From Desulfosudaceae bacterium (GTDB lineage: Bacteria; Desulfobacterota; Desulfobacteria; Desulfobacterales; Desulfosudaceae), in contig CAXXDV010000003.1 in assembly GCA_963674745.2 (NCBI GenBank), positions 64,001-128,000 on the forward strand: DNA of 64,000 bases, written 5' to 3'. Every line of letters starts with the position of its first letter. The stretch's first letter is position 1. The notes beneath the pieces are model-generated. The model was not told where the DNA came from. It did no database searches and worked only from the letters and a program-made list of their open reading frames with translations. Shown here piece by piece: positions 1 to 64,000 of this stretch. The position numbers were made by a program, and so were the translations under genes.

Positions 1-1
1 G

Positions 2-763
2 TTTCAAGAGGCCTGTCAAAGACTGCGATGCGGTAATGGCCGGTCCGGCCAGGATGCCCCGCCGGAAGAGGACCGCGCCCTGCGACTTCTGAAGAAGGTC
101 CTTTGCCTGGCGGCCAGTCCGAATGAGAACGAAGCCCAGTCGGCGGTTCAGAAAGCCCATGAACTCATGCTCAAGTATAATCTTGACCGGGTGGCCCTGG
201 ATCGTGACCGTGACTTTTCCTGCCTGACACTGGGCGCCATAAAGGCCCGGCACACGGCTGCGGAGTTGAGAATGGCCTCTCTGCTGGGGCGGTTTTTTTT
301 CGTGGAAGTATTGTGGCAGTACTCATATGATGCCGGGCGTGACAAAACAGGTACGATCCTGACTGTTTACGGGACACCTCACAATCTTGAGATGGCGCAT
401 TATGTGTATGATTACCTGTGGACGGTGATGGGTTCCCTGTGGAAAGAGTACAAAAAAGCCCGGAAGATTTCAGGCAACCGTCAGCGGCAAAAATACTTTG
501 CCGGTGTGCTTGACGGTTTTTACAAAAAACTGGAGTGGCAGGAACGCGTGATTCGGACGACGCAGGCCCTGGTGTGGAAGGGCGACCCCCGCCTGACGAC
601 ATACTTCAGGTATCTGAACCCCAGGATCCGCACCAGTTACGGTGGGCGTCTGAATGCTACGGCCGCTTACCAGGCCGGGGTCAGCGATGGGCGAAACGTG
701 ACCCTCCACAGGCCGGTCGAGGAGAAACAGTCTTTTCAGGGTAGATACCTTACGCGTGACTGA
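2..763 (+). CDS. DUF2786-domain protein, 5'-truncated by the window edge
   Basis: The frame of ORF 167..763 stays open back to position 2 and reads LKKVLCLAASPNENEAQSAVQKAHELMLKYNL, the DUF2786 helical motif. Confidence 0.75.
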   Translation, partial: FQEACQRLRCGNGRSGQDAPPEEDRALRLLKKVLCLAASPNENEAQSAVQKAHELMLKYNLDRVALDRDRDFSCLTLGAIKARHTAAELRMASLLGRFFFVEVLWQYSYDAGRDKTGTILTVYGTPHNLEMAHYVYDYLWTVMGSLWKEYKKARKISGNRQRQKYFAGVLDGFYKKLEWQERVIRTTQALVWKGDPRLTTYFRYLNPRIRTSYGGRLNATAAYQAGVSDGRNVTLHRPVEEKQSFQGRYLTRD

Positions 764-927
764 TGTCTTGTGCACGGCCGTATGGACACAGAAAAAAGGT
801 TTAATTTCCGGAAGATTAATATATATAGGGAAATAGCAGGCTGGTCGATTTAAACGCGATGGCAGCGAAATTATAAATATCGGTTGTCATTGTAAATGTT
901 CATTTTTTTCATCCCCCATATCAAGAG

Positions 928-1746
928 GTGAAAGTCATGGAAATTTTTATCGCTAAGGTTCAGGAGCTGGCCCCTTTGTACGGTATGAAATTCCTTGCGG
1001 CGTTGATTATCTTTATCGTCGGGAATTACGTGGCCAAGGGGACACGCTATTTTCTGCGGCGGATGCTCGAGAAGGGAAAGGTCGAGCAGACACTGATCGC
1101 TTTTACGGTTAATGTTACTTATGTGGCTGTAATGGCTTTTGTCGTCATTGCCGCCCTCAGCAAGCTGGGCATTCAAACCGCGTCGTTTATTGCGGTTCTG
1201 GGTGCCGCCGGCCTGGCGGTCGGACTGGCGCTTCAGGGATCCCTGTCCAATTTTGCCGCCGGGGTGCTGATGATTATCTTCAAACCCTTTAAAGTAGGCG
1301 ATTTGATTGAAGCCGGCGGGGAGTCGGGGGTGGTGGAAGAAATCGGCATTTTTGTCACCGAAATCCGTTCACCGGACAATAAAAAAATAATCATTCCCAA
1401 CGCCCAGGTCACCGGCGGCAGTATAATCAACCACACCGCCAAGGATACCCGCCGGGTGGATATGGTGGCCGGGGTAAGTTATAACGACGATCTGGACAAG
1501 GTCCGCGGTGTGCTGGAATCCATTCTGGCTGAAGATGAGCGGATTTTAAAAGACCCGGCGCCGATGATCGTCTTGCTGGAAATGGCCGACAGCAGTGTCA
1601 ATTTCGGTGTCCGGCCCTGGGTGAAGACAAAAGATTACTGGAACGTTTATTTCGATACCCAGGAAAAAATCAAGAAACGTTTTGACAAAGAAGGCATCAG
1701 CATACCTTTTCCGCAGCAGGATGTGCATTTGCACAAGGTCGGGTAA
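928..1746 (+). CDS. mscS: Small-conductance mechanosensitive channel MscS (start may be ATG 937)
   Basis: GAAGLAVGLALQGSLSNFAAG, PFKVGDLIE and IPFPQQDVHL motifs; three N-terminal TM helices. Confidence 0.93.
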   Translation: MKVMEIFIAKVQELAPLYGMKFLAALIIFIVGNYVAKGTRYFLRRMLEKGKVEQTLIAFTVNVTYVAVMAFVVIAALSKLGIQTASFIAVLGAAGLAVGLALQGSLSNFAAGVLMIIFKPFKVGDLIEAGGESGVVEEIGIFVTEIRSPDNKKIIIPNAQVTGGSIINHTAKDTRRVDMVAGVSYNDDLDKVRGVLESILAEDERILKDPAPMIVLLEMADSSVNFGVRPWVKTKDYWNVYFDTQEKIKKRFDKEGISIPFPQQDVHLHKVG

Positions 1747-1809
1747 ACCGGACCGGGTAGCCTGATTCAATAAAAAGCGTTATTTATTTTATGAATGGAG
1801 GAATAAACG

Positions 1810-2328
1810 ATGAGAACAAAAGTGATCGTAATGTCGATGGTGATGATAGCGGCTATGGGCACAATGATGCTGTTTGCCGGTACCGTTTGTGCGGAGACAT
1901 CTGAGATGGGTTTAACAGGCGCCATGGGACTGGTCAAAACACTGACCGGTCAGCTCGATGTCACGGAAAAGCAGGCCACCGGTGGCGCGGGTGCGCTTTT
2001 TAACATGGCCAGAGGGCTTCTTCCCGAAACCGAATACGGCCAGGTCGCCGGTGCGATCCCGGGAATCGGTGATCTGATAAAAGCGGCACCAGATATCTCC
2101 AAGGCCTCGGCCCAGGCGTCCGATAAAATTTCCGGGCTGACCCGGGGGTTGGGCGCCGTCACCAGTGCCGTTGACAACGCCCAGAAATATACCGCAGTCT
2201 ATGAACAATTCAAGGCCCTGGGCCTTGATACAGAGATGGTTTCAAAGTTCGTCCCGGTTATTCTTTCGTTTGTCCAGTCAACAGGCGGAGAGGCCGTGGT
2301 GAATATTCTCAAATCCGTCTGGGAATAA
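1810..2328 (+). CDS. Exported DUF2780-family protein
   Basis: Signal peptide; QATGGAGALF and QFKALGLDTEMVSKFVPVIL motifs; GGAGGA RBS. Confidence 0.7.
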   Translation: MRTKVIVMSMVMIAAMGTMMLFAGTVCAETSEMGLTGAMGLVKTLTGQLDVTEKQATGGAGALFNMARGLLPETEYGQVAGAIPGIGDLIKAAPDISKASAQASDKISGLTRGLGAVTSAVDNAQKYTAVYEQFKALGLDTEMVSKFVPVILSFVQSTGGEAVVNILKSVWE

Positions 2329-2570
2329 CGGTCGATGTAAAATCCTGTGAACTGGGATTTGTAAAAACGGATGTCCCGAAGACGGCATAAAAATCAGTGT
2401 ACAACAAGATGTTAAGCTGAAAAGTCCTATTTTGTGTAGATTTACGGTGGTTCGCCCGTGTCGATCAGCTGCTGGTTGGGATTTCCCAAAGTTAATAAAA
2501 ACAAAATGAAAACGATAGAAATGATTGACATCGGATGAAAAATATGCTTAAATAATAGTAAATAAATCAG

Positions 2571-2659
2571 AAATTCATGCCAAGGCCAAACTCCGGGTGA
2601 CCTGAGGACGGAAAGCTGCGGGTCTTTCAAAAAGAAAGACAGCCGGGCTGCCATGATTT
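2571..2659 (+). ncRNA. Cyclic di-GMP-I (GEMM-I) riboswitch aptamer
   Basis: AAGGCCAAACTC-CG-GGTGACC-TGAG-GACGGAAAGCTGCGGGTCTTT...AAAGACAGCCGGGCTGCCATGA. P2 carries a GNRA (GUGA) tetraloop, the GAC-GG-AAAG junction is present, P3 forms, and P1 is TCATG/CATGA. TTGACA at 2525-2530 is a likely -35. Confidence 0.88.
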
Positions 2660-2671
2660 AAGGAAGTTTTC

Positions 2672-2709
2672 AGCCGGATTATCTTTGGCAAAGATGACCC
2701 GGCTTTTTT
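2672..2709 (+). terminator. Intrinsic terminator forming the riboswitch expression platform
   Basis: AGCCGG-ATTATCTTTG/GCAAAGATGAC-CCGGCT hairpin followed by a T run, 27 nt upstream of the ATG at 2737. Confidence 0.8.
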
Positions 2710-2736
2710 AATTGCCTGCATGGGAGAGGGGGGGCC

Positions 2737-5700
2737 ATGAAACCAAAAAAAACAACTGAGCGAGTGGCGTGTATTGCTTTAGCACTGCTTTTTGTTTGCA
2801 TCCCGGCTTTTGCCACTGTTCATGAAGATTCATCCGGCAATGTCTCTCCGGCCAGGGGAAATGACCTGCTGCAGTTTACGGCTGGAGGTCATGTCCTTGG
2901 CTTTGAGAAAACCGGGGTCTATACGGCCACCGGAACGCATGTGCTGCGGATCAGATTTGGCGGTACGAAAGGTGTTATGCCAGAGGCAGCTGACATCAAC
3001 GGAGAAAAGGGCAATGCAGCGCCCCTCCGGGAAGTTCGGTATCCTGAACTGTGGACGGGAATCACGTTGACATACACCCCTGCCGAGGACAGTATTTTCG
3101 AGAGTATTTATTATGTAGCGCCTCACGGAGATGTGAGTGCTATTCGCCTGATATACAATGTGCCGGTTGAAACAGGGGAAAACGGCGCCTTAACGATGAA
3201 ATTCCAAACCGGGATCATGACCGAATCCGCACCGATTGCCTGGCAGGAGATCGATGGGCAAAAGGTGCCGGTGAAAGTGGCGTTCCGCAAAACAGGTAAG
3301 CATGAAGCCGGTTTTAAGGCAGGTGCGTACAATCCGGACTACCCTTTGATTATCGACCCGGAACTGGCCTGGAACACATTTCATGGGGCGCTTTTCGAAG
3401 ATTATGCCCGTGATATAGCAGTCGACAATGCGGGAAACGTTTATGTGGCCGGTAGGAGCACATATTCGTGGGGTACACCGGTCAGGGCCAAGTCTGACCA
3501 GTATGACGGGTTTGCCGCTAAATTTGACAGCAGCGGCAACCTGGTTTGGAATACTTTTCTGGGGACCATATCCAATGACGCGGCCAGCCACATATTGCTG
3601 GATGATTCAGGAAATATCTATGTATTCGGTTCAAGTGTCTGGTCGTGGGGTACGCCGCTTGCCGAACCGGGAGATGGTAGTGGCGGTGCCTTTCTCGTTA
3701 AACTGGACAATGACGGTAATTTGATCTGGAATACCTTCCTGGTTTGGGGTTCGTTTACTTCCGTCGTAATGGACGGGGCAGGGAATTTTTACGGGACCGG
3801 CTATTCCACTTCGACCTGGGGAACGCCGATCAGCCCCAAAGTGGGAGATGAACACACTTTTAATGCCGTTGTTGCCAAAATGAACAACACCGGATCCGTG
3901 ATTTGGAACACCTTTCTGGGAGGTTCCCTTGTGGGCGCAGAGGGCCATAGCATTGAACTGGACGCTTCCGGAAATATCTATCTGGCCGGCAGAGCCGGAG
4001 AGAACTGGGGAACGCCGATTGTTTCCCATACCGGGCATCCGGGCAACGTTTATTACGCCGATATCTGGGTCGCCAAAATGGACAACAATGGCCAGGTATT
4101 GTGGAACACCTTTATGGGCGCGCTGGGCACTAACGAATGGATTGATTCCCTGTGGTCCCGGGCATTGGCACTTGACGGATCAGGAAACATTTATGTGACT
4201 GCTTACAGTGAAGCCGCCTGGGGGACGCCGCTCAACGCCTTTGCCGGTGGAATTACGGATGCTTTTGTCGCCAGGCTGGACAACAACGGCAACCGGATCT
4301 GGCACACGTTTATGGGGTGTACAGATCAGGATGTGACCAGTGGTATCGCAGTGGATGAATGGGGCGATATATATGTCTGTGGCGAAAGCCTGGCCACCTG
4401 GGGCACACCGATTAATGCTTTTGTCGAAGGCGATGCCGGGCTTACGTATGCGTTTGACGCTTTTGTTGCCAAGCTGAACAGCAGCGGCATTTTGCAATGG
4501 AATACCTTCATGGGGTCATCAAATCGCGACTATAGTGATCATTTGGCGCTGTTTGGATCCGGAAGTGTATATGTAACCGGTCATAGCTATGCCACCTGGG
4601 GGACCCCGGTCAACCCCATTTTTGATAACCCTGATTATTGTGATTTTTTTGTTGCCCGACTGTCCGGCATTGATTTCGGTGATGCCCCGGATACGTATCC
4701 GACCACCCTGGCCGATAACGGCGCCCGCCACGCGATCCAGGACGGTTATTACCTGGGCAACGGTGTGGACGAGGAAGCCGACGGCCAGCCGAACGCGATC
4801 GCCACGGGTGATGATGCTGACGGCGGTGCTGATGAAGACGGGGTCGTTTTTGACAGCCTGCTTCTCGCCGGTCAGAACACGGACCTGACAGTTACGGCCT
4901 CGGACGCCGGGTTTCTGGACGCCTGGATTGATTTCAACAGTGATGGCGACTGGGACGACGCCGGCGAACAGGTATTTACCAGCCAGGCGCTGGCGGCAGG
5001 CGCTAACAGTTTAAGCGTTGCCGTACCGGCCGGTGCGGATACCACTGCCCCGACCTTTGCCCGTTTCCGGTTCGGCTCCGCGGGAGGGCTCTCCTGTGAC
5101 GGTGTGGCCGGTGACGGCGAGGTCGAAGATTATGAGGTGCTCATCCTGGCTGATGCCGATGGTGACGGAGAGCCGGACATAACCGACGGTTGCCCAAACA
5201 ATCCTGCCAAGACAGATCCCGGCGTCTGCGGGTGCGGTATAGCGGACACGGATAGCGACGCGGATGGATCGCCGGACTGTAATGATGGCTGTCCCAATGA
5301 TCCGAACAAGATGTCCTCAGGTGTCTGCGGTTGTGGCATCCCGGATGTGGATGCCAATGCTAACGGCATCATCGACTGCCTGGAAACGCCTGTAGAAATT
5401 TGCGACGGTATTGATAATGACAATGACGGTTTAATAGACGAAGGCTGTTCGATCTGGTATCAGGATAGCGACGGAGACACCTACGGTGATCCGGCCGTGT
5501 CCGTCGTTGACACGGTTCAGCCGGCCGGCTACGTGGTCGACAACACCGATTGTGATGACACCGATGCCGGTATCAATCCCGGCGCCGCAGAGATCTGCGG
5601 CAACGGTATTGACGAGGACTGCTCGGGTGCCGACCTACCCTGTTGCGGCAACGACCTGCCGCCGGTCGCCGATGCCGGTGAGGACCGGCTCGTTCAAGAG

Positions 5701-6828
5701 AATACGGTGGTCACCCTGAATGGTTCGGATTCCTATGACCCGGACGGCAGCATCGTGACCTATGCCTGGACGCAGACCGGCGGACCCGGGGTGACCCTGT
5801 CCGATGCGGCCGCTGCCCAGCCGACATTTAGCGTGCCCGACAATTCGGCGGGACAGTCGCTGACGTTTAAACTGGACGTTACGGATGATTGCGGCGCGAG
5901 CGATATGGACAGGGTCCAGTTGATTGTCGATGAGGAAGCCTGCAACTCGCAGCCGGATCCGCCCGTTCTGGTCTCACCGGAAGACGGTGCTGTCGATGTC
6001 AGTCGCAAGCCGACATTGCAGACAGAACCCTACAGTGAACCCGAACAATGCAGCACCCACTTTAAAACCCGCTGGCAGATCAGCGATCAGGCGGATTTTT
6101 CAGGATTGACCTATAATGCCAACACCTTTTTCCCGAACCTGACTTCCCACCGGGTGACCAAAAAGGTGCTCAAGCCGGACACCACCTACTACTGGCGGGT
6201 CAAGTTCTGGGGTGATCACGGCATAAAATCCGAATGGTCGGAAGTGCACAGCTTTACCACCGCGCCGTGCAACTCGGGATGCAACCAGGGCCGGGTGCCG
6301 GACGGCCAGGACACGGATGTGAACGGCAACGGCATACCGGACTCCCAGGAGCCGAACCTGCGGGCGCTGGTGACCCCGGATGGAACGACCCTTATTGGTG
6401 TTGAATTCTCCGATAATGTTACGTCCATAGATATTGAAACACTGGATGCCGATGAGGTCGGCGATTCGGACAACATGCCCGCCAATCTCATTTACGGGCT
6501 GATCTCGTTCAGGGTAGAGGTGGAAAATCCCGGCGATACCGCCAGCTTTACGGTTTTTCTGGCGGAACCGGCGCCGGTCGACGGGGTCTGGTACAAATAC
6601 GACACGGTCAACGGCTGGTATGACTTTACCGGTCAGGTGACCTTCAGTGCGGACCGCAAATCCCTGACCTTTGAATTGACCGACGGCGGAACCGGAGACG
6701 CCGACGGCGTGGCCAACGCTGTCATCGTTGATCCGGCAGGCCTGGCGGCGGACGCGGAAGAAGCATCTGACTCGTCTGGACACAGCAGCGGCTCGACCTG
6801 CTTTATCGATACCGGTCAAAGAAATTGA
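2737..6828 (+). CDS. Large secreted/surface protein: SBBP beta-propeller repeats, GEVED, thrombospondin-3-like and Cys/Asp repeats, PKD, Fn3-like domain, C-terminal anchor domain with Ser/Gly-CFI tail
   Basis: Signal peptide; seven W(N/H)TF repeats; GEVEDY; two DGCPNxPxKxxxGVCGCG repeats; EICDGIDNDNDG; PVADAGED...TLNGSDSYDPDG; ends SSGSTCFIDTGQRN. Confidence 0.85.
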   Translation: MKPKKTTERVACIALALLFVCIPAFATVHEDSSGNVSPARGNDLLQFTAGGHVLGFEKTGVYTATGTHVLRIRFGGTKGVMPEAADINGEKGNAAPLREVRYPELWTGITLTYTPAEDSIFESIYYVAPHGDVSAIRLIYNVPVETGENGALTMKFQTGIMTESAPIAWQEIDGQKVPVKVAFRKTGKHEAGFKAGAYNPDYPLIIDPELAWNTFHGALFEDYARDIAVDNAGNVYVAGRSTYSWGTPVRAKSDQYDGFAAKFDSSGNLVWNTFLGTISNDAASHILLDDSGNIYVFGSSVWSWGTPLAEPGDGSGGAFLVKLDNDGNLIWNTFLVWGSFTSVVMDGAGNFYGTGYSTSTWGTPISPKVGDEHTFNAVVAKMNNTGSVIWNTFLGGSLVGAEGHSIELDASGNIYLAGRAGENWGTPIVSHTGHPGNVYYADIWVAKMDNNGQVLWNTFMGALGTNEWIDSLWSRALALDGSGNIYVTAYSEAAWGTPLNAFAGGITDAFVARLDNNGNRIWHTFMGCTDQDVTSGIAVDEWGDIYVCGESLATWGTPINAFVEGDAGLTYAFDAFVAKLNSSGILQWNTFMGSSNRDYSDHLALFGSGSVYVTGHSYATWGTPVNPIFDNPDYCDFFVARLSGIDFGDAPDTYPTTLADNGARHAIQDGYYLGNGVDEEADGQPNAIATGDDADGGADEDGVVFDSLLLAGQNTDLTVTASDAGFLDAWIDFNSDGDWDDAGEQVFTSQALAAGANSLSVAVPAGADTTAPTFARFRFGSAGGLSCDGVAGDGEVEDYEVLILADADGDGEPDITDGCPNNPAKTDPGVCGCGIADTDSDADGSPDCNDGCPNDPNKMSSGVCGCGIPDVDANANGIIDCLETPVEICDGIDNDNDGLIDEGCSIWYQDSDGDTYGDPAVSVVDTVQPAGYVVDNTDCDDTDAGINPGAAEICGNGIDEDCSGADLPCCGNDLPPVADAGEDRLVQENTVVTLNGSDSYDPDGSIVTYAWTQTGGPGVTLSDAAAAQPTFSVPDNSAGQSLTFKLDVTDDCGASDMDRVQLIVDEEACNSQPDPPVLVSPEDGAVDVSRKPTLQTEPYSEPEQCSTHFKTRWQISDQADFSGLTYNANTFFPNLTSHRVTKKVLKPDTTYYWRVKFWGDHGIKSEWSEVHSFTTAPCNSGCNQGRVPDGQDTDVNGNGIPDSQEPNLRALVTPDGTTLIGVEFSDNVTSIDIETLDADEVGDSDNMPANLIYGLISFRVEVENPGDTASFTVFLAEPAPVDGVWYKYDTVNGWYDFTGQVTFSADRKSLTFELTDGGTGDADGVANAVIVDPAGLAADAEEASDSSGHSSGSTCFIDTGQRN

Positions 6829-6894
6829 TTGGTGCCCTAACAGGGCATGCCCGGGAACCAAACCGATTAGTAATAGCGCCACCTGTAAGTTTTG

Positions 6895-6926
6895 GTGATT
6901 ATGTGGTTAAGTGCTTATGTGATTAG
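6895..6926. repeat. Tandem 8-bp repeat GTGnTTAn, 4 copies
   Basis: gtgattat gtggttaa gtgcttat gtgattag. Confidence 0.7.
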
Positions 6927-7004
6927 GTCTCAAGTCGTCCGTTTTTTGGGGATCAGCTCAAAAAGTTAAAATTGTTTTGTTGTTTAGAAGCGCAAACATT
7001 ACTG

Positions 7005-7047
7005 AAAAGGGGGCTGACATGCATCAAATGTCGGCCCCCTTTTTTTT
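7005..7047. terminator. Bidirectional intrinsic terminator between convergent genes
   Basis: AAAAGGGGGCTGACAT-gcatcaa-ATGTCGGCCCCCTTTTTTTT. Confidence 0.85.
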
Positions 7048-7081
7048 CTGGCTTTTTTAGACAACCCTGCAATGGTACTTA

Positions 7082-8479
7082 TTATTCGTAGGAAAATATG
7101 ATGGCCGGTTTTATTTTACTGCCGGTGGCATTGGGATATTTTTCATATTTATGGGCCGGCTGCTTGCTTTCCAGCAGGTGTCCGGCTTCTTCCATAAATG
7201 AATTATAGCGTTTTTTACATTCATAGAAACCATGCCACCAGGCGTAATCCGGCGCCATCATGGCCGTACCCATGCGGGCCCGCCGGCCTTCGTGATGCCA
7301 TAGTTCGTAAAACTCGACTTCCAGGGCTTCATCAAAAAACCGGCTTTTATCCAGAAGGTCGTTTTCATAGAGCTTGTCCAGCATGGCCCTGGCCGGGGCA
7401 TAATATACTTCGTTATATTCGGCGATGACCTTGTCCATTTTTTCATAATGGTCGTCCACCCATACGTTCCCGTGGCATTGGATACATACCGCCTTCATTT
7501 TGTCCCTTTCCTGCTGCCAGTTGGTTTTGGCCGGAAAAGCCGCAAAATCCTCGGGGCGGATGGTTTTCGGCGCCTGCAGCTCCCAGGACAGGCGCTCGGT
7601 TACGTCATGACTGGTTTTGACCGTACCGGCGCCGGACATGTGGCAGGAGGCGCAGGTAGGACCCCGGAAGTCCACCCCGGCCGACCATGTGCCGGGGGCG
7701 GCGGTCCAGTTGTAATCGTCGCCGAAAGCGGTGTAAATATCACCGTGTTTGGATTCCATGTAAATTTCAATCTGGGGATGGTCCGGGCCCAGATGACACT
7801 GACCGCAGGCTTCGGGTTTGCGGGCTTCCATAACGGAAAAACGATGGCGGGTATGGCAGCTGGAGCAGCTGCCTTTACTGCCGTCGAGGTTGATGCGGCC
7901 CACACCGACATTGGGCCAGGTTTCGGCGGTCAGCCTGCCCTGGACATCTTTTTCCAGAATCGTGCCGTGACAGTAAAAACACCCCGAGGTGCGTTCGGCT
8001 TCGCTGTTCATGCCGTCATTCAGCCAGGGGTCGATCTTCCAGATGATTTCCAGGGTGTTGGCATGTTTGCTGCGGTGGTATTGTTCGGCTTCATTGGGGT
8101 GACAGCGGGAGCAGTCCTTGGGTGTCACCACTCCGGTGACCGGGACCCGGTAAGCGGCTTTGGCGAAGGGGTCGTCGGCATTTTCATACTGTTTATAGTG
8201 GGCCTGGCTCACGTCCGCGTCATGTTCTTCGGCCCGATGACAGTCGATACAGGTGATATTGGCATTGGCATGACGGCTGTTGGCCCAGTCGGCGAAAATA
8301 CCGGGATGTTCCCGTTTATGGCATTGGATGCAGGCTGCGCCGGCTTCGGAAATACTGCGCTCGATCCGGAACTCTTTTTCTTTGGAAAAATCGGCACCGG
8401 ATTCAGCCGCCGTTATTTCCGGCACAACCGCCAGGATCAGCATACCCGCCAGAAGACTTAATGCGACAAAAGATTTCAT
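7082..8479 (-). CDS. Octaheme HAO-family multiheme cytochrome c (epsilon-Hao-like, probably reductive)
   Basis: Signal peptide; eight CxxCH motifs; CGQCHLGPDHPQIEIYMESKHG and APDYAWWHGFYE signatures. Confidence 0.85.
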   Translation of the reverse strand: MKSFVALSLLAGMLILAVVPEITAAESGADFSKEKEFRIERSISEAGAACIQCHKREHPGIFADWANSRHANANITCIDCHRAEEHDADVSQAHYKQYENADDPFAKAAYRVPVTGVVTPKDCSRCHPNEAEQYHRSKHANTLEIIWKIDPWLNDGMNSEAERTSGCFYCHGTILEKDVQGRLTAETWPNVGVGRINLDGSKGSCSSCHTRHRFSVMEARKPEACGQCHLGPDHPQIEIYMESKHGDIYTAFGDDYNWTAAPGTWSAGVDFRGPTCASCHMSGAGTVKTSHDVTERLSWELQAPKTIRPEDFAAFPAKTNWQQERDKMKAVCIQCHGNVWVDDHYEKMDKVIAEYNEVYYAPARAMLDKLYENDLLDKSRFFDEALEVEFYELWHHEGRRARMGTAMMAPDYAWWHGFYECKKRYNSFMEEAGHLLESKQPAHKYEKYPNATGSKIKPAIIFSYE

Positions 8480-8505
8480 GGCCCCCTCTCCTTGATCTTG
8501 TCTAT

Positions 8506-9051
8506 TTATAAAGGCTCAAACTGTTTATACCGGTAAATGGGTGTTGGGTTATGGACCAGGTCCCGATGACAATCCACGCAGCGTTTTTCCCGGCCCGGCA
8601 GGGCGTAAACCACTTCCCGGTGGGCCAGCATGGCCCCGCGCTTGTCAGGGATATAGAGTATATTGCGATGGCATTTCTGACACTGCTCGTTATCAAACGA
8701 GGCATAGGCTTTTTCCCGGTTTTCCTGATGATCGTATTCGTCTTTCACAAAATGGGCAATCACGTCTTTGAGGCCGTGTATGGTCTTGGTATAAAAGAAA
8801 TTCACTGTATCGTGGGGCGCCGGCAGATGGCAGTCCATACAGTCGGCCACAAATCCCTGGGCATTGTTGACATGGGTGGAGGTGCGCCAGGTATCAACCG
8901 CATACTGGATTTCATGACAGGAGGCGCAGAACTGGGGCGTTGATGTCCGCACCATGGTGTAGTAGGTCATGCTGAACAGCGGAAAGCCGAGCATAATGCC
9001 CAGGCCGATCAGCAAGACAATTTTTAATGTTTTTTTGGAGATGATAATCAT
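8506..9051 (-). CDS. NapC/NirT-family membrane-anchored tetraheme cytochrome c
   Basis: N-terminal TM helix; TSTPQFCASCH and three further CxxCH motifs. Confidence 0.9.
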   Translation of the reverse strand: MIIISKKTLKIVLLIGLGIMLGFPLFSMTYYTMVRTSTPQFCASCHEIQYAVDTWRTSTHVNNAQGFVADCMDCHLPAPHDTVNFFYTKTIHGLKDVIAHFVKDEYDHQENREKAYASFDNEQCQKCHRNILYIPDKRGAMLAHREVVYALPGREKRCVDCHRDLVHNPTPIYRYKQFEPL

Positions 9052-9250
9052 TCAGCCGAAAACAATTACAGTTTAATCAAGCCGATCACCAGAAAGGGAA
9101 AGAATAAATATATATTTAATTTTATGGCAAAATTGACATTTCATGTCAATGGGATTAAACTTTCTGCCATAATCCCTTATTAAATCCAGAGCCTCATAAT
9201 ATAACGCTTTCCACCGGTCAAATAAAAAAAATACGTTTTTTTTTACCGAC

Positions 9251-9264
9251 TTGACTTAAATCAA
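9251..9264. promoter_or_regulatory. Crp/Fnr (HcpR-type) operator upstream of hcp
   Basis: TTGACTTAAATCAA (TTGAy-N4-rTCAA), 80 bp before the hcp ATG. Its exact reverse complement recurs at 11783-11796. Confidence 0.8.
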
Positions 9265-9343
9265 GGAAACAGCACGACCTTTGGCATAGAGTGCTTCTAA
9301 ACGACGGAAAAAAAATATCAATCTATAACAAGGAGGCGCTACC

Positions 9344-10987
9344 ATGTTTTGTTTTCAATGTCAGGAGACAGCCAAGAATAAGGGCTGTACGGTCAGAGGC
9401 GTGTGCGGCAAGCCCGAGGAAACAGCGGACCTGCAGGACCTGCTGATTTACGTCTGCAAAGGGATCGCAGTATATGGAGAACTGTTGCAAAAAGCCGGAA
9501 CCCTGGATAATGAGGCGGCCCGTTTTATCTGCCGCGCCTTGTTTACCACCATTACCAATGTGGCCTGGGACGATGACGTGATCATCGACCGGATCAGGGA
9601 AGGCCTGGCGGTTCGAGATGCCATCAAGGCAAAGGCCGGGGACGTGACCGGCGCGCTTCCGGATTGTGCCGTCTGGTCGGCTGCTGACAAACCGGCCATT
9701 ATGGCCAAGGCCCTGTCCGACGAGGTCCGTATCACAGCCGCAGAGAACGAGGACGTGCGCTCTTTGCGGGAGCTGCTGATTATCGGCTGCAAGGGCATTG
9801 CCGCCTATGCCGACCATGCCGCCATCCTCGGATTTGAAAAAGACGACATTTACGCTTCTCTTTTCGAAGCCCTGGCGTCTACAACCAAAGAACTGTCCGT
9901 GGACGACATGATCGGCCTGGTCCTGAAGGCCGGGGAAAACGCGGTCAATACCATGGCTCTGCTGGACGAAGCCAATACTACCACCTACGGTCATCCGGAA
10001 ATTACTGAAGTCAACATCGGCGTCGGTAAAAACCCCGGTATTCTCATTTCCGGTCATGATTTGAAAGACATGGACGAGCTGCTCAAGCAGACCGAAGGCA
10101 CGGGGGTGGATGTCTATACCCACGGTGAAATGCTGCCGGCCAACTATTATCCGAAGTTCAAGAAATACGGTCATTTTATCGGCAACTACGGCGGATCTTG
10201 GTGGCACCAGAACAAGGATTTTGAGACGTTTAACGGCGCCATTCTGCTGACCACCAACTGCCTGATTCCGATCCGAAAAGACAATACCTATAAAGACCGG
10301 CTGTTTACCACCGGTGTGGTTAATTATCCCGGGGCCGCCCATATCGCGGACCGGACGGAGGGTAGGAAAAAGGATTTTTCCCGGGTAATTGAAAAGGCCA
10401 AAACATGTGCGCCACCCCAGGAAATAGAAACCGGCAAAATCGTCGGCGGATTTGCCCATAACCAGGTACTGGCCCTGGCCGACAAGGTGGTCGAGGCCGT
10501 CAAGTCCGGGGCCATCAAGCGCTTTGTGGTCATGGCCGGGTGCGACGGTCGCCAGAAAGACCGGAATTACTTTACCGAAGTGGCCGAGAATCTGCCCCGG
10601 GATACGGTCATCCTGACCGCCGGTTGTGCCAAATACCGCTACAATAAACTCGCCCTGGGCGATATCGGCGGTATTCCCCGGGTGCTCGACGCGGGCCAGT
10701 GCAACGACTCTTACTCTCTGGCCGTGATTGCCCTGAAGCTCAAGGAAGTGTTCGGTCTGGAGGATATCAATGAACTGCCGGTATCCTACGACATCGCCTG
10801 GTACGAACAGAAAGCCGTGGCCGTGCTGCTGGCCCTCTTGCACCTGGGGGTCAAGGGCATCCGCCTGGGACCGACGCTGCCGGGTTTTTTGTCTCCGACC
10901 GTGGCCGGTGTGCTGGTAGAAAAATTTGATATCAAACCCATCGGCACCGTCGCCGACGATATCGCCGCCATGATGGACGGTAAATAA
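9344..10987 (+). CDS. hcp: Hybrid cluster protein (hydroxylamine/NO reductase)
   Basis: MFCFQCQET...[36 protein letters not shown] and WYEQKAV motifs. Confidence 0.97.
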
Positions 10988-11049
10988 TGAGGCTTTTTTA
11001 ATCGGTCTTCGCGTACATCGGTTACAGGCTCATCGATAGGGCTTGATGT

Positions 11050-11730
11050 TTACAGCCGGCCTGTCTCTGCCAGCATTTCCAGCCCTTCAGTATCCAGAAG
11101 CGAAATGGAAGAACCGTTGACGCCGATCAGGCCGGCATCTTTCATTTTGCTCAGAATGCGGGAGAGGGTTTCCGGAATGGTTCCCAGCAGGCTGGCCAGC
11201 TGGCCTTTGGAAATGCTCAGTTCTACATGTTGGCGGTTATTCTGTTCCTGCGCCAAAAACAGCAGGTAGCCGGCCAGACGGCCGGGCACCTCTTTTAATG
11301 ACAGATTCTCTACTTGAACGGTAAACTGGCGGAGACGACGGGATAAAATGGCCAGCATGTTGAGCACCAGGGGGGTGTTTTCCTCCAGCAGCCGGACAAA
11401 GGCCTTCTTGGGGAAAAACAAAAGCCGGCTTTTTTCAAGGGGCACGGCGTTGGCCGGAAAAACACCGCCGGAAAACACCGGTACTTCACCCACGGGTTCG
11501 CCGGGGCCGAAAATATGAAGAATCTGCTCCTTGCCTTCGGAAGAGAGTTTAAAAACCTTGATCCGGCCCTGTGCGACCACGTAAAAGCCATCAGCATCCT
11601 GACCGTCGGAAAAAATCAGAGCGTCTTTTTTAAAGTCTTTCGGCAGCGCAATGCAGGCGACTTTTTCCAGCTGATCGGGCGGCAGACCGTCAAAAAGCGG
11701 GGCAGCGGAAAGAATGGAAACCGGATCCAT
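11050..11730 (-). CDS. hcpR: Crp/Fnr-family transcription regulator (HcpR-like)
   Basis: cNMP-binding domain and HTH LASLLGTIPETLSRIL; adjacent to hcp. Confidence 0.8.
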   Translation of the reverse strand: MDPVSILSAAPLFDGLPPDQLEKVACIALPKDFKKDALIFSDGQDADGFYVVAQGRIKVFKLSSEGKEQILHIFGPGEPVGEVPVFSGGVFPANAVPLEKSRLLFFPKKAFVRLLEENTPLVLNMLAILSRRLRQFTVQVENLSLKEVPGRLAGYLLFLAQEQNNRQHVELSISKGQLASLLGTIPETLSRILSKMKDAGLIGVNGSSISLLDTEGLEMLAETGRL

Positions 11731-11782
11731 GAGTATGTATCTCCTTAAATTTTGTGCCTTCAGGCAGAAAAAGTGCAGGATT

Positions 11783-11796
11783 TTGATTTAAGTCAA
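11783..11796. promoter_or_regulatory. Second HcpR-type operator in the divergent hcpR / HD-protein promoter region
   Basis: TTGATTTAAGTCAA, the reverse complement of the box at 9251-9264. Confidence 0.8.
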
Positions 11797-11903
11797 TGCG
11801 CATTTTTTGTGATCAGGTTATCCTGTAACCAAAAACATAACAAGCCCGCCGGCTGAATAAAAGGGAAAACCCACCGGCGGTTGTATTCCGAGGAGGGTAA
11901 AAT

Positions 11904-12638
11904 ATGAAATGTCCGGGACAGGATACCAGATACTGGAAAGGCCGGGATATCTACGAGGCCGAATGCCCCAAGTGCGGCGCAGGAGTGGAGTTCTTCAAGG
12001 ATGATACCACCCGTATCTGCTCTGCCTGCGGGCACCGTTTTTTAAACCCCGGTATGGATTTCGGGTGCGCGGCCTACTGCCCGCATGCGGCCCAGTGTAT
12101 CGGCAATCTGCCGCCGGAACTGGTCGCCCAGCGGGAAAATCTGCTCAAAGACCGGGTGGCCGTGGAAATGAAGCGCTTTTTTCAAAAAGATTTCAAGCGC
12201 ATCGGTCATGCCACGCGGGTGGCCCGTTATGCCGAGGAGATCGGCAAACAGGAGGCGCCCGCCGGTCTGGCCGTAATCCTCTGCGCGGCTTATCTGCATG
12301 ATATCGGCATTCACGAAGCCGAGCGCAAGCACAACAGCACCGCGGCAAAATACCAGGAAGAGGAGGGCCCGCCCATTGCCCGGGCCATCCTGGAGAAGGC
12401 CGGGGCGCAGACGGAATTGATCGATGAGGTCTGCGATATTATCGGCCATCACCATCATCCCAGAGACGATGAAACCACCAACTTCAAGGTGCTTTACGAT
12501 GCCGACCTGATTACCAATCTGGAAGAAAAGCAAAAAGATCAGGCGTCCGATCCCCGGCGCCTGGAGAATCTGATTGAGACCGGTTTGTTTACGGAAATCG
12601 GCAAGCAGGTAGCCCGTCGGGTGTTACTGAAGGAATAA
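11904..12638 (+). CDS. HD-domain phosphohydrolase with Cys-rich N-terminal metal-binding region
   Basis: CPKC...CSAC...CAAYCPHAAQC; H...LHDIG...GHHHHP...DAD motifs. Confidence 0.8.
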   Translation: MKCPGQDTRYWKGRDIYEAECPKCGAGVEFFKDDTTRICSACGHRFLNPGMDFGCAAYCPHAAQCIGNLPPELVAQRENLLKDRVAVEMKRFFQKDFKRIGHATRVARYAEEIGKQEAPAGLAVILCAAYLHDIGIHEAERKHNSTAAKYQEEEGPPIARAILEKAGAQTELIDEVCDIIGHHHHPRDDETTNFKVLYDADLITNLEEKQKDQASDPRRLENLIETGLFTEIGKQVARRVLLKE

Positions 12639-12654
12639 TGACAGGAGAAATTCC

Positions 12655-13398
12655 ATGAAAGTAAGAAGAAAGATTATTCAAATAGATGAAGAACGATGCA
12701 CCGGATGCGGTCAATGCGTTATTGCCTGTGCCGAGGGTGCCATTAAAATCATTGACGGCAAGGCAAAAGTCATTTCAGACAATCTGTGCGACGGGCTGGG
12801 GGCCTGCATCGGCGAATGCCCGGAAAACGCTTTGCATATTATCGAGCGGGAAGCCGAAGCGTTTGACGAGGAAGCCGTGGAAAAACATCTGGAAATGCTG
12901 CAGGATCAGCCTCAACCGGAAACGCTGGCCTGCGGCTGCCCGTCCACCCAGGTGCAGACGCTGGCCGTTGAAACACCATGCCAGGCCGCCAACAGGCCGG
13001 TTGCCACCACTTCTGCGTCATCGGCCCTGTCCAACTGGCCGGTCCAGATTCACCTGGTGCCGCCCACTGCCCCATTTTTAAAAGGCGCCCACCTGCTGGT
13101 CGCTGCCGACTGCGTGCCCGTGGCCTTTCCCCGGTTTCAGGGGGAACTGTTGCCGGGTAAAACCGTCATGATCGGTTGCCCCAAGTTTGATGACAGAAAG
13201 AGTTATGTGGAAAAGTTCAGCCAGATATTCAAAACCGCCGGCATTAAAAGCATCACCTGCGTGCGAATGGAGGTCCCCTGCTGTTCGGGCCTGCCCATGA
13301 TTTTAAAAGACGCCATGCAATCGGCCGGTGTGGATATTCCCATGGACGAAATGGTCATTTCCGCCCGGGGTGAGGTCCTGGAAAAAAGCGGGAAATGA
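12655..13398 (+). CDS. 4Fe-4S ferredoxin-domain protein of the type commonly clustered with hcp
   Basis: CTGCGQCVIAC, CDGLGACIGECP, NWPVQIHLVP, GCPKFD and MEVPCC motifs. Confidence 0.85.
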   Translation: MKVRRKIIQIDEERCTGCGQCVIACAEGAIKIIDGKAKVISDNLCDGLGACIGECPENALHIIEREAEAFDEEAVEKHLEMLQDQPQPETLACGCPSTQVQTLAVETPCQAANRPVATTSASSALSNWPVQIHLVPPTAPFLKGAHLLVAADCVPVAFPRFQGELLPGKTVMIGCPKFDDRKSYVEKFSQIFKTAGIKSITCVRMEVPCCSGLPMILKDAMQSAGVDIPMDEMVISARGEVLEKSGK

Positions 13399-13403
13399 AA
13401 ATG

Positions 13404-14432
13404 TCACACCGGCAGGTTTAATCCGGTTTTATGATTTACGGCCGTGGCGACCCGGGACAGCATCAGTTTTGTATAGGGATACTTCCGAAAGGACTTGATT
13501 CTGCCGATGATCGGATTTTTAAACCGGATTCTTTCCGTATACGTATTGTGATTGATTAAAAAGCACTCCCGGCAAAAGGCGTAATCGCCGGCTTTTTGTG
13601 TTGCCCGAAAAAAAGTTTCGGAGTTGATTTTTTCGAGGATCTGCTTTTCGGCAAAGGCATTGTCTTTGACGACCGGTTTGTCATGATGGGGACTCATGCA
13701 GCACAACTGGATGTCGCCGTCATAGGACAGGATGCCGACCGGTGTGTGTTTGAAGTCACATTCAGCCGGCGTGTCCCGTTTGACGTTCCGGAATTTACCG
13801 TTGACGGGAAACCAGTCCGTGGTTTTGAATAGGTCGTCAATAATGGTCGAAAAGTGAACCCCATCCACGTCAAGGCCTTTGGCCATGTCGATCAGTCTGT
13901 CATAATCGTTTTCATTATGGCGGCTGATAAGGGTCTCCATATATATTTCGGGGAAAACGGAATTTTGTCTTTTCTTTTCCCGGACCAGGGTCTTGATGTT
14001 GTTTAAGACAGTTTCCAGGTCTGCTCCGACCCTGTATAACGCGTGCTGTGCCTGGGTGATGCCTTCGATATCAAAGGTGATACGGTATAAACCGGACTTT
14101 ACGATGCGTACGGGATCCAGGGGGTTGGTGCCGTTTGTAAAAAGCGCGACGATTTTTTTAAACCCCACGGCGTATTCCACAAAATCCATAAGCCTTGGAT
14201 GCAGCGTGGGCTCTCCACTGCCCAGAAAGCCGATGGAATCAAAAACAGGATGACAGGAGCCCATGAATATTTTGAAATGTTCAAAGTCCATCAACCCCTT
14301 TTTCTTTTTATTGGTTCCGGTTCCCGTGCTGCAGAGCGGACATTTCAGGTTGCAGGTGTTGGTCAACTCGACATTGATATCCCGCCTGGTGTATTTTTTT
14401 CTTATTTTTCTTATTAATTCGTCACGCTTCAT
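13404..14432 (-). CDS. Radical SAM protein with C-terminal SPASM/Twitch-like domain (ORF open to 14483)
   Basis: ELTNTCNLKCPLC, GSGEPTLHP and a C-terminal Cys cluster (C...LCC...CREC). Confidence 0.8.
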   Translation of the reverse strand: MKRDELIRKIRKKYTRRDINVELTNTCNLKCPLCSTGTGTNKKKKGLMDFEHFKIFMGSCHPVFDSIGFLGSGEPTLHPRLMDFVEYAVGFKKIVALFTNGTNPLDPVRIVKSGLYRITFDIEGITQAQHALYRVGADLETVLNNIKTLVREKKRQNSVFPEIYMETLISRHNENDYDRLIDMAKGLDVDGVHFSTIIDDLFKTTDWFPVNGKFRNVKRDTPAECDFKHTPVGILSYDGDIQLCCMSPHHDKPVVKDNAFAEKQILEKINSETFFRATQKAGDYAFCRECFLINHNTYTERIRFKNPIIGRIKSFRKYPYTKLMLSRVATAVNHKTGLNLPV

Positions 14433-14582
14433 CCCGGTTTCCTTTCTGCCTTCCAGGCAGAGGCCTTTTCTGTGGCTGATCACTTGTGACTATGGCACAG
14501 ACAGCATTTAACCAGAAGGTTCCATCTGTTCTCTGTGAGCGCTTGTAAATAAGAAGGGCGCTTTATGGCCGCTTCTTAAAGG

Positions 14583-15158
14583 CTATAGCGGACGGACAAA
14601 GGTAAAGTAGAACAGGACAGCATAAACAGCCGTGACCGCTATCATATTGATCAGGGCGTTGTTTTTGGCAAAGCTTTCGCTGTTGAACGACCACAACAGT
14701 TCCGGGCGCCATTTGCCGAATGTGGGCAGGTAAGGACGGACTTCTTTCTGATAATCGAGATAATCTTCGCCGAACAGTTCCGTGAGCAGGGCTTCTTCCC
14801 GCCTGACCCGGTTGGTCATATAGAACCAGTATATGATCGTAAAAATACCCAACAGCCAGGGAATGGCCGCCATCATGAGGATGCCGAAAATCAGAAAAAA
14901 ACGTCCGATGTACATGGGGTTGCGTACAAACATATAGGGCCCGATAATGGTCAGCTTTTTATGGGTTTTTATGGTAGAGAAGCACCAGACCTGCAGCATC
15001 TCTCCCAGAATCGAAACGATCAGTCCCGGGAGAAACCAATCCTGGCGGGTATGCGGCAGAAAGACAATAAAGAGCACCAAAGCAATGGGCAGTCGCAGTT
15101 TCAGCAGAAATTTGCGGATTTTTCGGTTGTTGAACAGTTCGTTAATATATGAAATCAA
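14583..15158 (-). CDS. Isoprenylcysteine carboxyl / phospholipid methyltransferase family membrane protein
   Basis: GPYMFVRNPMYIG and REEALLTELFGEDYLDY motifs. Confidence 0.85.
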   Translation of the reverse strand: MISYINELFNNRKIRKFLLKLRLPIALVLFIVFLPHTRQDWFLPGLIVSILGEMLQVWCFSTIKTHKKLTIIGPYMFVRNPMYIGRFFLIFGILMMAAIPWLLGIFTIIYWFYMTNRVRREEALLTELFGEDYLDYQKEVRPYLPTFGKWRPELLWSFNSESFAKNNALINMIAVTAVYAVLFYFTFVRPL

Positions 15159-15539
15159 TTTTGTGTATCCTTTTTTTTCAGGTCAATCCAAATGTGCCGA
15201 ACGGTTGGCGGTAACCGGCCGATGTGTTGGTTATTTTATGGAATATTTTTTTGTTTGCAACCATTTGTTTTATTTTGGTCGGATTTTATGAAAAGGCTGT
15301 CCGGCCAGGCGTATTTGCAGCCCGCTTTCGATGGGCACTTGAACGGCCCTGTAGAAGGTGGAAACGTTTATCCAGGCACATTCCCAGGCCGAATTCAGCC
15401 ATGGCATCTGTCCGGATTGTTTACAAAAATATTATCCCGAATATTCCAAGAAGATATTATCGCAACTTGAGGATGGTAACGATTCTCCGGTTTCTCTTAA
15501 AAAGTGCGTCAAAAAAAAATAGTCGTTCCAAAATTTGTT

Positions 15540-16925
15540 TTAAACTCCCAGCATTAATTTAATGGTAGTGAAATAGATCAGCAAACCGGTGATGTCCACG
15601 ATGGTTGTCAGGGCAGGGCTGGCCACCACGGCCGGATCTTTTTTCATGAGGGCGGCCCCCAGCGGAAGTACCGCTCCGATCATTGTCGCCGTAATGACCT
15701 GAAGGCCCAGAGCGATAGCGATGGCGAGGCCGATGGCGGATAAAGAATAGCCTTCCGGTGTGGAGGAGGCGCCGCCAAAGGAGATCACACGGACAAAAGC
15801 GATTAATGCCAGCATAATACCCAGAATGACCGATACCTTTAATTCCTTGGACAGTATCCGGAATAAATCCCGGGGGGATACTTCATTTAAGGCCAGCGCC
15901 CTAACGACCAGGGTGGCCGACTGGCTGCCCGTGTTGCCGCCTGTGTCGGCCAGCATGGGCATGAAGGTGGCAAGGATGGCAAAATGGAGCAACAACCCCT
16001 CGAAGCTCTGTACGATAAAACCCGAAATCATGCCCAGCACGGCCAGCAGGACAATCCAGGGGGACCGGTTTTTGAAATGAGTCCAGGCTGAGGTTTTGAG
16101 ATATACCCCGGCTTCGTGGCTTCCGGCGATAGCCATGAATTTTTCCATGTCTTCGGTTTGTTCCTGGGTGATAATATCCAGGGCATCATCATGTGTAATG
16201 ATGCCTACCAGTGTTTCGTTTTCGTTAATGATCGGCAGGGCCAGCAGGTCGTATTTCTGAATTATCCGGGCTGCTTCTTCCTGGTCGTCTGTTACTCTGG
16301 AAAAAATCACTCCGGTATGCATGATGTCGCCTATCAGAGCATCCCGCCGGGCCACGATCAGGTCTTTAAGAGAAACGAATCCCTGGAGTTTCCGGTTTTC
16401 GTCCACCACGTAACCGTAATAAATGGTCTCTTTGTCCGGTGCTACCTTTCGCAGGTGCTCGATCGCCTGGTAGGCTGTCAGGTGCGGGGGCAGGGTAACG
16501 TAATCTGATGTCATGACAGCGCCGGCAGTGCCTTCTTTGTATGCGGTCAGACGACGGATATCTTCACGCTCCGCCTGGGCCAGGGCCGGCAGGACCGATT
16601 CCTGAAGGCCTTCGGGTAAGGCTTTAAACAGGTCGGCCCGGTCATCAGGAGGCATATCCGACAGCAGGCGGGCCACCTCCATCCTAGGCAGAAAACCCAT
16701 GATTTCAATCTGGAGATCTTCGGCCATATGGCTGAAGATTTCGGAACGAAGCGGCATTCCGGCATGCCGGAGTACTTCCCATGCCTCATTTCCCGGAAGG
16801 GCGGAGATCATCTCGGCAACCATTGCCGGATGCCCCGTGCCGCAGAACGTCTGAAGTGATGTGATGTCCTCTTTTGCGAGCATTTCCCGCAGTTCGGGGA
16901 CAAGAAGCGGATTTTTGGCTCTCAT
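15540..16925 (-). CDS. mgtE: Magnesium transporter MgtE
   Basis: MgtE-N domain, CBS pair, GGNTGSQ and DPAVVASPALTTIVDITG motifs. Confidence 0.95.
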   Translation of the reverse strand: MRAKNPLLVPELREMLAKEDITSLQTFCGTGHPAMVAEMISALPGNEAWEVLRHAGMPLRSEIFSHMAEDLQIEIMGFLPRMEVARLLSDMPPDDRADLFKALPEGLQESVLPALAQAEREDIRRLTAYKEGTAGAVMTSDYVTLPPHLTAYQAIEHLRKVAPDKETIYYGYVVDENRKLQGFVSLKDLIVARRDALIGDIMHTGVIFSRVTDDQEEAARIIQKYDLLALPIINENETLVGIITHDDALDIITQEQTEDMEKFMAIAGSHEAGVYLKTSAWTHFKNRSPWIVLLAVLGMISGFIVQSFEGLLLHFAILATFMPMLADTGGNTGSQSATLVVRALALNEVSPRDLFRILSKELKVSVILGIMLALIAFVRVISFGGASSTPEGYSLSAIGLAIAIALGLQVITATMIGAVLPLGAALMKKDPAVVASPALTTIVDITGLLIYFTTIKLMLGV

Positions 16926-16983
16926 GGTTCACCTCCATTGCGGCCGCGGCGGTTAACCAACCAGGCGCGGCCGGGGGTGAACC
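16926..16983 (-). promoter_or_regulatory. RBS-sequestering hairpin in the mgtE leader
   Basis: On the mRNA, GGUUCACCCCC-GGCCGCG pairs with CGCGGCC-GCAAU-GGAGGUGAACC immediately before the AUG. Confidence 0.6.
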
Positions 16984-17399
16984 GGCGGTTACGTCCGGAT
17001 GGCGCTTGGACCGTTCATTTTATCGATCGCAGAAATAGAACAAAGCGATCCTGGATCATCTGGTTCGTTACGTGCTGATTTTTTAATCATGGTGCGTCGA
17101 CAGGGAGTTCCATCCGATTCGTTCATCGGTCATCCTTCTGCTGGTTAATATCAAGCAAAGCCATAGTCATTATGATCGGGTATATAATGGAGAAAAATAG
17201 TTTTTTCAAGTGTTTTCTGGGTGATTCGGACCAATATTTTACCGCTACATATTGTATATAAATATGTTGTTTCCGTTGTAGTATGGGTATATGTTGTGTT
17301 TGCGTGTTGACAAGCGAGCGCCTTTGGCCTATAATCTTAAAAATTTATATTACCCTGGATCATCAGTGCATTCAGGGCTTGATCATCAGGAGCAAAGCC

Positions 17400-18140
17400 A
17401 TGATTGGCCCATCGCCCGGATTGGAAATTATTGACGCCTGCAGGTTGCTGTTCCCTGCCACAGTCGCTGTTGATGCCGGCTTTTTAAATACCATCGCCAG
17501 TGAAGACGTAAAAGCGGCTTTTCGCAAAAAAGCCTTAAAAACACATCCGGACAGGTCAAAAGTACTGGGTCGCAGCAGGGAAGAGTTAAGCCGGATGTTT
17601 CAGGAGGTGTCTTCCGCCTATCACATCCTGGAAACTTACTTTATTCAACGCGCTAATGGTAAGTCCGGCCCTGAGGCCTGTCCCAAGTCCCGTCGTCCGC
17701 CGTCTTCTGCCGGAAATTCACGGCGGCCCAAACCGAATGATTATTTTTATACGGGCGTGGTGCCTTGGCGCCAACTGCGGCTGGGCGAATTTATGTACTA
17801 TTCGAAAGTGATTTCCTGGCGGACACTGATCAATGCCATTGTCTGGCAGAAAAAGCGGCGGCCTCTATTCGGGCAGATTGCCCGGCAGTGGTCGTTTCTT
17901 TCCGATGATGATATCCGGCTCATCCTGCGGCATAAATCCCGGGATGAAGTATTCGGTGAATTCGCCCGGCGACACGGTTTTCTCACCCGTTACCAGCAGA
18001 TGGCGATTACCGGCCGACAAAGGCAGCTCCAACCTTTAATCGGTATGCATTTTATTGAAAAGGGGTTGCTGACGGTTGTTCAGGTTAAGATGCAGGCAAG
18101 GAACCAGGAACAGCATAACCGCCGTATCCGGTATAATTGA
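17400..18140 (+). CDS. J-domain (DnaJ-like) protein
   Basis: VKAAFRKKALKTHPD J-domain with HPD motif; AGGAG RBS before ATG 17400. Confidence 0.8.
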   Translation: MIGPSPGLEIIDACRLLFPATVAVDAGFLNTIASEDVKAAFRKKALKTHPDRSKVLGRSREELSRMFQEVSSAYHILETYFIQRANGKSGPEACPKSRRPPSSAGNSRRPKPNDYFYTGVVPWRQLRLGEFMYYSKVISWRTLINAIVWQKKRRPLFGQIARQWSFLSDDDIRLILRHKSRDEVFGEFARRHGFLTRYQQMAITGRQRQLQPLIGMHFIEKGLLTVVQVKMQARNQEQHNRRIRYN

Positions 18141-18160
18141 TTCTTTAACCCGCCCGAGTA

Positions 18161-18484
18161 TTATTCGATATCGATAGCGAAAATGTCGAACTGTATGCCG
18201 ACACCGTCATTCGTTATACGCACCACTTTGCCGTTCATTTTGATACGGCGGTCCTGGTTGGCAAAGGGAAGTGAAATTTTGACCTTCTGTCCAGGGGCTA
18301 ATTTCTCGCTGGTTTCCACAAAGATGCCCCCCAGGCTGATGTCTCGTGCATTATACTGCTTGCTGGCTTCTCCATGAGACATCCTGACGCATAGTCGGAA
18401 CGCCTTTCTCGGATGGTGCCTTTTTTTTACCATTTTGTCTTCTTCTGTCTGATCCGACAGGTTTTGATGATCATCAGCTGTCAT
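18161..18484 (-). CDS. Stand-alone PilZ-domain protein
   Basis: RHHPR (RxxxR) and DISLGG (DxSxxG) c-di-GMP-binding motifs. Confidence 0.88.
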   Translation of the reverse strand: MTADDHQNLSDQTEEDKMVKKRHHPRKAFRLCVRMSHGEASKQYNARDISLGGIFVETSEKLAPGQKVKISLPFANQDRRIKMNGKVVRITNDGVGIQFDIFAIDIE

Positions 18485-18514
18485 CGATGCGCCCCGCCTT
18501 TGTAATTGTCTTTT

Positions 18515-19069
18515 TCAGAAAAGCTCTACGGTGTTCTTGTTTTTCTCTTTCGCTCTGCGCGTATCCGCGATATCCAGGGCTTCTTTAACACTGGCACCGT
18601 TCAATATGGCGTTAAACATCTGCCGGTCAGCGTCTATATAATACTTTGATTTTATCATTTCCTGCAAGCCTCTCCATTCATATGGCGAATAAAGGCGATG
18701 TTTGTCGTTGATCAAATCCCCCAGGGCAGAGAGGTTGAGGCTGACATGGGACAATCGCTGGGTCAGTTTATCGTAAAATTGAAAGGCGACAATAACTTCG
18801 TTTACCATTTCCGATACGCTTTTGCAGTTTTCCAGAACAGCGGTTTTTTCGCGGCTTTCTGCCAGGCCTTCTGCTGCCATACGGATCACCTGCAGTTTTC
18901 CCATTAACGTGGTGAAGAGTTTTGTCAGGGCGTTAATCGACTCATCTCCCTCGGTCATGGAACGTTCCACCTGCGCCAGAGCAACATTCAGCATGAGAAC
19001 GGTTTCTCTTATCTGGCTCCAGTCAAGATCAGGGTTGTTGGCATCTGATGGCATTTTTTTTTCTGACAT
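18515..19069 (-). CDS. Chemosensory-associated helical protein (CheZ/MCP-like motif, C-terminal TVELF)
   Basis: AFQFYDKLTQRL motif; ends NTVELF. Confidence 0.55.
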   Translation of the reverse strand: MSEKKMPSDANNPDLDWSQIRETVLMLNVALAQVERSMTEGDESINALTKLFTTLMGKLQVIRMAAEGLAESREKTAVLENCKSVSEMVNEVIVAFQFYDKLTQRLSHVSLNLSALGDLINDKHRLYSPYEWRGLQEMIKSKYYIDADRQMFNAILNGASVKEALDIADTRRAKEKNKNTVELF

Positions 19070-19092
19070 GTCCCATCCTTTCTACATTTTCT

Positions 19093-20682
19093 TCAAGCCA
19101 GGCAACAGGTTGAGGCACGTGGCAGGTGATACAACGCCGGAAGGTCGTCGTTTATTCTCATTCTAATGCTGTCAAATTCATTCAGGTTGGCGGCAAAGGC
19201 CTCCACGATTTCCGGATCAAATTTTTTACCCTTTTCTTCCAGGATTATTTCGACCGCTTTTTCATGGGTATAGGCGTCTTTGTAGACTCTTTTGGTGGTC
19301 AGGGCGTCATAAACGTCGGCCATCGCCACGATTCTGGCCGATAACGGAATGGCTTCTCCTTCCAGCCCTTCCGGATATCCGCTGCCGTTCCAGGCTTCAT
19401 GGTGATAGTAGGCAATCTCTTTTCCCAGCGTCAGAAATGACTGCTCTTTTAATTCGGCGTCCACAGCCGCCAGGGCATTCCCACCGACAATGGTGTGCTG
19501 CTTGATAATATCAAATTCTTCGGGAGTCAGGGGCCCGGGTTTGAGTAAAATGGCGTCCGGGACGCTTACTTTTCCGATATCATGCAGAATTGAAGATAGA
19601 TAAATGTCATTGACATAGGCCGTTGTAATATAATGCTCATATTTAGGTAATTGTCTGATGGCCCTGGTGATCATCCGGGAATACTCCCGAACCCGCTCCA
19701 GGTGGCCGCCGGTACAGTCATCTCTGGACTCGGCAAGTTTTGCCAGTCCCAGGATGGTGGCATTTTTGGTGTTTTCCAGCCGTTTTTGAGGGGTGATATC
19801 TCTGACAATATTGATGATGCCTTCAATTTTATTGCTTTTCAATATCGGTTTGGCCTGGGTTTCAATGTAAATCCTGGAACCGTCTTTGTGAAAGGTTTCC
19901 ACCTCAAAAGCCGGAAAGGGAACATCCGTGACGGCATTTTTGTAAAGTTCAAGGGCTTGTCGATAGTCAAAACCCAGAAAATCGTAATCACTGAGGTCTT
20001 CTCCCAGTACTTCTTCCCGTGACAGGCCAAAGACGTCGAAAATGGTCTCGTTGGTGTTCACCACGTAGCCGTCCCGGTTAAGATGTATAATGGCATCGCG
20101 GGTGTTTTCAAACATGATGTTAAAGGTCTGCTGATTTTTACGGGACATGTTTTCAACAGATACCCGCTTGTGTTTTTCTTCAGCCAATTCTTTCCTGGTG
20201 GTGTTTAATCTGGACGTCAACCGGGAAATGGTGCTTTCTGATTTTCGGAGCGCGTCCTCCAGCCGTTTCCGGTTTTCCCGATCAACGTGGCGGCGCTTTG
20301 CCTCCTCAAAAGCGCGGTTAAGGGTGTGCGCAAGCGTCTTGTCAATTATAAATGGAACGGTCAGGCAGTCAAATGCACCCATTTGATATGACAGGCGGAC
20401 GTCTTCGGCAGAGGTTTGTTCATTGCAGAAGGTAATGACGGGAAGGTCGGGTGAAATTTCGGATATCCGGGACAGGACATGCGGCCATTGGTATTCGTTA
20501 TCATTAATGTTCAGAAAAATAATGTCCGGACCCGTTTCACGCACCATGTCCAACCCGCTTTGGGCGTCGGTGGCTTCATTGATGATGAACCCCGGTCCCG
20601 GCCGCTCCAGGGCCTTCTTTAAGGTCGTATCGCGGTTTTCCTTATCGTTTATAATCAGTATGGATATGGCTTTTTGCTGCAT
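19093..20682 (-). CDS. REC(degenerate)-PAS-HD-GYP cyclic dinucleotide phosphodiesterase
   Basis: LHDIGK and HHEAWNGSGYP motifs; central PAS; the receiver phospho-Asp position reads IIFLN. Confidence 0.9.
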   Translation of the reverse strand: MQQKAISILIINDKENRDTTLKKALERPGPGFIINEATDAQSGLDMVRETGPDIIFLNINDNEYQWPHVLSRISEISPDLPVITFCNEQTSAEDVRLSYQMGAFDCLTVPFIIDKTLAHTLNRAFEEAKRRHVDRENRKRLEDALRKSESTISRLTSRLNTTRKELAEEKHKRVSVENMSRKNQQTFNIMFENTRDAIIHLNRDGYVVNTNETIFDVFGLSREEVLGEDLSDYDFLGFDYRQALELYKNAVTDVPFPAFEVETFHKDGSRIYIETQAKPILKSNKIEGIINIVRDITPQKRLENTKNATILGLAKLAESRDDCTGGHLERVREYSRMITRAIRQLPKYEHYITTAYVNDIYLSSILHDIGKVSVPDAILLKPGPLTPEEFDIIKQHTIVGGNALAAVDAELKEQSFLTLGKEIAYYHHEAWNGSGYPEGLEGEAIPLSARIVAMADVYDALTTKRVYKDAYTHEKAVEIILEEKGKKFDPEIVEAFAANLNEFDSIRMRINDDLPALYHLPRASTCCLA

Positions 20683-20743
20683 TGCTTTTCGAACTGTTTA
20701 TGTTTTTATCGGTTGGTCTTTCTTTGCGGTGAGAAGAGGTTTT

Positions 20744-21115
20744 TTATGCTTCGGGCATTACCTTTTTGACCACCCCGATCAACTGGTCCGGTTTAAAGGG
20801 TTTGGTGATCCAGCCGGTGGCACCGGCGGCTTTACCTTCTCTTTTTTTCTCTTCCAGCGATTCCGTCGTCAGCATGACAATCGGTGTAAACCTGTATTGG
20901 TCCATTGCTCGAACAGAACGGGTCAGTTCAAAACCATTCACATGCGGCATGTTCAGATCCACAATAAACATGTTGACCGGCGACCCGTTTAGTTTTTCCA
21001 GGGCGTCCAGGCCGTTTTCCGCCTCGACAACAGTGTATCCGGCATTTTCCAGTGTAAAAGCCACCATTTTTCTCACGCTGGTCGAGTCATCAACCACCAT
21101 TATCGTCTGTCCCAT
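20744..21115 (-). CDS. cheY: Chemotaxis response regulator CheY
   Basis: Single REC domain: VVDDS, VDLNMP, LTTES, GWITKPF. Confidence 0.92.
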   Translation of the reverse strand: MGQTIMVVDDSTSVRKMVAFTLENAGYTVVEAENGLDALEKLNGSPVNMFIVDLNMPHVNGFELTRSVRAMDQYRFTPIVMLTTESLEEKKREGKAAGATGWITKPFKPDQLIGVVKKVMPEA

Positions 21116-21199
21116 CTATTGCTCCCTCCCGAATTGAAAAGAATATTTCTTTTTTCGGTGTTCCATACGGCAGCAGGTTCTTTACCTGTCTGTTGGATT

Positions 21200-23104
21200 T
21201 TAAAACAACTCTACATTGTCACTCAGGGTTACGTCCAGGGTAGTGATATCGCCGTTTTCCCTGATGGTTCGTTTGGCTTCTTCAAACAGAATTATATTGT
21301 TCGGCTGGTCGGCCGCGTGCTTACCCGGCACATGGGCACCGTTTTCCAGTTCCACGCTCAGCAGCAGTGCCTTTTGCTCCGGTCCCTGGGCGGTATCAAT
21401 CAATCGGTCCCGGTATTCAATAATTTTCCGTGACAGGCCGTTAAAGAACTCCAGGCTGGCCAAAGTCGTGTCCGTCGCTTTTTTTAGTTCTTTTGCCCGG
21501 TTATAGGCGGCCAGGGAGCTATCCCTGAAATTTTCGTATTCCATGGAAAGATCATTGATGACCGTTGACAGACTGGTGATGGCACTGTTCTGGTCATCCG
21601 TCTGGTTCGTTTCTTTGTTGTCCTTCCGGCTGATCTCTTCGGCCGCGAATATAATCGAAGTGATGATGTCTTCCACCTCACTGGAAAAGCCATCCGACTG
21701 GGTGGCCAGGTCGTTCATTGCCTGGGCCAGCAGTTTGAGGGCGCCGCCTTTTTCCCCCTCCCGGTTGGCGGCAATAATGGAGTTGATGGCTTTATTATGG
21801 GTATCAGCGCTGATGCTCCGTACGATACCCAGCAGCTTTGAAAGGTCGGCCGCAATATCGGAAACCTGATCGGCTGCTTTTTGTATTTGTTGATAAAGCG
21901 CCTCGCCCCGGTGCAGCAGATCATGAAGCTGGGTCAGGGCATCCTTTAAGTGGGAAAAAGGATCCTGGGTGAAGGTGTTGGACTGGAAGCCCTTTTCGTC
22001 GGGTAACATCGGGCGAAGTCCCTGGAGAAGGTCATCTACTTCTCCTTGTATCTTTTTTAAGGCGATCCGGTTTGTTTTATATACGCTGTCGAGTTCAAGG
22101 TTGATGCTGTCCAGTTTGTCGGCTTGGGCACGGATAATTAAAGAAGCCGGATTTTTTATTGTATCTTTGTCCGACGCATCCAAATGGCCGTTTAGCTCTG
22201 GTGCGGATAAGACGTCATCCAGTATATCGGTTACATTTACAATTCGCTGTTTCATGTTGTCGTGGAACTGTACGCCGACCACAATTTCCGCTACTTCCAG
22301 GGATATCGCCCGGGATCGCCTTCCCGATTCTTCAATGATGTCAACTGAAAAGCGCATTAATTCTTCAGTATCATGAGTCGATTCCTGAACAGTTGCCCGT
22401 ATCCGATTGGTCAGGGATTCCAGTCGGCTGATTCCGGTGAATATCTCCTCCCGGGTGATACTATGGACACCCTGGGCTTTCTCCACGTTTTTATAAACGT
22501 CATTGGCAATATTGCTGATGTTGAGTGAAAGATCCTTGATCTCCTGGGCGACATCGGAAAAAATATTAACAGACCTGTCGATGGTTCGTGCGTTTTCGAC
22601 CAGCATCGTCAGCGCGACTGTTTTAAGCCACTTGGCGAATTTTTTGATCTGCTTGCTGGTCGTGTGAAGCTTTTCAATATCATGCATCAGTGCGTTGATC
22701 CGGTCCAGATTTGCCTTGACCTCACTCTGACGGGCCTGAATTTCAGCCATTGATTCATTAAGGATTCTTCGGCCCCGGTCCAGAAAACCGCCCTGGGTAT
22801 CGCTGCCCATACGTTTGACAGTTCCGAGCATCAGTTCGGTCAATTCCGTTACATTGGCATGAACGGTTCTCAAGCCGATTCCCAGCAGCATAAAATCGGA
22901 TTCCGCATCCTGTACGCATATTTCAAGAGAATCTATCTCTTCCGGGATAACCGTTTTAAGCACCTCAACGGCCGATTGGTGGGTATCGGCCACCTGCTGT
23001 TCACCGGCGGCCAGAACCGCTTTTTCAGTTGATTCCCAGACCTCAAAGTCATGGTTATCCATCTGATTTTGTGTCTTTTTTTTGAATAATGAATTTAATT
23101 TCAT
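21200..23104 (-). CDS. Soluble atypical MCP-like protein (start uncertain; ORF open to 23122)
   Basis: Two degenerate MA-like hairpin regions, VQFHDNMKQRI motif, no TM helix, C-terminal DNVELF. Confidence 0.7.
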   Translation of the reverse strand: MKLNSLFKKKTQNQMDNHDFEVWESTEKAVLAAGEQQVADTHQSAVEVLKTVIPEEIDSLEICVQDAESDFMLLGIGLRTVHANVTELTELMLGTVKRMGSDTQGGFLDRGRRILNESMAEIQARQSEVKANLDRINALMHDIEKLHTTSKQIKKFAKWLKTVALTMLVENARTIDRSVNIFSDVAQEIKDLSLNISNIANDVYKNVEKAQGVHSITREEIFTGISRLESLTNRIRATVQESTHDTEELMRFSVDIIEESGRRSRAISLEVAEIVVGVQFHDNMKQRIVNVTDILDDVLSAPELNGHLDASDKDTIKNPASLIIRAQADKLDSINLELDSVYKTNRIALKKIQGEVDDLLQGLRPMLPDEKGFQSNTFTQDPFSHLKDALTQLHDLLHRGEALYQQIQKAADQVSDIAADLSKLLGIVRSISADTHNKAINSIIAANREGEKGGALKLLAQAMNDLATQSDGFSSEVEDIITSIIFAAEEISRKDNKETNQTDDQNSAITSLSTVINDLSMEYENFRDSSLAAYNRAKELKKATDTTLASLEFFNGLSRKIIEYRDRLIDTAQGPEQKALLLSVELENGAHVPGKHAADQPNNIILFEEAKRTIRENGDITTLDVTLSDNVELF

Positions 23105-23136
23105 AATTAACCAGTCAATCACTGTATTATAAATAA

Positions 23137-23152
23137 AGCAAGAAATGTGCCC
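23137..23152 (-). promoter_or_regulatory. Sigma54 -24/-12 promoter
   Basis: Minus strand reads GGGCACATTTCTTGCT. Confidence 0.7.
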
Positions 23153-23462
23153 GTTGGTTGAGTGCCAAAATTATCAATAAAAACAATGGTTAAGAAAGCA
23201 AGGGCAGGATGGGAAACACGCCGCCCCGCCGGAACGATTAACCAGGAAACCTGTGCCGCCCAACCTTTTTGTTAACTTATTGATAATAATATCTTTTAAG
23301 GCAATCTCCCGCAGCCGGTGCGTTAAAGCCTTTTCCAGAAAAATGGAACACTGTCCTGAAACATTAGACACTACGGCCAGGGGACAGCAGTAACTTATTA
23401 AATTGTCCGCAGATCATTATTATAATTATAAGATTTCAGAAAAACAATAGAAATCACAGGTG

Positions 23463-24590
23463 TTACAGAATACTACCGGCTCTGTTGAGTTTCTGCGTTG
23501 ATTGGTAAAGCCTGATAACTTCAGTGGAAATTTGTTTCAAAGGTAATATCTTATCAACCCCGCCTTTTTTGACGGCTTCTTTCGGCATGCCGTAAACCAC
23601 GCATGATGCTTCATCTTGAGCGATTGTGTAAGCACCGGTGTCATGCATTTCCAGCATGCCCCGGGCACCGTCGTCTCCCATACCGGTCATGATGACACCG
23701 ATAGCGTTACTGCCGGCGTAGCGGGCGGCCGATCGAAAAAGCACATCTACCGAAGGACGATGCCTGGACACCAGGGGACCGTCTTTTACTTGAACCATGT
23801 ATTTGGCCCCGCTGCGTTTCAGCAGGATATGCTTGTTACCGGGAGCGATCAGTGCGTGTCCCTTGAGTACCGGGTCCCTGTCTACTGCTTCTTTTACTGA
23901 AATGCTGCAAATGCCGTCCAGCCGTTTGGCAAAAGCCGTTGTAAAATGTTCGGGCATATGCTGAACAACGACAATACCCGGCGCGTCCAGGGGCATGGAT
24001 TCAAGAAGAATGCGCAGGGCCTCGGTGCCCCCGGTTGAAGCCCCCACGACCAGCACTTTGTCACTGGTTTCGAAAACCCCTTGCCCCGGTTTTATACCGG
24101 GCATAATCGCATCGGCCGTTAATTTCGGCTCTACCTTTCGTGCCGGCAGGGAAGGGGGGACGGCCCTTTTTCTACCGCTTATTTTGGCGTTGGCTGCTGC
24201 TTTGATGACATCGGTAATACGGATACGGGCTTCTTCGAAGAATTGTCTAACGCCCAGCCGGGGTTTATTAATGATCTCTACCGCACCGTTTTCAATCGCT
24301 TTTAAGGCCAGTTCCGAATTTTTTTCCGTCAGCGAGGAGCAAATGACCACCGGCATGGGGTGCTGGGCCATAATCCGGTTCAAAAAGGTCAGGCCGTCCA
24401 TGCGGGGCATTTCAATATCAAGGGTCAGTACATCCGGAAAGCTGGCGTTCATTTTTTTTACCGCCAGATACGGGTCCGGTGCCGTGCCTATGACCTCAAT
24501 TTCCGGATCGGCTTCGAGAATTTCTTTTAAGGTCTGCCTTACCAGTGCGGAGTCGTCAACAACTAATACCCGGATACGACGTTTGCTCAT
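23463..24590 (-). CDS. cheB: Chemotaxis methylesterase CheB
   Basis: REC domain plus GASTGG, VQHMP and TGMGDDGA motifs. Confidence 0.96.
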
Positions 24591-25144
24591 GATTGGTTCA
24601 CGTTCTGATTAAGGGTTCGGTTAATCTTTTTCACCCAGACATCACCACGATGGGCAAAAAAGAGCAGCTTTCTGCCCTGGGTTCCTCCCACATCGGTGGC
24701 CGTTATATTTAATCCAAGCTCCTGAATGGTCTTTAAGGCGGTTTCCACGTTTCTGCGGCCGATGTTCAGTGTTGTATTAACCGATTTTCCCGGAATCGGC
24801 AGAAACATCTGGCCGCCACCGAAAATTTTGACTTCCATGGTTCTGGAATTTACGCCAAGGTTCATCATTCGCTCGTACACATGCCTGACGCTGAGATTGA
24901 CATAACGACCGATCTGGTTGGTATCGTTACGAACCCCGGGTAACGGGAAGGGGAGCAGGGAGTGGGTGATGGCGCCAATGTTGAAAACCGGGCAGAACAT
25001 GGTGACCGTTACACAGGATCCCAGAACGGTCCTGATGCGCACCGGGCCGCCGTCGGAAATATAGTACTCTCCCTGCTTTATATAGATGTTCGGCCAGTCG
25101 GTATTGCCGTTTTGCTGGTGCGCAATATCCGTTTCGGATTTCAT
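24587..25144 (-). CDS. cheD: Chemoreceptor deamidase CheD
   Basis: [30 protein letters not shown] and DVGGTQGRK motifs. Confidence 0.93.
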
Positions 25145-25149
25145 TCAGA

Positions 25150-25590
25150 TCAACTCCATTGGCTTTGGTTGTCCCTGTTACCGTTGCGACTGGTGTCGAT
25201 TTTAAGTCCATTATTTCTCAAGGTTTGTAAAACCGTTTCTTCGGTAAAGGGTTTAGCGATATACGCGTCGGCACCGCATTCATACTGGGCGATCAGAATC
25301 CGTGACGGATCCTTGATGGTGGTGGCAATAATGATGGTCAGCGTATTGTCCCCGCTCCAGCCTTTTTCTTTTTCAAATTCACGAATTTCCTTGACGGCAG
25401 TCAGGCCGTCTTTTTCCGGCATGATGACATCCATCAGCACCAGGTCAAAACTTTTGCCCGGTTTTGCTTTGATCAGGTCCACCGCTTCCTGGCCGTTGAC
25501 GGCCACATGACATTCAGCGACCGGTGACAGGATGGCGGTAAGTTGTTCGCGGACGGACGCACTGTCGTCAACGATCAGTATTTTCTGCAT
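25150..25590 (-). CDS. Single-domain response regulator (CheY-like)
   Basis: IVDDS, LMDVIMP and YIAKPF motifs. Confidence 0.85.
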   Translation of the reverse strand: MQKILIVDDSASVREQLTAILSPVAECHVAVNGQEAVDLIKAKPGKSFDLVLMDVIMPEKDGLTAVKEIREFEKEKGWSGDNTLTIIIATTIKDPSRILIAQYECGADAYIAKPFTEETVLQTLRNNGLKIDTSRNGNRDNQSQWS

Positions 25591-25608
25591 GATTTCCTCC
25601 GATCAGCA

Positions 25609-26493
25609 TCATATTCTCTGGTATACGGTCGGGCGAACCTGGCGCAGGGGCAGGTCCATTCCGTTGAGCGTTTCGGAATGGCCGATAAACAGGTACCCGT
25701 TTCGTTTAAGATGGTTACAGCATCGTGAGAATAACTGTTCCTGAATTTTTCGTTCAAAATAGATAATCACATTACGACAGAAAATAATATCGTTTTCTTT
25801 GGGATAAGGGCCGTCTTTGAGCAGATTCAGGCAGTTAAAGGATACTTTTTTTCTCAATTCCGGAACAATGCGGACCAGTTTCTTCCCGCGATCTTTACTT
25901 TTCAGCAGGTATCGTTTTTTTAAACCTACGGGAATGATTTCCGTTTTGTTTTCGCTGTAGATCGCTTTCCGGGCTTTTTCAACAGCTTCCCGGGAAATGT
26001 CGGTAGCGGTGATTTCAAAATTGAACCCGGGTTGAACCCGGGAGAATTCGTTTAATATCATGGCCAGGCTGTAAGGCTCTTCGCCGGTGGCGCATCCGGC
26101 GCTCCAGGCCCGGAAAATCAGTTTCCCACCGGTGTTCTGAATCCAGCCCGGTAATAATGTTTCATAAAGCATATCGAAGTGAGCGCGTTCCCGTAAAAAA
26201 TCCGTTTTATTGGTGGTGACCACGTCTATCATGAAGGGTATTTCCTGTTTCATCCCTTCAGGGGAAAACAGGTATTCCTGATATTCGCGGTAGCTGCTCA
26301 TATTCATCGCCCTTAACCTTTTTGTCAGGCGTGACTGCAGCATGACTTTTTTGGCCGGCGGCATTTTAATGCCGAACTCGGCCTGAATGAATCCGCCAAT
26401 GGCATTGAATTCGCTGGTGGTCATGGGTGATGACGGCGGTGTCCAAACAGGGGTTTCCATTTTTTCAGCGTTTTCTGGAGGCATATTCATCAC
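25609..26493 (-). CDS. cheR: Chemotaxis methyltransferase CheR
   Basis: TTNKTDFLRE, WSAGCATGEEPYS and IFCRNVIIYF motifs. Confidence 0.96.
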   Translation of the reverse strand: MMNMPPENAEKMETPVWTPPSSPMTTSEFNAIGGFIQAEFGIKMPPAKKVMLQSRLTKRLRAMNMSSYREYQEYLFSPEGMKQEIPFMIDVVTTNKTDFLRERAHFDMLYETLLPGWIQNTGGKLIFRAWSAGCATGEEPYSLAMILNEFSRVQPGFNFEITATDISREAVEKARKAIYSENKTEIIPVGLKKRYLLKSKDRGKKLVRIVPELRKKVSFNCLNLLKDGPYPKENDIIFCRNVIIYFERKIQEQLFSRCCNHLKRNGYLFIGHSETLNGMDLPLRQVRPTVYQRI

Positions 26494-26508
26494 CGGTGCT
26501 TATCGGTT

Positions 26509-27021
26509 TTAAGCGTCCTGCTCGGTTTCATTTTCCTGCTGATGGACGCTGGAAATCATGGAGAGTTCCTGGCTGGAAAAGATGTCCTGGATGTCGAGCA
26601 GGATGACAAAACGTTCACCCAGCTTGCCGATACCCTGGATAAACCGGGTATCGATTCGACTTCCCAACCTGGGTGATGCTTCAATCTGTTCCGGCGCGAT
26701 GTCCAGCACCTCCTGAACCCCATCAACCAGCGCACCCATGGTGGCAGATTCCCCTTCAATTTCCAGCTCAACAATAATGATGCAGGTATTGACGGTTTGT
26801 TCGATTGTTTCCATGCCGAATTTTTGCCTCAAATCAATAACCGGTACCACGTGTCCGCGGACATTGATGACGCCGCGCATGAAGTCCGCCGTCATGGGCA
26901 CTTTGGTGATGGCCGTATACTCAAGAACCTCCCGCACCAAAAGAATATTCAGTCCGAACAGTTCCTCATCCAGGTAAAAGGTGAGATAGGTGCTATTTTG
27001 GTTTTTTGAGGTTTCGTTCAT
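26509..27021 (-). CDS. cheW: Chemotaxis adaptor CheW
   Basis: YLTFYL and [15 protein letters not shown] motifs. Confidence 0.95.
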
Positions 27022-28657
27022 GGTTGTCTCCTATTAAACCGGTTCCGGCTGTCTTGAAAAATCCCATGCTGGCCTGAAGTTGTTGAGCCTGGGAGGCGAG
27101 TCCTTCGGCTGTGGAAGAAACCTCTTCAGCAGAAGTGGCGTTCTGTTGCACAACCTGGTCAAGCTGAGCAATGGCCTGGTTGATCTGGGCCGCCCCCGCT
27201 CTCTGTTCTTTGGAGGCGGCGCTGATTTCCTGAATCAGTTCGGCGGTTTTGCGGATGTCGGGAACGATTTTTTTCAGCATTTTCCCAGCCTCTTCCGCTA
27301 CTTCTACGCTGGTGACGGAAAGCTCCCCGATTTCTTTGGCTGCCTGGCCGCTGCGTTCAGCCAGTTTACGAACCTCGGCCGCTACCACGGCAAAGCCCTT
27401 GCCGGCTTCACCCGCACGGGCCGCTTCAATGGCCGCGTTCAAGGCCAGCAGGTTTGTCTGGCGGGCGATTTCTTCCACAATTGAAGTCTTGTCGGCTATG
27501 TCTTTCATGGCCCGGACGGTGTTACGTACCTGTTCCCCTCCCGCTTCAATATCCTGAGACGCCTGGCGGGCGATCTTTTCAGTTTCCATGGCATGGTCTG
27601 CGTTCTGGTTGATGTTGGCACCCATCTCTTCCATGCTGGAGGTAATCTCTTCCAGGTGGGAGGCCTGTTCAGTGGCGGCCTGGGACAGTTCTTCGGAAGA
27701 GGAACTCATCTGTTCACTGCCGACGGAAGCTTCGCTTGAAGCGGTTTTAACCTGGTAAATAATGTCATTCAGGCTTTCCTTCATCACGGCCATGGCATTG
27801 GTGATATCCTGAAGTTCATCTGCTACAGCCGTCCGCTGCACTTCAGCCATGAGGTCACCAGCGCCGACATTGCGGGCTGTATCTTTTACGGCGGCCAGTT
27901 TTAACGAAATACTTTTGATAAGCAGAAAAGAGAGCATGAAGGCAAGCGAAATACCGATGATGGAAATAACAATGATCTTATTCACAAGGACATTTATTTC
28001 AATATTTGGTGTCGTGATGTACACTAGAAAATAAGAGAGCAGCAGTAAAAAAGGGGTTGTCGCAGCCAGCAGAAAAGCGACCGCCATTTTTGTGGAGGTG
28101 TTTAACCGCGGCAGTTTAAGCTGGTCGATCCATCGAGGGAATGCGCCGATATTGAGATGTTTCTGGGTATGCAGCTCCATGGTGAAAAAGTAAATAACCG
28201 TTCCCAGCGAGATGGCGATAAACAGCAGAAAAACAATATTGACGATCTGTATCGCCGATACATCAGTGTAAATGAACAAAGGGATGAAAACGATTGCCAG
28301 GCCGGTGACCCAGTTAAAGGCACCGTTAAAGGCTTTTCTGTAAGGCAGCAGCAGAAAGTTTTTCAGGGCCTTTTCGTATTCGTTGTCTTTGATCGTCCGG
28401 CCGGATAAATATCGATTAAAATAATCTCTGACAGGCTTTAACATGGTGTAGTTAAAGTAGACCGTCGGAAGAAAGGAAAAAAGAACGCCGGCGGGAATGC
28501 TGAAGATCAGGATACCGAGCTGTTCCCCCGAAACGGAGATATTGGACCAGACGTGAAAAGCCACAACAGGGACAAGGAATAAATAGGCAATGCCTTCATT
28601 GATCAATAATGAGTTAATTATAAAACGTCTGAGTTTTTGGTTTTGCTCGGTCTTCAT
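26993..28657 (-). CDS. Methyl-accepting chemotaxis protein with multi-TM sensor, HAMP and MA domains
   Basis: About six hydrophobic segments; [39 protein letters not shown]. Confidence 0.93.
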
Positions 28658-28769
28658 TCAATCAATTCCTTTCCTGAGCTCTCCAGGGGCCGACCCTCAT
28701 AATGCATAATTTAAAGAACGCCATACTGTCATACATCTGTAAGGATGGGTGGTGAGGCCATCTTATTGT

Positions 28770-30935
28770 TTATGCCCTTTTTTTTTCATGACGCAGATTG
28801 TTTTCCGCTTTGAGTATCAACGGTTCTACATCCAGGATGAGGGCGATGCTTCCATCTCCCTGGATGGTTGCCCCGGAGACGCCCTGGATATTTTTATAGG
28901 CGTCACCCAGGTTTTTTATGACGGTCTGCTGCAGGCCGATGACTTCATCTACCACCAGGCCGACCAGGTGTTTATCCGAGGCGACAATCACCAGCTGTTC
29001 TTTTCCCGGTTTCTGTTCGTCGACGGAAAACCATTCTCTCAGCCTTAAAAACGGCACCAGCTGGTCTCGCAGATTGATGAACCTGTTTTCATGTGAATCG
29101 TAGTTTTTCTGTTCCATCTCCAGGCACTCACTGACAACCGCCAGGGGGACGATATAATGTTGTCCGGCAATTGAGACCTCTAGGCCGTCGATGATGGCCA
29201 GTGTCAGGGGAATGGTCATCCTGATCGAAGAACCCAGGCCCTTTTCGCTGTTTACCGATACTTTTCCCCTTAAGGCGGTGATACTCTGTTTGACCACGTC
29301 CATGCCCACGCCACGGCCGGAAATGTCGCTGACCTGCCCGGCGGTTGAAAAGCCGGGCTCGAATATAAGATTGAGCAGATCTTTCGCATCCGGATTCGCG
29401 TCCGGCGGCAGAAACCCCTTTTCAATGGCTTTGGCTTTAATGATTTCCGGGTCAATTCCCCGGCCGTCATCTGATATGGTGATAATGACATGGCCGCCTG
29501 AATGTTCGGCCGAAAAAACAATTTTGCCCTGGGGGGGCTTACCGGCCCTGGTTCTTTCTTCCGGTGTTTCGATGCCGTGATCGATACTGTTCCTTAACAA
29601 GTGAACAAGTGGGTCGTCCAGCCTTTCGATAACCGTTTTGTCCAGTTCTGTGGCCGCGCCTTCAGTTACCAGTTCTACTGTTTTCCCTCGCTGGGTAGAC
29701 ATATCCCAGACCACGCGTTTGAATTTTCCAAAGCTGGCGCCAATGGGGAGCATGCGTATATCCAGCGTGTTTTCCCGCAGGTCATTACTTAACCGCTCGA
29801 TGACCTCGGCGATTTCGATCAACTCCAGGTTTTCTTCATGATCAGCCAGTCGTGTCAGACGGGTTTGGGCGATAACCAGCTCGCCGACCAGGTTGACCAG
29901 TTGGTCGAGTTTGGCTGACTGTACGCGCATGCTGGAAATCGTGCCGGCAGCCCCTGCTCCTCTCCGGTCTTTACCCGTACGTCGGTCCCTTGATGAACGG
30001 CGGTCCTGTGCGGTTCGCCGTTCTTTTTCGGCGCTCTGTTTAACCGGCCCGGCATCGTCTGTACTGTCTTTTGCTTGACGGTTTTCTAAAGGCGTCTCGG
30101 CTTCTGCTTTGGCATCAGAAAAACATCTGCGCAGCGCCTCAATGTCCATTTTTTCGTCATCCAACAGCATGAGCGACAGTTCGTCAAAAGCCGATGCCTC
30201 CTGTCCGGGTTGAATGTTTTCGGCAATAACGGCAATCGATAATTCACAGTCATGTTCGACAAAGATAAAAACATCCCTGATCGCGTTGATATTCTTATCT
30301 GTGGCCAGGAGGATGTCCCACCAGACATAACAGGCTTCGGGGTCAATGGCGTCCAGGAGCGGAAGGCTTCCGGTATGCGCTAAAATCCGGGTACTTCCCA
30401 GCTCATTCAACTCATCCAGAAGAAACAGCGGGTTGGTGCCGTTGTTAAAGATTCCCGGGTGGGGTTTGAAGCGGATATGAAAAGCCGTCCAACTCAGAGA
30501 AACAGCGTCCTGGCCGGTGTCTGCCTGTTCCGTCATGACGTCCGGGCCGGTTTCTTTTTTTTCCCCGATCTCCCTGAAAAAACGTGCCAGCGCGTCAATC
30601 GTTGCGGCAGCTACTGCGTCAGGGTCGTCAATCAGCAGTTGAAACTGGTCTTTGGCTTTTAGGGTTAATTCCACCAGTGAGTGGTCGATCCGGTAAAGGC
30701 CGTCCCTGACGCTGTCAAAAACCGTTTCCACTTCGTGAGCCAGTTCCGCAAGCCGGTCAAAACCGAACATGGCACCGGAACCTTTCAGGGTATGCAGAGC
30801 CCTGAAGGCCCGGTTAATCAATTCCGGATCATCCGGGTTTTTGTCCAGTTCCAGGAGGCTGTTTTCCAGTTCCGGCAGTAACTCATCCCGGGCTTCATCA
30901 ATGAATATCTGTCTGGCTTTTAAGATTTTTGACAT
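28770..30935 (-). CDS. cheA: Chemotaxis histidine kinase CheA
   Basis: Hpt domain (RALHTLKG), HLLRNSIDHGIE, GFST...SGRGVGMDVV and a C-terminal CheW domain. Confidence 0.97.
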   Translation of the reverse strand: MSKILKARQIFIDEARDELLPELENSLLELDKNPDDPELINRAFRALHTLKGSGAMFGFDRLAELAHEVETVFDSVRDGLYRIDHSLVELTLKAKDQFQLLIDDPDAVAAATIDALARFFREIGEKKETGPDVMTEQADTGQDAVSLSWTAFHIRFKPHPGIFNNGTNPLFLLDELNELGSTRILAHTGSLPLLDAIDPEACYVWWDILLATDKNINAIRDVFIFVEHDCELSIAVIAENIQPGQEASAFDELSLMLLDDEKMDIEALRRCFSDAKAEAETPLENRQAKDSTDDAGPVKQSAEKERRTAQDRRSSRDRRTGKDRRGAGAAGTISSMRVQSAKLDQLVNLVGELVIAQTRLTRLADHEENLELIEIAEVIERLSNDLRENTLDIRMLPIGASFGKFKRVVWDMSTQRGKTVELVTEGAATELDKTVIERLDDPLVHLLRNSIDHGIETPEERTRAGKPPQGKIVFSAEHSGGHVIITISDDGRGIDPEIIKAKAIEKGFLPPDANPDAKDLLNLIFEPGFSTAGQVSDISGRGVGMDVVKQSITALRGKVSVNSEKGLGSSIRMTIPLTLAIIDGLEVSIAGQHYIVPLAVVSECLEMEQKNYDSHENRFINLRDQLVPFLRLREWFSVDEQKPGKEQLVIVASDKHLVGLVVDEVIGLQQTVIKNLGDAYKNIQGVSGATIQGDGSIALILDVEPLILKAENNLRHEKKRA

Positions 30936-30998
30936 GTTCTACCTGTGAATCCGGTTTATGTTTTAGATGGTTGTATCCTTTGCAGCGGCCTCTGCCGG

Positions 30999-31328
30999 TT
31001 ACTGTTGGTCTCTATTGCAAAACGCCTGCTTGAACAGGCAGGCTGAATTATCGCAATCTTCGCATGCCTGGATAAAGCCCACTTTTCTGAATCTTTCCGC
31101 CACAGCGGGTGGCGGTTGGTTTCGTAATACAAGTCGTTTGTTCTTTTTCGAATAGCTTCGGCAGGCCGAACAGATGAGTTGAAAAAAAGCCGTGTCGCAT
31201 TTACCTGTAGCCGACATATCGACTTCAACCTTATCTTCCGGCCCGTTTAAAAAATGAAGCAGCAGTTTATGCAGCTTCTCCCACCCGGTTTACCAGGCCA
31301 GTCACCATGCAGAATGATTTCCTCCCAT
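30999..31328 (-). pseudogene. STAS-domain protein with apparent frameshifts (pseudogene or sequencing errors)
   Basis: AAGGAG RBS and ATG at 31328. Pieces EIILHGD / VNRV / EKLHKLLLHFLNGPEDKVEVDMSATGKCDTAFFQLICSA are split by indels; this is the usual STAS position upstream of cheA. Confidence 0.7.
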
Positions 31329-31371
31329 TATTGGCGTGTCTCCTTTATTCCCCCCAACAGCCTGTCATCGT

Positions 31372-31761
31372 TTAAAAAGATACGGATCTTTTAATGTTAT
31401 TGTTTAGTCGCTGCTCAATCAGGGATATATAATCGTATCGTCTGCTTCATCCGAAGTCATATATCTCGGATAGAGCTTGAGCAGTTTGCGCCATTTGTTC
31501 ATGGGACGCCGTTTCATTAAAGATGAGAATAATATTCAATTCCTTCAGGTCGTTCTGGAATTCGAGCAGACCCGCAACCGGTGAATCACAGCCGACATGA
31601 ATGACCATGATCTCAATGTTATACATAGAGGCCCGGAGTCGTTCCCGCAGGTCTTCCAGACTGTATAAGTACTCAGTATTAAAAGGAAAATTGAGCCTAA
31701 TCAGCCCTTCAAGTCCGTTTTCCCGTTCCTTAGGATCGCATAAATTGGCATAAACAATCAT
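31372..31761 (-). pseudogene. Small receiver-like hypothetical protein, probably frameshifted near the 3' end
   Basis: The ORF stops at 31447, but alternative frames continue KLLKLYPRYMTSDEADD and ISLIEQRLNNNIKRSVSF* to 31372. Confidence 0.5.
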
Positions 31762-31809
31762 TTACAAATTTCCTCATGATATAAGAATTATCTCATTGTG
31801 AAGAAAATT

Positions 31810-31825
31810 AGCAATAATTGTGCCT
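31810..31825 (-). promoter_or_regulatory. Sigma54 -24/-12 promoter of the che operon, with IHF-like site at 31856-31868
   Basis: Minus strand reads AGGCACAATTATTGCT; AATCAAATCATTA matches WATCAA-N4-TTR. Confidence 0.72.
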
Positions 31826-32075
31826 TTTTTATGCGGTGTTTAAAATATATAGCAAAATCAAATCATTAAACTTAATTCTCGGCCTGTCCGACCGCTTGTG
31901 AAGCGGGCGGACAAGATTGCGGCCATAAAGTACCATTTGTCCTGGCGGTCAAAAAAACCGATTAATGCTTTATATATAATGGTTTACGGATTTTCGGCCG
32001 ATTTCTGATGCTTCCAGAAAATTAGGATTGTTGTCCTGAAACGTTAGACAATTGGCAACAGCGGCATCCATGCCG

Positions 32076-33479
32076 TTATCGCTTCGGTGTAAGGTCGTGT
32101 TTATTGATCAGACCGTAAATCCGGGATTTACTCATATCTGCAATTTTGACCATTTCCCGGATATCACCACCGGTGACAGCCAGCAGATTTTGGAAATATT
32201 TCGCTTCGGCCGCTTCCAGCGCTGTTTTTCTGTAACCCTGCCAGCTTGTCATGTCCTGATCTGCGGTGAAGAGTGTTTCTTCCTCGTGTTCCGTAACGGG
32301 CCTGGTTTGCTTGCGAATGACCGCCGACCGGATGTCCACCGGCAGATTTTTGTGAAACAAAGCCGGTGTCGATTTGGCCGAACAAATGACTTGATCCAGC
32401 ACATTGACCAGTTCCCTGACGTTACCGGGCCATTCATAATCGTAAAGGCACTGCAGGAATTCCGGATGAATGGTTTTCGGGGGGATTGCCATACGGCGGC
32501 AGATTCTGGCCTGGTAATGGTTGACCAGTTCCGGAATGTCTTCCTTCCGTTCCCTTAAGGGCGGTAACGTCAATTTTTGAGATTTGACGCGATACAGCAG
32601 GTCACTTCGAAACGTACCCAGTTCAACCATTTCCTCCAGATTTCTGTTGGTCGCTGAAATTAATCGGAAGTCACTTTTTAATTCCGTCGTGCTGCCGACC
32701 GGGCGAAATTTTTTATCTTCCAGCACTCTTAAGAATTTTTTCTGTATTTCCAGCGGCAATTCACCGATTTCATCTAAAAATAATGTTCCCTGGTGAGCCA
32801 GCTTGATCAATCCGTCCCGGTCCCGGCCGGCGTCCGTAAAAGCGCCTTTAACATGGCCGAAAAGGCTGCTTTCGATCAGGGTTTCGCTGAGTGCTGTACA
32901 ATCCACGACCATGAAGTGATTTTCCGCCCGCTGACTGTTCAGGTGGATGGCCCGGGCAAAAAGTTCTTTGCCGGTGCCTGTTTCTCCGGACAGAAGAACG
33001 CTGTGGTCGCCGTCAGCCGCTTCCGCCATCTGTCCCAGGCAGTCATTGATGGCCTGACTGTTGCCCACGATACCATTGCGTTTTAGAACCCGGCTTTTTT
33101 TGCTGATTTTTTTGGCCTCCCTGAATTGCAGGGCCCGTCGGATGGAGAGAATTATTTTTTTGATGTTGATCGGTTTTTCAACATAGTCCCAGGCGCCGTG
33201 TTCCAGGGCCAGGCCGGCGGCGTCCGAATGACCGTAGCCCGTAATGATAATGACTTCCGGGGAACCGGGGGCGTTGATAAAGGAGGAAATTGCCTCCAGT
33301 CCGCTGCCATCCGGGAGATTGATATCCAGAAGCACAATATCAATATTGTTGTCGGAAATTGTTTTGTGGGCTTCTGTCAGGGTGTGGGCGCTGACGGGGG
33401 TCCATCCTTCCTGGGATACGGTTTCCGTCAGCAGCAGGCAGATGGAAGGTTCGTCGTCTATAATCAGAATGGTTGCCAT
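32076..33479 (-). CDS. NtrC-family sigma54-dependent response regulator
   Basis: REC domain, GETGTGKE, GAFTDA, LFLDEIGEL, WPGNVREL and C-terminal HTH. Confidence 0.93.
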   Translation of the reverse strand: MATILIIDDEPSICLLLTETVSQEGWTPVSAHTLTEAHKTISDNNIDIVLLDINLPDGSGLEAISSFINAPGSPEVIIITGYGHSDAAGLALEHGAWDYVEKPINIKKIILSIRRALQFREAKKISKKSRVLKRNGIVGNSQAINDCLGQMAEAADGDHSVLLSGETGTGKELFARAIHLNSQRAENHFMVVDCTALSETLIESSLFGHVKGAFTDAGRDRDGLIKLAHQGTLFLDEIGELPLEIQKKFLRVLEDKKFRPVGSTTELKSDFRLISATNRNLEEMVELGTFRSDLLYRVKSQKLTLPPLRERKEDIPELVNHYQARICRRMAIPPKTIHPEFLQCLYDYEWPGNVRELVNVLDQVICSAKSTPALFHKNLPVDIRSAVIRKQTRPVTEHEEETLFTADQDMTSWQGYRKTALEAAEAKYFQNLLAVTGGDIREMVKIADMSKSRIYGLINKHDLTPKR

Positions 33480-33497
33480 GTAGCCTCGTTTATAAGT

Positions 33498-36305
33498 TTA
33501 TCTGTGGTTTTTCCCTTCAAAAACCTGTTGTATGGCCTCTCGCAGCTGTTCCAGGGAGACGGGCTTCGATAACAACAGATCGATTGCGTCCGTTACTTTT
33601 TCTTCCGGTTCGAGCATGTCGCCGAACCCGGTCAGCATGATAACCGGCTTTCCCGGCGCAAATTTTTTGATGGCTCTGGCCAGGTCGTCCCCGTTCAGTT
33701 CCGGCATGGCATGATCTGTGATGACCAGGTCAAACCAGCCTTCATTGAATTTCCGCATGGCGTCCACACCGTCAACCGCGGTTTCCGTAAAGTGGTTGTC
33801 CTTTTTCAGGTATTCGTCCAGGAGGTATCGCTGACGCGCTTCATCATCAACGATCAGAATCCTCAATGCGTCGGGCCTTTGTCTGACAGGTTTGTTTTCC
33901 GTGGCCTTCGGCTCTTGGGGTCCGGCTTCGGGCAGTCGCAGAACGAAAGTCGTGCCTTTCCCCGGTTGACTGTGAATGTCAATCCGTCCCTGATGGCGTG
34001 TCATGATGCCCTGCACGGTTGCCAGCCCCAGGCCGCTGCCGGTTTCACCTTTGGTGGTGTAAAAAGGGTTCAGGCATTGGCGAAGAACCCCAGCCTCCAT
34101 GCCGATACCGTTATCACTGATTTCCAGGACGATCAGTCCCTGTTCACGACGGGTAACAAACCGGAGAATGCCACCTTCAGGCATGGCGTCTACAGCATTG
34201 AAAATCAGGTTGGTAATGACTTCATGCAGTTCGGTACGATTGCCGAGGGCCATTATTTCAGGCGTCAGTTGTTTTTCTATCGAGATGAAAGCGCCCCGGG
34301 TCTGGGCGTTGCTTTTCCAAATGGGCTCGGTCAGGGCCACGGCATCATCAATCAGCTGGTTGATATCAACCGGTTCGATAATTTCGTTGTCGCTGGGCCG
34401 GTAGAACTTCCGAAGCCGTCTGACGATCTGGGCCGCGTCTCTGGCCGAGGTGTTAATGAGCGTGATGTATTCTTTAACGGTATTGACATTGCTCATTTTT
34501 TTCGGGGTCTGGAGCAGCAGGTCGGAAAAACCCTGAATCGATGTCAGGGAGTTGTTAAAATCATGGGCAATGCCGCTTGCCATTTGAGACAGGGCTCTCT
34601 GCCGTTCATTGTCGACGATTCGGCGCTGGGTGCTTCGCAGTTCGTGGAGGGTTTTTTCCAGTTCATGCGTTTTCTGCTGAAGTTCCTGCTCATATCGTTT
34701 TCGGGTGGTGATGTCCCGACTGACACCGCCCACGGCCCACTGCTGGCCCTGTTTGTATATCGGATAAAGCGTATTCAGATAGGTAAACACCCCGTCTTTT
34801 TCTCTCTCATCATGTTCAAAAGAAGTGGGGTTGCCATGTTTGAAGACATGGGCGACCAGTCGTCGGAAACGGGTGGCGACATCCTGTGGATAAGCATCTT
34901 CCAGCTTTTTGCCGATCAGTGAGGCATTCCCGGGTAAAGCCTCTTGCTTGGCACGGTCATTGCTGAACAGGTATTCACCCTCCCGGTTGATCATGAAAAC
35001 ATGATCGGCTGAATATTCCACCAGCGCCCGGAATTTGGCTTCGCTTTCCCGTTGGGATTCTTCCGCCTGCATACGATCAGTTTCATCAACGTAAACGGCC
35101 ACGATTTCGTTGCCCGGCAGTTTGTAGACGTAGTTCCTTCGCCAGCTGGCAATCCGGTTGTCCTGGTAAAGGGCAACCGGGTGCTCTTCAGGCAGGCCGG
35201 TTTCGTTTACACGCTGAAAGACGTCAAGCAGGCCAAACGATTTGACGCCGGGAAAAACGTCTGTAACCTTTTTGTTGATGACGTCCGCTTTCGAGATTTT
35301 TTCGATCTTTTCGGCGGTTTCGTTAAAATCAATGATGACAAAGTCCTGTCCCCCGTCAACCGGCTGGAATACGGCCACGCCGACGGAAATATTGTTGAAC
35401 ATCGCCTGGTAACGCTGCTGGCTCCGGCGCAGGGCCATGGATGTTTTTTTGCGTTCGGTGACATCACTGATGGCCGTCAGAAAGCCGACCACCTGTCCCT
35501 GATCATCCATTTTGTAATTCCAGTCAACAATCACATCCACTGCTTTTCCGTTTTTGGTGAGGTTTCGCCCTTCCCATTGAAGCGGGGGGGGCTGCTCTTC
35601 GGCCAGTTGCTCAAGCAGTGTCAGCAGCCGCCGGCCTTCCTGTCGGGATTCAGACAGATCACTGATGCGCATTGTCTTCAAATCTTCGGTGGTATATCCA
35701 AATATTTTGGAATAGGCATTGTTGGTGAAAAGGAACTGTCCCTGCCGGTCAATTTCAGCAATTGGTGTCGGCACGGTGTCCACAATCGACCTGAGTCTTT
35801 GTTCGCTTTCCTTTAGGGCGGATTCCATGTCGATTATTTCTGTCATATCATCGCTGACACAGATGATCTTTTCCAGGTTCCCCTGTTCATCCCGGACCGC
35901 GTTAAATACCCCCCGGATATGTTTGACCTGGCCGTTACGATGGATGAGTCGGTAATATGCCTGGCGGCTGTCGTTTATCTCACCGGACAAGGCCTTGGTC
36001 AGCAACACCGACATGCGTTCTCTGTCTTCGGGATGAATGAGATCAAAACCGGTTTTCCCCAGCAGCTCTTCGGGTGCATAACCCAGTGCGTTTTTGTGGG
36101 ACGGGCTGAGATAGGTATATAATGCGTTTTTATCCAGAACGGCTACCATGGAACTGGTGACTTTCAGGACGAGTTCGGTATCCGCAACACTGCCCGGTAT
36201 CCGGGTAGTGCGCGGCTCTTGGCAACCGTTACTCAGGCGATTCCCGACAGATGCAAAAAACATCCGGTATACATGATTCATCGATCTGGTAAAAAAAGAT
36301 TTCAT
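33498..36305 (-). CDS. Multi-PAS hybrid sensor histidine kinase
   Basis: Four PAS-like domains, GIAHDFNN H-box, FYTTK...GLGL, C-terminal REC. Confidence 0.93.
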   Translation of the reverse strand: MKSFFTRSMNHVYRMFFASVGNRLSNGCQEPRTTRIPGSVADTELVLKVTSSMVAVLDKNALYTYLSPSHKNALGYAPEELLGKTGFDLIHPEDRERMSVLLTKALSGEINDSRQAYYRLIHRNGQVKHIRGVFNAVRDEQGNLEKIICVSDDMTEIIDMESALKESEQRLRSIVDTVPTPIAEIDRQGQFLFTNNAYSKIFGYTTEDLKTMRISDLSESRQEGRRLLTLLEQLAEEQPPPLQWEGRNLTKNGKAVDVIVDWNYKMDDQGQVVGFLTAISDVTERKKTSMALRRSQQRYQAMFNNISVGVAVFQPVDGGQDFVIIDFNETAEKIEKISKADVINKKVTDVFPGVKSFGLLDVFQRVNETGLPEEHPVALYQDNRIASWRRNYVYKLPGNEIVAVYVDETDRMQAEESQRESEAKFRALVEYSADHVFMINREGEYLFSNDRAKQEALPGNASLIGKKLEDAYPQDVATRFRRLVAHVFKHGNPTSFEHDEREKDGVFTYLNTLYPIYKQGQQWAVGGVSRDITTRKRYEQELQQKTHELEKTLHELRSTQRRIVDNERQRALSQMASGIAHDFNNSLTSIQGFSDLLLQTPKKMSNVNTVKEYITLINTSARDAAQIVRRLRKFYRPSDNEIIEPVDINQLIDDAVALTEPIWKSNAQTRGAFISIEKQLTPEIMALGNRTELHEVITNLIFNAVDAMPEGGILRFVTRREQGLIVLEISDNGIGMEAGVLRQCLNPFYTTKGETGSGLGLATVQGIMTRHQGRIDIHSQPGKGTTFVLRLPEAGPQEPKATENKPVRQRPDALRILIVDDEARQRYLLDEYLKKDNHFTETAVDGVDAMRKFNEGWFDLVITDHAMPELNGDDLARAIKKFAPGKPVIMLTGFGDMLEPEEKVTDAIDLLLSKPVSLEQLREAIQQVFEGKNHR

Positions 36306-36622
36306 TCAGACGCCTTCTTGAAGCCATTTATGTCGATATGCTCGGCTAATCCTGATTATCGTAACCGGCAATTTGACATCAACAGCCACAAAAATGACTA
36401 ATTTTTTACTTAACGTTGCCTGCCTGCCCCTTTTAAAAAACCATCATATCCAAATCATCATCAAAAAGCAATACGATCTGTTGGTTTTGCTGTTGTTGAA
36501 TATCGGCCCTATAATTATAACCTTGACAAAACAGCCGGTCACGGCGATTATTTGTTAAAAGTAAAAAGTTGAGCTTTTGACCTGTCCGGATACCAAACGG
36601 ATCACGAATAAAATTACGGCCG

Positions 36623-37339
36623 TTGATGGTTTTTGACCAATTAAACAAAGGTTTTTTTCAGTTTTCCCAATTGCCTCCGGGAAAGGTTTTTCCCGGCATT
36701 GAGGGGGTTGATTTTGTTTCCCGGGTTGTTCCCCGGATCGGTTATGATGACGGCATTTCTGTCGCCAAAAAAGAACGTATCAGAACCATCATGCAATCCG
36801 GCTTGGACTCGGTCAGAATGAGCGGCATCACCCGCATGACTTCCATCGATGCCTGGGATAACGAAGGCCTGTCAGGCGGAGGACTGCAGATTAAAAGTCC
36901 GCAATGGGCAGGGGTCGTTTCCCGGATGACCGCACCGCGTCATTTAATCTGTTTCGTGCTGACACTGGGGGAAGCGTTCGACCGGATTAAGAAAGATAGG
37001 GCGCTTTTTGAAACCTATGTGCTTGACGGTTTGGGCTCGGAGCTGATCGAGACAGCCGCGCAGATGGCTGAAGAATATATTGCGGTTTGGGCCGAATCCA
37101 ATGCCATGGACTGCTCCCGAAGATTCAGTCCGGGATATTGCGACTGGCCGCTGCCGTCCGGCCAGAAGGCTGTTTTTAATTTTCTGCAACCGGACGCCAT
37201 CGGTGTCAAAGCGTTGTCCACCGGCGCCATGCTGCCTTCAAAATCCATCTCTGCCGTTATGATCACCGCCGATCAGGTGCCCCTGAAATGTCCCTGCCAA
37301 TTCTGCCCCCAACGGGATTGTGATCATCGACGTGTTTGA
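36623..37339 (+). CDS. Stand-alone B12-dependent methionine synthase activation-domain-like protein
   Basis: FVLTLG, RRFSPGYCDWPL, MLPSKSISAV and a C-terminal CxxCxxxxCxxRR motif. Confidence 0.8.
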   Translation: MMVFDQLNKGFFQFSQLPPGKVFPGIEGVDFVSRVVPRIGYDDGISVAKKERIRTIMQSGLDSVRMSGITRMTSIDAWDNEGLSGGGLQIKSPQWAGVVSRMTAPRHLICFVLTLGEAFDRIKKDRALFETYVLDGLGSELIETAAQMAEEYIAVWAESNAMDCSRRFSPGYCDWPLPSGQKAVFNFLQPDAIGVKALSTGAMLPSKSISAVMITADQVPLKCPCQFCPQRDCDHRRV

Positions 37340-37441
37340 CGGGTGTATCGGGAAGTCATTGATTGTTTTGATTGTTTGTGGTTTAGGATGAATTGCCATT
37401 ATCAGACGGGGCCTTAATATTTCGGGTTTAGGGAGATTGTC

Positions 37442-39277
37442 ATGGATAAATTATCACCAGACAAAGATATTGATCAACAGTTGTCCGACCTCAAACAGAA
37501 AATTGTTTCTTATGAAAAGAGTAACCAGTTTTTTGAAATGCTGGTGAGAAGCCTGCCCGGTTTGTTCTATCTTTTTGACAGTAGTTTTAATGTGCTCAAG
37601 TGGAATCGCAATGTGGAACAGATCACCGGTTATACCCGGGAGGACCTTCCCGCTCTGAAGCTGATTGATCTGTTTGATGGAGAAGACCTGATCAAAGTTC
37701 AAAAGGTCGTGAACGATGTTCTTAACGGTCACCAGGGTGAGGTCGAAGCCGAGCTGATTACCAAAACCGGAGAGCGTCGCCCGTTTCATTTTACCGGCGT
37801 GGGCGCCACGATTGATAATGAATCCTATCTGGTCGGTGTCGGTCTCGATATGAGCGTTTATAAACAAACGCTCAAAGAGTTGCAGGAGAATGAAGCGCTT
37901 TACCGGCTTCTGGCGGAACGGATGACCGAAGGCGTCGTGCTGCTGAAGAATTTCAAGATATTGTTTGCCAACAATGCTTTTCTCAGGATTTTCGGTTATA
38001 AAGATCCCCAATCCATAATCGGCAGTAATTTGAGAGAAATGATCGCCAAGGGTTTTGAGATTTATTTTCAGGATCTGTGCGACGCCCTTGAAACCGGCGT
38101 CTGTAACGAACGGTTTTTCCAGGCCCGGTGGCTGAATACAAACAAAGACGTATTGTGGGTTGAAGGCATCGGCAACCGCCTGGAGTGGAAGGGTGCACCG
38201 ACGGTTTTTCTGACCGTCCGGGATATTACCGAGGCTAAACAGAAAGAAATATCCATGCAGGAAGAAGCCGATAACCTTCGGCGGCAGAATGTCAAGCTGC
38301 GGTCTTCGATTCAGGAACGGTACCGGTTCGGGAAAATCGTCGGAAAAAGCCCTGCCATGCAGCGGATTTATGAGCAGATCCTCAATGCTTCCGGCACCCA
38401 TGCCAGTGTCGTGATCTACGGGGAGTCCGGCACGGGCAAGGAACTGGTGGCCCGGGCGATTCATGATATGAGCCGCAGGGCCGGAAAGAATTTCGTGCCG
38501 GTCAATTCTTCGGCCATTCCCGAGAATCTGCTGGAAAGTGAATTCTTCGGCCACAAGAAGGGCGCTTTTACCGGGGCTCATGCCGATAGGGCCGGATACC
38601 TGGACATGGCCAACGGGGGAACGTTGTTTCTGGATGAAGTGGGTGATTTGAACATCAATCTCCAGGCCAAACTTCTGCGCGCCCTGGAAGAAGGCACTTA
38701 TTCACCGGTCGGCAGCAGTGTCGTCAAGCATTCGGATTTCCGGCTTCTTTCCGCGACCAATAAAAATTTAAAGGCCATGATCCGCGAGGGAGAGCTGAGG
38801 GAAGATTTTTTTTACCGCATCCATATCCTGCCGATTACGCTGCCGCCTTTAAGAGATCGGAAAGAGGATATCCCGCTGATTGCGGAAGATTTCTTAAAAA
38901 GACTGGTCGTGGACAACAAAATTCAGATTCCGGGCCCGGTGCTGGAGGCCTTGATGGCCTATGCCTGGCCGGGCAATGTCCGTGAACTGCAGAATGTGAT
39001 TCAGCGTTACCTGGCGGTCGGCAGTGTGGATTTCCTGGAAACGGGTCAGGCTGAAAAGGACGCGTCGGTTGTGAATGAGTCCCCGGGGAAAGAAAAAATG
39101 GCATTAGGCGCTTCGGCGGAATTTGAAAGCCTTCAGGACAATGTCGATGCCCTGGAAAAAGCCCTGATTGAAAAAAGCCTGCGGGAATGTCGTGGTAATA
39201 AAAGCAAGGTTGCCCAGAAACTGAAAATTTCACGCAAAACCCTGTCAAGAAAAATGGAACGGCTACAGCTGGAATAG
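37442..39277 (+). CDS. PAS-PAS sigma54-dependent transcriptional activator (candidate regulator of the alkane island)
   Basis: Two PAS domains, GESGTGKE, GAFTGA, WPGNVREL and Fis-type HTH. Confidence 0.92.
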   Translation: MDKLSPDKDIDQQLSDLKQKIVSYEKSNQFFEMLVRSLPGLFYLFDSSFNVLKWNRNVEQITGYTREDLPALKLIDLFDGEDLIKVQKVVNDVLNGHQGEVEAELITKTGERRPFHFTGVGATIDNESYLVGVGLDMSVYKQTLKELQENEALYRLLAERMTEGVVLLKNFKILFANNAFLRIFGYKDPQSIIGSNLREMIAKGFEIYFQDLCDALETGVCNERFFQARWLNTNKDVLWVEGIGNRLEWKGAPTVFLTVRDITEAKQKEISMQEEADNLRRQNVKLRSSIQERYRFGKIVGKSPAMQRIYEQILNASGTHASVVIYGESGTGKELVARAIHDMSRRAGKNFVPVNSSAIPENLLESEFFGHKKGAFTGAHADRAGYLDMANGGTLFLDEVGDLNINLQAKLLRALEEGTYSPVGSSVVKHSDFRLLSATNKNLKAMIREGELREDFFYRIHILPITLPPLRDRKEDIPLIAEDFLKRLVVDNKIQIPGPVLEALMAYAWPGNVRELQNVIQRYLAVGSVDFLETGQAEKDASVVNESPGKEKMALGASAEFESLQDNVDALEKALIEKSLRECRGNKSKVAQKLKISRKTLSRKMERLQLE

Positions 39278-39636
39278 CCAGGGGCGTGCCGGGTCCGGGG
39301 GGTAAAGATTGATCAGTTCCCCTGCATGTCGGGTTGTTTGTATCCAAAATGGGGCGTTTGTTACCATTTTATATGTTGCCCCCCGGAAAAGTTACAAAAC
39401 GTCCATTCCGGATGCTTTCATGCCTTTTGTGTAAATACATGCATCATGAAGTACTACCTGAAAATGATAATAACCGTCTAAAATAAATATATATTTTAGT
39501 TCATTCCCGCCACTGATTCCTTTATCCCCACATTTTTCGACACGGTTGTCAAGTCTGGTTCCACACAATCGCTTCTTATATGTTTTTATTAGTAATAACA
39601 ATAATATAATTACTAACCGGCAACTATGATGGTTTC

Positions 39637-39652
39637 TGGCATTCTATTTGCT
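39637..39652 (+). promoter_or_regulatory. Sigma54 promoter of the mutase operon
   Basis: TGGCATTCTATTTGCT. Confidence 0.8.
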
Positions 39653-39735
39653 TTGTTAAGGCCATACAGAACCGTACAAAGTTAGTTTTGTGAATTTATG
39701 ACAGGTCATTGTTAACAAACAGGATCGGAGGAATA

Positions 39736-40152
39736 ATGAACCAGGAACATAAAATTCGTGTCCTTGTCGCTAAACCGGGGCTGGATGGCCATGAAAGAGG
39801 TGCCAGGGTTGTCGCTTATGGACTTCGGGATGCCGGGTTCGAGGTGATTTACACCGGGTTACGTCAGACGCCGGGGCAGATCGCCAAAGCGGCGGTTGAT
39901 GAAGATGTGGACGTTATTGGATTGTCCATATTATCCGGTGCCCACCTGTTGCTTACCAGGGAGGTCATCAATAACCTTCGTGAACTCGAGGCCGACGATA
40001 TCATTGTTCTGGTGGGCGGAGTCGTTCCGGAAAACGATTTTTCAGAATTGAAGGAAATGGGGGTTACCGAAATCTTTACTTCCGGTACGCCCATATCCGC
40101 TATTGCAGAAACGATTCAAAACACAACTGCGGCCAGGCGGAATGCCTCATAG
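39736..40152 (+). CDS. Acyl-CoA mutase small (cobalamin-binding) subunit
   Basis: [11 protein letters not shown] (DxHxxG), SILSGAH and VGG motifs; GGAGG RBS. Confidence 0.93.
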
Positions 40153-40211
40153 AAAAGTAGTCCTGCCTTTAACTTTAACTGATTAAATACTCGGATATGT
40201 ACGAGGTGTTT

Positions 40212-41972
40212 ATGTTTCAAGATGATGAAAAAGAGATGGAAAAGATAAAGCATGCTGAAGAAAATTGGCGAAAAAACCTGCTTGAGAAACGGGTCGAGCG
40301 GTTTAATCTGGCCAAAAGTCCGACAACCTTTTACAGCCCGGCTGCTTTGACAAAACATGATTTTATGGAAAAGGTCGGTTTCCCCGGTGAGTATCCCTTT
40401 ACGGCCGGCAATAACCCTTTTGATTTCTGGCGGGCTTTTGCCGAAGACGCCGCTAAAATGGGATATCGCCCGGATTGGGGCGGAGCCGGAAAAGTCGGCA
40501 AGTACGGCGGATTCGGCACCCCGGCCGATTACCGCGACTACCTCTTTCGCATGCAGTCCATGGGAAGAAAAGGCGGTCCCAATATTGCTTTTGACCTGGC
40601 CACCCAGTGTGGCTATGATCCGGACAGCGCCCGGGCCATCGGCGAAATCGGACGCGTCGGCGTGTCGGTGGCTTCTTTCCGGGATTTTCAGATCATTTAT
40701 GAAGCCTATACCGGTGATCTTGATATTGACAAAGTGCCGTCCAATTTCACCATCAATGCGCCGGCAGCCGTTATTATCGCCATGTATGCCGTGCTGGCAA
40801 AAAAACGGGGTATCCCCCTGGAACACCTGGCCGGTACGCCTCAGAACGACATCCTCAAAGAGTTTATCGCCCGCGGCACCTATATTTTTCCGCCGCGGCA
40901 ATCCATGCGCCTGTTCCGGGACATCTGCGCTTTTTGCGTGGGACATATGCCCAGGCTCAACATCAATAGTATCGGGGGTTATCATATCCGTGAAGCCGGC
41001 GCCAGTCGGGTTCAGGACCTGGCCTTTTCCCTGGCCAACGGCAAAGCCTATATTCAGGCCGGCCTTGAAGCCGGGCTGGAAGTTGACGCGTTTGCCCCCC
41101 GGTTTACCTTTAATGCCTTTGGGGGCAGCATGGAAATGTACCAGGAGATCGCCTTTCAGAGGGCGGCCCGACGCATGTGGGCCAGAATGCTCAAAGAGGA
41201 ATTCGGGGCTAAGGATAAGCGCAGCATGATCATCCGCCAGCCCATTACCGCTCATATCGGTTGTTCTTCCACCACCCTCAACCGGCCGCTGAACAACCTG
41301 GCCCGGGCGGTTGTGGGCGGCCTGGCGGCCGGTATGTCCGGCGGCATGCCGGGTGTGTATCCGCCTTTTGATGAACCCCTGGGCCTGGGCCACAGCCAGG
41401 AGGCGGTTCAGTTGCAACTGGATGCCACGCGCATCATGATTTACGAAGCCAAAGTCGCCGATGTCAACGACCCCTGGGCCGGATCTTATTTTATGGAGTC
41501 CCTGACCGATGAAATCGAGACGGACGCACTGGCGGAGATGAAAAAAATCGACGACATGGGCGGCGCGGTGGCGGCCATCGAAAGCGGTTACATGCAACGG
41601 GCCGTGGCCAGAAGTGCTTATGAGCGGCAAAAACAGATCGAACGCCAGGAAACGTTCCTGGTCGGGGTCAACTGTTTTACCGGCGAGAACGAAATCACCG
41701 TCAACGTCAATCGCGAGGTCGAGGCCACCTATGACCCGGAACTGATGAAGACCGCCGAAGAGCGGCAGAAAGCGGCACTGGCACAGTTAAAACAGGAAAG
41801 AGATGATAAGGCCGTATCCGGTGCCCTGGCGACGTTAAAAGGCCATGCCGCCGATCCGGATAAAAACCTGATGCCGGGTATCTGTGACTGTGTTGAACAG
41901 GAGGCTACCCTGCAGGAGATATGCGATGTGCTCAGGGAGGTGTTTGGAGAGGCGGAGCCGGTCAAGCTCTAA
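40212..41972 (+). CDS. Methylmalonyl-CoA mutase-family large subunit, probably (1-methylalkyl)succinyl-CoA mutase
   Basis: GFPGEYPFT, TPQNDILKEFIARGTYIFPP, GYHIREAGA and DPWAGSYFMESLT motifs; lies in the ass cluster. Confidence 0.88.
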   Translation: MFQDDEKEMEKIKHAEENWRKNLLEKRVERFNLAKSPTTFYSPAALTKHDFMEKVGFPGEYPFTAGNNPFDFWRAFAEDAAKMGYRPDWGGAGKVGKYGGFGTPADYRDYLFRMQSMGRKGGPNIAFDLATQCGYDPDSARAIGEIGRVGVSVASFRDFQIIYEAYTGDLDIDKVPSNFTINAPAAVIIAMYAVLAKKRGIPLEHLAGTPQNDILKEFIARGTYIFPPRQSMRLFRDICAFCVGHMPRLNINSIGGYHIREAGASRVQDLAFSLANGKAYIQAGLEAGLEVDAFAPRFTFNAFGGSMEMYQEIAFQRAARRMWARMLKEEFGAKDKRSMIIRQPITAHIGCSSTTLNRPLNNLARAVVGGLAAGMSGGMPGVYPPFDEPLGLGHSQEAVQLQLDATRIMIYEAKVADVNDPWAGSYFMESLTDEIETDALAEMKKIDDMGGAVAAIESGYMQRAVARSAYERQKQIERQETFLVGVNCFTGENEITVNVNREVEATYDPELMKTAEERQKAALAQLKQERDDKAVSGALATLKGHAADPDKNLMPGICDCVEQEATLQEICDVLREVFGEAEPVKL

Positions 41973-42095
41973 AAATTGCCTTTTGGCCCGATGTCGGCGT
42001 TGTGCTCAAATTTTAATCCTCGAAATACGCCAAGTATTCCTCCGGTTAAAATTTTCGCACGCCTTGACCTCGAACCAAAATTCAAATTTTTAGAG
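41967..42095. repeat. MITE-like element with 11-bp terminal inverted repeats
   Basis: CTCTAAAAATT (41967-41977) and AATTTTTAGAG (42085-42095); the left end overlaps the mutase TAA stop. Confidence 0.65.
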
Positions 42096-42136
42096 ATACC
42101 CTTAAGTACTAATGCTCTCGTTAAAAAAGAAGAATA

Positions 42137-42271
42137 GATGGCAAAGTACAAAGTTCTAGTCCGGCTTAAAATTGGGGGCGTGCAAATCCTGAGGAATGCA
42201 GAGTACTTAAAGTACGTGAAATCCCGAAGGGCGCGGCGCAACACAGATCTTGAACTTTTTACTTTGCCATC
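42137..42271. repeat. MITE-like element, second family (related copy at 58608-58731)
   Basis: TIRs GATGGCAAAGTAcAAAGTTC / GAACTTTtTACTTTGCCATC; core GCAAATCCTGAGGAATGCAG.GTAC...AGTACGTGAAAT.CCGAAGG. Confidence 0.75.
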
Positions 42272-42339
42272 CCAGTTTCGACTTTTTACGAATGCATCAA
42301 AATTGCTTCGATGCAAAATGGATAACGAAGGGTCGTTTT

Positions 42340-43284
42340 ATGAATGATAACTGGGAAGCGCTGATTGAGGGATTGAAAAACGGCCGCCCGCGGGCGCTGT
42401 CACGCCTGATTACCCGGGTGGAAAACCGTGAGCCCGGCTGGGAAGAGGCCATGAGAACCATTTATCCCGCCACCGGCCGGGCCAGGATTTTCGGTATCAC
42501 CGGGTCTCCCGGGGCCGGGAAAAGTACCCTCACCAAGGAACTCTCACTGGTGCTTTTGGAAAAAGGCCTGTCTATCGGTATTATCGCGGTTGATCCGTCC
42601 AGCCCCTTTTCAGGAGGCGCTTTACTGGGTGACCGCTTGCGCATGCAGGCACTTTACGAAGTGCCTCAAGTGTTTATCCGCTCCATGGCGACGCGCGGCC
42701 GCATGGGCGGGCTGTGTCATGCCGCCCGGGATGTGACCCGCATCCTGGATGCCTTCGGCAAGGACATCATTCTGATTGAGACCGTGGGCGTGGGCCAGGA
42801 CGAGATCGAGATTGTCCGTGTTTCAGATTCGGTGATGGTGGTCTGCGTGCCCGGTCAGGGCGATGGCATTCAGGCCATCAAGGCCGGCATCATGGAAATC
42901 GCCGATTTTTTTGTGGTCAACAAGGCCGATCGTGACGGTGCCGATGAACTGGCCGCCGACATCAACGCCATGCTGGAATTATCAACCCAGGCCGACGGCG
43001 CTAAACCACCGGTGTTGAAAACATCGGCCCTTAAAAAACAGGGCATAGAAGCATTGGCTGACTTTATCCTGCGGCCGCGAGCTGAGAACCGGCATTTTGA
43101 GAGGAAAAATATCCGGGAAGAGATTATGGGGCTGCTGGAAGGTGATGTCTCACGGCGGTTGCGTAACAGTCTTGAAAACAACCAGCGGATGAACGACCTG
43201 GTAGAGAAAATCGCCCGCCGTGAAACCGATCCTTATTCCGTGATGGAAGAACTTTTAAACGATTTAATCGATAAGATACGTTAA
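42340..43284 (+). CDS. meaB: MeaB/ArgK GTPase chaperone of the B12 mutase
   Basis: GSPGAGKST, DPSSPFSGGALLGDRLRM, IETVGVGQDE and VNKAD motifs. Confidence 0.95.
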   Translation: MNDNWEALIEGLKNGRPRALSRLITRVENREPGWEEAMRTIYPATGRARIFGITGSPGAGKSTLTKELSLVLLEKGLSIGIIAVDPSSPFSGGALLGDRLRMQALYEVPQVFIRSMATRGRMGGLCHAARDVTRILDAFGKDIILIETVGVGQDEIEIVRVSDSVMVVCVPGQGDGIQAIKAGIMEIADFFVVNKADRDGADELAADINAMLELSTQADGAKPPVLKTSALKKQGIEALADFILRPRAENRHFERKNIREEIMGLLEGDVSRRLRNSLENNQRMNDLVEKIARRETDPYSVMEELLNDLIDKIR

Positions 43285-43301
43285 TACCAAGGAGGTTTGA
43301 C

Positions 43302-43610
43302 ATGATGACGCTGATTGCCGCCTTTATTTCCGGCATGCTGCTGTTTAACGCCGTGCCCCACCTGGTTCAGGGGATCTGCGGTAAATCCCATATGACGCCT
43401 TTTGCCCGCCGTTCCCCCGCCTGGGTTAACATTGTCTGGGCCTGGATCAACATCATTGGCGGATTCGTGGTATATGGTTTTTTTGATTGCTGTCAACAGG
43501 GACCGTCAGCCTGGTACGCCTTCGGTTTGGGCGGATTCGTTATTTCCCTGTACCTGGCCATATTCTGGAGTAATCCGGATGCCAGACTGCCCTGGCACTC
43601 CAAGGACTGA
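43302..43610 (+). CDS. Small integral membrane protein of unknown function
   Basis: AAGGAGG RBS; three TM helices; NAVPHLVQG...TPFA motif. Confidence 0.7.
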   Translation: MMTLIAAFISGMLLFNAVPHLVQGICGKSHMTPFARRSPAWVNIVWAWINIIGGFVVYGFFDCCQQGPSAWYAFGLGGFVISLYLAIFWSNPDARLPWHSKD

Positions 43611-43749
43611 GGGCAGCTTTAAATTATTGGTTATTCTCCAATTTTGTGGGTGAGCTGGGTCCAAGGATTCAAGGGGTCGAGGGCTCAAGGGGGATGAAGT
43701 CCCTATCCTGCAACTAATCGGGAGACGGACCTGATTACTTAAAAACGTT

Positions 43750-45083
43750 GGTTCTTCTCCCAATTAGTGGGAGGAGTTAAGCTGCTAATAAAAAATGGAC
43801 ATCATCAGTTCTTTCTTCTATCCAGAAAGTTGAGAGACAATTCTGGAAGAAAGGAGACCGATGATGTCCGCTATGAGTATAAAGCCCTATCTCCCTTTTT
43901 GTCGAGTCCGTTTTACAAAACAAACGGTTTCTGACGCCGGAGATATGGCGATGATAATTGCCGAGCCAGACGAGCGCTATCGCCCTATTTGTTATAGTTG
44001 CGGCAGCCCGGCTCAAGGCGTTCATGACCAGGCCAGACGTCCGTTGCGGGATTTGAACCTTGGGGCCGCAAATGTATGGATCAACTGCAGATATCGTAAA
44101 ATTTATTGCCCCCGTTGCCAGGGTATTCGGGTTGAAGACCTGGACTTTTTCAATCCGTACCAGCGGGTTACCAAAAGACTGGCCCTTTATATCCATGAGT
44201 TGTGTAAGATTTTGACGGTCTCTGAAGTGGCCGCGCATTTGGAGCTCAACTGGAAGACGGTCAAAAATATTGATAAAAACTTTTTGGAAGAATCGTTTGG
44301 AAGGACGGACTACAGCGACTTGAGCATACTGGCGGTTGATGAAATCGCCATCCATAAAGGCCATACGTATATGACTGTTGTTTTGGACTATCAAACCGGT
44401 CGGGTGGTATGGCTTGGCAGGGGCCGATCCGTGGAGACGCTTCAAGTCTTTTTCGCCGGCATGAGCCAGGAACAGAAACAGGCGCTGGAAGCCATCGCCA
44501 TGGATATGTGGGATCCTTACATTAAAACGGTTCGAGAGAATGTGCCTCATGTAAAGATCGTGTTTGATCTTTTTCATGTGGTTCACGCATTTAATAAGGT
44601 GATCGACAAAGTTCGAATAGAAGAGTTTAGAAAAGCGACGAAGCCGGACCAGGCGATATACAAAGGAACCAAGTATTTGCTGCTGTCCAATCCCCAGAAT
44701 ATTCATAGCAGTGAGGCCCGGCAGCATTTGCGGCAGCTTCTTGAAATTAATGAAACCATATCTACGGTCATGATTTTGAAAGATTGTCTGAAGCGAATAT
44801 GGGACTATCAAAAAAGGGGCTGGGCCAAAAAGAGATTGGATGAATGGTGTGCCCTGGCCAGAACGGTGAGCCACAGGCCCGTACAGAAATTTGCCGACAT
44901 GCTTGAAAGGCACGCTTACGGCATCCTGAACCATTGCGATTATCCGATTCATACCAGTAAAATAGAAGGTGTTAATAATAAAATTAAGGTCATAAAACGA
45001 AAATCCTATGGATTTCATGACGATAGATACTTTACATTAAAGGTCATACAGGCCTTTTCCTCCCACTAATTGGGAGAAGAACC
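43750..45083 (+). mobile_element. Intact ISL3-family insertion sequence, 1334 bp
   Basis: Perfect 26-bp TIR GGTTCTTCTCCCAATTAGTGGGAGGA; 8-bp target duplication AAAACGTT at 43742-43749 and 45084-45091. Confidence 0.96.
43861..45069 (+). CDS. ISL3-family transposase
   Basis: Zn finger CxxC...CxxC; AVDE, AMDMW, DLFHVV and EGVNNKIKVIKRKSYGF motifs. Confidence 0.96.
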   Translation: MMSAMSIKPYLPFCRVRFTKQTVSDAGDMAMIIAEPDERYRPICYSCGSPAQGVHDQARRPLRDLNLGAANVWINCRYRKIYCPRCQGIRVEDLDFFNPYQRVTKRLALYIHELCKILTVSEVAAHLELNWKTVKNIDKNFLEESFGRTDYSDLSILAVDEIAIHKGHTYMTVVLDYQTGRVVWLGRGRSVETLQVFFAGMSQEQKQALEAIAMDMWDPYIKTVRENVPHVKIVFDLFHVVHAFNKVIDKVRIEEFRKATKPDQAIYKGTKYLLLSNPQNIHSSEARQHLRQLLEINETISTVMILKDCLKRIWDYQKRGWAKKRLDEWCALARTVSHRPVQKFADMLERHAYGILNHCDYPIHTSKIEGVNNKIKVIKRKSYGFHDDRYFTLKVIQAFSSH

Positions 45084-45119
45084 AAAACGTTAAAAGCCAT
45101 CAAAATAGAGGAGTTCATC

Positions 45120-46466
45120 ATGACAGAAAACGCATCGATCCCGGTAACCGAGAAAATAGCCGCTTTTGTGGCGGATACCCGGGCCGAAGATATTCCGGAA
45201 GAGATGTTCGCGCATGCCCGGGTTGCTTTTATGGACTGGGTGGCCGTCACCCTGGGCGGCAAAGACGACCCCCTGGTCGACAAGTTGATATCGTATACGA
45301 ACAAACTGGGCGGATTGCCCCAGGCCACGATTATCGGCCGGGGCGGAATGAAAAAAAGCGTAGCCGATGCGGCCCTTATCAACGGCGCTGCCTCGCACGC
45401 CCTGGATTACGATGATACCCTGGTTTCGTTTCTGGGACATCCATCGGTGACCCTGTTCCCGGCCCTGGTGGCCCTGTCCGAATGGCGGGAGGAAAGCGGC
45501 CGGGATTTTCTGACTGCTTATCTGATCGGCCTTCAGGCCGGCGCCGTGGTTGGTGCCTGTGCCAGCCTGGACCACTACATGGCCGGCTGGCACGCTACGG
45601 CCACATTGGGGCATATCGCCTCGGCCGCGGCCTGCGCCCGGCTGCTTGGCCTGGGAAAAACACAGGCGCAATACGCGCTGGGCATCGGTGCCACCCAGTC
45701 TTCCGGATTGAAACGCGTTTTCGGCACCATGTGCAAGCCGTTTCATGCCGGCCGGGCTTCTCAATCAGGACTGATGGCGGCATTACTGGCGGCTGATGAT
45801 TTTACCAGTGCCGAAGATATTCTGGAAGGTCCCCAGGGGTTTTTTCAGGCCCTGAAAGGCACCATCAATAAAGATGCCGTTGAACTGTTGGGCCTTGGTT
45901 GGGACGTGGTCAACCTGTCCCAGAAATATCATGCCTCCTGTCATGCCACCCATTCTCCTCTGGAAGCCGCCCTGGCAGTGGTGAATGAAGAAAGGCTGTC
46001 TCCGGACCGGATTGCCGCCATTACCGTTCATTCTTCCCAGCTGGCCCTGGACGCGGCCGGCAAGCTGAAACCGCAGACCGGGCTGGAAGGTAAATTCAGC
46101 ATTCCTTTCTGCGTGGCCAACGCCATTATTACCGGTGTGACCGGGACGCAGGCCTTTACCGACCAGCAGGTCAAAGATTTTCGCATACAGGACCTGATGG
46201 GGAAAATAACGGTCAAGCTGGATGCCGGTAAAACCGCTCTGGAATCAACGATTGTCGTGGAAGATACCGAAGGAAACCGGTTTGAGCGATCTTCCGATAT
46301 CCTGCAGGAGATTCCGCCGCTGGAGCTGAAAGAAACACGGGTACGGCAGAAATTTATCGATCTTTGCCAACCGGTCATCGGCGAAGACAAAACAAAAGAG
46401 GCCATGAAGGATATCGATAATCTGGAAACGTTGTCGTCCATGAAAATATTCGCGGAGAAATTCTGA
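45120..46466 (+). CDS. MmgE/PrpD-family protein (candidate alkylsuccinate epimerase)
   Basis: HALDYDD...GHP, GWHATAT, KPFHAG, KYHASCHATH and GKFSIP motifs; directly upstream of the activating enzyme. Confidence 0.88.
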   Translation: MTENASIPVTEKIAAFVADTRAEDIPEEMFAHARVAFMDWVAVTLGGKDDPLVDKLISYTNKLGGLPQATIIGRGGMKKSVADAALINGAASHALDYDDTLVSFLGHPSVTLFPALVALSEWREESGRDFLTAYLIGLQAGAVVGACASLDHYMAGWHATATLGHIASAAACARLLGLGKTQAQYALGIGATQSSGLKRVFGTMCKPFHAGRASQSGLMAALLAADDFTSAEDILEGPQGFFQALKGTINKDAVELLGLGWDVVNLSQKYHASCHATHSPLEAALAVVNEERLSPDRIAAITVHSSQLALDAAGKLKPQTGLEGKFSIPFCVANAIITGVTGTQAFTDQQVKDFRIQDLMGKITVKLDAGKTALESTIVVEDTEGNRFERSSDILQEIPPLELKETRVRQKFIDLCQPVIGEDKTKEAMKDIDNLETLSSMKIFAEKF

Positions 46467-46515
46467 TGGTTTCGTAAAAAGTCCAATAAAGCCCGCTTTA
46501 GGCGAAGGAGTTGTC

Positions 46516-47496
46516 ATGAATGAAAAAACCTGCCTGGTGACGGATATACAGCGATACTCGGTCAATGACGGGCCGGGCTTTCGCACCAATGTTTATTTAA
46601 AAGGATGTCCCCTGAAATGCACCTGGTGCCACAACCCGGAAACCATTTCCCCGGAACCGGACATATACTGGAAGCGCCGTTTGTGTGTGCAGTGCGGCGC
46701 CTGCCTGGATGTCTGCGACCGGGATGCCATATCCCCTCCCATTCCACCGGAAGAAGCGCAGCAGGAAGGCGCGACCTATCAGAAGATTATCCGTGAACGT
46801 TGCAATCGTTGTCTCAAGTGTATTGATGCCTGTGCCTATGACGCCCTGGAGATTTCCGGCCTCCCCATGACGGTGGAATCCGTTATGGCGGAAGTGGAGG
46901 CGGACCGTATTTTTTATGATACGTCCGGCGGCGGTATGACCTTAAGCGGTGGTGAGCCCACTTCGCAACGGGAGTTCTCTCTGGCGCTGCTGGCCGAAGC
47001 CAAAAACAGGCGCATTCATACCTGTCTGGATACCAACGGATTTTGCAATTGGGATTCCCTGGCTTCATTGTTACCAATGACCGATATCGTTCTGTTTGAC
47101 CTCAAGCACATGGATCCGGAACGGCACAAAGCCGGGACCGGTGTCGACAATAAACGCATTCTTGAAAACCTGGCCAGGCTGGCCGCTTCCGGTAAGGAAT
47201 ACTGGATCCGGATCCCGGTGGTCCCCGCTTTTAATGATGGTCCGGAATTTCATAAAACAGCCGCCCGTTTTCTGGCTGATCTGCCATCCCATCCGGCCCG
47301 GATCGACCTTCTGCCGTTTCATAACTGGTGTGAAAACAAGTATGACTGGCTCGGCCGGGACTGGGCACTGAAATTCACCGAGGCCATGCAGCCGTTTTTT
47401 CTGGAGTTGCCGGCGGAAATCTACCGGGATCAGGGCTTGACCGTGACCATCGGCGGCTCCGGGTTTGAGGAAACCGGGAAAGTCCAGAGCGCTTGA
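46516..47496 (+). CDS. assD: Glycyl-radical enzyme activating enzyme (radical SAM with 2x[4Fe-4S] insert)
   Basis: DGPGFRT, GCPLKCTWCHNPE, two CxxCxxCxxxC motifs and GGMTLSGGEP. Confidence 0.9.
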   Translation: MNEKTCLVTDIQRYSVNDGPGFRTNVYLKGCPLKCTWCHNPETISPEPDIYWKRRLCVQCGACLDVCDRDAISPPIPPEEAQQEGATYQKIIRERCNRCLKCIDACAYDALEISGLPMTVESVMAEVEADRIFYDTSGGGMTLSGGEPTSQREFSLALLAEAKNRRIHTCLDTNGFCNWDSLASLLPMTDIVLFDLKHMDPERHKAGTGVDNKRILENLARLAASGKEYWIRIPVVPAFNDGPEFHKTAARFLADLPSHPARIDLLPFHNWCENKYDWLGRDWALKFTEAMQPFFLELPAEIYRDQGLTVTIGGSGFEETGKVQSA

Positions 47497-47502
47497 TGTT
47501 TG

Positions 47503-47531
47503 TTGACGGCCGGGCAGAAAACTGTTATTAT
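47503..47531 (+). promoter_or_regulatory. Putative sigma70 promoter for the periplasmic protein/porin pair
   Basis: TTGACG-17 nt-TATTAT with an extended -10 TG. Confidence 0.55.
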
Positions 47532-47743
47532 TGTATTATTAAAGTGGTTAAAAAGATACATGGGGGGGCTGCAACTTGCTTTGGTGAATCAACCTGATCG
47601 AATATCTTCAACCGACCTTTTCCTTATTCAGACATCGCAGCCATAGATCTCAAATTGAAGCGGGTGACCACAGATAAAGCTTGTGCTTCCAATTTTGTGG
47701 TTTGAGATAACATACCTAACTGTCATCATGAAAGGGGAATGAA

Positions 47744-48205
47744 ATGTTTTACAAAAAAAAGACCGGGGTATGGCTGGTCTGGGCAGTCGGTGCAGCCTTG
47801 GTGTTCCTTACCGGTGTTTTGCAACCGGACATCGCCCAGGCCGAGGTGGCTGTCATTGCCAATCCCTCTGTGCCCATCAGCAAGATTTCCAGTGATGATT
47901 TGAAAAAAATCTTTACCGGAAAGATGGTGGTCTGGGAGGGTGGCCAGTCAATCAAACCGGCCACATTGAATGACGGATCAGTACATGAAGAGTTTGTTAA
48001 AAACTATACCGGTAAAACCACCGACCAGTTTAAAACCTATTGGCGAAGGATGATTTTTACCGGGCAGGGGATTCAACCCAGAAGTTTTTCCAGTTCCAGG
48101 GACCTGATTGAGTATGTTTCTGAAACACCGGGCGCCATTGGATATGTTTCGCCTTCGGACATTTCGGCGGATTTAAAAAAGCTTAATGTTTCAGGAAAAG
48201 AATAA
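47744..48205 (+). CDS. Short periplasmic PBP2/PstS-like protein
   Basis: Signal peptide (AQA|EV); VIANPS, LKKIFTGK, YWRRMIFTGQG and TPGAIGYV motifs. Confidence 0.75.
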   Translation: MFYKKKTGVWLVWAVGAALVFLTGVLQPDIAQAEVAVIANPSVPISKISSDDLKKIFTGKMVVWEGGQSIKPATLNDGSVHEEFVKNYTGKTTDQFKTYWRRMIFTGQGIQPRSFSSSRDLIEYVSETPGAIGYVSPSDISADLKKLNVSGKE

Positions 48206-48215
48206 GGAGATAACC

Positions 48216-49610
48216 ATGAAGAAATTTATATTGCTAAGCATCATCAGTCTGGGGCTGGCAGCCAATGCCGGTGCGGTGGAACTGTCCGGAGGAGAACTTC
48301 ACGGTTTCATATCCCAGGGCTATTTGAATTCCAGCCACAATAATTTTCTTTCCCATGACAGCAAAGAGGGTAGTTTTGAATACATGGAGATGGGTATAAA
48401 TTTTAACAGATGGCTTACCCCCAACCTTACCGCCGGGTTTCAATTGTTTGCCAAGGACCTGGGCAAGGCCGAAAACCAGGAGGTCAAACTGGACTGGGCC
48501 ATCCTGAACTATCGCTGGGAACCCTGGCTCAACGCCAAAGCGGGCCGGCTGAAATTAAAGACCGGTTTGTACAATGACACCCGGGATATCGATATGGTCC
48601 GGCCCTGGGCGCTTCTGCCCCAGAGCTGTTACCTGGAGTATTTCCGGGACGCGTCCCTGTCGCTTGACGGCGGCGCGTTTTACGGAAATCTGCCCGCCGG
48701 CAAAATAGGCGACCTGTCCTATGAAGTTTATTTGGGAACCAAGGACATCAACACAGATCGCGACGGCACCATGACCCGGTTTATTGAAGACAATACCACC
48801 TTTGTTAACGAAGACATCAATAAATATGATTTTGACAGTGTCTGGGGGCTGAACCTTGAATGGCAAACCCCGGTAGAAGGACTGATCATCGGCGCATCGC
48901 ACACCAAGACGGACTTAAGGGTTTCCGCAACTTTCCAGGAAGATACCTTCGGCGGACCGCCCATGGTCAATGTCAACCAGGGCTTTGACCCCGCCACGGG
49001 CACCACCACCATCACCACCACGGTTACCACCATGGCCGTCAATGCCGGTGATTTACTTAAAACCCGGTACACGGAATTTGATGAACAGTATTATTACATC
49101 AGATATATCCGTGGGAACCTGGAGCTCTCAGGTGAATGCTGGCACCAGCGTAATGAACAAGATATCACGACCTGGTCCACCGGTGATATCGTCGCCACCA
49201 CGGAAACAACCGTCATCCCTGCGGCCGGCCCGCCAACCACCTCCACGGCGGTCAATGTGCTGGCCAACAGTTGGGCCAACATCATGGTTCAAAAAAGAGA
49301 AGCCCTGGGCTATTATGTGGCCGCAGCTTACCGGTTCAGTCACTGGTTTCAACTGGCCGGTTATTATTCGGTAGCCTTTCCGGATAAGGATGATAAGAGC
49401 GGTATTGATCAGGAAAAGGCCGGAAATAATGATTATGAAGCCTGGCTGAAAGATTATTGTATCACCCTGCGGTTTGATGTGGGCACCAACTGGACCTTCA
49501 AGCTGGAAAACCACTTTATGGACGGCGTCGCCTACCTCAACCGTGCTATCAACGGCGACCTCGAACAGCACTGGAACCTGTTTGTTGCCAAGGCCACATA
49601 TATGTTTTAG
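48216..49610 (+). CDS. Outer-membrane beta-barrel (porin-like) protein with Thr-rich insertions
   Basis: Signal peptide; LHGFISQGY, LDWA, KAGR motifs; C-terminal KATYMF aromatic signal; AAGGAG RBS. Confidence 0.78.
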   Translation: MKKFILLSIISLGLAANAGAVELSGGELHGFISQGYLNSSHNNFLSHDSKEGSFEYMEMGINFNRWLTPNLTAGFQLFAKDLGKAENQEVKLDWAILNYRWEPWLNAKAGRLKLKTGLYNDTRDIDMVRPWALLPQSCYLEYFRDASLSLDGGAFYGNLPAGKIGDLSYEVYLGTKDINTDRDGTMTRFIEDNTTFVNEDINKYDFDSVWGLNLEWQTPVEGLIIGASHTKTDLRVSATFQEDTFGGPPMVNVNQGFDPATGTTTITTTVTTMAVNAGDLLKTRYTEFDEQYYYIRYIRGNLELSGECWHQRNEQDITTWSTGDIVATTETTVIPAAGPPTTSTAVNVLANSWANIMVQKREALGYYVAAAYRFSHWFQLAGYYSVAFPDKDDKSGIDQEKAGNNDYEAWLKDYCITLRFDVGTNWTFKLENHFMDGVAYLNRAINGDLEQHWNLFVAKATYMF

Positions 49611-49650
49611 GTGGTTATGTGGTTAAGTGATTAAGTGTTTAGGTGATTAT
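49611..49650. repeat. Tandem 8-bp repeat GTGnTTAn, 5 copies
   Basis: gtggttat gtggttaa gtgattaa gtgtttag gtgattat. Confidence 0.75.
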
Positions 49651-49702
49651 GTAGCGGAGGGCTTTCCAGCATGTCCCACAACTCATCATTCCGGCTCGCC
49701 CT

Positions 49703-49727
49703 GTAGGGGCGACCGGCTGGTCGCCCT
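49703..49727 (+). repeat. REP-like palindrome (GTAG family)
   Basis: GTAG-GGGCGACC-ggct-GGTCGCCC. Confidence 0.6.
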
Positions 49728-49898
49728 CGTCCGAATGAGGATTGTTTAGGGTTATTAGACAGCCTGTTTCCATCCTCCGTAGCAGGCTACTGCGGAGGAC
49801 GGGTAGCCTTCCAGAGATAAGAGCAGGTTTTAGGTTTTATTGTTTTAGAAGCTTCTTATTTGGTGCTTCACTAATGAAATGACAAGCTCCGGTATAAT

Positions 49899-49945
49899 AA
49901 AAAAAGCCCCCCATTGCATTGATTCTGTCATGGGGGGCTTTTTTT
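49899..49945. terminator. Intrinsic terminator after the porin gene
   Basis: AAAAAAAGCCCCCCAT...ATGGGGGGCTTTTTTT. Confidence 0.85.
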
Positions 49946-50204
49946 ATGCCCATAGGCACGAACAAATGTATGCACACGTCCTCGATGCCCTCTCGTGCTT
50001 TGCGGCCGGATGATCGTTCCTCTCGGAAATCGGGTCATTGTGACCCAATTCTGCCCGCCCCCGTTATTTTAAAAATAAACCATTAAATTTTAGCATATTA
50101 TATTTTTTAAGCCAAATAATTGATCCCTTTTGGCGCAATTTGCCGTTTATGTCAAAATGAAAAATAATACTTATATTACAAGTATTTATAATATAATTAG
50201 CTCT

Positions 50205-50220
50205 TGGCATATAAATTGCT
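50205..50220 (+). promoter_or_regulatory. Sigma54 promoter of the ass structural operon
   Basis: TGGCATATAAATTGCT in an AT-rich region, 73 bp before assC. Confidence 0.82.
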
Positions 50221-50293
50221 CATAATTAAAACCAAGGGCAATATGAGACGTATCGTCACAGATTAAAACAGTTACTTAAATAAGGAGGCTATC

Positions 50294-50458
50294 ATGGCTG
50301 TATGTAATGAATGTAAACGTTTTTTCGCGCAGGATGAACAACCGGAAAAAGGTGACTGCGTCAGAAGAGGGGAAGATCCCCGGCAGGCGTTTTATACAGC
50401 CAGGCCGGTGACTGCCGAACAGGATGCGTCATCCTGTCCCGATTTTCAGAAGAAATAA
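50294..50458 (+). CDS. assC: Alkylsuccinate synthase gamma subunit, 54 aa (BssC/MasC-like; not in the ORF track)
   Basis: TAAGGAGG RBS; MAVCNECKRFF...KGDCVRRGED...ARPV...CPDFQKK has the four-Cys pattern of BssC/TutF. Confidence 0.88.
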   Translation: MAVCNECKRFFAQDEQPEKGDCVRRGEDPRQAFYTARPVTAEQDASSCPDFQKK

Positions 50459-50513
50459 TGACCGGCTCAAGGGACATCACCTTTGACAACATAAAAAAGG
50501 CAAGGAGAACATT

Positions 50514-53012
50514 ATGTACGAAGCGGCCAAAACAATAGAAGAACTTGAGGAAAAGCAGCAGTGGTGGTGGGCGGCTGAAAAAAAACGTTCCAAGCGGCTG
50601 GACTACCTGAGAAAAGCCATCTGGAAAAAAGGCGCCGTGGGTGGCCTTTACAATCCCGGCGTGAAAGTTGAGCTGGAAAGGCCTCAGCTCCAGACCCAGA
50701 AAGCCAGGGAACTGGAAATGTCGCCCGATCCCTGGGTAATGAAATTCGCTCACATGTTCGCCCATGTGCTGGACAACAAAACCATTTTTATTACCGATCA
50801 TTCGCAGCTGGTGGGATATAACGCCGACCTTCCCAACACCATCGGCTGGGACCCGTCGATCGCTTCAATCCTCAATGAAGAGGTCTTTAACGACCCCTCT
50901 TCCCTGCCCGAACCGATCGAAGAATCCCAGAAAATCATCGCCGATATTAAGAATTACTGGGCAGGTAAGTCCGACCTGGACAAGATTATGCCGTATCTTG
51001 ATCTGGATGACATGATGAAGGTCCTGTCCGGCGCGGTCGGTTGGGGCGTTCCCCTGGCCCGGGGCGGTTATTCCGGCAAGGATTACGAGTATATCATGAC
51101 CGGCAAGCGCGGGTTCGAAGAGGTTATTGCCGAGCTTGACAAAAATATCGACGAAGCCGACGCCAAGGTTCATGAACCCGCGGCCAGCCAGGAAATCATG
51201 GAACTTTATGACAAGATGAACAACTGGGAGGCCATGCAGATCTGTCTGGAAGCCTGTATCCGGCATGCCAAGCGATATGCCCGCCTGGCCCGGATCATTG
51301 CTGAAAATTTTGAGACCGATGAAAAACGCAAACAGGAACTCCTGCAGATCGCCGAAGTGTGTGAGCGCGTTCCGGCCCAGCCGCCGAGAACCCTTCAGGA
51401 ATCCCTGCAGTACGATCTTTTTATTCAGCTTTTCAGCCGCACCGAAGCCATTGAAGGCGCCTGGCCGGCTCGCCCGGACTATTATCACGGACCTTACTAT
51501 CAAAAGGATGTTGTCGAGGATAAACGACTTACTCACGAAGAAGCCGTGGAACTGGCCGGCGAATTTCTCATCCGGGCGGCGGAAGTGGAACAGTACAAGC
51601 CCAAGTTTGCGCGGGAAGGGCTTCAGGGCATCAGCGGTACCTGGGTCTGGACACTGGGTGGGGTCAACAAGGACGGAAGCGATGCCTGCAACGGCATGAC
51701 CATTGCCCTGCTTCAGGCGGCCCGGTTGGTGCGGGTGGCCAATCCCACCTTTGCCTTCCGCTGGCATCCCAAGGTGTCCGATGAAGTCATGAAAGAGTGC
51801 TTTGAATGCATCCGTCAGGGACTGGGATACCCTTCCATGCGCAATGACCCCATTCTGATCGCCAATGCCATGAACTGGCACGGTCATCCCATCGATGAGG
51901 CCAGGACCTGGGTACACCAGGCCTGCATGTCACCGGCGCCGACCACCAAGCACGGATTCCAGCCCATGCGCATGGCCAATGCCACCGTCAACTGCGCCAA
52001 GATTATTGAATATGTTTTTTCCAGCGGGTTTGACAATGTGTTTAATATACAGATCGGTGCGGAAACACCGCCGGTGGAGGATTTGACCGATTTTGAAAAA
52101 GTTTACGAGGCCTGGGAAACCCAGATGAAAACCCTTTTCAGCCTGTTGGTGCGGCCGGTCAACCGGGCCCGTTCTTTGGCCCCGACCATGACCCCCCGGC
52201 CCTTTTTGTCCGGTATCTCCGAACGGTCGGTTGAAAGCGGCAAGGATGTCTGCGACCCCTCCGTCAGCCGGGGGAATTCCTGGATTACGGCCTTCACCTG
52301 GGTAGAGAACGCCGACAGTCTGGCAGCCGTAAAGAAGTTGGTTTTTGACGAAAAGAAATATACCCTGGCCGAACTCAAGGAAGCCATGGACGCCAACTGG
52401 GAAGGCAAAGAAGATATGCGGCTGGATTTTGTCAAGAACACACCCAAATGGGGCAACGACGACGATTATGTGGATGATATCATGCTGCGCTGCCTGCGTT
52501 CGGCGGCCAAGTTCTCCCGGGAAATAAAAGATCCCATGGGCAACAACTGGCCGATTTTGCCCGAGAACGTCAGCGGTAACATCCATTATGCCAACGTGGT
52601 CGGCGCCCTGCCCAACGGCCGGCGCCTGGGTGATGCCCTGTATGATGGCGGTATCTCTCCGGGTCCGGGACTGGACAAAAAAGGTCCCACGGCAGTACTC
52701 AAGTCCTGCGGTAAAATCGACCATATCTCCGACGGCCGGGCGTTTCTCTTGAATCAGCGGCTTTCGCCGACCCAACTGGCCGGCGAAAAAGGCTTCCAGA
52801 TGTGGAAGGCCTATATGCGTGCCTGGGCGGATCTGGGTATTGACCATGTGCAGTTCAACATGGTCGATGACACCACCTTGCGGGCTGCCCAGAAAGATCC
52901 CGAGGATTATCAGGAAGTGATTGTGCGGGTGGCCGGATACAGCGCCCATTTTGTGGATATCAGCCGGAAAACCCAGGATAATATTATTCAACGAACCATT
53001 CAGGGATTGTAA
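50514..53012 (+). CDS. assA: Alkylsuccinate synthase catalytic alpha subunit (AssA/MasD, glycyl radical enzyme)
   Basis: 832 aa; FECIRQGLGYP; Cys loop HQACMSP; glycyl radical motif RVAGYSAHF. Confidence 0.93.
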   Translation: MYEAAKTIEELEEKQQWWWAAEKKRSKRLDYLRKAIWKKGAVGGLYNPGVKVELERPQLQTQKARELEMSPDPWVMKFAHMFAHVLDNKTIFITDHSQLVGYNADLPNTIGWDPSIASILNEEVFNDPSSLPEPIEESQKIIADIKNYWAGKSDLDKIMPYLDLDDMMKVLSGAVGWGVPLARGGYSGKDYEYIMTGKRGFEEVIAELDKNIDEADAKVHEPAASQEIMELYDKMNNWEAMQICLEACIRHAKRYARLARIIAENFETDEKRKQELLQIAEVCERVPAQPPRTLQESLQYDLFIQLFSRTEAIEGAWPARPDYYHGPYYQKDVVEDKRLTHEEAVELAGEFLIRAAEVEQYKPKFAREGLQGISGTWVWTLGGVNKDGSDACNGMTIALLQAARLVRVANPTFAFRWHPKVSDEVMKECFECIRQGLGYPSMRNDPILIANAMNWHGHPIDEARTWVHQACMSPAPTTKHGFQPMRMANATVNCAKIIEYVFSSGFDNVFNIQIGAETPPVEDLTDFEKVYEAWETQMKTLFSLLVRPVNRARSLAPTMTPRPFLSGISERSVESGKDVCDPSVSRGNSWITAFTWVENADSLAAVKKLVFDEKKYTLAELKEAMDANWEGKEDMRLDFVKNTPKWGNDDDYVDDIMLRCLRSAAKFSREIKDPMGNNWPILPENVSGNIHYANVVGALPNGRRLGDALYDGGISPGPGLDKKGPTAVLKSCGKIDHISDGRAFLLNQRLSPTQLAGEKGFQMWKAYMRAWADLGIDHVQFNMVDDTTLRAAQKDPEDYQEVIVRVAGYSAHFVDISRKTQDNIIQRTIQGL

Positions 53013-53094
53013 CAAGATTGAATCAGTGCCCGCGCCGGGAAACGGCGCGGGCCTGTTCACTACAAAATCAATCCCGGGAGGGAGGAGGCTGATT

Positions 53095-53457
53095 ATGGCA
53101 AGAAAAAGTCGACAGGAGTTCGCCAATGCGTCCGGTGTTTTTGGGGTACAACAGACCCAGCCGGTGGAACAGGGAAAAGAGGTGCCGGATAAGCCCTGTG
53201 GTATGTGCGTGCATTTTTCCGAAAGTGCCTTTTCCAGCGACGGTCGAGGTGCCTGCAAGAAACTCAAGGAAGGCTCCAATATCAAGGTGGATCCGCCGGT
53301 TTACGTACTGGAAGGTAAAAACGGTTACATGATCAGGGCGTTGACCGACGCGGCCGGGTGCAAATATTATGAAAAAATGAAGTTCGTGGATAAAGACGGA
53401 TATGAATGCAGTGATCCGCAATTCAGGCGGACGTTGCGGCAGTTCCAGGACAAATAA
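53095..53457 (+). CDS. assB: Alkylsuccinate synthase beta subunit, 120 aa (AssB/MasB-like)
   Basis: GGAGGAGG RBS; CGMC...C...C Cys pattern; follows assA. Confidence 0.78.
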   Translation: MARKSRQEFANASGVFGVQQTQPVEQGKEVPDKPCGMCVHFSESAFSSDGRGACKKLKEGSNIKVDPPVYVLEGKNGYMIRALTDAAGCKYYEKMKFVDKDGYECSDPQFRRTLRQFQDK

Positions 53458-53478
53458 AGTTTGATAGGAGGATAAAAT

Positions 53479-53715
53479 ATGAAATGTACAGAATGCAGCC
53501 ATGAAGCACCGATGGCGGATTTTCGCTATCTTTACAATGCCCGTATTGATGCTTCGGTCAGTATCCGGCAGTGCACCAGCTGTGGAGCACACCTTGCAGT
53601 AGATGAAATTAAGGGAGAAGTCGTCCAGACGCTGGCCGATGGGGTTGCCCCCTGGGGTAAATCCACTGGTATAGAGGGCCTGGCGGATGACGTAACCGGC
53701 CAGGCGAGCGCTTGA
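53479..53715 (+). CDS. masE: MasE-like small rubredoxin-like subunit of alkylsuccinate synthase
   Basis: AGGAGG RBS; MKCTECSH...FRYLYNARIDA...RQCTSCG. Confidence 0.82.
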   Translation: MKCTECSHEAPMADFRYLYNARIDASVSIRQCTSCGAHLAVDEIKGEVVQTLADGVAPWGKSTGIEGLADDVTGQASA

Positions 53716-53804
53716 GTCACGGTTCCGATAGACAAACGCAATATGTAGAACAGGTACTTTGCCAAAGGCGCAGGGTGCCTGTTTTATTTTAAAAGGAGGA
53801 CGGC

Positions 53805-54146
53805 ATGGAGTTTTCTTGCACGGCCTGCGGTCATACCGATGACCATATGCTGTTTCCCTATCTATGCCGCAACGGCTGACCGGCCACCGGAGAATCGGAA
53901 CTCCGGCAGTGTCCCAGGTGCGGGCAGGAACTTGTATTTTCAAAAACCGAGGCCCTGAGCCGGGAAGAATCGTTGATCGATCGGCTGGTGACCGACATCA
54001 GCCGCGTCAGTCGGGGTGATGATGACGCAACACGGCAGGCCGCCATCGAGAACATGAAGAAACTTTACCGGATCAATCAGCGCTGGAACCTGCCCGGCGT
54101 AAGGGAATTTATTTTAAAGAAACAAAAGGAACTGATGGGCTGGTAA
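53805..54146 (+). CDS. MasE-like CxxC...CxxC protein with in-frame TGA at codon 25 (candidate selenoprotein, 113 aa)
   Basis: AGGAGGA RBS; MEFSCTACGHTDDHMLFPYLCRNG(TGA)PATGESELRQCPRCG...LMGW*; hairpin CCGGAG-AATCGGAA-CTCCGG starts 7 nt after the TGA. Confidence 0.75.
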
Positions 54147-54174
54147 ATCTCATTATCAGATAAGGAGACAGGCA

Positions 54175-55020
54175 ATGAACCAGGCAGAAGGCCTGACCGT
54201 ACCGGAACACGAGAAGTATTTTTTTCTGCCCCGGCCGGTAACCGAGAATCTGGACAGGATTAAACTGCTGGCCGAGCGGCATCCGGTCAATGTGCTGGTG
54301 ACCGGCCGCCAGGGTTGCGGTAAATCAACCATGGTGCGTCAGTTTGCCGCCCGCAACAATCGCCCCCTGGCCACCTTTCAGGTCGGCATGCTGTCCGAGC
54401 CCGGCCAGTTGTTCGGTGAATACCGGCTCCGCGACGGCCGGACCGAATACCAGGAATTTCTTTTTCCCAAAGCCGTGCGCACCCCCGGATGTGTGGTTCA
54501 TTTAGAAGAAATCAACCGCCCGGAACACCCCAAGGCCTTAAACATGCTGTTTTCCATTTTGTCCGATGACCGGGCCATATGGACTGATGAACTGGGGTTG
54601 GTCAAGGTTGCCCCGGGGGTTGTTTTTTTCGCCACCCTTAACGAGGGCGAGGAATTTGCCGGTACGGAGATGCTGGATGCCGCCCTGGCCGACCGGTTTT
54701 ATGTGACCATGCTGGATTATCTGCCGCCGGCCGTGGAAACCGAAGTGCTGCGCGAAAAAGGCGGTATCAGCGAGGCCGACGCCTTGACGCTGGTCAATAT
54801 CGCCAATAAACTACGGGCCAACGCCCAGGAACCCATCGTTGTTTCCACCCGTCATACGCTGATGATGGCTGAAATGATCGCCGTCGGCGCCTCGGTTCGG
54901 GAAGCCATCACTTACAGTCTTCAGATCGACCGGGATGTGCTGGAGTCGGCCCTGTTGTCTTTGCACCTTGAAACCGGTGCCACCGACAGTGGGCGGGAGG
55001 ATGATTATCAGTCCTATTAA
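54175..55020 (+). CDS. assE: AAA+ ATPase of the MoxR/CbbQ type (BssE/AssE-like)
   Basis: GRQGCGKST Walker A, HLEEINRP Walker B, ATLNEG and LDAALADRF motifs. Confidence 0.85.
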   Translation: MNQAEGLTVPEHEKYFFLPRPVTENLDRIKLLAERHPVNVLVTGRQGCGKSTMVRQFAARNNRPLATFQVGMLSEPGQLFGEYRLRDGRTEYQEFLFPKAVRTPGCVVHLEEINRPEHPKALNMLFSILSDDRAIWTDELGLVKVAPGVVFFATLNEGEEFAGTEMLDAALADRFYVTMLDYLPPAVETEVLREKGGISEADALTLVNIANKLRANAQEPIVVSTRHTLMMAEMIAVGASVREAITYSLQIDRDVLESALLSLHLETGATDSGREDDYQSY

Positions 55021-56698
55021 ACCGGAAGCCTGTTCGCCGACAGCAACCGAACTGTCACGGTTCTGGGCCAGAAACCGGGGACTGTCGGAGGCCTCCGCCC
55101 TGGCCAATCTGCTCAAGTCACTGCGAAAAGTGGCCGGCCATCTGGGGCCCAATGTCGGCCAGGTCCTTTTCCCGGGCATGTCTTTTGCCGATGCCGCGGC
55201 TATTATGATTGACCCTTCACCGGCCCGTGACTCGGATTACCCTCTGAACTTCCATATTATTGATGCCCTGGTAGGCCAGGTCGTCCATGAGGCTTTTCGC
55301 AGAGTCGAATGGAGCCAACGGGTCTGGATCCTTCTGGAAGATTTTATGGGCACCATAACCGGCCGTCAGCGGGTCAGCTTTCAGAAGCTGGTCGATATGG
55401 CGGAAACGATTTATGTGGATTATGCCGCCGGCCACACAACCGCCGGTCTTTATACCCACAAAGCCCGTCACGACGCCTTGCATCAATTATTATCGCAGCA
55501 CTTCAGAACAGATACGCTGGATTTTTTTCTGCTGGCCTGGCTGCAGTCCGCCTGGCCGGATTCCGGGGAACAGATACCGGTCCTTGACGGCATACCTGCT
55601 GAACTGCTCCAGTCTTTGCGTCCGGTGCTTCAGGCATTGAAAACCATTTCCGCTTCACCTGTCCGTCCCATGGAGCGTTGCCGGCAAAGAGCCGATTTGT
55701 ATCAGCGCCAATGGCAGGCGCTGGGGTCACAAATAATGACGTTGCCGGTCAAGGACAAAACCCTTTTTTATTATCCTGAATACGGCGTTTCAAAGAAACC
55801 GGGTAAAGTTTCCGCCGGAAAAAGTCTGCCGCCTTTGCCGGCATCCTTGATTCGGGATATGGAGCTGCAGTTGACGACCGGTGCCATGGACCTGACGCCG
55901 ATTGTCCATTCCGTGGCCGGTTATGACAACCCGGATGTTGTTCGAATGTCCCGCTGGGACTACAGTCAGCCCTGCCGGCCGGTGATCGATCGCCGGATGG
56001 TGTCGCGGCTGAAATCGATTTTTCTCAACTACGGTCCCCATCGCAAAGTTACCAGTACCGGCTTGAGCTCGGGGAAGGTTGATCCCCGGCGTCTTTATCG
56101 GGCCCCTTTGACGGGTAAATGTTTCCGGCAGCGGTATACGGTGGCCGAGGACCGCTGGCAGATATGCCTGCTGATCGATGCCAGCGGATCCATGCGGGGT
56201 AATAAAATGCGGATCGTGGAAAACACCATGGCCAACCTGAACAAGGCGATTTACGGCGGCCGGAATCGACTGTCGGTCTATGCCTATTTTGAAGTCAACA
56301 ATATCTGCATGTTTTCCAGCCTTCTGTCCGATAACCGGTTGCTGACCGTGCCGCCGGCCGGCAAGACGGCCTCGGGCCAGGCGATTATCGCCGCTGCCTG
56401 GCTTATGGAAAGAGGCCATGGACGACAACGTAACCTGATCGTGCATATTACCGATGGAGAATCAAACTTCGGTTGTGATGTCCGTTATGGCATTGATTAC
56501 TGTCGCCGTGAAAAAGTATCTCTGGTTACCCTGGGGTGCGGTTGTCAGGACGTGACGGCCATGAGAAAACAATACGGGCATACGATTCAGTTTTTAAAAA
56601 GCTACGAACAACTTCCCCCGGCCATGGAGCGGCTGTTCAAACGCCTGTTTCTCCATGCTGATCCAAGTGCTGTTCCAGTAAACCAGGTAAGTAAATAA
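55001..56698 (+). CDS. assF: VWA-domain partner protein (BssF/AssF-like; start uncertain)
   Basis: MIDAS motif LIDASGSM, SGKVDPRRLYR and HITDG; overlaps the AAA+ gene. Confidence 0.82.
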   Translation: MIISPIKPEACSPTATELSRFWARNRGLSEASALANLLKSLRKVAGHLGPNVGQVLFPGMSFADAAAIMIDPSPARDSDYPLNFHIIDALVGQVVHEAFRRVEWSQRVWILLEDFMGTITGRQRVSFQKLVDMAETIYVDYAAGHTTAGLYTHKARHDALHQLLSQHFRTDTLDFFLLAWLQSAWPDSGEQIPVLDGIPAELLQSLRPVLQALKTISASPVRPMERCRQRADLYQRQWQALGSQIMTLPVKDKTLFYYPEYGVSKKPGKVSAGKSLPPLPASLIRDMELQLTTGAMDLTPIVHSVAGYDNPDVVRMSRWDYSQPCRPVIDRRMVSRLKSIFLNYGPHRKVTSTGLSSGKVDPRRLYRAPLTGKCFRQRYTVAEDRWQICLLIDASGSMRGNKMRIVENTMANLNKAIYGGRNRLSVYAYFEVNNICMFSSLLSDNRLLTVPPAGKTASGQAIIAAAWLMERGHGRQRNLIVHITDGESNFGCDVRYGIDYCRREKVSLVTLGCGCQDVTAMRKQYGHTIQFLKSYEQLPPAMERLFKRLFLHADPSAVPVNQVSK

Positions 56699-56919
56699 AA
56701 TATTACGACCGGTTGCTGTTGAGCCGGAATATCGGTCAGCGTGAGGTGGGGTGTTTTGTCTGTTGTCATCATCGATACGCCCGGATTGCTACGTTTTGTC
56801 CCATTTCGTGGCGTTTCTCCCCAGAATTAAAATCCGCCGTGTTTTTATTTTCGATTTACCCCACGGTATTATTATTGAAAATCCTATAAAAATAATAGTT
56901 TACGAAAAAACAGATTTAT

Positions 56920-56935
56920 TGGCACCTCTCTTGCA
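56920..56935 (+). promoter_or_regulatory. Sigma54 promoter of the CoA-ligase operon
   Basis: TGGCACCTCTCTTGCA. Confidence 0.82.
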
Positions 56936-57040
56936 GAATATCTTGCAGTTAAAGGCGGTCGCAGACTGTATGCATCTAATGCATAAAAGGTAAAACGCGT
57001 CAGTATCACGAAGAACGGATAAACAAACAAGGAGCATACC

Positions 57041-58609
57041 ATGGCAATTGAATGGAACGTCGGATACATCGCATATAAAAGGGCTTTGATGATGCCGGAC
57101 AAGGTAGCGGTTATTTATGAGGATGAGCCGGTGACCTATCAGCAGCTGAACGAGGGAGTGAATCGGTGCGCCCATATGTTGCAGCAGAAGGGTTTAAAAA
57201 AAGGCGATCGCATCTGTGCTGTTCTGCTGAACTGCATGGAGTTTCTGGAGCTGTATTTTGCGGCCGCCAAGCTGGGCATTATTTTTGTGCCCCTCAACTG
57301 GCGCATGGTCGGGCCGGAACTGGAATACCAGATCAATGATTGCGGTGCCAAGCTGCTGGCCTTTCATGACTCATTTCTGGGCAGCATTGATTTAATTCGT
57401 TCCAGCCTGAATGTCGACGCGGACAAGTTTGTCTTTCTGAAAAGCGGCAGCCCGGAACTGCCCGGCTTCAAACTGCCGGACTGTCCGGAATGGGCGGAAG
57501 ATTATCCGCTTCTGGTAAAGGACCAGAGCGACGCCGAACCGGTTCCTGAAGAACCGGTCCTGATGTCCGATCCGTTAAGCATTGTCTATACATCCGGCGT
57601 CACCGGGGATCCCAAAGGCGCGATGCTCTCACACGAACAGACCTATTACAAGAACGCCCAGGTCGGATATTATACGGATTGCACTTCGGAAGACGTACTG
57701 ATCGCCCAGATGCCGCTGTTTCATTCCGGGGGGTTGTTTATCGTGACCACACCGGGATTGTCCGCCGGCCTGACCCTGGTCATGCGGCGCGGGTTTGACG
57801 CCAATGAATTTGCCGAAGACATTCAACGTTATCGCGGTACCATTGTTTTCGCCCTGACCACCATGTGGCGGCTGATCCTGGAGACCGGCAAGCTGGATGA
57901 AATCGATGTCGGCAGTGTCCGCTGTGTGGTCGGCGGCGGCGAGCGAACACCGCCCGTTCTGTTTGATGAACTGGCCAGGCGCGGTCTTTACCTGCAGCAG
58001 GGATTCGGCCAGACGGAGAATTCGGCCATGATGGTTGTCCCCAAGGCGGACATCAAGCGGAAAATGGGGTCCATCGGAAAACCCGGCTTTTTTACCGATA
58101 TCTGGATTGCCGGACCTTCCGGCGAACGGCTGCCGCCCGGTGAAATCGGTGCGATTGTCGCCAAGGGGCCGACGGTGATGAGCGGCTACTGGAATAAGCC
58201 GGAAGAAACCGCCAGGGCCATCGTCAACGGCGTATTGGATACGGGTGATCTGGGATACATGGATGAGGAAGGCTTCTTTTATATTGTCGACCGGGCCAAA
58301 GACATGTATCGCAGCGGCGGTGAAAATGTTTATCCGGCAGAGATCGAAAAAGTGCTGCTGGGTCATCCCAAAATCAACAATATCGCTATATTCGGGGTCC
58401 CTGATAGAAAATGGGGTGAAGTGGGTATGGCCTGCGTGGTGCCGGAAAAGGGAGAGACCATTACCAAAGAAGAGATCCATCAGTTTTTAACGGAAAAGGT
58501 CGCCAAATACAAATACCCGGCCCACCTGGAGATCGTTGATGAACTTCCCATGACGGCTACCATGAAGGTGAAGAAAGGGGCCTTAAAGGAACAGTTCGCC
58601 CAGAATTGA
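57041..58609 (+). CDS. assK: AMP-forming acyl-CoA ligase (AssK-like)
   Basis: YTSGVTGDPKG, GFGQTE, DTGDLG and DRAKDMYRSGGENVYPAEIE motifs. Confidence 0.85.
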   Translation: MAIEWNVGYIAYKRALMMPDKVAVIYEDEPVTYQQLNEGVNRCAHMLQQKGLKKGDRICAVLLNCMEFLELYFAAAKLGIIFVPLNWRMVGPELEYQINDCGAKLLAFHDSFLGSIDLIRSSLNVDADKFVFLKSGSPELPGFKLPDCPEWAEDYPLLVKDQSDAEPVPEEPVLMSDPLSIVYTSGVTGDPKGAMLSHEQTYYKNAQVGYYTDCTSEDVLIAQMPLFHSGGLFIVTTPGLSAGLTLVMRRGFDANEFAEDIQRYRGTIVFALTTMWRLILETGKLDEIDVGSVRCVVGGGERTPPVLFDELARRGLYLQQGFGQTENSAMMVVPKADIKRKMGSIGKPGFFTDIWIAGPSGERLPPGEIGAIVAKGPTVMSGYWNKPEETARAIVNGVLDTGDLGYMDEEGFFYIVDRAKDMYRSGGENVYPAEIEKVLLGHPKINNIAIFGVPDRKWGEVGMACVVPEKGETITKEEIHQFLTEKVAKYKYPAHLEIVDELPMTATMKVKKGALKEQFAQN

Positions 58610-58731
58610 TGGCTTCGTAAAACGTCCAGGCTCTTCGTTGCGCTGCATCCTTCGGAATTTCACGTACTGCCATGTACGCTGCATTCCTCAGGATTTGCGC
58701 GTCTCGATCCTGAACCTTTTACTTTGTCATC
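58608..58731. repeat. MITE-like element, inverted relative of 42137-42271
   Basis: Its reverse complement contains GCAAATCCTGAGGAATGCAGCGTAC...AGTACGTGAAATTCCGAAGG; ends GATGGCTTCGTAAAA / TTTTACTTTGTCATC. Confidence 0.75.
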
Positions 58732-58769
58732 ATAACGTTGGTTTTTTACAAGTATTCTAGAAACGATCT

Positions 58770-59342
58770 ATGCTTGAGAGCAAAGAAGCCCTGATTGAAG
58801 GGATTGTCGATCTGGAAGAAGCCATGTTTGTGGCCGTAGTCCCGGAAACGCCGGCTCCCTGCCAGCAGGACACGACCACCTTTCGGATCATGCGCCGGGC
58901 CCAGTTCTCCGCCTGGCCTCAGGATGCCCTGGAAAGTTATCACGGTGATCTGTGCGAGGCGCGGAAAAACGGCAAGAACCTGATGACGCTCAAGTACGCC
59001 CGTATGGACGATCGGATTCCCCCGATCAATACCGGTCCTTTGATCGATAAGATCGTGACCATTCAGGTCGAATGGCAGTACCGGCTGTTTCAAAAATATC
59101 CGGCCCTGATCGCTCGCGGCCGTTCGGTGGAAAAAGCGGTCATGGGGGTGTCCTTTAAACGATACCTGGCCGGAGAACTTGAGACCTATTCCAGCCGTAC
59201 CCTGGCCTGTCTAAGCCGTTATGTAAAAGCGGTTTATCGAGATGGCGGCAATATGTCGGAGCAGGTATACCTGTCGATGGTCATGGGCCTGGGGTATGCG
59301 TCGCTCGAAGAAGCCGAACAAGCGGCAAAAAACAACCCATAA
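58770..59342 (+). CDS. DUF4125-family protein
   Basis: CQQDTTTFRIMRRAQFSAW, NLMTLKYARM and SFKRYLAGELETYS motifs. Confidence 0.8.
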   Translation: MLESKEALIEGIVDLEEAMFVAVVPETPAPCQQDTTTFRIMRRAQFSAWPQDALESYHGDLCEARKNGKNLMTLKYARMDDRIPPINTGPLIDKIVTIQVEWQYRLFQKYPALIARGRSVEKAVMGVSFKRYLAGELETYSSRTLACLSRYVKAVYRDGGNMSEQVYLSMVMGLGYASLEEAEQAAKNNP

Positions 59343-59383
59343 TGTGGCAAGCATTTTGAAAATTATACGGTAAGGAGATTATT

Positions 59384-60961
59384 GTGGAAGAACATCTGGC
59401 TAAACGGTTGGCGGAGTTGGAATCGGTTCGGGAACGGGTCCGGGCGGGCGGTGGACCCGATAAAACAGAAAAACAGCATGCGGCCGGCAAGCTGACCGCC
59501 CGTGAACGGCTGGACCTGCTGCTGGACAAGGATAGCTTTTTTGAGATCAATATGCTGGCCGGACACGCGGTCAACATGCCGGGCGACGGACTGGTCTGCG
59601 GCAGCGGCGCGATTAACGGCCGGCAGGTGTTTGTTTATTCCCAGGACAAGACCGTTCGGGGTGGTTCGGTCGGTGTCGAGCACGGTTACAAGATGTATCG
59701 CGCCGTGGAGCGGGCCCTGGAAATGCAGGTGCCGCTCATCGGTCTCCATGATTCGCCGGGCGCGCGATTGCCCAGCGCGGCGGAACTGGAATGGCTGGGC
59801 GCCAACAAGCGGGCCATATTTTCCAATATATCCGCCAAACACGGCGGTTCCATTTTTTATCCCAATACGCATGCCTCGGGCGCGATACCTCAATTGTCAG
59901 CCATTCTCGGTACCTGCGCCGGCATATCCGTATATTCGCCGGCCTTGAATGATTTTATCTTCATGGTGGACAATATCAGCCAGATGTTTATCACCGGTCC
60001 CATGGTGGTCAAGATGGTTACCGGTGAGGATATCAGTATCGAAGATCTGGGCGGTGCCAGGGTGCACGCCCAGAAAACCGGTTCCTGCGATTTCCGCTGC
60101 CCGGACGAGCGTTTTTGCCTGTTGGAAATGCGTCGTTTGCTCGGTTTTCTGCCGGCCAACTGCGATGAAGCACCGCCTGTCTATCAGCCCGGCGACGATC
60201 CTGACCGGTCATGCGATGAACTCAACGACATCATGCCGGCCCAGCCCAATCAGCCCTATGATATGCGTCGGGTTATCGACGCCATCGTCGACAATCATGA
60301 TTTTATGGAAGTCAAAAAAGAATTTGCCGGGGAAATGATCACCGGTTTCGCCCGGCTGGACGGTAAATCTGTGGGCATCGTGGCCAACCAGCCCATGGTC
60401 ATGGCAGGATCACTGACCGTTGACAGCTCGGACAAGCAGGCCCGATTTATCCGGTTCTGTGACGCCTTTAATATTCCCTTGCTGATCCTGGCCGATACCC
60501 CGGCCTATATGCCGGGTTCGGGTCAGGAGCATAACGGTATCATCCGTCACGGGGCCAAGGTATTGTACGCCCTGTGCGAGGCCACCGTGCCCCGGATTTG
60601 TATCGCGTTGCGCAAGGCATACGGCGGCGGTAACCTGGGCATGGGGATTCTGCCGGGCCTGGGTACCGACATGGTTCTTTACTGGCCGACCATGGAAACC
60701 GGGATCCTGGGCGCCGAACAGTCCGTGATGTTGCTGTTCGGAAGTCATGAACGGGCCGGTGAACCGGGTTTTCTTGATGAGAAGCTCAAGGAATACCGTG
60801 AGTCCTACGCGAATCCTATTTATGATATTTCCTCGAATATCAATGTCGAAGATGTTATTACCCCGGCGGAAACCCGCAGCTATGTCATCCGGGCCTTTGA
60901 CATGTTGGCTTCAAAGAAAAGACCCCGTGCAGACAAGCGGCACGGAAACATTCCGCTTTAA
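59384..60961 (+). CDS. Acyl-CoA carboxyltransferase beta subunit (candidate alkylmalonyl-CoA decarboxylating unit)
   Basis: GKLTARERL, DSPGAR, GIVANQP, ARFIRFCDAFNIP and RHGNIPL motifs. Confidence 0.9.
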   Translation: MEEHLAKRLAELESVRERVRAGGGPDKTEKQHAAGKLTARERLDLLLDKDSFFEINMLAGHAVNMPGDGLVCGSGAINGRQVFVYSQDKTVRGGSVGVEHGYKMYRAVERALEMQVPLIGLHDSPGARLPSAAELEWLGANKRAIFSNISAKHGGSIFYPNTHASGAIPQLSAILGTCAGISVYSPALNDFIFMVDNISQMFITGPMVVKMVTGEDISIEDLGGARVHAQKTGSCDFRCPDERFCLLEMRRLLGFLPANCDEAPPVYQPGDDPDRSCDELNDIMPAQPNQPYDMRRVIDAIVDNHDFMEVKKEFAGEMITGFARLDGKSVGIVANQPMVMAGSLTVDSSDKQARFIRFCDAFNIPLLILADTPAYMPGSGQEHNGIIRHGAKVLYALCEATVPRICIALRKAYGGGNLGMGILPGLGTDMVLYWPTMETGILGAEQSVMLLFGSHERAGEPGFLDEKLKEYRESYANPIYDISSNINVEDVITPAETRSYVIRAFDMLASKKRPRADKRHGNIPL

Positions 60962-60973
60962 GGGGGTGATGAG

Positions 60974-61939
60974 ATGAAACCGATGACGAACCGGGTGACC
61001 GAAATCTTCGGTACCGCTTACCCGATTTCGCTGGGGCCCATGCGACAGATCACTCTTGGCACCATGGCCGGGGCCGTGTCCGCAGCCGGTGGCTTCGGAC
61101 AGGTGGCCGCATCCGGCCTGGGAAAAGCGGATCTGATAAAAGAGATTGAAACCGCCCGGGCCATTACCGACCGGCCGGTGGGTGTTAATATTCCCGTTTA
61201 TCGTTCCAATGCCCCGGAAATGCTGGAAGCCGCCATTGAATTGGGCGTGCGGACCATTACCACTTCAGCCGGTAATCCCGCCAAGATAATGGAACAGGCC
61301 AAACAGGCCGGTTTGCGGGTGGCGCATAAAGTGTCCACCGTGGCCATGGGCAGAAAAGCCGAGGCCGCCGGAGTTGATGCCGTTATCGGCATGGGATTTG
61401 AAGCCGGCGGGCATGTGGGGCGGGAAAAAATCACCACCATGTGCCTGGTACCGCAGCTGGTCGACGCCCTGTCTATTCCGGTGATTGCCGCCGGCGGCAT
61501 CGCCGATGCCAGGGGAGTTGTCGCGGCTTTTGCCCTGGGTGCTGAAGGCGTTGAAATTGGTACCCGCTTTGTGGCTACTGCCCAGGCGCCGGTGCCTGAT
61601 TTTTTCAAGAACCTGGTCATCGATGCCGAATGTGACGCGACGCTGTTGCTGGGCAAGGACGCCATGCCCATCCGGGTCCTGCGTAACGCGGTGACCGCCA
61701 TGGTGTCCGGGATGGACGAGGCCGAGGCCGACCGGCAGATGGTTTCAAAAGGCGATGCCACCTATATTCAGTCCGGTGGAAATGCCGACACCGCCGTTAT
61801 GCCCTGCGGGCAGATCGCCGGCCTGGTCCGGACGATTACCGATGTGGCGGGGATATTTGAAGAAATTACAACCGGCGCGGCCGCTGTTTCTCGACATGTG
61901 GCCGCGTTATTCCATTCAGAGGATGATCATGACGGATAA
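60974..61939 (+). CDS. FabK / nitronate monooxygenase-family flavoprotein
   Basis: GFEAGGHVG, PVIAAGGIADARG and GAEGVEIGTRF motifs. Confidence 0.88.
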   Translation: MKPMTNRVTEIFGTAYPISLGPMRQITLGTMAGAVSAAGGFGQVAASGLGKADLIKEIETARAITDRPVGVNIPVYRSNAPEMLEAAIELGVRTITTSAGNPAKIMEQAKQAGLRVAHKVSTVAMGRKAEAAGVDAVIGMGFEAGGHVGREKITTMCLVPQLVDALSIPVIAAGGIADARGVVAAFALGAEGVEIGTRFVATAQAPVPDFFKNLVIDAECDATLLLGKDAMPIRVLRNAVTAMVSGMDEAEADRQMVSKGDATYIQSGGNADTAVMPCGQIAGLVRTITDVAGIFEEITTGAAAVSRHVAALFHSEDDHDG

Positions 61940-62720
61940 TTATATTCTTACGGAAACAAAAAATCATGTCGCCTGGATCACGCTTAACCGGCCTGAGCGA
62001 TACAACGCTTTTGGCGGTTACATGCGTCAGCAGATTGTTCAGGCATTACAGGCGGCGGCCGAAGACAATGACGTGCGGGTGGTGGTGATTACCGGTACCC
62101 AAAAGTGGTTCTGTACCGGCGGCGATGTTCAGGAATTTGCCGACGGTGACACCAAGGCCCTGGAAGAGACCGCCTCCAACCGGCGGCCGGCCATGTGCGA
62201 GGCCGTCCTGGCGATTAATCAGATGGAAAAACCGGTTATTGCCTCGGTGAACGGAATGGCTGCCGGCGGTGGGTGTAACCTGGCCCTGGCCTGTGACATC
62301 CGGATTGCCGGAGACCAGGCCCGGTTCGCCCAGGTATTTACCCGTCGGGGTGTCCATCCCGACTGGGGCGGCATTTATTTTCTGCCCCGGTTGGTGGGTT
62401 ATGCCAAGGCCGCAGAGCTGATTTTCAGTGGTGATATCGTCAAGGCCGAGGACGCTTTTCAGATGGGAATGGTCAACAAGCTGGTACCCCAGGACCAATT
62501 GACCGGGGCCACCCGGGAGATGGCTGAGCGGATTGCCGGTAATGCCCCCATCCCGGTTGCTTTTGCCAAACGCGGCCTGCAGAATTTTCATCGCTGGGAC
62601 CTGTCCCAGGCACTGGATTATGAATGCTATGTGCTTGAAATGTGCCGCAAGACGGAAGATATCATCGAAGGATTCGGTGCTTTTCTGGAAAAACGGGAGC
62701 CGCAATTCAAGGGCCGGTAA
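61929..62720 (+). CDS. Enoyl-CoA hydratase/isomerase family protein (AssJ-like)
   Basis: ITLNRPERYNA, FCTGGD, KPVIASVNGMAAGGG and FLEKREPQFKGR motifs. Confidence 0.9.
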   Translation: MTDNYILTETKNHVAWITLNRPERYNAFGGYMRQQIVQALQAAAEDNDVRVVVITGTQKWFCTGGDVQEFADGDTKALEETASNRRPAMCEAVLAINQMEKPVIASVNGMAAGGGCNLALACDIRIAGDQARFAQVFTRRGVHPDWGGIYFLPRLVGYAKAAELIFSGDIVKAEDAFQMGMVNKLVPQDQLTGATREMAERIAGNAPIPVAFAKRGLQNFHRWDLSQALDYECYVLEMCRKTEDIIEGFGAFLEKREPQFKGR

Positions 62721-62772
62721 CCGGAAGCCTTTTAAATTCATATGGCGTACATTCAAGAAGCAAGGAGACATA

Positions 62773-63183
62773 ATGAAAGTCAGTGATGCCGTAAAGCAGT
62801 TTTTTTCGAGCCGGGAGCGCACCAATATTCTGGCCACTACCGGGACCGACGGAAAAGTGAATGTGGCCGCTTTCGGTTCCCCCGCTCTGGACGGGGAGGA
62901 CCGCGTCAGCATGCTGCTGGGGGACAACCGCACCTGGGCCAACCTGAATCATAATCCCCACGGCGCCTTTCTCATTATCATGCACGGCAGCACGGGCATG
63001 GGCATGCAGGGATGCCGGCTGTATGTAAAAGCCATACAGATGTCGGATTCCGGACCTGAGTTTGACGCCCGCATGGATGAAATCCGCGCCCGCATCGGTG
63101 ACGCGGCCGACATGCTCAAACACCTGGTCGTTTTCGAGGTGCTGGAGGTCCGGCCCATCCTGGATCTGGGACAGGGTGTCTGA
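62773..63183 (+). CDS. Pyridoxamine 5'-phosphate oxidase-like (FMN split barrel) protein
   Basis: AAGGAG RBS; LATTGTDGKVNVA, RTWANLNHNP and GCRLY motifs. Confidence 0.8.
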   Translation: MKVSDAVKQFFSSRERTNILATTGTDGKVNVAAFGSPALDGEDRVSMLLGDNRTWANLNHNPHGAFLIIMHGSTGMGMQGCRLYVKAIQMSDSGPEFDARMDEIRARIGDAADMLKHLVVFEVLEVRPILDLGQGV

Positions 63184-63205
63184 TGATGAAAAAACATTGT
63201 TTACC

Positions 63206-64000
63206 ATGCAGGGCCTGACATTATCCGGAAAATACTTTGAGACCTTTGGCCGGCCCCTGATCGAGCGCCGGTTCGGTCATGTCCGCGACCGGATTGCCGT
63301 CGGACTGGTGGGAGACGGTTCGGAATGTTACGGTTTTGATGATGAGATTTCCCGGGACCATGACTGGGGTCCGGGGTTCTGCGTCTGGTTGACGGCTGAA
63401 GATTACCGGGCATTCGGACCGGCATTGCAGGCGGCCATCGACGGGCTGCCACCGGTGTTCGAGGGATTCGGCCCCCGTTGTCAGAGCCGGTGGGGGCAGG
63501 GCCGTGTCGGCGTATTTGAGATCGGGGCGTTCTATCGACACTTTATCGGTCGGGAATCGGCGCCTGAATATCCTGAAGAATGGCTGCTGCTGCCGGAAAC
63601 GGCACTGGCGGCCTGCACCAACGGTGAGGTTTTTACCGATCCCGCGGGTGAATTCACCCGCTGCCGCCGGGCCCTGTTGGATTTTTATCCGGAAGACGTC
63701 CGGCTGAAAAAGATCGCTTCCCGCTGCATGACCATCGGTCAGTCCGGCCAGTACAATTACCCCCGATGCGTCAAAAGAGGCGACACTTTCGGCGCCCGTT
63801 ATGCCATCATTAAATTCTGTGCCGACTATTTTTCAGCCATATTTCTGTTCAATAAACGATACATGCCCTTTTATAAATGGGTTGCCCGGGCAGCGGAAAC
63901 GCTGCCGCTGCTGGGCCGCACCAGCCGGGAAAGAATCATCCGGCTGCTGAATGAAATCAATCCGGTCGATTGTGAGGAAATCATTGACTCCCTTTGCGCC
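63206..64000 (+). CDS. DUF4037-domain protein (nucleotidyltransferase-like), 3'-truncated by the window edge
   Basis: Hand translation gives MQGLTLSGKYFETFG...AVGLVGDGSECYGFDDEISRDHDWGPGFCVWL; open to the window end. Confidence 0.8.
   Translation, partial: MQGLTLSGKYFETFGRPLIERRFGHVRDRIAVGLVGDGSECYGFDDEISRDHDWGPGFCVWLTAEDYRAFGPALQAAIDGLPPVFEGFGPRCQSRWGQGRVGVFEIGAFYRHFIGRESAPEYPEEWLLLPETALAACTNGEVFTDPAGEFTRCRRALLDFYPEDVRLKKIASRCMTIGQSGQYNYPRCVKRGDTFGARYAIIKFCADYFSAIFLFNKRYMPFYKWVARAAETLPLLGRTSRERIIRLLNEINPVDCEEIIDSLCA

Follow-up and report, generated by a model that had tools for sequence, protein, structure and literature searches.

A probable selenoprotein related to the delta subunit in an alkylsuccinate synthase operon

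In oil reservoirs, seeps and contaminated sediments, the anaerobic degradation of alkanes is initiated by alkylsuccinate synthases. According to the portions of PMC12358834 and PMC13450708 available to us, it was only in 2025 that the subunit composition of these enzymes was established, and what the delta subunit does is still an open question. The window analysed here, a 64,000-nucleotide stretch of DNA from a Desulfosudaceae bacterium, contains an ass operon in which a frame of 113 codons with one internal TGA lies between a masE-like gene and assE. Is this frame a gene, and if so, what is read at its TGA? Our analysis suggests that this small gene in an anaerobic alkane-activation operon very probably encodes a selenocysteine (Sec)-containing relative of the iron-binding delta subunit. 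The whole explanation, in which a single 113-residue selenoprotein (AssX) is produced by recoding of UGA25, is encoded by the first gene of an assX-assE-assF module and has an auxiliary role, is given a probability of about 0.85; we hold with high confidence that positions 53805-54146 are a genuine selenoprotein gene.

The locus and its annotation

The gene and its parts are as follows:

53794..53800, + strand: Shine-Dalgarno sequence AGGAGGA, read from the sequence, 4 nt ahead of the ATG
53805..54146, + strand: assX (name coined here), probable selenoprotein gene, 113 codons plus TAA, with Sec as codon 25
53877..53879, + strand: UGA probably read as selenocysteine, codon 25 (TGA/Cys alternation in 73 loci; Sec machinery in the genome)
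53887..53906, + strand: SECIS-like hairpin (RNAalifold consensus, Sec versus Cys forms, codon bias)
53805..53942, + strand: N-terminal rubredoxin-like (MasE/delta-like) domain, residues 1-46 (profile and Foldseek matches to 9o8u_D)
53943..54143, + strand: predicted C-terminal three-helix domain, residues 47-113 (AlphaFold2 model; invariant N91, R93, W94 and N95)

The surrounding operon contains:

46516..47496, + strand: assD, glycyl-radical activating enzyme (radical SAM; Pfam Radical_SAM, Fer4, Fer4_12)
50294-50458, + strand: assC (ORF; Pfam BssC_TutF)
50514-53012, + strand: assA, catalytic glycyl radical subunit (Pfam PFL-like, Gly_radical)
about 53113-53457, + strand: assB (ORF)
53479..53715, + strand: masE-like gene, delta subunit, 78 aa with Cys3/6/32/35, upstream paralog of assX
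54175..55020, + strand: assE, MoxR/CbbQ-NorQ-type AAA+ ATPase (Pfam AAA_5 1.5e-20, CbbQ_C 4.7e-8)
54935..56698, + strand: assF, VWA-domain protein (Pfam VWA 1.9e-7; synteny), for which the ATG at 55001 is the more likely start

The frame runs from ATG 53805 to the TAA at 54144-54146, with the TGA at 53877-53879 as its sole in-frame stop, and 28 nt separate the TAA from the ATG of assE (54175). A terminator-like hairpin at 53766-53780 lies between masE and the start of assX. The original prediction was made from the sequence alone, and every coordinate that it gave for the ribosome binding site, the start, the 113 codons, the lone TGA, the TAA and the 28-nt gap holds, as do the positions of the two hairpin arms and the 8-nt loop between them. 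TGA otherwise serves as a stop here, because masE and several assX homologs end in TGA.

The public gene call at the locus is a 57-aa protein starting from TTG 53973, and the public databases contain the family solely as truncated 'hypothetical' fragments. The 52 library matches are mostly pieces of 52-95 aa that begin at profile positions 29-64; dozens of 'hypothetical proteins' of 50-95 aa are 3' fragments of one selenoprotein family. No published description or family model of AssX was found in the papers and family models searched. Gene callers systematically fail to recover the gene, which would add a selenium-containing component to ass operons.

assX is present in most of the ass operons examined, and assE is the next homolog downstream of it in 65 of the 68 loci in which 900 nt or more of downstream sequence is available. 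It was not found in four operons that contain AssA and AssE (G117, G272, G325 and G360), in which masE is directly followed by assE, and is therefore dispensable in some lineages. In bss operons, bssE directly follows bssB. Short, low-depth metatranscriptome contigs that derive from relatives span 53791-53896, 53947-54124 and 54063-54213; the library may hold DNA, and they are not counted as evidence of expression.

Domain structure and the loop around residue 25

The N-terminal domain of AssX contains Cys5, Cys8, Cys36 and Cys39, which are invariant across the homologs in our alignment, and an inserted loop with Cys21 and Sec25. Compared directly with the upstream 78-aa MasE-like protein, AssX gives a BLASTP E of 1e-4 with 14 of 41 residues identical, which is weak for the pair alone, and the alignment shows a two-residue insertion around the TGA. 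The family profile, however, matches MasE (PDB 9o8u_D) with an E of 0.0011 over positions 3-44, and the same chain is the best Foldseek match for AssX (probability 1.00, TM 0.53, rmsd 2.5 over 48 columns). Sequence and model together thus support the N-terminal domain as paralogous to MasE, the delta subunit of (1-methylalkyl)succinate synthase, which is likewise rubredoxin-like; the paralogy put forward originally is borne out by profile and fold. The Cys pattern of the delta subunit of this synthase, as given in the part of PMC12358834 that we had, matches Cys3/6/32/35 of the masE-like gene product.

The AlphaFold2 model of AssX has a mean pLDDT of 85.5, with the loop as its only low-confidence part, and contains helices at residues 47-66, 74-94 and 99-111, in agreement with the earlier proposal of an added helical C-terminal domain. 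Of the features that define MasE, AssX has the rubredoxin-like fold with four Cys (CX2C...CX2C), in which Fe binding is only predicted; where MasE has a C-terminal tail, some 20 residues long and packed against the glycyl radical domain of the alpha subunit, AssX has a predicted three-helix domain of 67 residues. The match to MasE stops at residue 44 and the tail is absent; AssX is therefore a domain paralog, and not a delta subunit as defined. A wide structure search with the C-terminal domain (VIA-align) gave only generic three-helix-bundle matches, with Z up to 8.3, which is in the commonplace range. Co-folding of this domain with AssE and AssF, from single sequences only and without controls, gave a score of 0.00, which counts neither for nor against an interaction. 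A thioredoxin-like UxxC/CxxC redox protein was also considered and rejected; the fold is rubredoxin-like, the window has U-P-A-T, and the likeness is at the level of the motif alone.

The chemistry of residue 25 can be read in two ways. We tentatively consider that Sec25 may be redox-active rather than a metal ligand. The second reading, which we regard as possible but rather doubtful, accepts the selenoprotein and makes Sec25 a ligand in a third rubredoxin or zinc-ribbon knuckle, possibly together with Cys21; AssX could then, for example, be a metal carrier for an AssE/AssF (MoxR-VWA) insertion machinery. Metal insertion is the task of MoxR-VWA pairs such as NorQ/NorD and CobS/CobT. The U-P-A-C-G segment does look like such a knuckle, and profile residues 23-55 align to the Nop10 zinc ribbon with an E of 0.043, two C-P-x-C-G knuckles being matched. 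Cys28 is found in most homologs, where it completes the U-P-A-C motif; however, residue 28 is Thr in the window and in two other clades, which leaves the knuckle incomplete there, and residues 25-27 of the loop are modelled at a pLDDT below 50. According to the available part of a 2026 selenoproteome review (PMC13188914), metal ligation is a possible role of Sec in some bacterial proteins.

Probable recoding of codon 25

Codon 25 is TGA in 55, TGC in 11, TGT in 6 and TTA (Leu) in 1 of 73 related loci drawn from GTDB one-genome-per-species collections. Record titles place these loci in taxa that include Desulfobacterales, Smithella, Syntrophobacteria, Desulfomonilia, Bacillota and Dehalococcoidia; the locus of Desulfosarcina alkanivorans PL12 (L119), which is in culture, has the TGA. 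A search of 401 genomes of the class gave 27 strong matches (E below 1e-20), of which 22 contain exactly one TGA and 5 contain none, a recurrence well beyond chance; codon 25 is TGA or a Cys codon in the 22 places with a TGA and in the 3 places without one that were taken as loci. The two sets overlap, and the counts come from related genomes and are hence not independent. Alternation of TGA with Cys at one position is characteristic of Sec sites. As support for Sec, the original prediction had named in advance a TGA or Cys that is conserved at codon 25 and flanked by conserved sequence, and this is what is seen in 72 of the 73 loci (55 TGA and 17 Cys); it does not extend to the one ass-linked homolog with Leu (L081) or to more distant full-length relatives, which have Ile or no Cys at this position and thus neither Cys nor Sec. 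The fold can therefore, in some relatives, do without Sec or Cys there. A rough count gives about five to six Sec/Cys changes in the family, on a quick tree of low resolution (34 of its 70 inner branches are open) from which the window's own row was left out.

The genome to which the window belongs has the Sec machinery that the prediction called for: selA (607.9 bits), selB (369.8 bits), selD (368.6 bits; this gene, too, contains a single in-frame TGA) and tRNA-Sec (75.1 bits) all exceed their curated cut-offs. In addition, selA is present in all seven of the other Sec-form genomes tested. In the proposed mechanism, SelB and tRNA-Sec would insert selenocysteine at UGA25, directed by the short hairpin that begins 8 nt further on, to give a full-length product of about 13 kDa.

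This hairpin has a 6-bp stem, CCGGAG (53887-53892) paired with CTCCGG (53901-53906), and an 8-nt loop, and it begins 8 nt past the UGA. In the homologs, 98.5% of cells are paired, versus 37-58% in slid controls. All six pairs are formed in 46 of 55 Sec forms but in only 2 of the 17 Cys forms (p 1e-7 by Fisher test, with no correction for kinship), the canonical six being absent in the remaining 9 Sec forms; in the quick tree, both Cys forms with an intact hairpin, and no others, lie within Sec clades. Codon choice within the stem is also biased in the Sec forms: Leu33 is encoded by CTC in 47 of 54, versus 7, 19 and 6 of 54 at three other invariant Leu, and Gly29 by GGA in 42 of 54, versus 7 and 10 of 54 at Gly24 and Gly9. 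The RNAalifold consensus of 22 sequences contains a pair (11:30) that is GC in 13, CG in 7 and broken in 2. Forms from Smithella and Bacillota show hairpins of another kind; the Bacillota pair differs by a change from C-G to U-A. Comparison of the homologous sequences thus indicates that the hairpin is held by site-specific synonymous codon choice together with one covarying pair, although it is short and its lone covarying pair is tied to a Thr/Cys amino acid difference at codon 28. The covariation looked for in the hairpin 3' of the UGA was accordingly found at a single pair, with the structure specifically kept in TGA forms, while a 'lower stem' (GG.CA/TG.CC) suggested at the outset had to be given up, its columns not being complementary in most homologs.

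Folding of the 60 nt after the TGA as a single sequence was no better than shuffles (z +0.90), so the support for the hairpin is comparative and not energetic. Scanning 53700-54200 against Rfam with E up to 10 returned chance-level matches only and no SECIS family, and the selD SECIS from the same genome has no obvious sequence likeness to the assX hairpin, a comparison that is uninformative. The family may be useful as a case study of SECIS elements, in which the hairpin decays once Sec is replaced by Cys.

The same comparison bears on whether UGA25 might be read through without Sec, by insertion of a near-cognate Trp, Cys or Arg in a leaky UGA-C context. UGA-C is a weak termination context, and C follows the TGA in 90% or more of the Sec forms. 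However, codon 25 alternates only with Cys, barring the one Leu, only sequences with the TGA show synonymous-site selection that preserves a hairpin at the distance of a SECIS, and selA was found in every genome tested. We therefore regard read-through of this kind as quite improbable.

Recoding also implies that the two sides of the TGA form one protein. Nucleotide diversity at codon positions 1/2/3 is 0.34/0.29/0.61 ahead of the TGA, 0.29/0.15/0.55 from codon 26 to codon 56 (the stretch that separates the TGA from the next in-frame start in this window), and 0.41/0.33/0.63 beyond codon 56. Invariant residues are found on both sides of the TGA in the homolog alignment, and codons 1-110 contain just one other in-frame stop across 55 sequences. 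Coding-type conservation thus appears to flank the TGA on both sides, which points to one polypeptide. Were the TGA a genuine stop, the locus would instead encode a 24-residue CxxC peptide and a separate short C-terminal protein, the 57 aa from TTG 53973. Gene callers yield exactly such fragments, the 57-aa ORF is on record, and the homologs have an in-frame ATG, GTG or TTG downstream of the TGA; yet this first downstream start ranges from codon 35 to codon 110 among them. Codons 26-56 would then be untranslated, although they are the most strongly protein-constrained stretch and include C36 and C39, the second of the invariant Cys pairs. In addition, the frame is uninterrupted in the 17 homologs with Cys, and the domain split by the TGA is predicted to fold as a single rubredoxin-like unit like MasE. 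A genuine stop is thus very improbable. A pseudogene or a sequencing or assembly error, for which a lone in-frame stop in a short unannotated frame would be the expected look in one genome, is effectively refuted by the comparative data, since the same TGA lies at the same codon in 55 of 73 independently assembled species genomes with so few other stops, and comparison with a contig assembled independently from a run holding this DNA gave 0 differences, although that run may be the source data.

Possible function and comparison with known systems

Here we infer the insertion of selenium as well as the binding partners and the chemistry of AssX. assX would be translated as the first gene of a conserved module of selenoprotein, MoxR AAA+ ATPase and VWA protein, and AssX may be an auxiliary, non-catalytic factor that helps to assemble, activate or repair the glycyl radical enzyme responsible for alkane activation. 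In such a role, the selenol and a neighbouring Cys would do redox chemistry or pass on metal, the ATPase-VWA pair would remodel the complex, and the three-helix domain would take the place of the tail by which MasE contacts the glycyl-radical domain. It is reasonably likely that AssX works with AssE and AssF on the Ass complex, and it is a candidate client or adaptor for this uncharacterised chaperone pair. A more specific and speculative proposal, which we consider unlikely, has AssE/AssF driving the selenol to the site on the glycyl-radical domain at which the delta subunit and the activating enzyme dock, where it would act as a controlled radical quencher or relay, in the manner of a 'deactivase' or repair factor. 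If this were true, the glycyl radical could be protected or reset, for instance upon oxygen exposure or abortive turnover, which would be the first case of a glycyl radical enzyme under selenium-dependent control; anaerobic alkane oxidation would then also depend in part on selenium in most sulfate-reducing and syntrophic degraders.

AssX would link selenium to the breakdown of oil hydrocarbons. Our reading predicts that selenium supply, or exchange of Sec to Cys or Sec to Ser, should alter enzyme maturation, radical yield or stability, which bears on the cultivation of alkane degraders and on heterologous reconstitution, for which an E. coli system expressing Mas/Ass has been published.

Several other small selenoproteins resemble AssX. 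The deep-Sep 'hypothetical protein DW' and 'DG', NF041197 and NF049953 are also small and zinc-ribbon-like, with Sec between two CxxC pairs. In the part of PMC12013277 available to us, the proteins of the DW/DG type are from sulfate reducers, one of them an alkane degrader, and DW has 54 aa and lacks the helical domain; AssX forms a family distinct from all of these. It scores 14.5 bits against NCBIfam NF049953 (zinc ribbon-containing (seleno)protein DG), for which the cut-off is 130, and does not match NF041197 (dual CXXC motif small (seleno)protein), against which the neighbouring MasE scores 15.4 bits (cut-off 40). Five motifs searched in the deep-Sep supplements were not found in any AssX-like sequence, and GUPAC occurs there only in a Sec thioredoxin (PMC12013277, as far as available).

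The BssE/AssE-type MoxR chaperones with a VWA partner provide a second comparison. AssE shares with them the AAA_5 and the CbbQ/NirQ/NorQ C-terminal domains, and we take AssE/AssF to be a MoxR-VWA pair of the CbbQ/CbbO and NorQ/NorD kind. Our literature search found no description of a small selenoprotein partner for BssE/AssE-type systems.

A natural Cys form is Dalk_2196 (WP_028315764.1) from Desulfatibacillum, an AssX ortholog that is 45% identical over 110 residues and shares the location of assX between the ass structural genes and assE. Sources describe it only as 'hypothetical', and no paper that its locus tag led to deals with it. It has Cys at residue 25 where AssX has Sec, and it retains the full hairpin; because the hairpin is kept and the sequence is placed inside a Sec clade, the comparison suggests a recent Sec-to-Cys change.

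Of the known systems, MasE (PDB 9O8U chain D; PMC12358834, seen in part) is both the best sequence and the best fold match. Both proteins have a rubredoxin-like N-terminus with four Cys in two CxxC pairs, and masE and assX adjoin in one operon. Unlike MasE, AssX has a loop that is two residues longer and carries Cys21 and Sec25. The tail of about 20 residues by which MasE contacts the glycyl radical domain is replaced in AssX by a predicted three-helix domain of about 65 residues and, in gene order, assX tracks assE rather than assA, unlike masE.

The assX frame and its neighbourhood

The candidate selenoprotein gene, for which we use the name assX (product AssX), opens at ATG 53805 behind AGGAGGA at 53794-53800 on the plus strand and ends at TAA 54144-54146; its 113 codons have a sole interruption, TGA 53877-53879, at codon 25 (Sec25). 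The alkylsuccinate synthase island around it is a typical one:

Genes of the island (window positions)
40197-41972, methylmalonyl-CoA-mutase-like protein (mutase)
42250-43284, MeaB GTPase (meaB-like)
43861-45069, ISL3 transposase
45120-46466, MmgE/PrpD protein (mmgE/prpD-like)
46516-47496, assD, glycyl-radical activase
50294-50458, assC, small subunit
50514-53012, assA, catalytic glycyl radical subunit
about 53113-53457, assB, small subunit
53479-53715, masE-like, 78-aa protein
53805-54146, plus strand, assX, candidate selenoprotein gene
54175-55020, assE, MoxR/CbbQ-type AAA+ ATPase
ends 56698, assF, VWA protein
57041-58609, AMP-dependent ligase

The ISL3-family transposase gene (43861-45069) lies inside the island, between the MeaB GTPase and MmgE/PrpD genes. 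The longest assF ORF (from 54935) shares its first 86 nt (54935-55020) with the end of assE; the internal ATG 55001, with a 20-nt overlap, is the more plausible start. Between masE and assX is a terminator-like hairpin (53766-53790; 6 pairs, 3-nt loop, T-rich tail) that could attenuate expression of assX-assE-assF relative to the structural genes, and the region holds two terminator-like sites, not above shuffles (mean 1.6).

Reading of the TGA at codon 25

A search of the read-through AssX protein against 401 genomes of the same class gave 27 strong matches (E below 1e-20) in 25 genomes. Twenty-two of these contain exactly one TGA, always at codon 25 of the translated match, and five contain none; the TGA-free copies fetched as loci (three, from one genus, Desulfatibacillum as judged via locus L058) encode Cys there. 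A pattern search in which a single genome stood for each GTDB species, and which overlaps the 401-genome set and excludes the window's own genome, yielded 73 confirmed loci. As the original prediction anticipated, codon 25 is almost always a conserved TGA (55 loci, Sec forms) or Cys (17 Cys forms: TGC 11, TGT 6), with TTA (Leu) at one locus. By record titles, the loci belong to Desulfobacterales families, Smithella, Syntrophobacteria, Desulfomonilia, Geobacteraceae, Bacillota and Dehalococcoidia, and include a Sec form in the isolate Desulfosarcina alkanivorans PL12.

For the window and 54 loci, together 55 distinct sequences of the Sec form, nucleotide diversity at codon positions 1/2/3 is 0.34/0.29/0.61 in codons 2-24, 0.29/0.15/0.55 in codons 26-56 and 0.41/0.33/0.63 in codons 57-110, a signature of coding across the whole frame, on both sides of the TGA; only one additional in-frame stop occurs in the entire set. 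Elsewhere in the operon TGA acts as a normal stop codon, as at the end of masE. Were it a genuine stop here, the stretch just past it would be untranslated, yet that stretch is the most protein-constrained part and holds the invariant C36-P-x-C39-G, which makes this reading very improbable. Several homologs also have TGA as their true terminator, so that TGA would be read in two ways within one gene, as expected of SECIS-dependent recoding.

The hairpin of the original prediction has one covarying pair. When 22 Sec forms are aligned, their consensus is a helix of 6 bp with an 8-nt loop 3' of the TGA (columns 11-16 with 25-30; 53887-53892 with 53901-53906 in the window), whose outer pair is G-C in 13 sequences, C-G in 7 and broken in 2, while two more pairs vary through G-U only. 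The covarying pair couples the middle base of codon 28 (ACC for Thr, TGC for Cys) with the synonymous third base of Arg34 (CGG/CGC). Paired cells amount to 98.5%; shifting the 3' arm by 1-3 columns lowers the share to 37-58%. The key control is provided by the Cys forms, which code for the same G-E-x-D-L-R peptide: all six pairs form in 46/55 Sec forms versus 2/17 Cys forms, Gly29 is GGA or GGG in 54/55 versus 8/17, and Leu33 is CTC or CTT in 50/55 versus 6/17. Within the Sec forms, Leu33 is CTC in 47/54, compared with 7/54, 19/54 and 6/54 at three other invariant Leu codons, and Gly29 is GGA in 42/54, compared with 7/54 at Gly24 and 10/54 at Gly9; by these counts, codon choice at the stem sites is not general codon usage.

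The only Cys forms that retain the full hairpin, Desulfatibacillum loci L058 and L108, are also the only ones to fall within Sec clades on a quick, poorly resolved tree, as would be expected if Sec had recently been replaced by Cys and the SECIS had not yet decayed. In Smithella forms the hairpin is register-shifted. The Bacillota Sec forms L083 and L114 lack the common hairpin and have another stem-loop about 22-43 nt past the UGA, whose outer pair is exchanged between them (C-G, U-A). No support was found for the lower stem that the original prediction had added to the hairpin. Gly40 is GGG or GGA in 50/54 Sec forms versus 6/17 Cys forms, and the SECIS may therefore reach past the 6-bp stem. 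Past the main hairpin, at 53912-53924, there is another helix, of 3 bp (columns 36-38 with 46-48). The single-sequence fold energy of the region after the TGA is unremarkable, and Rfam gave no bacterial SECIS match.

The window's genome also carries the Sec machinery that the original prediction presupposed, with selA (607.9 bits), selB (369.8), selD (368.6, with its own single in-frame TGA) and tRNA-Sec (75.1) all over curated cut-offs; selA is present in all ten other genomes tested (7 with Sec forms, 3 with Cys forms). There are two full-length SelB-like genes (G000:C1:1156265-1158157 and G000:C3:1795409-1797292), one over the TIGR00475 cut-off of 242.25 bits (369.8) and the second just under it (239.9). 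With TGA/Cys conservation, hairpin and machinery in hand, the proposal of a selenoprotein gene in the alkylsuccinate synthase operon stands, and SelB-dependent Sec insertion at codon 25, within one protein of 113 residues, is strongly supported at the sequence level.

Distribution, relatives and current annotation

assE lies directly downstream of assX in 65 of the 68 loci with at least 900 nt of downstream sequence, usually after a gap of under 200 nt, and upstream the assB/masE order varies; membership of assX in a conserved assX-assE-assF module is strongly supported. In Bacillota there is an extra gene between assX and assE (gap 934 nt in L114, 1524 nt in the Cys-form locus L059; L083 is cut off).

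AssA (at least 63% identity) occurs in 30 of the 401 genomes, 24 of which also have AssX; the 25th genome with AssX, G119, yielded no AssA at this level. Of the other AssA-positive genomes that lack an AssX match, two are fragmented. assX is absent from four operons with assA, assB, masE and assE (L125-L128, in G360:C31, G117:C200, G272:C106 and G325:C7), where nothing but assB and masE lies between assA and assE, and assE comes straight after masE. For two of the four, a different species of the genus carries assX, which points to recent loss; assX is thus common, but some lineages can dispense with it. In a genome of the window's family with no AssA or AssE match, L048 (G106:C58:327-521) is a short, degraded piece resembling assX, with two TGAs in frame, and is probably the remnant of a lost ass locus.

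A distant branch includes L129 (G168:C1, 1006-1353), L050 and two tandem copies in G163 (C10, 273-566 and 633-935). TGA occurs at the equivalent loop position in L047, L050 and one G163 copy, within S-U-S-G-P or S-U-C-G-P; the other G163 copy lacks any Cys. In the sole cluster examined, that of G168, the gene adjoins VWA and MoxR genes, being followed by a 170-aa ORF and a VWA protein, and about 8 kb off is a separate glycyl radical enzyme, sharing 44% identity with AssA, together with an activase and two MoxR-VWA pairs. Enzymes of this kind (44-47% identity to AssA) are also encoded in G263 and G163, on other contigs. Full-length relatives still further away have a loop without Cys or Sec.

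No Pfam or NCBIfam model reaches its own threshold for AssX. The AssX profile found 52 sequences among 1.84 billion representative proteins, mostly fragments of 52-95 aa that start at profile positions 29-64, and hence gene calls that began downstream of the TGA; a word-indexed protein search gave the same picture. The public call in the window's genome is a 57-aa ORF from TTG 53973, and the Cys forms of Desulfatibacillum, Dalk_2196 among them, carry the label "hypothetical protein". Full-text literature, with subscription-only articles and bioRxiv supplements outside its reach, gave no selenoprotein link to alkylsuccinate synthase, and nothing on AssX was found by Dalk locus tags or among work on selenoproteins with glycyl radical enzymes, rubredoxin-like proteins, fumarate addition or anaerobic alkane. 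By term search, the stem 'selen' is absent from the accessible text of the (1-methylalkyl)succinate synthase (MASS) structure paper (PMC12358834), a 2026 GRE review and a 2026 Smithella ass-island paper, as are rubredoxin, glycyl, alkane and MoxR from that of a 2026 selenoproteome review. The deep-Sep paper, which covered Desulfosarcina sp. BuS5, reported a different small CxxC-U-CxxC protein, "DW", and its supplements hold no AssX-like sequence. The family has apparently been undescribed until now.

Kinship with MasE and possible role

The claimed paralogy to MasE, the delta subunit of MASS (PMC12358834), is supported by both profile and fold. Among solved structures, the AssX profile best matches 9O8U chain D, "1-methyl alkyl succinate synthase subunit Mas E" (E 0.0011, profile positions 3-44 on residues 1-40), with a two-residue insertion that coincides with the Sec loop. 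An AlphaFold2 model (mean pLDDT 85.5, below 50 only at residues 25-27) has a small beta-rich domain (1-46) and helices at 47-66, 74-94 and 99-111; its top Foldseek PDB match is again 9o8u_D (probability 1.00, target TM 0.53, rmsd 2.5 Å over 48 columns, E only 0.083). A MasE-type metal-binding domain in AssX is thus strongly supported.

The Sec loop is C-x-x-G-U-P-A-C in the majority, C-R-N-G-U-P-A-T in the window and one other clade, or C-A-N-C-U-P-A-T, and each listed Sec form has a Cys at one or more of positions 21, 24 and 28. Most plausibly, Sec25 and a neighbouring Cys would form a redox couple (selenenylsulfide); a less likely role for Sec25 would be that of a soft ligand to metal, in a third knuckle resembling C-P-x-C-G. 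The assX-assE-assF module would probably serve as an auxiliary system that assembles, activates or repairs the synthase. The basic reaction does not depend on it, since heterologous alkylsuccinate formation needed only masBCDE and the activase (PMC12358834) and some operons lack assX.

According to the accessible text of the structure paper, the rubredoxin-like domain of MasE binds one Fe via Cys3, 6, 32 and 35, its tail, some 20 residues long, lies packed against the glycyl radical domain, and the subunit, whose role is described as unresolved, fills the site where the activating enzyme must bind (PMC12358834). Because AssX and delta have this domain in common, and delta is placed at the activase-docking/glycyl-radical-domain surface, a role there is the most interesting possibility; AssX might exchange with delta, or quench or reset the radical. 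AssX is, in sum, a well-supported family of selenoproteins, specific to the operons of alkane-activating glycyl radical enzymes. The window's 78-aa masE-like protein has exactly the Cys pattern of MasE (3, 6, 32, 35). AssX likewise keeps the four Cys (5, 8, 36 and 39, invariant in the family) but, unlike MasE, has in place of the tail a helical domain with an invariant N-x-R-W-N motif (residues 91-95).
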